Shown: positions 1-64,000 of the stretch, one piece after another
How positions within the stretch are numbered: the stretch's first letter is position 1
Layout: each line of letters begins with the position of its first letter
Source of the DNA: Eledone cirrhosa
Taxonomy: Eukaryota
Direction of reading: 5' to 3'
Assembly: GCA_964016885.1 (NCBI GenBank)
Contig: OZ024741.1
Span: 376,774,001 to 376,838,000 of the forward strand
Length of the DNA: 64,000 nt
Notes under the pieces: model-generated
Told to the model about the DNA's origin: nothing
The model's input: the letters and a program-made list of their open reading frames with translations, nothing else
Databases searched by the model: none
Program-made: the position numbers and the translations under genes

Positions 1-9
1 ATATATATA

Positions 10-2980
10 AAATCAGATACAATAAAACGTGGTTTAGATGACTCCTAACCAGTAGAGGATCCGGTGGACCATCCACCATAGGGACCACAAACTATTGGTT
101 ATTGTTGTCCATTGGCCATTGGTACGGGGTGTAGGGGACCTACAGGGGGGGGGGGCGTTGTGGGAGGCCGTAACTGGGCTTTATCCATATAGCTTGAGGA
201 AAGTTCCCGTCCTTAGGTGTCTGCAGGCACCGATAAGTCGGCCCTTCTGTTTAATAGCTTGGTTTCGCCAAGAAGAATCTCGAGTGTCTCACTAAGACAG
301 AGGTTGCAAATACCAGACCCGCCTCTGTCTGGGGGAACCTTTCTAACCACGGACCAGACCAGAGAGTGCGGGGTCTTTTCAAGTTTGAGCTTCCAGATCA
401 ATTCAGAATGGGCCGTACATTTCCTCTTATCTATTCTGTTAAAGGAATGGCGATGGTTATACCACCGATCTTTGAAGCTCGTCGCTGTGGATCCTATGTA
501 GTCGGGCTGTGAGTGACTTTGCACCTGTAGACCACGTTTTTCGTCATGCATTCATTACTAAGGGGGCATAGTGATGTGTCTCTGCAATTACATGACTTCT
601 TAAGCCCACCACATGTACCGCGTGGTTACCATCAATCGGGGTTGGCTGGGTAGCCTCTGCAATCAGCACAGGGTCGTTGGGTTCCGATGTGCTAGTTGGG
701 ACTGTCCGGGTTCCGTTGCGTCCCGCGTGCTGCTTCTGTTGGGTGGCTCCGGGGTTTACGGTGGTATTAGAGGCAGTGAGTCTATTCCTATTTATGCCAG
801 CTATCTGCTGGGCTACGGAACGTGTGGTTGAGTAGGAAAGTTTCACCGTGTGCCTGTTGAATATTATCTGGTACTTGTGGGCCCTAGGGAAACATTTATC
901 CAGTACTCTAAAGAATGTTCTGGCCAGGCTGGTACGTAGACCCACCGAGTACGGAGGGTTATACCATGTGACCTTCCTGGTCCTATTCTTGCGGGGTTGT
1001 TGGGTGTCCGCCGTGGGCCATCGCGTGGTTGTGCACAGCTCAGGTCGAGCTCGGTTGGTGTCACTCGGGTGTGCGGAGCGGTCACTATCATGAGGGTTAT
1101 ATGGGCCCACCGTGGGGATATAAATCCGCGAGGTGCGGCCTCCCTGCTCGAATAGCGTTCGGCTGGTGGTGGGGCGCGTGCAGGGGTGCCTATGCTCCGC
1201 AGCACAGTGGTGTTTCGCCTTGTAGGTATGCGGGACCTTCTACCGGAGGTGGTGACGCATAAGGGTCTGGGAGTGTTACTACTGGTCACCGAGGTTTTAG
1301 GTGGGCGACTCATGCCCCTGAGCGTATTGGTCCGGGGTACCCTTGAGTCATCTCGATCATGCCCCTTAGGGTTATAGCTGATCCTATCGCTGTGGGACGC
1401 CTTAGCTAGCGCTGAGTTATAGTAATCAGCGGTACTATTGAAGATCTCATTATTGGCCGACAAGTTAGAGATCCTGTCAGAGAGACTCTTAACTACGGCC
1501 TTAATTATAGATCTATGGTGATTAGACCCAGCATTGATATAGACCAGCTTCTCAATGGGTTTATGATATGGGTGGTGTAGCTTGGTGTTGAGGTTGAGGG
1601 TGGTGTCCAGGAAATTCAATACTTTTCTATTGGGTTCCATCTCTACCTTAAGTTCTAACTTGCTAAAAAGTGCCTAATTCTCCTCTTCATATTTTCGACC
1701 ATTGTGGTGCTGTGGTCCACTACGGTGAAGACTGCGTCGTCTCGGTACAGCCCGCTACCCAGGTTGGTATTTCTCTCCTGATCTCGTAGAGTATTTATAT
1801 CCCAACCAAGTCCGTTAGCTGCGCGGAGTCACTGGAGCCCATTGTAATGTCACAATTATTTGGCCAGTCGCTCCGTGTCCATATGTCCCCACCGAATTGG
1901 ATCAGGGTCTTTCTGGCAGCGTGTATGATTCGGACCTCGTCGTGTATTAGGTCTGTCCTATTCATCGCGAATATGAGTGGCTTGTTCAGGACTATGGGCG
2001 AGATAGAGGAGTAGTAATTGTTGATGTCTAGTTGTAGAAGCTAGTCTTATGTTTTTCAGGTAAAAATGTAAACCAGTCCAGCTCCTGGCTGGTGCAGGAC
2101 CAGAGTTGTAACCTTATTTTACTCTTAAGTGTGGACAGGATCCTAGCTAAAATGCTTTTGCTAATAACCCCCATGTCTGACCGGGAGGGGTCTATCAGTC
2201 TGATCGGCAGGTTAGACTCGAAGTTTGGTTTGTGGTCCTTAATGGTAAAACTCGGCTCCCCTGGTTAGTATGGGGCCGTCCTATCATCTATACCAAGACC
2301 AGATACGATCTCATAAGCCTTGATTTTGATATCCTCCAGGGTAGCCTCGGACATTTTTTTGTAGCTTTTTCTCAATCCCCTGAGGATTAGCTCATGGTAA
2401 AGTTGAACGTCCATGCTTAAAGGTTGTTGGTTTTGTCGGCATGGGCGAGTATTCCTGTAGACTCTTTAAACTCGGTAATTCCATTTTCCAGTCGTCTAAG
2501 GCACTCTCGACCCCGGTATGGTTGGTCGGAAAATTTGATGTTGGAAATGATGCCAATCATTTCGTTCTCAAACTCTTCCAATAGTATGTTGTGGGTAGGT
2601 GGATGGGGGGGTTCTTCTTGATCTGAAGAGGCACTCCATGGTTTTTTGGTTATTAATATTGGGGTTTACTCTATCAAAGTGGTAAGCCCTCCACCTCATA
2701 CAGCGTATTAGTGAGTCAGTACTCTTAGTGAGATTCCTGGTGTATTCTCTTTTACCCGGTAATGGGATGTCCTTCAGTGATGTCAGAGGGGTGAGTTTAT
2801 TCATATTGGCTGCGGTCCGCTACTGTATGAAGCGATTAACAGGGTGTGGAGCATGGGGTAAGACAGAAAGTAAGTGTTGGTAAAATCCAGTAATTCAGTA
2901 TGCGGATGGGGAGCACTCAACGAAGATATAACTTCCGGAGTAATAATAGTGATGAAACAAAAGTCAATTGCATGAACTCA
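10..2980 (-). mobile_element. Near full-length degenerate Penelope-like element (Hydra-like), RT plus C-terminal GIY-YIG, broken by stops and frameshifts
   Basis: N-terminus 'SLKDIPLP..LIRCMRWRA' (2568-2804); RT motif LYRDDA at ~1735-1750; 'LNFLDTTLNL..PYHKP..GSNH' (864-1640); 'RKVTWYNPPYS' (544-1110); 'YIGSTATSFKDRWYNH..CNLCLSE' (213-551); (TA)n at both ends. Confidence 0.9.
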
Positions 2981-3150
2981 TATATATATATATATGGATA
3001 TATATATATACACACACATATATTGCCAATATCGGTAGTATCATATATCATATATTCTATATGTGTGTGTACATATATATATATATATATACATATATAG
3101 AATAAATGAGAAAACACAGGTAAGCATTAAAAAAAAGGATTTTATCCAGG

Positions 3151-3251
3151 TATTTACGACCGTTTCATTGGTAAGTGCAACCTTATATCGCTATACTGCA
3201 AATAGCAGCCACTCAATAATAATTGTTGTTCACATATAAATTTTCAAAATA
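3151..3251 (-). ncRNA. Type I hammerhead ribozyme, U3-A8 core, long domain II
   Basis: TATT-TTGAAAA-[~74 nt]-GAAAC-GGTC-GTA/AATA; stem II is weakened in this copy. Confidence 0.55.
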
Positions 3252-4614
3252 ATAAATAAGTTACTCGGAAAAGGTTCTTAATATATAAAAAAAAACATTT
3301 TTTGGAATTGTATTTAGTAGTATAGAGAGAGAGGAAAGGGGAGAGGAATTAGAAAGTAGAGTGACAAACGGAGATGGAGGGAGGGGTAAAGGTGGAAGGA
3401 TTCCTCGATCAATTTTGATTCGTAGACTTGATGTCGTCAATTTACAGTGTAGGGAGTGAAAGAGAATTAAATTGTTTATAGTGGGAGGGAGGGAGATATA
3501 TATAGAGAGAGGGGGAGAGATAGAGAGATAAATATATATATAAATAAAAATAAAAAAGGAGGGAAGAGAAAAAAGAAAAGAAAAGAAAATATAGCAAAAA
3601 AAGGGAGAGAAGAAAAGAAGAAAACGAAAAAAGAGAAAAAGGAATGAAGGAGGAGAGATGGACATAGGTATTGATTATTGTGGGTAATTAAAGGGGTTAG
3701 ATTCAATAAGAGGGTAGAAAGTCTAAGTATATACAGTTTGTCAGGTGGTAGTAAGAGGTTAAGGGTTCGATTTGTACTTGTAGTGCGAACATTTTTCTTT
3801 GAGTCTATGGTTACAATAAATTGACCTTTCGATTTTATTGTTGAATAACTTATTCTTCGAACACAAAATGTGGAACAGTTCAAGGTCACATAACCGACAG
3901 CTTCTCATACCACTCCCTATGGGGGCGCGTTCGATAACTTTGTCCACTTCAGGGTGTATTGATTGTTACTTTCCCTGAGTTGCCAGGTCTTGTTCGCAAG
4001 GGTAGTTACATAACGATGCTAGGAATGTTTCATTGTGTAACGGGGTTTATACCAACCAGCTTTAAAAGTATTCCCAGTCGTTCCGATATAATACCAGTTT
4101 TGGTTGTCAGATTCTACTGTGCATTCGTTTTTCTCTTTTTTCGTTTTCTTCTTTTCTTCTCTCCCTTTTTTGCTATCTTTTATTTCCTTTTTTATCTCCC
4201 CCTTCTTTATTTATATTTATATATATATATATATTTATCTCTATATCTACCCCCCCCCTCTCTCTCCCTCCCACTATAAACAATTTAATTCCCTTTAACT
4301 CCCTATACTGTAAACTGACGACATCAACTCTACGAATCTAAACTGATTGAGGAATCCTTCCACCTTTACCCCTCCCTCCATCTCCGTTTGTCACTCTACT
4401 TCCTAATTCTTCTCCCCCTTCATATCTCTCTATACTACTCCGTTTGTCACTCTACTTCCTAATTATTCTCCACCCTCCTCTCTCTCTATACTACTCCATT
4501 CGTCACTTTACTTCCAAATTCTTCTCCCCCTTCCTCTCTCTCTCTATTAGTAAATACAATTCCCCAAAAATGTTATTTTATATATTAAGAACCTTTTACG
4601 AGTAATTTATTCAT

Positions 4615-4715
4615 TATTTTGAAAATTTGGAGGTGAACAACAATTATTATTGAGAGGCTGATATTTGCAGTATAGCGATATAAGGTTACACTTATCAATG
4701 AAACGGTCGAAAATA
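4615..4715 (+). ncRNA. Inverted copy of the 3151 hammerhead; cleavage triplet mutated (GTA to GAA)
   Basis: TATT-TTGAAAA-TTTGGAGGTG...CACTTATCAAT-GAAAC-GGTC-GAA-AATA. Confidence 0.5.
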
Positions 4716-5029
4716 CCTGGATAAAATCCTTTTTTAATACTTACCTTTGTTTTCTCTTTTATTCTTTATGCTCCAAGATTGAACGTGATTCGTACAAACT
4801 TGCGGAGTTACCCCTAACCGTACGTTGAAACCGCCCATTAAACTGGCTATCTTAACCACGAACTGTATTACAATAAGCAATTTTCTGCTTCCCTAACTAT
4901 ATGCATATATATAGTAGTGCTTAACAACCCCAGCATGTACTCTCTCCTTACTCGCCAACTCCGACCTCCCTATCTTTACCCTCTATTGTATTCCGATTGT
5001 GCTAGGTAGAGCTTATACGCAGCATTGCG

Positions 5030-5090
5030 TTTATTAAGCTCTGATGACGCCTACCCAACGGTATGGATGAAACATTGTAAGCAAATAAAA
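5030..5090 (+). ncRNA. Minimal type I hammerhead ribozyme, canonical core
   Basis: GCT-CTGATGA-CGCCTACCCAACGGTATGGAT-GAAAC-ATT-GTA/AGC; stem I extends as TTTATT/AATAAA. Confidence 0.7.
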
Positions 5091-5126
5091 ACTGTTTGAG
5101 TATGTAAGCGTTCTTTGGTTTCTTTT

Positions 5127-5164
<38 letters not shown>

Positions 5165-5238
5165 GAAAAAAGTCACATAGGGAATACCGGATACTGGACT
5201 GAGGGATGGTGGACTTATGGCGATTATATATATATATA

Positions 5239-6110
5239 TATGAAAGACGTAAAATAAGAAAATTATAAAAATTAACTTACTTACTAAAAATTTCACTCCA
5301 ACTAATTAGTTTCTGAAAGGGTATAAACATAGTTTCCGAAAAAATGTACGGAGAAGCCTTTCGTCATTAGGGAAGTCTATTCTCAGCTAAGTTTCCAGGC
5401 AATGCGTGGACACAGGGAACTTATACAAAAATAATTCAGTGGATGGAAAAAAGCAAAGCGTGGACTAAGTTCCAAGCCATTGAAAAAATCACTGCCTACT
5501 GCGTCGGTGGCAAATTCAAAAGAATCAATCACCTGACATCGAGGTTAATCAGTGAGGAGTGTTTTGTTAAGAAGACAGCAGCCGAACCGTTACTATGAAC
5601 TATAGTAGCAGTTTTGGCCAATTTTTGCTCGACAAAATAATTTGGAGATAATTATAAAGAATTAGTATATTCTACTAATATATATATACAGATGCATCCC
5701 TATGCCAGGAAATATATAGGTTTTGTCTTAGTAACTTTGTTGTTCAATGCATGGGGATGCAGAACAATAATATGAAAGACGTAAAATAAGAAAGTTATAA
5801 AATTAACTTACTTACTAAAATTTCAGTCCAACTAATTAGTTTCTGAAAGGGAATAAACATAGTTTCCGAAGAAACGTACGGAGAAGCCTTTCGTCATCAG
5901 GGGAGTCTATTCTCAGCTAAGTTTCCAGGCAATGCGTGGACACAGGGAACTTATACAAAAATAATTCAGTGGATGGAAAAAAGCAAAGTGTGGTCTAAGT
6001 TCCAAGCCATTGAAAAGATCACTGCCTACTGTCAGTGGCAAATTCAAAAGAATCAATCACGTGACATCGAGGTTAATCAGTGAGGAGTGTTTTGTTAAGA
6101 AGACAGCAGC
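5239..6110 (-). mobile_element. Non-coding ~530-bp tandem unit (about 1.65 copies) with one hammerhead per unit; retrozyme- or pLTR-like
   Basis: 5239-5581 recurs at 5769-6110; HHR motifs at 5295-5376 and 5825-5905. Confidence 0.75.
5825..5905 (-). ncRNA. Type I hammerhead ribozyme with branched domain II
   Basis: ACTCC-CTGATGA-C-GAAAGG...CCTTTC-A-GAAA-CTAATTAG-TT/GGACT; the sister copy at 5295-5376 has a perfect GGAGT strand but a CTAATGA core. Confidence 0.75.
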
Positions 6111-9100
6111 TTCATGTACTCACGATATGACATCATTATCTCATATAAATGTCCCGAGAAATTCAAAAATAGCTGCCTTCATGGAAACATTATGAGGAAC
6201 AAGGATTTTTTCTGGGTGGTAATAGTTCAAACAACCTGTGCCCCATTGAGAGGCTCCAATATGAGACTAACTGAAAATTGCATAAAAAGTGTACATTTTA
6301 AAGATAAATGGAGACCCCTAAGCTCATAGAGTGACACAACATTCAGTCGGTGGTTTTCGCAGAGAGAAAATCTGAAAAATAAAGTCTGATCACGCTTTAG
6401 ATACAAGAACCTTTGAAATACAATGAATGAATCTATTATTTCGAATGTCGCAGTGTCAATTTATTGGAATTTGCTAAACGTGACCGACAAGAAAAATTAC
6501 ACTCCTAGGTTATATAAACAAAGTTGCTGTTCTTAGAGGAATTTTAGAATAAATGTGCATAAATTATATGCCAGGAGTTATATTATGCGGACGACTTGCT
6601 ACGACATGCAAACTGTAACATGTTAGGATCATATTGCAAGTAATTTTGTAATCTACAATATTCGAATATATAATATTTTGTAAATATTATGCCAATCTAC
6701 AATCCCCATTACGGCATAATGAAATATTTATATAAACCGAATTCTGCACATTCCGTAAATGAATTAATGTTAAAAATACACTAAAATTCAATTCTATTAG
6801 ATGTAACAGACGGGGCATTATTATGACTGTAAATACTAAATTAAATTGCAACGTGTGCTATGTTATAAAAACAAATCAGTGCTGAAATATTTAATTTCCT
6901 CTGTATTCTCTATATTTGATAGTGATAGAAATGTAACTTGCAAAATAAAATTTATGTTATATTACATATATAATGTTGTAACCTAGGGAAGCATATTGAC
7001 AATATAGTATACATTTCCGGCTTGTATATTATCTGGAAGTTTTGTGAATAAATTACTAATTATCAGAGAAGCAATGATGATTTCAAATATCAAATTACGC
7101 TGCAATGTAATATTAATTTATACATAAACACACTCTACCAACAACATAAAAATAACAAAGGCGAAACAAAATTGCTTATGTCATCAATTTTGCTGGCAAA
7201 TTTACTGCATTATTAATAGTAGTAATTGTGGTAGTAGTACTGTATATAATATATTTAAGACGCGCACATACACACATGATAGAGAGATAATTTGAGTGGG
7301 GGAGATTAGGTAAAACTAATTTTATATATATATATATGGTAGAAAGATAATATGAGAGGGAGATAAGATAGAACTAATGGTAATCCTTTTCCATATTTGT
7401 CAATTTCATATACCCTACAGCAATGAATTAATTTTGCGTATGCAACTTATTTCGAATTCAAATGTTGCATTCAGAATGTAGCTCAACAAAATAGTTATTC
7501 GTTTACATTTCTCTACCGCTTTTTATGGACATGTGAAATATGCTAAAGTTGTCTTGATGATCTAAGTTATTCTACAATTCAATTTCATTTCATTTCGTGA
7601 AATCTACATATTTCTGGATTCTTTCATATGAAAATAATAAAAATACTTTTTCTTTTACGGAATTATGTCTAATACTCCACCCATTTTCCTGTCATACAAA
7701 GTGTTCTTTCAACATGCTTTGTAAATACATTGTAACATTTCGAATTAAATATAACTGCTGGCTGTCAACTATTATAGCTATACATTGTCTGATGCAATAA
7801 TAGAAGCACAGGTCAACTGATAGGAATCTACATAATATAAACTGAAATCATGATAAAAGAAAATCTTTCGCTTATATGAACTGGTAAATCTGACACTCCG
7901 CCAACGATTTACAGGAAGAACGTTTTATATGTAAGGGAAACGTTCATAGTATATTTGTTTCACTTATAATATCAATCTAGATCATGATTGGAATGCAAAG
8001 GTAATAACGAAATACTGCATGAAACCTAATGATACTAACTATTTACATATTTACATATCACCGTCACACTAATTTCAAGCATAACGAAGATATTAAGAAG
8101 GTCAATTGTAAATATTTCCTTTATCAGATAAACTTTCCCTCGTCTATGCTAAATTATAGAGGTCTCTCTTGATGTATCTGAGAGAAATACGATATCATAT
8201 TTCTAATACCACCATTACGTATCTGAGATGAGAAGCTCCTAGTCATGTTTAACATCTACAGTCTCCATATTTCGAGGAAAACTGAAAAATATTCTTAAAT
8301 GCGTTCTCCGTTTCTCTCATTATGTGAGTCCTATTTGGTTTTTCTGACAATATGAACGATTTAATTACCTACTAATACGAACGTACTTTATCCCAATGTA
8401 AATATTCATAAATACGACACATCGATACAAAACGTAGACACTTTCTATTAGACGCACACAATGTCAAGCACGAACATATTCTCGAAGATTAAGGAGATAT
8501 TCACAACATATGTCAAGGAAACAGCTTAATCCTGATCTAGGTTGATATAGGTGAAACTAATATACTATGAAAGATTCACCTTCCATATAGGAAATGATGA
8601 AAAATTGATAATTACAATTTGTATGTACTTTTTGAAATCATAGGCCACACAACCTCTACTGTTGGCGTCGAGAACATATTTAATGTCCTGCTACCACTCA
8701 GTCGTCTGTATCGTGCTAAATACAAAATATTTGTCTCTCATGCAGAACAGTCCAACAGCAGAATGATGTTGTGTAACTTTGGAATGACATTAATCTTTGA
8801 AAGTAAAATTCTTAGCATATAATACGTATTATATACTACTAAATATTCAAAGTCTAGCAAAATAAAATACGTATTGTCATCCAGTTTAAATATTCATCGT
8901 ATTAGCTCTTACATTCGAATTGCTGATTTTCAGACTTATATTTGCTATCGTTTTACGTCTAACAGGTTAACATGGGAAATTAAGAAAAAGTGATTATTCA
9001 TGATATTGTTCTGAAGATAATCCGGAATACGCCGCACTACCATTTCACTTCCTCGTCGCCATTTGCTTCTACTTCAAATTGGAATTTACCAAAACGCCGA

Positions 9101-9239
9101 ACCCCCCCCCCCCCACCCGTTATGCCTCCGGATATTTACCATCCATCATCGTCATGATAATAATCCGGCGGCCTCAGCCGAAATGGACTCAACAATTGTT
9201 CTCCACGTGGGTCTGTCGTTCATTGCCCTTGCTAGGTCC

Positions 9240-10198
9240 TGGATTTCAATACCAGGATCTCTGGGGATGACGTCGAGATAGGAGTGCTTACACCCCCTGT
9301 TATTGAGACACAGCTTCATATATGGAACGATGACAGTGGCCTAGCACATGTGCCACTATCATCACCCCTGATGGTCCAACAGAGTTTACCACCCACGCAC
9401 ACACACACACCAACATCCATTCAGAAACTTAGACACACACACACACACTTACACCATTTCTGCACACATGCAAATACACATTGCACACGAACCCATATCA
9501 CCTACAGCACATCACGCATCACCTCTTAAACACACAAACACACAAAAAGTTGCACATCTACATATACCCACACTTTACCCCCACACCGCCTCCATATTTA
9601 ACACGATCTTATCCCACCCCATCCGTTCCACTCAATTCACACACACACATGCACCTACACCCATACAGGAACTATACAGGTACAGACATACACTCCACCC
9701 CAACACACACAAACAATGGTTTTCCAAAACCCACATTCCCATACACTTGATTCCTCCCAGAAACTCACACTTACATCCACACATACACACACCTTACCTT
9801 CAGCCATCACCGCTCGGACTCTGATTTTCCTGCATTCCCTCCCCTTCTCCCCCCCCCATTACGAATTACCGCACTCTTTCCATCCTGGACTCCTACCTCC
9901 TTCGACACACTCTCTTTCATTTTTTTTTAAATTCTGTCTTTTTATATATTTCTTTCAATTCTGTTTTTGGTTTATTTTGATTATCTTGTTTATCTTTATT
10001 TTTATTTTTTCTGCCCTTTTATGTTTTTCCTAACAACTCTCCCCCTCACTTCCTCTCGGAGTTCCTCCCAACTCATGAAGGACTTATGTCCGGAACGTCG
10101 TGAACTCTCAACAAGCGTGAAAGTAATTACACAATGTACTAATGATTCACACCATTTGATAATATTTTGCTGATATGTGTTCTATGTCAATTATTTGC

Positions 10199-10200
<2 letters not shown>
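9240..10200 (+). mobile_element. Highly decayed 3' end / pseudo-LTR of a Neptune-like PLE with a degenerate minimal HHR at ~10072-10100
   Basis: CTCATGA-AGGAC-TTAT-GTCC-GGAACGTC; 10140-10200 matches the reverse complement of ~24045-24105; CA-rich tail. Confidence 0.45.

Positions 10201-10290
<90 letters not shown>
10200..10290. repeat. (CA)n microsatellite
   Basis: About 44 uninterrupted CA units. Confidence 0.98.
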
Positions 10291-10295
<5 letters not shown>

Positions 10296-10329
10296 CCCCC
10301 ACACATATATATATATACAGAGGTATCCA

Positions 10330-10799
10330 CAGTAAGTTATGGGGTCTATTCTGCATGAAGAACTCGATGTAATCCATATGTTGAAAAGGTTAAGATAAAT
10401 CCCGGAAAACAATAAAACATTAAAAGGAATACAGAGTCGCGATATATGTTAAAACAATGAAATAAAACATCAAGTCATTAGAGATATACTTCTCTGCTTT
10501 ACGATCGTTTCTAGGTGATGATAATACATTGCAGCTATACTCCGTTATTGATCTATATAAGCTTAGTTACAAAATATCAGATAAAGAGAATATTTACTTA
10601 AATGCATATCACCAGCTGTTTTCAAAAGCAAAATTGCTTTTGAAAACAGCTGGTGATATGCATGTAACAGCTGGTGATACACTAACCTTACATAGATCAA
10701 TAACGGAGTATAGCTGCAATGTATTATTATCACCTAGAAACGATCGTAAATCAGTGAAGTATATCTCTAATGACTTGATTTTTTATTTCATTGTTTTAA

Positions 10800-10801
<2 letters not shown>
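10330..10801. mobile_element. Small palindromic non-coding insertion made of two back-to-back hammerhead-bearing arms
   Basis: 10448-10570 is inverted at ~10680-10800; near-perfect palindrome 10603-10662; HHRs at 10495-10630 (-) and 10635-10753 (+). Confidence 0.75.
10495..10630 (-). ncRNA. Type I hammerhead, U3-A8 core, ~108-nt domain II
   Basis: TGCTT-TTGAAAA-CAGCT-GGTGAT-ATGCAT...ATGTAT-TATC-ATCACC-TA-GAAAC-GATC-GTA/AAGCA; palindromic stem III ACGATCGT. Confidence 0.65.
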
Positions 10802-10859
<58 letters not shown>

Positions 10860-10861
<2 letters not shown>

Positions 10862-11737
10862 AGGTGGGTCAGAAAAGTTCCAGGACTGATGTCACAAAAG
10901 ATTTATTTCAAACCCAAACTTCACACTAAGAGTTTTCTCCTTCAAAGTAATCCCCTGGAGTCTAATGCACCTTTCCATCCTTTTCTGCAACGCTTGCATG
11001 CACTCCTGGAAGGATTCTTCCGGGATCCTCCGCAGTTCCGTCGTCACGACCTTTTTGATGTCGTCCACATCTTCAAAACGAGTCTCCTCCGGGTCGTACT
11101 CGAAGATCCATCAGCGGTGATGACTGTCCCTAGCAAGTCTGGTTCTGTTCCAAGACGCTCGAGGATGTCCTGGCACACTTGCATGCCTCCACCCTTCTGG
11201 TCATCGTTGACCAGTTTTGGCACCATCTTCGCGCAGACTTTCTGCATATCCAAATCTTCAGTGAGAATCTTCCAGACGCTGTCCCAATTCATGCCCAGCC
11301 ATCAGTCGAACAGTCAGTCGACAATCGCTACGCACCATCTGCCTGATGCGCTCAACGTTGACCTCAGTCATGGTTGTTGAAGGCCTTCCGCTCCTGGGGT
11401 CATCTTCCACGTCCTCGCGTCCTTCCTTAAACCTCTTGCACCACTCAAAAACACCTGAGCGTGACATCGTCTCATCTCCATACACTTGCTGCAGCAATGC
11501 CAGTGCTTCTGACGTAGTTTTCAAGTTTGTTCCTGGCTCTGTGCTAATTGCCTGACGACTTGAAACAGAGGACATGTATATGAAATTATGAAGAAAAAAG
11601 TTTGATCGCTGCAGAGAGCTAAGATTACGGTTACATACTCCAGGGGGATTACTTTGAAGGAGAACACTCTTACTGTGAAGTTTGGGTTTGAAATAAATCT
11701 TTTGTGACATCAGTCCTGGAATTTTTGTAACACCTGG
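10860..11737 (-). mobile_element. Internally deleted Tc1/mariner transposon with ~100-bp TIRs
   Basis: TIRs at 10860-10960 and 11637-11737; transposase remnants '[39 protein letters not shown]', 'KVCAKMVPKL', 'VITAD'; most of the catalytic domain missing; inserted in (TA)n. Confidence 0.92.
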
Positions 11738-11804
11738 TATATATATATATATATATTGATTATGAGAATATTTTTCATTTATTAATATTTTGAATAACAT
11801 ATAT

Positions 11805-11869
<65 letters not shown>

Positions 11870-11883
11870 CATATATATAGTTA

Positions 11884-11915
<32 letters not shown>

Positions 11916-11958
11916 CATATATATATATACATACATACATATACATGTATATATGTAT

Positions 11959-12547
11959 ATGGTGGCTGCCAACTCGTTTTCGAGTACGGCCACTACTTTA
12001 TATCCATGTAGGAGAACCCCTACCGATGCGCTGAACGAGTGTGACATTTTAGTCCAGCTAGCGACTTGAAAACTCTGGTACAAACACTACACTTGTGACA
12101 ATTATTGACACATAGTGCTGGGCCCATGGTACCATGTGATGACAAGTGCAGAGAGATCTCCAGATATAAAGCAATGCCTGTGCCGTGAAGCTTTTATAGG
12201 GAGCAAAGGCACTGCACATAGCCAGTCCCTCTCTCTTAATCAAGATGATATTTACCAAAAAGAAGAACAAGTCAACATCATTGGATACCATCAGAGTTGC
12301 AGGTGATATATCAGAGTTTTCCTTCTCCTAGAATTCTGCCTTGACAAAGGCTAAGGGGTCATCTCTCCCGGTGATTTTGGAGTTAAGAGCTCATTTTCCC
12401 TTTGACAGGTTTTGTTTTTAGTCCTGCAGGATGTCCAAAGTCCCCCTCCTCACCAAGAAACCTTGGTGGGGTTGCCAGTTTAGTTGCCAACGACCCGACC
12501 ATGAGACAGGTTGTACTGGGATACATGTTACCAGTAGCACCAACTGG
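11959..12547 (-). mobile_element. ~590-bp non-autonomous RTE-derived element (SINE-like), copy 1
   Basis: Homologous to 59101-59700 and 60012-60603; C2H2 remnant '[15 protein letters not shown]'; 3' stem-loop shared with the RTE LINE at 53451. Confidence 0.8.
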
Positions 12548-12567
12548 TAACATGTATATAACATGTG

Positions 12568-12601
<34 letters not shown>

Positions 12602-12608
12602 CATATAT

Positions 12609-12685
<77 letters not shown>

Positions 12686-12699
12686 TATACATACACACA

Positions 12700-14095
12700 G
12701 CATAGCTGGTGACGTTTCCAACCTTTTTATGGTATTCCCGGAAAGGAGACTCAAAGATCCCTTGATGAGAGCTCCATAGACTTCATAGTGTACTCTCGTT
12801 ACGTAGACAATATCAATATAGTAATAAGGACCACCCCCACAAAAGTGTACTAACAAGTATGATGTAGAATGTAGCACAATGGAAAGCATTCAGCAGATAG
12901 CTAACACTATACACCAGAGTATAATTGTAACTATCCTTTCCAGACACCTTAACAGTAGACTACCTGTATTAGACACGTAACTCTGGATTAACTCTATAGA
13001 CGAGAGGCCCCAAATTCTCCACTCACACTACACTAAACCCTTGGCCTCCAAATACCTGATACAGCAATGTCGGGTAGTGCTAAGTTTAATATTCTGATCG
13101 CACACTTGGTACGAGTGATGAAGAACGTGTCCCGCATGTGCGACCCAGCAGAAATGGAAAGACACATCCAACACTTGATCAACCGCATGCAGTTCTCTAG
13201 CTACAACCAAAGAGACAGAATCAGAGTATACAAAGGAACCACAGAGAAGTATAAAACTCTCATAGAACTGGACATGAAGGGAATTTGACCATTATACAAA
13301 TTATGGAATATCTTAGATAGGACTAAACATAATATAGAGAAAGCCACCTCATGGTACGACAACCAGAGATACCAGAGTGTCATGTTCGTGGAAGCTACCC
13401 TTGGAGATAAATTAGCTAATCAGTGTAGAGAGGCCCATAGACAGACCCACCTAAAGATTAAAGTGGTAGAAAAGCCAGGAACTACCACAAAATACCTGAT
13501 CAGCAAAACATACCCTTTTAAGAAAACCCAATTTACTAATGGGAAATGTGTTATATGTAAATTGAACCCCCAGATAAACTGCAATACTAGAAACGTAGTC
13601 TATAGCATAAGATGTAAAGAGGATACTTGCAGAAACATAAAAACAACATACATAGGCGAGACAGCTCGTAGCATAGGAGAAAGGTTAGACCAACACTGGG
13701 GGGAACTAACAGGACGAAAACACGGTTCAGTACTATACGAACACCCCATACAACAACATGAGGATAACATAGACAACATAGAAATTAAAATAATATCTAA
13801 ACATAGAAATGACCCAGCAGATAGGCAAATCAGAGAGGCAATCGAAATAGAGCTTAGCAGGCCAAAGCTAAACAGAAAAAAATGAATGGAATAACAACAA
13901 CTCCCGAAAAAACAATACTGACTTAAGAGAAATATAAATAAATATATAAATAAATATATACACAAGCGCAATACCAACAAACACATATAAACACACACTA
14001 GTAAACTAAGATAAAATACAATAACCAAAACACAGTCACCCAAACGCGAACACACACCAAACACTATATAAACACTATACAAACACTATACAAAC
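12700..14095 (+). mobile_element. 5'-truncated degenerate PLE of a third type (clade not assigned): RT C-terminal half plus GIY-YIG
   Basis: 'RYVDN' (mutated YVDD), 'LPVLD', 'HYTKPLAS'; ORF 13382-13885 'CVIC..INCNTRNVVYSIRC..YIGETARSIGER..H..LYEH..H..RQIREAIEI..PKLN'. Confidence 0.85.
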
Positions 14096-14118
14096 ACGCA
14101 TATATATATATCTATAAA

Positions 14119-15030
14119 AGTTAAAGGGTATATACATATAAACTAGACAAGGCCATAGAAATATATATATATATGTTTTTGGCAACCGTTCAAGGTGTGC
14201 CTCAATGACGAATTTAATTAAATAATTAATAATCAGAGCAATATATGAAAAGTAAGTCCATAGAATCATTAGATAAAATATATACAGTATTTCTTCTCCC
14301 AATCAGCATAAATTAACCACACAAAAAATCATTTAAACGAGGCTATAGGTTTAAAATATCCCTATGAAGAAATAGTAGATAAATGATACAGCTCCTTATC
14401 CGCGATTCACAGCTATAGAAAATTTACCGATTATTTCTGATAGCCTGTAGAAATTGACTGGACATATAGTTAACTACACATAATTAGTTGCAAAATCAAA
14501 GTTAGAAGAAAAAATGCACATAAACATACCCAACTCATCAATACATCTCTACTACCGGCAGTTTCATTCCATTTTGGGTATATCCGATCTTGGATAAATC
14601 AACGAGGTTGGAAATCATCTGGAGATAAACTCAATTGGACAAAGATTTTTCTTACATGATCCCCGCCAGAAGCGAATTCAAAATGGCTACGAATCGTCAC
14701 ATGGCTAATGGTCAAGTCCGAAAGTCTGTGATTGGTGCCTGTCGGCGAGTAGGCTGCTTGCTAGAAAGCGCAGCCGAATACTGCCTAAAGTTTTACTCAA
14801 TCTTACGGGAGTATATACAATTTAAAGGGTATATACATATAAACTAGACAAGGCCATAGCAATATATATATATGTGTTTTTGGCAACCATTCACAGTGGT
14901 GCTCAATGACGAATTAATTAAATAATTAATAATCAGAGCAATATATAAAGAGTAAATCCATAGAATCATTAGATAAAATATATACAGTATTTCTTCTCCC
15001 AATCAGCATATATTAACGACACAAAAAATC

Positions 15031-15032
<2 letters not shown>
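14119..15032 (-). mobile_element. Non-coding ~702-bp tandem unit (about 1.3 copies) carrying a hammerhead
   Basis: 14119-14332 recurs at 14821-15032; HHR at 14545-14626. Confidence 0.7.
14545..14626 (-). ncRNA. Type I hammerhead with long domain II; U4A substitution in this copy
   Basis: ATCTC-CAGATGA-T-TTCCA...TGGAA-T-GAAA-CTGCCGGTAG-TA/GAGAT. Confidence 0.7.
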
Positions 15033-15078
<46 letters not shown>

Positions 15079-15152
15079 TACATTATGAAGAGAGAAGAAA
15101 CATTTAGACATAATTAGTAATAAAATGTATCATACCTAAACTGTTCCTAAAT

Positions 15153-15240
15153 TCCTCGACTACGTAGTTTCGTGGCATAAACAAAAACAATATATCAAAG
15201 ATATAGAGTCCTTGCGAGGTCTGCCGACTTATCAAGAGGA
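15153..15240 (-). ncRNA. Type I hammerhead, U3-A8 core, branched domain II; best-paired copy
   Basis: TCCTC-TTGATAA-GT(C)GGCA...TGCCAC-GAAA-CTACGTAG-TC/GAGGA. Confidence 0.85.
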
Positions 15241-15862
15241 TACCTCATTTTACTAGTCTCAAGAACGCGTCCACACGACGTGAGAAAGAATCCCAAAAGG
15301 CGGAGGGGGAGATAGTCACGCGATATAACGGTCGAAAAACAGAGCTAAGCCTCTTATAACAACGAAGAAAATACCACGGAGGCGGAGGGGGTATTCATAT
15401 CGAGGCCGCAGAAGAGGTAGTGAAGAAGGCGAGAAGTATGAGTAATGGAAGCTTTCCAGTTGTCCCCACACCTCAAAGATTGCTCGACCAGAGGGAGTTA
15501 TTAATATATTTAGAAACACACAGATACGTGCAGTTGGGTGCGGATGCATTCATGTATATATGTGTGTGTCCGCATGTATCTGTGTGTTTCTAAATATATT
15601 AATAACTCCCTCTGGTCGAGCAATCTTTGAGGTGTGGGGACAACTGGAAAGCTTCCATTACTCATACTTCTCGCCTTCTTCACTACCTCTTCTGCGGCCT
15701 CGATATGAATACCCCCTCCGCCTCCGTGGTATTTTCTTCGTTGTTATAAGAGGCTTAGCTCTGTTTTTCGACCGTTATATCGCGTGACTATCTCCCCCTC
15801 CGCCTTTTGGGATTCTTTCTCACGTCGTGTGGACGCGTTCTTGAGACTAGTAAAATGAGGTA

Positions 15863-15950
15863 TCCCCTTGATAAGTCGGCAGACCTCGCAAGGACTCTAT
15901 ATCTTTGATATATTGTTTTTGTTTATGCCACGAAACTACGTAGTCGAGGA
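15863..15950 (+). ncRNA. Hammerhead of 591-bp unit 1; predicted cleavage after 15945
   Basis: As 15153-15240, with one C.A mismatch in stem I (TCCCC/GAGGA). Confidence 0.8.
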
Positions 15951-16453
15951 ATTTAGGAACAGTTTAGGTATGATACATTTTATTACTAATTATATCTAAA
16001 TGTTTCTTCTCTCTTCATAATGTATTTTTAACTCTGATACTGGTTCAGTCTAGTTCAAACTGAATTGGTCTGTCCCAGTCATTCATTGAGCAACATCGGT
16101 GAAGTTGGCACCCTTAACTCACAGTTGGGTGCGGATGCATTCATGTATATATGTGTGTGTCCGCATGTATCTGTGTGTTTCTAAATATATTAATAACTCC
16201 CTCTGGTCGAGCAATCTTTGAGGTGTGGGGACAACTGGAAAGCTTCCATTACTCATACTTCTCGCCTTCTTCACTACCTCTTCTGCGGCCTCGATATGAA
16301 TACCCCCTCCGCCTCCGTGGTATTTTCTTCGTTGTTATAAGAGGCTTAGCTCTGTTTTTCGACCGTTATATCGCGTGACTATCTCCCCCTCCGCCTTTTG
16401 GGATTCTTTCTCACGGTGTGTGGACGCGTTCTTGAGACTAGTAAAATGAGGTA

Positions 16454-16541
16454 TCCCCTTGATAAGTCGGCAGACCTCGCAAGGACTCTATATCTTTGAT
16501 ATATTGTTTTTGTTTATGCCACGAAACTACGTAGTCGAGGA
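16454..16541 (+). ncRNA. Hammerhead of 591-bp unit 2
   Basis: Same sequence as 15863-15950. Confidence 0.8.
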
Positions 16542-16772
16542 ATTTAGGAACAGTTTAGGTATGATACATTTTATTACTAATTATATCTAAATGTTTCTTC
16601 TCTCTTCATAATGTATTTTTAACTCTGATAATGGTTCAGTCTAGTTCAAACTGAATTGGTCTGTCCCAGTCATTCATTGAGCAACATCGGTGAAGTTGGC
16701 ACCCTTAACTCACAGTTGGGTGCGGATGCATTCATGTATATATGTGTGTGTCCGCATGTATCTGTGTGTTTC

Positions 16773-16805
<33 letters not shown>

Positions 16806-16806
<1 letters not shown>

Positions 16807-18733
16807 TGGTTACACAACAGTTAGTTCACCATACCGAGAACAATTATTTCACCTTAGCGGATCCTCAGCTCGTAATGGGCATGGTTATACCGAACAGGAG
16901 GGATTACCGTACGAACCTGCATGCGCAGAAACCCGTCACTTCACATAGGCAATACTAAAATACGCGCGAGAGGTGTAAGGGAGATAACTGCGAAAGTTCG
17001 AAAAGTGTTTAGTTGATAAGAAAAAATATTTATGTTGTTACAATAATTCACTCAATCCGTAGCCTTGTAGTTATACAATAGGTGTTTCGAGACGTGTGGA
17101 CAACGTGTTAAAAATTCATTTCTCGTGTTTAGCCAATCACTATTGCATAATCTCTTGAGAATATTTATTCGTTCGTCAATATACAGTCCACACGACAGAT
17201 TTCCACTTGCGTATGGTTTGGACTTAGTGATAGCTTTCCATTGAATGGAGTAGTCTATACTTGATTCCTTGAGCCACCACACGTGGCTCGCGAGTGTCGT
17301 GGATGAACGTCTGTCCGGGTACCTAAAGGGCGACTGATGGTTCAGGAAACGTTCCTTAAATCGGCCCTCCGCCATTCACATATGGGATTTGATTTCCTGT
17401 GGTTGGTTTGGTCGGTTGGTCGTGACCACAGCTTCATAAGTTACAGCTGGTGTGTTGCATTGCTGTTGAAGGGCGAAAGCTTCGGGCTTACGGCAAGAGC
17501 ACCATGGTGGGGTGTTTCTCCTAGTGCTGCTAGTGATGTGGGCCTTCATGTTCTTAGCGCAGGAGTATCCTAGTTTTGCTTTGTGTCGGTTAACGATGGA
17601 GCGGTATTTATGTCCTATGGGAAAGTGTCTATCTAAGAGGGCTAGAAATCTTTTGTCTACATTGGTTTTAACGTTGAGTGAGAAAGGAGGAGAGAACCAG
17701 ATAATTTGTCTATTGTTGCGCTTACTTTTCTTATTGCTGTTGTTGATAGTGGGAGAGTAAGTGATAGGTTGTGAGAAGCCGCTGTTAGCTAACGCGTGTT
17801 ATAGTAGGGTGCCGCCCTGTCAAAGATAGCCTTATTAGAGGCACTTTCTCATAGGTTATAAATACCGCTCCATATTTAACCGACACAAAGTTAAACTAGG
17901 ATACTCCTGCGCTAAGAATTGAAGGCGCACATCACCAGCAGCCCTAGGAGCAACACCCCACCAGGGTGCTCTTGCCTTAAGCCCGAAGCTTGCCCCCTTC
18001 AACAGCAATGCAACACAACAGCTGTAATTTATGAAGCTGTGGTAACTTCCAACCGTCCAAACCAACCACAGGAGGTCAAATACTATGTGAGAATGGCTGA
18101 GGGCCGATTTAAGGAACGTTTCCAGAACCATCAGTCGACCTTTAGGTACCCGGACAGACGTTCATCCACAAAACTCGCGAGCCTCGTATGGTCCCTCAAG
18201 GACTTAAGTATACACTACTCCATTCAATGGAAAGCCATCACTAAGTCCAAGCCATACGTAAGGGGAAATCCGTCGTGTTGACTACGTATTCACGAACAAA
18301 TAAATATTCTAAAGAGATTATGCAATAGTGATTGCCTAAACACGAGAAATGAATTTTTAACACGTTGTCCACACGTCCCGAAACACCTATTGCATAACTA
18401 CAAGGCTCCGGATTGAATGAATTATTGCAGCAACATCAATATTTTTTCTTATCACTAAAAACTTTTGGGACTTTCGCAGTTTTCTCCCTTACACCTCTCG
18501 CACGCATTTTAGTATTGCCTGTTTGAATTGACGGGTTTCTGCGCATGCGCGTTCGAACGGTTGTCCTTCCTGTTCCGTATAACCATGCCCATTATGAGGT
18601 AATAATCCGCTAACCTGAAGCAATTGTTCGCGGTTTGGCGAAATAACTGTTGTGTAACCATTTCTACCTAACTCGTCCCATGGACTGAGTGCTCTACCAC
18701 TACGGATATTACCTTCTAGTGTTCTACCACTAC
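16806..18733. mobile_element. Inverted pair of 5'-truncated Hydra-like PLE 3' halves (minus ~16806-17850; plus ~17855-18733)
   Basis: Both arms encode 'CSCxKPEA..L..CNT.AV.YEA..Y..MAEGRFKERF.NHQS.F..LAS.VW.LK..LNTRNEFLTRCPH'; the minus arm also has 'IIWFSPPFS'. Confidence 0.9.
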
Positions 18734-18781
18734 ATATATATATATATATATATGTATATGCATATATATATATATATATGC

Positions 18782-18812
<31 letters not shown>

Positions 18813-18847
18813 CATATGTATAGATATATATATGCATATATATATAT

Positions 18848-19045
18848 ATAGGAAACATGTATGACCCCGACGGCAGAGCTCATGGCGTTTCGACGGCTAT
18901 TTCTGGACTCAGAAATAGCCGTCGAAACGGGTTGAGCTCTGCCGTCGGTGTCATACTTTTTCCTATTACCCACTCTACTATCCTAAGTATTGAGTATTCA
19001 GGTGCGCTATGGTCCATCTGGTTCTTTACCACAACTCCTTCGTTA
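18848..19045 (+). mobile_element. ~200-bp minimal PLE insertion: palindrome of the 3' half of the Hydra-family hammerhead plus pLTR tail
   Basis: Arms 18848-18905 and 18910-18965 are inverted and contain TAGCCGTC-GAAA-CGGGTTGAGCTCTGCCG-TC; the tail matches 22669-22766. Confidence 0.8.
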
Positions 19046-19068
19046 TATATGGATATATATCTATCTAT

Positions 19069-20400
<1,332 letters not shown>

Positions 20401-20416
20401 ATATATATATATATAT

Positions 20417-22766
20417 AGGAACGAGTAGGACCCCGACGGCTGAGCTCAAGCCGTTTCGACGGTTAATTCTGGACTAAATGAAAATGTTTATCCTGGTATA
20501 TGAATAGCCGAGCTTCTCAGGGGGTAATTCCATATATGGTAAAAGTGATTGTCACAAAGATTGGTCAAAAGTTTGTTGTTGAGACATAATAATTCTATCA
20601 TGGCAATTCGTGGAGGGAAGGGGTAGTAGAAGAAAGAGGGAGAGGGGGTAGAGAAACCCAGTCGTGCGTTGATAGTGGCAAGTACAGCTGGGCAGCAGGT
20701 CAAAGAAGATACTAGGGAGGGGGAGTGGGAGGAAGTCGAAACAATAAGTAAAACAATATGGGGTAAATATATAGAAAAATAGCGAGAGTGTTAAAAAACA
20801 ATTAAATGTAAAAAAAAAAAACAATTTCTGGTTACTATAACCTAAGGACAGCTATCAAGTCTCTCACTGGTACTGCTAGACTAAAGAAACGTTTACTAGG
20901 AGGGGCGGAATTATAATGAGACCCTTTTAAGAGGTATAAGTAATCAACCGAGTATATCTTACGGTGACGGGTCAACAAGTGGGGGGCCAAAATACTAAAG
21001 AAACTACCACGAAATAATAATTCAGAGTCCCGAGTCCAGTACGAAATAAAGGTTTCTACCCCAGGCACAAGGCCAGTAACCACCCAGTGCAAAAAAAAAA
21101 AAGACTAATACGAAATAATAATTCGGAATCCCGAAAAAGAATACTAATACTATCTCTAAGGTTGCAGCCACGATACAAAAATTCTAGTGCAAACTACTTA
21201 AATGCTCGTACGAAGTATATGTAAAATTTGATACGGAAAATTAATTCAGAATCCCCCCCCCCCCCCCCCCAAAAAAAATAATACTGATATACGAGAAATG
21301 AAAGCAAAGATACCACTAAGAAATATAGAAAGCACGGAAAAGGGGCAGCCATCGAATAAGAAGGCAAATATCCGGGGTCTAACACATCTGCTATAAAAAG
21401 CGGAGTCGGCCAAATCTATCATTGAATAGGGGAAGGGGGTTGGGGCACTGAGGCTACAAAGGACCGAGAGGCTTCCTCGGGTGGTCGAGAAAGTGAAAAG
21501 GACGACGCCAAAGAAAGAGGACTGGGGTGGAAGGACTAGGGAGGGTGGGAGGGTAGAAGGAAATATAGAGGAAGCGATAAAAAGATATAAAAGAAGATCT
21601 TACATCTACCATGCAAGCAGGAGTTACCCATTACAAAATCGGCAAGTGGGGTGTTATAGCCCTAGTCTACCCCTCGGGTCATTATGGGGTTTGAGGGCGA
21701 GGTAAGTCCTACGTAATCTGTGTTTACATGCAGTTACCAGTTCATCTTTCTTGTTTAGGAGTTGGTCCGTCGAAAACAGCATTTGTAAAGTTTCCTCCGA
21801 GCATAAATTGCACGGACGGCGTCCTCCCGTGTAAGACTTGGCTCTGGACAGTAAGCTCCAAGTGAGATCATAGGTAATATTGTTATCCTTGAGGTCCCAT
21901 ATGTGGCCCGAAAGTGTAGTGGCGTGACGTCGGGCCGGGTTTCGGAAGGTATGTCTGTGTTGGTATAGCCGGGTCTTGAAGTCACATGCGGTTAATCCTA
22001 TATAAGCTTTGTTGGAGTTGTCCGTCCTCACGTTGCACTGGTAGATCACATTACGATCTCTGCATCTGTTGTCGAGGGGGCAAATGGATCCATCAGGACA
22101 GTTGCACCTCCTGGTCGGCTCTTCACTGCTATTTAGGTTATTTCCTCCATAGGGGTTCAGTTTTTTGTTGTTAGAGGAGACGATGTTTTGTGCAAAGTTT
22201 GGTGTAGTGCTGTAGGAGAGTTTGATGGTATTTTTGTTAATTATGTTGTGGTAGCAGTGTTGTAGGGGGAAGTGTTTTTCAATGAGCCTAAAGAAGATTT
22301 TCCAATAGGAGTGGTCACCTCGGCGTTGTGGGGAGGATTGAAACATGTTAGATTGCGTGAGCGGCGGTGTCGTCTGCTGGTTCGGCTAATGGAAGCTGGA
22401 CAGTACGATATTTCCTCCCGGAAACCACTCCGCTTCAGGGCCTGGTTGTAGTAAGGCGCATGTTCCTTGAATATCTGCTCATTAGCTGACAAACGAGATA
22501 TGCGGAGGGAGATGTTTTTAACAAGGTTATTGGTGATGTCCCTAGGATGGTTTGACCGGCGGTGGATGTAGTGCAGCTTGTCGTTAGGTTTCCTGTATGG
22601 GTAGTACAGATCATTATCGAGGTCAAGTGTAACATCCAGGAAGTTTACTCGGGTCAGTGACGTTTGAAGGGGTCCTACTCATTCCTATTACCCACTCTAT
22701 TACCCTAAGTATTGAGTACTTTGGTGTGTTATGGTCCACCTGGTTCCTTACCTCATTTCCTCCGTT
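20417..22766 (-). mobile_element. 5'-truncated Hydra-like PLE (same family as 61046-64000) with an inverted 5' tail at 22669-22766
   Basis: 'VNFLDVTLDL..YPYRKPN', 'CNCPDGSICPLDNRC..NVIYQC..YIGLTACDFKTRLYQH..CNLCSEE..CKH'; ~1.2-kb 3' UTR ending in an HHR at 20430-20525 (core CTGAGAA). Confidence 0.93.
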
Positions 22767-24180
<1,414 letters not shown>

Positions 24181-24208
24181 ATAAACACACAAACACACAC
24201 AGACACAA

Positions 24209-24241
<33 letters not shown>

Positions 24242-25198
24242 CCCACCCATACACACACACATATATATATATATTTTTTTTTTATTGAAAGGAAAAGCCC
24301 AAGTAAGAACGAATCACTAGCTCTATTAAAACTAGTGCAGCTGCTGAGAAGCGTTACCATGTCGACACACCGTGTACGTATCTCATGTTGTGACTTTATA
24401 ATGGACATTTATCCGACATTTTAATGAATGCCATATCTGTAGTATTTCTGTTTACTGAAATCATTATCAATCCATTATATACAATGTTTCTTGATATAAT
24501 TGAAACATCCCGAAATATTTATAAAAACGTAATGTGATGAAATAAATATAAATGTAAAATGTGAAACTAAAGGTAATGGAGTAATAAACCTAAATCGTGC
24601 ATTTAGTTTAATATGAAAAACATCAAAAGATAGAAATTCAAAGTAAAGATTATGTGATATGCTTAATCACTTGTTTAATGAAAAATGCAATTAAATATCA
24701 ATTATATCAATTGGTTGAATGGAATAATTTATTGATTGGCTAAACTGATTATTGAAGTTAAATTATTGATTTTTAGAATTAGATGATAGCTATGTAATAT
24801 GAGAAAGGAATGCAGAGTTGGTTAAGAAAAGTTGGGAACATGACTGGAACGTATATCAGTCCTGTTTGAAGGAGGATAAACAAGGCACGACGTTGTTGCA
24901 ACCAAGAACATAAAAAGGTATAGCAATTTACAACACTTTGTTTTGTGCCCTCCTTTAATATTCTGTACGTAAATCGCTACGATAGATTTATAATTAAAGT
25001 ATATATTGTATTAATATATATTGAATACAAATGTTTATAGCTCATAGAAATAATGTTTGTGTGCATACACAATATTACAATCGAATATCTTATACGTACT
25101 ACTTTCGCTACCTTAGATCGCGTCCACAGACCTTTGGTATTCCAACTCAGCCTTCCTACGAACTTATAGTCTTCAGCTGCATGTGCGTGCAAATCTCC

Positions 25199-25284
<86 letters not shown>

Positions 25285-25671
25285 TAAAATAACAGATTAA
25301 AGTTTAAGCAAATATATATAAAACTGTTGTTGTCTGTGTGTGTGTGTGTCCTCTTTTTTGCAAAGTATTTACAGATAATCCACATTTCTACTCCGATTAA
25401 CTTCAAACTTGCATTTATATATTCCTTGCGGTCTAAAGATATTAACTGCCGCTTTTATTTTTCAATGTTCTGTTGTTAAAGGGGTTATAAGTGCAGGTAT
25501 TCGATCTCCGTCGAACCCTGATAATATCTGTCTGTATGTCTGATTGTCTGCATTACGACATTCTGACGAACACGTCATTGCTGACGTATTATCTTCGCTA
25601 CATTCACACACACACATACATATATACTTATATATATATATATACATATACACACACATATATACACATAT

Positions 25672-25708
<37 letters not shown>

Positions 25709-25729
25709 CAAACACATATACACATATAC

Positions 25730-26225
25730 TCTATCTTACTCTCTTACTGCTCCCTCGTTCTCTCTGTTTCTCTTACTTTCTTTCGTCCCCTCTGCCACGT
25801 CAGTTAACTCTTTCTCTCTACTGACCTCTTCCCCGCACTCCCACTCACTCAGTCCCTGTTTCTCCCCTTCTTTCTTCCTCCCGTTCGCTGGGAAAACGGT
25901 TTTCATTCTTTCTAACACCGTATTCACTAGCGAAAGGTCTGTTTTCCGACTCGCTCATATATTCACACAGCTTATGCTGAAAGAATAACTATGTTGCTTG
26001 TGTTTATTTCCATCTTCGGTTAGCTTCCCCCTGTGTTGTTTACTTGTCTCACTCGCTTTACGCGTTTCTATTGTCCTAATAACTTATTTTAGTTATTATC
26101 GCTCCAACGTGAGGTATATGATTTTTAATGCGATGAAATACCCATGATCGTTTGGTAAATCACTGATGAGGGACTCATTTTATAACATGTTATCCATGTG
26201 CAGCCAGCAGTATTCTTCTCACCCA
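25730..26225 (+). mobile_element. Decayed pLTR-like repeat related to 32467-33290
   Basis: Shared blocks 'aataacttattttagttatt.atcgc' and 'gcga.gaaata..ctgatga'; only partial HHR halves remain. Confidence 0.45.
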
Positions 26226-26326
26226 TATTTCCATATATATATATATACATATACAAACACATATACACATATATATTTACACAGATACATATTTATAAAT
26301 ATACACATAAAAATATATGTATATAT

Positions 26327-26361
<35 letters not shown>

Positions 26362-26388
26362 CACACACATATATATATATAAATATGC

Positions 26389-26480
<92 letters not shown>

Positions 26481-26506
26481 CTGTGTGTATATATATATAT
26501 ATATAT

Positions 26507-27017
26507 TGTAGGTCGCTTTAACCCGTCTTTTATTATTCAAAAATCTTCTTGCCAATAAACATTAACCCTTTGTGCGCCATTCATCTAACTGTAGACCAAC
26601 ACATACTAAGTAAACGGAGCGTTTACAAGAACGATGGCAAATGAATCTTCGAGGTAAACAGTTTCCTCCCGAACTGTTAGTTCACGCGGGATTCTCTGTA
26701 ACACCTTTTCGGAATAATACCGAACAACGTACTGCTGGTCACGCCTTCCTCCAAAAGCCATACAAAGCGGACATCGAGTAGATGGATTGGGTGCAAATCT
26801 ACTCCAGACCTACGCGAGAAACTGCAAAGGACTGCACCGAGAGGGATAGAGAGAAAGAGTAACTTAGAGGAAGGGGTGCAAATGAACTTTTGAGGTAAGT
26901 AGCCTACGCCTTACTGCCATGAAACTGGAACCTTCTGCCAACTTAACCTGTGACTTTCTCCTTCACATTTACTCCAATAGGCCAAAACAGAGGAGCATGA
27001 AAAGAAGGGGCTCAACA
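26507..27017 (-). mobile_element. Probable solo LTR (~510 bp)
   Basis: TGT...ACA termini, ATAT on both flanks (possible 4-bp TSD, though the left flank is (TA)n), AATAAA ~20 nt from the minus-strand 3' end, higher GC than the flanks. Confidence 0.5.
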
Positions 27018-27019
27018 AT

Positions 27020-27324
<305 letters not shown>

Positions 27325-60013: not shown

Positions 60014-60603
60014 GGTGGCTGCCAACTCGTTTTCGAGTACGGCCACTACTTTATATCCATGTAGGAGAACTCCTACCGATGCGCTGAACGAATGTGACTT
60101 TAGTCCAGCCAGCGACTTGAAAACTCTGGTACAAACACTACACTTGTGACAATTATTGACCCATAGTTCTAGGCCCACGTACCATGTGACGACAAGTGCA
60201 GGGAGATCTCCAGATATAAAGCAATGCCTGTGCCGTGAAGCTTTTATAGTGAGCAAAGGCACTGCACAAAGCCAGTCCCACTCTCTTAACCAAGATGATA
60301 TTTACCAAAAAGAAGAACAAGTCAACATCATTGGATACCATCAGAGTTGCAGGTGTTATATAAGAGTTTTCCTTCTCCTAGAATTCTGCCTTGACAAAGG
60401 CTAAGGGGTCATCTCTCCCGGTGATTTTGGATGGCCATTGACTCTTAAGAGCTCCTTTGCCCTTATAGTCCTGCAGGATGTCCAAAGTCACCCTGCTCTC
60501 CAAGAAACCTTAGTGGGGTTGCCAGTTTAGTCGCCCAAGACCCGACCATGGGACAAGTTGTACTGGAATACATGTTACCAGTAGCACCAAGTGGTGACCT
60601 GAC
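60012..60603 (-). mobile_element. ~590-bp non-autonomous RTE-derived element, copy 3
   Basis: Homologous to 11959-12547; '[20 protein letters not shown]'. Confidence 0.8.
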
Positions 60604-60689
60604 ATATATATATATATGTATGTATATGTATGTATACATACATACATGTATATGTATGTATACAAACATACATGTATACATACATACAC

Positions 60690-60760
<71 letters not shown>

Positions 60761-60943
60761 CATACATACATACATACATATATATATAGATATATACATA
60801 CATACATATATATAGAGATATATACATACATACATATATATATATATATACATACATACATACATAGATATATATATATATATACATACATACATATATA
60901 TATATATATACATACATATATATATATATATATACATACATAC

Positions 60944-60976
<33 letters not shown>

Positions 60977-60991
60977 CATACATACATATAT

Positions 60992-61045
<54 letters not shown>

Positions 61046-61049
<4 letters not shown>

Positions 61050-61556
61050 ACAAGTAAGACCCCGACGGCTGAGCTCAAGCCGTTTCGTCGGCTAATTCTG
61101 GACTGAATGAAAATTTATTCTGGTATTTAAATAGCCGAGCTTATCAAGGGGTAATTCCATATATGGTCAAAGAGATAATCACCAAGATTGGTCACATCAC
61201 AGGTTAGTAGTAAATCTGTGATGGCAAATTGGTGGTGGAAGGGGTAGCTAAACCTGCCGGTAGGAGAAAAAGAGGGAGGGGGTGGAGTAGACCCATTCAT
61301 GCGTTGGTAGTGCCGGCTACAACTGGGCGTGAGGTCAAAGAGGATACTGGGGAGGGGGAAGGAAGTCGAAACGGTAAGTAGAACAATGTAGGGTAAAACT
61401 ATAAAAATTACTGAGAGAGAAAAATAAATAAGCAAAGTCTGGTTACTAAGACATAAGTCCCTCGCTATTCCTAGGCTAAAAAAATCCATATATAAATAAA
61501 TAAACAAATAAGTGAATAAAAGAATAGATGAATAAATTAAAAAAAAAAAAAAAAAG

Positions 61557-61596
<40 letters not shown>

Positions 61597-64000
61597 GAAG
61601 AATAAAAAAATAAATAATAATAATAAAAATAAACTAGGTGAGACGGAAATAAAGGGACACTTATACGAGGTATAAGTGCGTATATCGTACGGTGACGGTT
61701 CAACAAAGGGGGGGGGGGGCGGCAAAATACTAAAGAGACTACCACGAAATAATAAAGGTTTCTACCCCAATCACAGGGCCAGCAACCACCCAGTGCAAGA
61801 AAATAAACTAGTACGAGAATATAATTCAGGTTCCCGCAAAAAAATACTAGTACTAACTCTAAGGGTACCGCCACGAGACGAAAAGTCTTATACAAGCTAC
61901 ATGAAAGATCGTACGAAGTAAAAGTAAAGAACGGAACATTAATACAGAAACAGCCCCCCCCCCCCCTCCAGAAAAAAAAGAGGGGAAAAAGAAGAAAGAA
62001 ATACTGGATAAACGAGAAATTAGAAGCAAAGATGCCACTAAGAAATATACAAGACACGGAAAAAAGGGACAGCGGTCGGAGAAGGGGGCAAGTATTCGAA
62101 GTCTAACACCTCTGCTATAAAAAGCGGAGGCAGCCAGATCTATCATAGAATAGGGGAGGGGGTGGGGTGCTGAAGCTACAAGGGACCGAGGGGCTACCTC
62201 GAGTGGGCGAGAAAAAGACGACGACAAAGAAAAGGAACTGGGGTAGAAGGACTAGGGAGGGATGGGGGGGAAGGACGGAATATAGAGGAAGCGATAAAAG
62301 AATGTAAAAGAAGATCTTACGTCTCCATTGGCAAGCAGGGTTGCCCATTACAAAATAGGCAAGTGGGGTGTTATACTCTAGTCTACGCCCCCCGGGTCAT
62401 TATGGGGTTTGAGGGCGAGGTAAGTCCTACGTAATCGGTGTTTACATGCAGTAACCAGTTCATCTTTCTTGTTGAGGAGTTGGTCCGTCGAAAACAGCAT
62501 TTGTAAAGTTTCCTCCGAGCATAAATTGCACGGACGGAGTCCTCCCGTGTAAGAGTTGACTCTGGACAGTAATTTCCAAGTGAGATCATAGTTTTTGTTG
62601 TTGTCCTTGAGGTCCCATATGTGGCTCGAAAATGTAGTGGCGTGACGCCGGGCCGGGTTTCGGAAGGTATGTCTGTGTTGGTATAGCCGGGTCTTGAAGT
62701 CACATGCGGTTAATCCTATATAAGCTTTGTTGGAGGTGTCCGTGCTCACGTTGCACTGGTAGATCACATTACAGTCTCTGCATCTGTTGTCGGGGGGGCA
62801 ACTGGATCTATCAGGACAGTTGTACCTCCTGGTCGGCTCTCCACTGCTATTTAGTTTGTTTCATCCATGGGGGTTGAGTTTTTTGTTGTTGGAGGAGACG
62901 ATGTTTTGTGCGAAGTTCGGCGTAGTGCTGTAAGAGAGTTTGATGGTATTTTTATTAATTATGTTGTGGTAGCGGTGTTGTGTTGGGAAGTGTTTTTCAA
63001 TGAGCCTAAGGAAAATTTTCCCGATGGGAGTTATCACCTCGGCGTTGTGGGGAGGATTGAACTATGTTACATTACGTGAGCGGCGGTGTCGCCTGCTGTT
63101 TCTGCTAATGGGAGCTGGACAGTAGGATATTTCCTCCCGGAAACCACTCCGCTTGAGGGCCTGGTTGTAGTAAGGCGCATGTTCATCGAATATCTTCTCA
63201 TTAGCTGACAAACGGGATATGCGGAGGGAGGTGTTTTTGACCAGGTTGTTGGTGATGTTTCTAGGATGGTTAGATCGGTGGTGGATGTAGTGCAGGTTGT
63301 CATTGGGTTTCCTGTATGGGTAGTACAGGTCATTATTGAGATCGAGGGTAACGTCTAGGAAATTAACTCGGGTCAGGGATGTTTGTAGGGTTATTTTAAA
63401 TCCCCAGTCAGGGAAGAAGCTGATTAATTGTTTACGGACCCGATCTGTACTACTGGGGTTGTACCCTTTAAGGGTAAGGAGCCCATCATCACGGTACAAT
63501 CCACCACCGAAAGCAGGAAACATATCGGTCAGTTTGATTATAAGGAATAATCCTATAAGATCTGTGACCTCTGCCGAATCTGTAGCGCCCATGCTGACGT
63601 CGAAGGGTGAGTCGGGAGCTCTTTTTATCCATTTGGAGTTGTCAAAGAGTAAGACTGTCTTCCTGGCGTGGAGGAGGATTTTTCTTTCCTGGTCGGTGAT
63701 GCGCACAAGTGCTTCGGCGAAGTCCAAGGCGGCAGTATGTAGCTGTAAGGTGATTGAAGCATAGTAGCTCTCTATGTCGAACTGGATAAATTTAGTGTCT
63801 CGTTTATCCTCCATATTGGTGAACCATGAGATAACTTCCTGGGTGTTGATCCATAGGCTAAATCGGGGGTGTTGCTTGAATTTTGGTATCACGCGGTCTA
63901 GGATTTTTTTGCTGATTCTCCCTATGTCGGACTTCGTTGGGTTTATAAGCCTGATAGATGGTTTACGGTCGAAATCAGATTTGTGGTCCTTCATTGTGAA
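61046..64000 (-). mobile_element. Hydra-like PLE running off the window end; RT (63062-63994) and GIY-YIG (62378-62767) separated by frameshifts
   Basis: 'KDHK..IRLINPTKSDIGRISK', 'FIQFDIESYY', 'FDVSMGATDSAE', 'GLYRDDGL', 'VNFLDVTLDL', 'YIGLTACDFKTR'. Confidence 0.95.
61059..61152 (-). ncRNA. Type I hammerhead, U3-A8 core, long domain II, full stem III
   Basis: ACCCC-TTGATAA-G(C)TCGGCTA...TAGCCGAC-GAAA-CGGCT-TGAGCTC-AGCCG-TC/GGGGT. Confidence 0.88.

Follow-up and report, generated by a model that had tools for sequence, protein, structure and literature searches.

The insert at 15081-16780 of the window, by which we mean the whole 64,000-nucleotide stretch of DNA analysed here, is built from a 591-bp non-coding unit that is repeated head-to-tail and belongs to a multi-copy family. 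We hold with good confidence that this tandem repeat is most likely a non-autonomous Penelope-like element (PLE), that is, a non-LTR retrozyme, which would be copied into (TA)n by the enzyme of a Hydra-type PLE.

Anatomy and coding capacity of the insert

Self-BLAST of the window resolved the insert into a direct run (15531-16780) of two 591-bp units followed by 68 bp in tandem, and an inverted copy of 451 bp (15081-15531). The stretch 15531-16190 matches 16122-16781 with 99.5% identity over 660 bp at an offset of 591, the differences between the two units being located at 15825-6 and 16040, while the inverted copy is the reverse complement of 16163-16613 with 98.9% identity. Thus, the arrangement proposed in an earlier sequence-only reading, two near-identical 591-bp units with a partial third and an inverted copy inside (TA)n, was confirmed. 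The longest period considered by Tandem Repeats Finder is 500, and hence a 591-bp unit lies out of its range. The parts of the insert are as follows:

15033-15080, no strand: (TA)n tract, left flank and target site
15081-15531, minus strand: inverted, truncated copy, 451 bp, corresponding to unit positions 15572-16022
15531-16121, plus strand: direct unit 1, 591 bp (self-BLAST)
16122-16712, plus strand: direct unit 2, 591 bp (self-BLAST)
16713-16780, plus strand: partial third unit, 68 bp, which stops at the recurrent 3' terminus B (unit position 16190)
16776-16804, no strand: (TA)n tract, right flank; a different PLE starts directly behind it
16018-16025, plus strand: recurrent 3' terminus A of the family, with TA-like overlap
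16116-16179, plus strand: long hairpin of the unit

At unit position 16025, a TA-like overlap links the outer end of the inverted copy to (TA)n. The direct copy starts (equivalent to 16122), and the inverted copy has its inner end (equivalent to 16163), within the arms of the long hairpin. A partial tandem, an adjacent inverted 5'-truncated copy and a microsatellite target form together the insertion pattern that is described for PLEs in the available part of PMC8557442, which supports the earlier view of the inverted-plus-tandem arrangement as a PLE trait. Two further hairpins had been pointed out in the unit, GCACCC/GGGTGC and TGCGGA/TCCGCA. Both are present, but they overlap (GGGTGC at 16127-32, TGCGGA at 16130-35) and exclude each other; the predicted fold of the unit chooses the TGCGGA/TCCGCA hairpin.

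The unit shows no sign of coding capacity. Its 11 ORFs gave no match to Pfam better than an E-value of 0.075, and ten PLE peptides of the window searched against it with tblastn reached at best 0.098. A 71-aa ORF on the minus strand, compared with 1.84 billion proteins, found one marginal match (E = 9.8e-4) to a protein without a Pfam family. Moreover, each of the six circular reading frames meets 7-15 stops per round. These searches bear out the statement that the unit holds no RT/EN remnant.

Several other repeats are found in the window. Directly left of the (TA)n tract, a 221-bp direct repeat (14113-14333 and 14814-15033, 93%) surrounds a 480-bp segment. An array at 49.7-53.0 kb has units on a scale of about 0.8 kb, with paired 122-123-bp repeats and microsatellites, and inverted copies of it lie at 40.3 and 45.3 kb. 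Duplicated LINE 3' fragments (53914-55368 and 56744-58540, minus strand), which we take to be RTE-like by their translated motifs, are placed between very long (TA)n tracts, and a SINE near 44 kb is presumably octopus-SINE-like. The host gives the impression of a microsatellite-rich invertebrate.

The family in public sequencing runs

Four of the 24 public runs listed (X1, X4, X5 and X22) were aligned to positions 15650-16240. X1, from organism A, comprises 1381 million letters of contigs, its run type not being on record, and contains 73% of the words of the unit. In this run 1488 contigs match the unit, 509 of them at 99% identity or more, 400 at 95-99%, 266 at 90-95% and 313 below 90%, so that 909 are at least 95% identical. 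The summed word depth is 1.6-5.9 x 10^5 over 15710-16189, as opposed to 5.6-14.9 for the eight diverged pieces listed. This depth is not itself a copy number, and it suggests thousands to tens of thousands of copies if the run is of genomic DNA. All three copies of the window differ from near-fixed letters of X1 at 15742, 15767 and 15831, and X1 is therefore probably not from the individual that gave the window.

The sole joint listed in X1 leads from 16240 to 15650, which is the head-to-tail step back by 591. Loose ends with TA tails were found at 16025 (8 contigs of X1) and at 16190 (8 contigs of X1 and one of X5), and the depth in X1 falls behind both positions, from 453k to 264k and from 366k to 161k, respectively. 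These positions are also the outer ends of the inverted and direct copies of the window, both with a TA-like overlap with the target. Since the ends of the window's copies recur as TA-tailed ends in X1, 16025 and 16190 are preferred termini of the family, 165 nt apart. The 30-40-bp optional tail that would arise from two adjacent initiation sites was not seen between these recurring TA-like termini; in PLEs this tail is reported as frequent and not obligatory (PMC8557442, in the part available). The remaining loose ends among those listed are internal variants in stem II and microsatellite-like matches. Taken together, the head-to-tail joint, the recurring TA-tailed termini and the 1488 contigs indicate a young, ORF-less, multi-copy family. 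In this respect anatomy and X1 support what had been proposed from the letters, namely that the tandem element is a young retrozyme of the non-LTR kind, non-coding and with a hammerhead.

It could be argued that the unit is merely the terminal repeat (pLTR or 3' end) of an autonomous PLE and that the insert is a set of 5'-truncated ends without a life cycle of its own. Terminal repeats of PLEs do bear hammerheads, and PLEs leave truncated ends in tandem and inverted order (PMC8557442 and PMC4209133, as far as their available text goes). Likewise, the accessible part of a recent preprint reports that 24 of 57 Xenopus retrozyme families are homologous to known TEs, almost all of them PLE termini (Li, Clavereau & Pollet 2026, bioRxiv 10.64898/2026.07.22.740005). 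In X1, 161 contigs match the unit only partly, and a low-copy parent with an ORF is possible. However, the unit closes head-to-tail twice in the window, in X1 and in a closed contig of 621 nt (591+30) in X4, and a constant period of 591 bp, with the end joined to its own start, is not expected of a truncated PLE end. Moreover, the share of X1 contigs, which are short, that continue into unlike sequence is 0, and the searches of the unit gave no RT/EN remnant. The case in which the unit would always be attached to an ORF thus found no support in X1, among the loose ends listed, and the dominant form of the family is ORF-less. We therefore consider it unlikely that the unit is no more than a PLE end, and regard a non-autonomous element as the better description.

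Words of 31 letters from the unit occur in 20 runs under 17 organism labels and from 16 studies, none of the runs listed with such words being recorded as RNA. One could suppose horizontal spread of the unit, as an RNA circle or element, from one animal species to another. The closed 621-nt contig of X4 (organism B), which has no flanks, would fit this idea, and in 4 of the 20 runs the share of words is at most 0.2. On the other hand, that circle has a depth of 7.8, as compared with 29-61 for five of the six other aligned contigs of its run. X5 holds a single contig of 471 nt with a depth of 5.9 and a TA tail of the genomic type, and both X4 and X5 carry the near-fixed alleles of X1. In X22, which consists of raw DNA reads from organism F (1938 million letters), no read covers the body of the unit; the five partial matches concern its microsatellite-like part only, and another run of organism F has 46% of the words. 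For the traces under the 16 other organism labels, of which three runs were aligned, the simplest reading is cross-contamination from a source with very high copy number. Horizontal spread of the family is thus very improbable, and we give no more credit to a 591-nt ribozyme circular RNA that exists also outside its home genome and passes between animal species; if true, such a circle would link genomic retrozymes and viroid-like agents. A scan of metagenome contigs with a 23-base motif gave no locus. Two loci found in metagenome contigs with a gapped motif were rejected as chance matches, having neither stems, repeats nor similarity. A pattern scan of viral contigs yielded no locus.

Predicted hammerhead ribozymes and a predicted 591-nt monomer

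Each full unit and the inverted copy contain one type I hammerhead with a U3-A8 core, GAAA, a GUC site and a palindromic stem III (ACTACGTAGT). The core TTGATAA is located at 15868-74 and 16459-65 and the GAAA at 15932 and 16523, and GUC cuts are predicted after 15945, 16536 and, on the minus strand, 15158. The partial third unit (68 bp) is without a hammerhead. One U3-A8 hammerhead per unit with these traits, as had been read from the letters, was found in both tandem units, with a mismatch in stem I. The features concerned, including a related hammerhead outside the insert, are:

15153-15240, minus strand: type I hammerhead in which the 5-bp stem I is intact and position 15237 has the family allele T; cut predicted after 15158
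15863-15950, plus strand: type I hammerhead 1, core 15868-74, 57-nt stem II, GAAA at 15932, predicted cut after 15945
16454-16541, plus strand: type I hammerhead 2, with the same stem I change (C16457), predicted cut after 16536
15946-16536, plus strand: predicted 591-nt monomer between two cut sites
61059-61152, minus strand: U3-A8 hammerhead with long stem II, next to (TA)n in the 3' end of a Hydra-type PLE, outside the insert

A strict descriptor of this hammerhead, composed post hoc after the motif had been seen, is passed by none of 5000 dinucleotide shuffles of the unit on either strand. Among the copies of the insert it is passed by the inverted copy alone, the two tandem copies failing at stem I, and a looser descriptor also gives two unrelated matches in the 64-kb window. 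The core, three stems and UH site of a type I hammerhead are present in the inverted copy and in the family allele, in the U3-A8 variant. Rfam gave 0 gathering matches and no hammerhead family among 44 E-value matches. The absence of an Rfam hammerhead match, the non-canonical core, the post hoc origin of the descriptor and the unrelated matches of its loose version could suggest a chance match in an ordinary satellite or SINE-like repeat. Yet the shuffles do not reproduce the motif, the same design recurs at a PLE 3' end in the window and the motif lies on the structured strand; moreover, U3-A8 is a documented PLE variant with about 1300 matches in Schistosoma (PMC4209133, in its available part). 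We therefore judge a chance origin to be extremely doubtful.

The two tandem copies have a C at 15866 and 16457, and in hammerhead 1 C15866 creates a C-A mismatch in stem I. The family allele is T, with 466,721 of the 466,946 counts of summed depth in X1, and the inverted copy has T as well. With T, stem I has five perfect pairs, and for a 100-nt fragment the hammerhead fold is 1.1 kcal/mol less stable than the best one. For the C allele this gap is 7.8 kcal/mol, and in the best fold the RNA shifts register and core bases are paired. The hammerhead is not displayed in the predicted best folds. Even for the T allele, the active stem I forms (p 0.2-0.9) only if the RNA includes no more than 20 nt upstream, and p drops to about 0 from 40 nt onwards. 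Pairing of the palindromic stem III between two molecules gives -12.9 kcal/mol, as against +1.5 for its hairpin within one molecule. According to these models, hammerhead activity in the family would need dimer folding, co-transcriptional folding or help by proteins, and such aids have been reported for PLE hammerheads (PMC4209133 and PMC11167929, available parts). Common variants in the hammerhead core do not occur in X1, which is uninformative since less than one would be expected.

The flank of stem I at 15857-15861 is complementary over 5 bp to 15883-15887 in the internal loop of stem II. This match may represent a pseudoknot between loop I and loop II, of the type treated in the available text of PMC3088659, or a competing helix, and its predicted probability ranges from 0.03 to 0.86 depending on context. 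Loose ends of X1 at 15904 and 15906 represent a subfamily in which stem II has a longer terminal loop, its hairpin being kept by a G-U pair.

The plus strand of the monomer is structured (z of -4.2 as a linear and -4.8 as a circular molecule), as opposed to -0.9 and -1.0 for the minus strand. Among 12 family variants placed on the circular fold, the pair is preserved in all five that fall where the pairing p exceeds 0.5, which would occur by chance about once in 30 and is suggestive; the other seven are at poorly defined positions. It had been proposed that read-through transcription would release a 591-nt monomer (15946-16536) from this locus. The span from cut to cut is indeed 591 nt, but the proposed release is weakened by the C allele (7.8 against 1.1 kcal/mol). 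As both tandem ribozymes carry C and are predicted to misfold, this locus is a poor source of that monomer, and on the basis of the folding models hammerhead cleavage and circle formation are unlikely here. For the family as a whole, cleavage followed by circle formation, probably as a dimer through the palindromic stem III, is a serious possibility, which we nevertheless rate as somewhat short of even.

Another view, to which we assign close to an even chance, is that linear tandem transcripts move the family, with an inactive or dispensable hammerhead, tandems formed by unequal crossover or gene conversion and no circular RNA. It is compatible with the element being a non-autonomous PLE. The C at 15866, common to both tandem copies and missing in the inverted copy and in the family, fits duplication or conversion after insertion, and the active fold is disfavoured in long contexts. 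Furthermore, cleavage was dispensable for a PLE of Anolis (PMC11167929) and eight of nine Xenopus dimers stayed uncleaved (Li et al. 2026), according to the available parts of these sources. However, the family retains a complete core and a perfect stem I, and related retrozymes of coral, mussel and axolotl form circles in vivo (PMC7229834, available part). Rolling-circle copying of one mutant circle would also give two tandem copies with a shared change.

Relation to PLEs and a possible mechanism of insertion

Outside the insert, the window has a single match to the strict descriptor, located at 61147 on the minus strand in the 3' end of a PLE. This hammerhead has the U3-A8 core of the unit, a GUC site and a near-palindromic stem III. 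Over the stretch leading from stem I into stem II, it agrees with the unit in 17 of 18 bases, and its stem II is 54 nt long (57 in the unit). The PLE copies at 20.4-22.7 and 61.0-63.4 kb show, by eye, CxCx5C, a CxxC before E and a CxH after N, features of the Hydra clade, which inserts in (TA)n (PMC8557442, available part). When their EN region was used in a protein search, two unnamed longer relatives without a clade label were found. Aligned with the 3' region of the Hydra-type PLE, the unit scored 29, while the shuffles had a mean of 24 and a maximum of 32 in 100 (five PLE ends of the window compared). Because this DNA alignment score is within the range of shuffles, the link to a helper is one of shared design, and common descent is only a candidate. 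Judging from these sequence features, the Hydra-type PLE of the window would be the likeliest kind of helper.

The hammerheads of the Hydra-type PLE at 20 and 61 kb have a 54-56-nt stem II and a long near-palindromic stem III and lie about 17 nt from (TA)n; the sister at about 20430-20525 (minus strand) is C3-A8. Rfam missed the hammerheads of these copies. Immediately behind the insert, 16805-18733 is a fragment of another PLE with a CxCx5C-type linker. It is flanked by (TA)n, its tract next to the insert being shared with the retrozyme, and has an inverted arrangement of its own (16801-17644 against 17827-18666, 88%). A minimal hammerhead-like motif is seen near 16840-16890 on the minus strand of this fragment.

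It is possible to propose a mechanism for the insertion. The plus strand would be transcribed across tandem copies into a structured RNA, and a PLE RT-endonuclease would bind this transcript, nick (TA)n and prime inside the RNA at one of the two TA-like sites. A cDNA of more than one unit could then be made from a tandem transcript or from a ligated 591-nt circle, and the inverted copy would result from fold-back or a second priming at the 16116-16179 hairpin. Fold-back is suggested because the two arms of this hairpin are where the direct copy starts and the inverted copy has its inner end. However, a single fold-back of one cDNA is insufficient, because the inverted copy would then also have C15866 in place of its T. 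The difference implies either a mutation later than the insertion, spread afterwards by duplication or conversion, or the use of two templates. For the PLE of Anolis, the only one studied in vitro, it was found that hammerhead cleavage could be dispensed with, that unprocessed RNA served as the main template and that the initiation sites were non-homologous to the target (PMC11167929, available part), and among Xenopus retrozyme dimers one of nine cleaved in vitro (Li, Clavereau & Pollet 2026, available part).

The unit has several of the traits that define a retrozyme: at least two consecutive head-to-tail units each with a hammerhead, no coding capacity, dispersed multi-copy occurrence and a self-paired ribozyme strand. 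With the metazoan non-LTR retrozymes described in the accessible parts of PMC7229834 and Li et al. (2026) it shares non-coding head-to-tail units, one type I hammerhead per unit, a GC content below 45%, a structured monomer, many copies and PLEs in the same genome. It differs from them by the U3-A8 core and 57-nt stem II in place of the canonical core, and by the predicted misfolding of the tandem ribozymes of this locus. The sequence-only reading called the unit oversized, and in this it was wrong: published retrozyme units measure 51-972 bp, with a mean of 650 bp in ray-finned fish, although 591 nt does exceed the size of the invertebrate retrozymes tested for circles (about 170-400 nt, PMC7229834). 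Since Li et al. (2026) report both these sizes and derivation from PLE termini, neither the size nor the PLE link is new.

Hydra-clade PLEs (Craig et al. 2021, PMC8557442) resemble the insert in the (TA)n target, the sense-strand 3' hammerhead and the short palindromic stem III, and Penelope-13_HM of this clade has an inverted 5'-truncated copy as in the insert, but these PLEs have ORFs, which the unit lacks. A CTGA core and a loop 2 of at most 10 nt are found, unlike in the unit, in all 26 Hydra hammerhead rows in the available portion of File S2 of that work; a canonical descriptor would miss U3-A8 and a long stem II or loop 2. The minimal hammerheads of PLEs, among them the U3-A8 variant of Schistosoma Cercyon (Cervera & de la Pena 2014, PMC4209133), share with the unit the U3-A8 covariation, G10.1-C11.1, 5-bp stem I and palindromic stem III suited to dimers. 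In the part of that study available, they are mostly single motifs of truncated PLEs with a helix II of 7-8 bp, whereas the unit is tandem and ORF-less and has a much longer stem II. The non-autonomous Chlamys PLEs such as MRC1 are also ORF-less derivatives with pLTRs and multicopy head-to-tail insertions. As far as the available part of PMC8557442 goes, most Chlamys are without hammerheads, and their non-autonomous forms match the 3' end of autonomous elements, a match which is not significant here.

This kind of element, a retrozyme, is already known from many animals, and a specialist would not be surprised by it. In the literature on octopus hammerhead ribozymes and cephalopod retrozymes, which included the 2026 preprint without its supplements, we found no family of this kind, and the accessible text of a repeat annotation of Octopus vulgaris (PMC13282606) does not mention ribozymes. 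Families with U3-A8 and a stem II of about 55 nt may be undercounted, because Rfam, and probably canonical descriptors too, miss them. The present family could serve as a test case for two questions, namely by which enzyme the retrozymes of animals are mobilised, and whether this enzyme copies a circle or a tandem transcript left uncut. It offers useful handles for both, as it is young and abundant, has two defined 3' termini and occurs with two natural alleles of stem I, one predicted to be active and the other to misfold. The same genome also contains a Hydra-type PLE with a matching unusual hammerhead as candidate helper.
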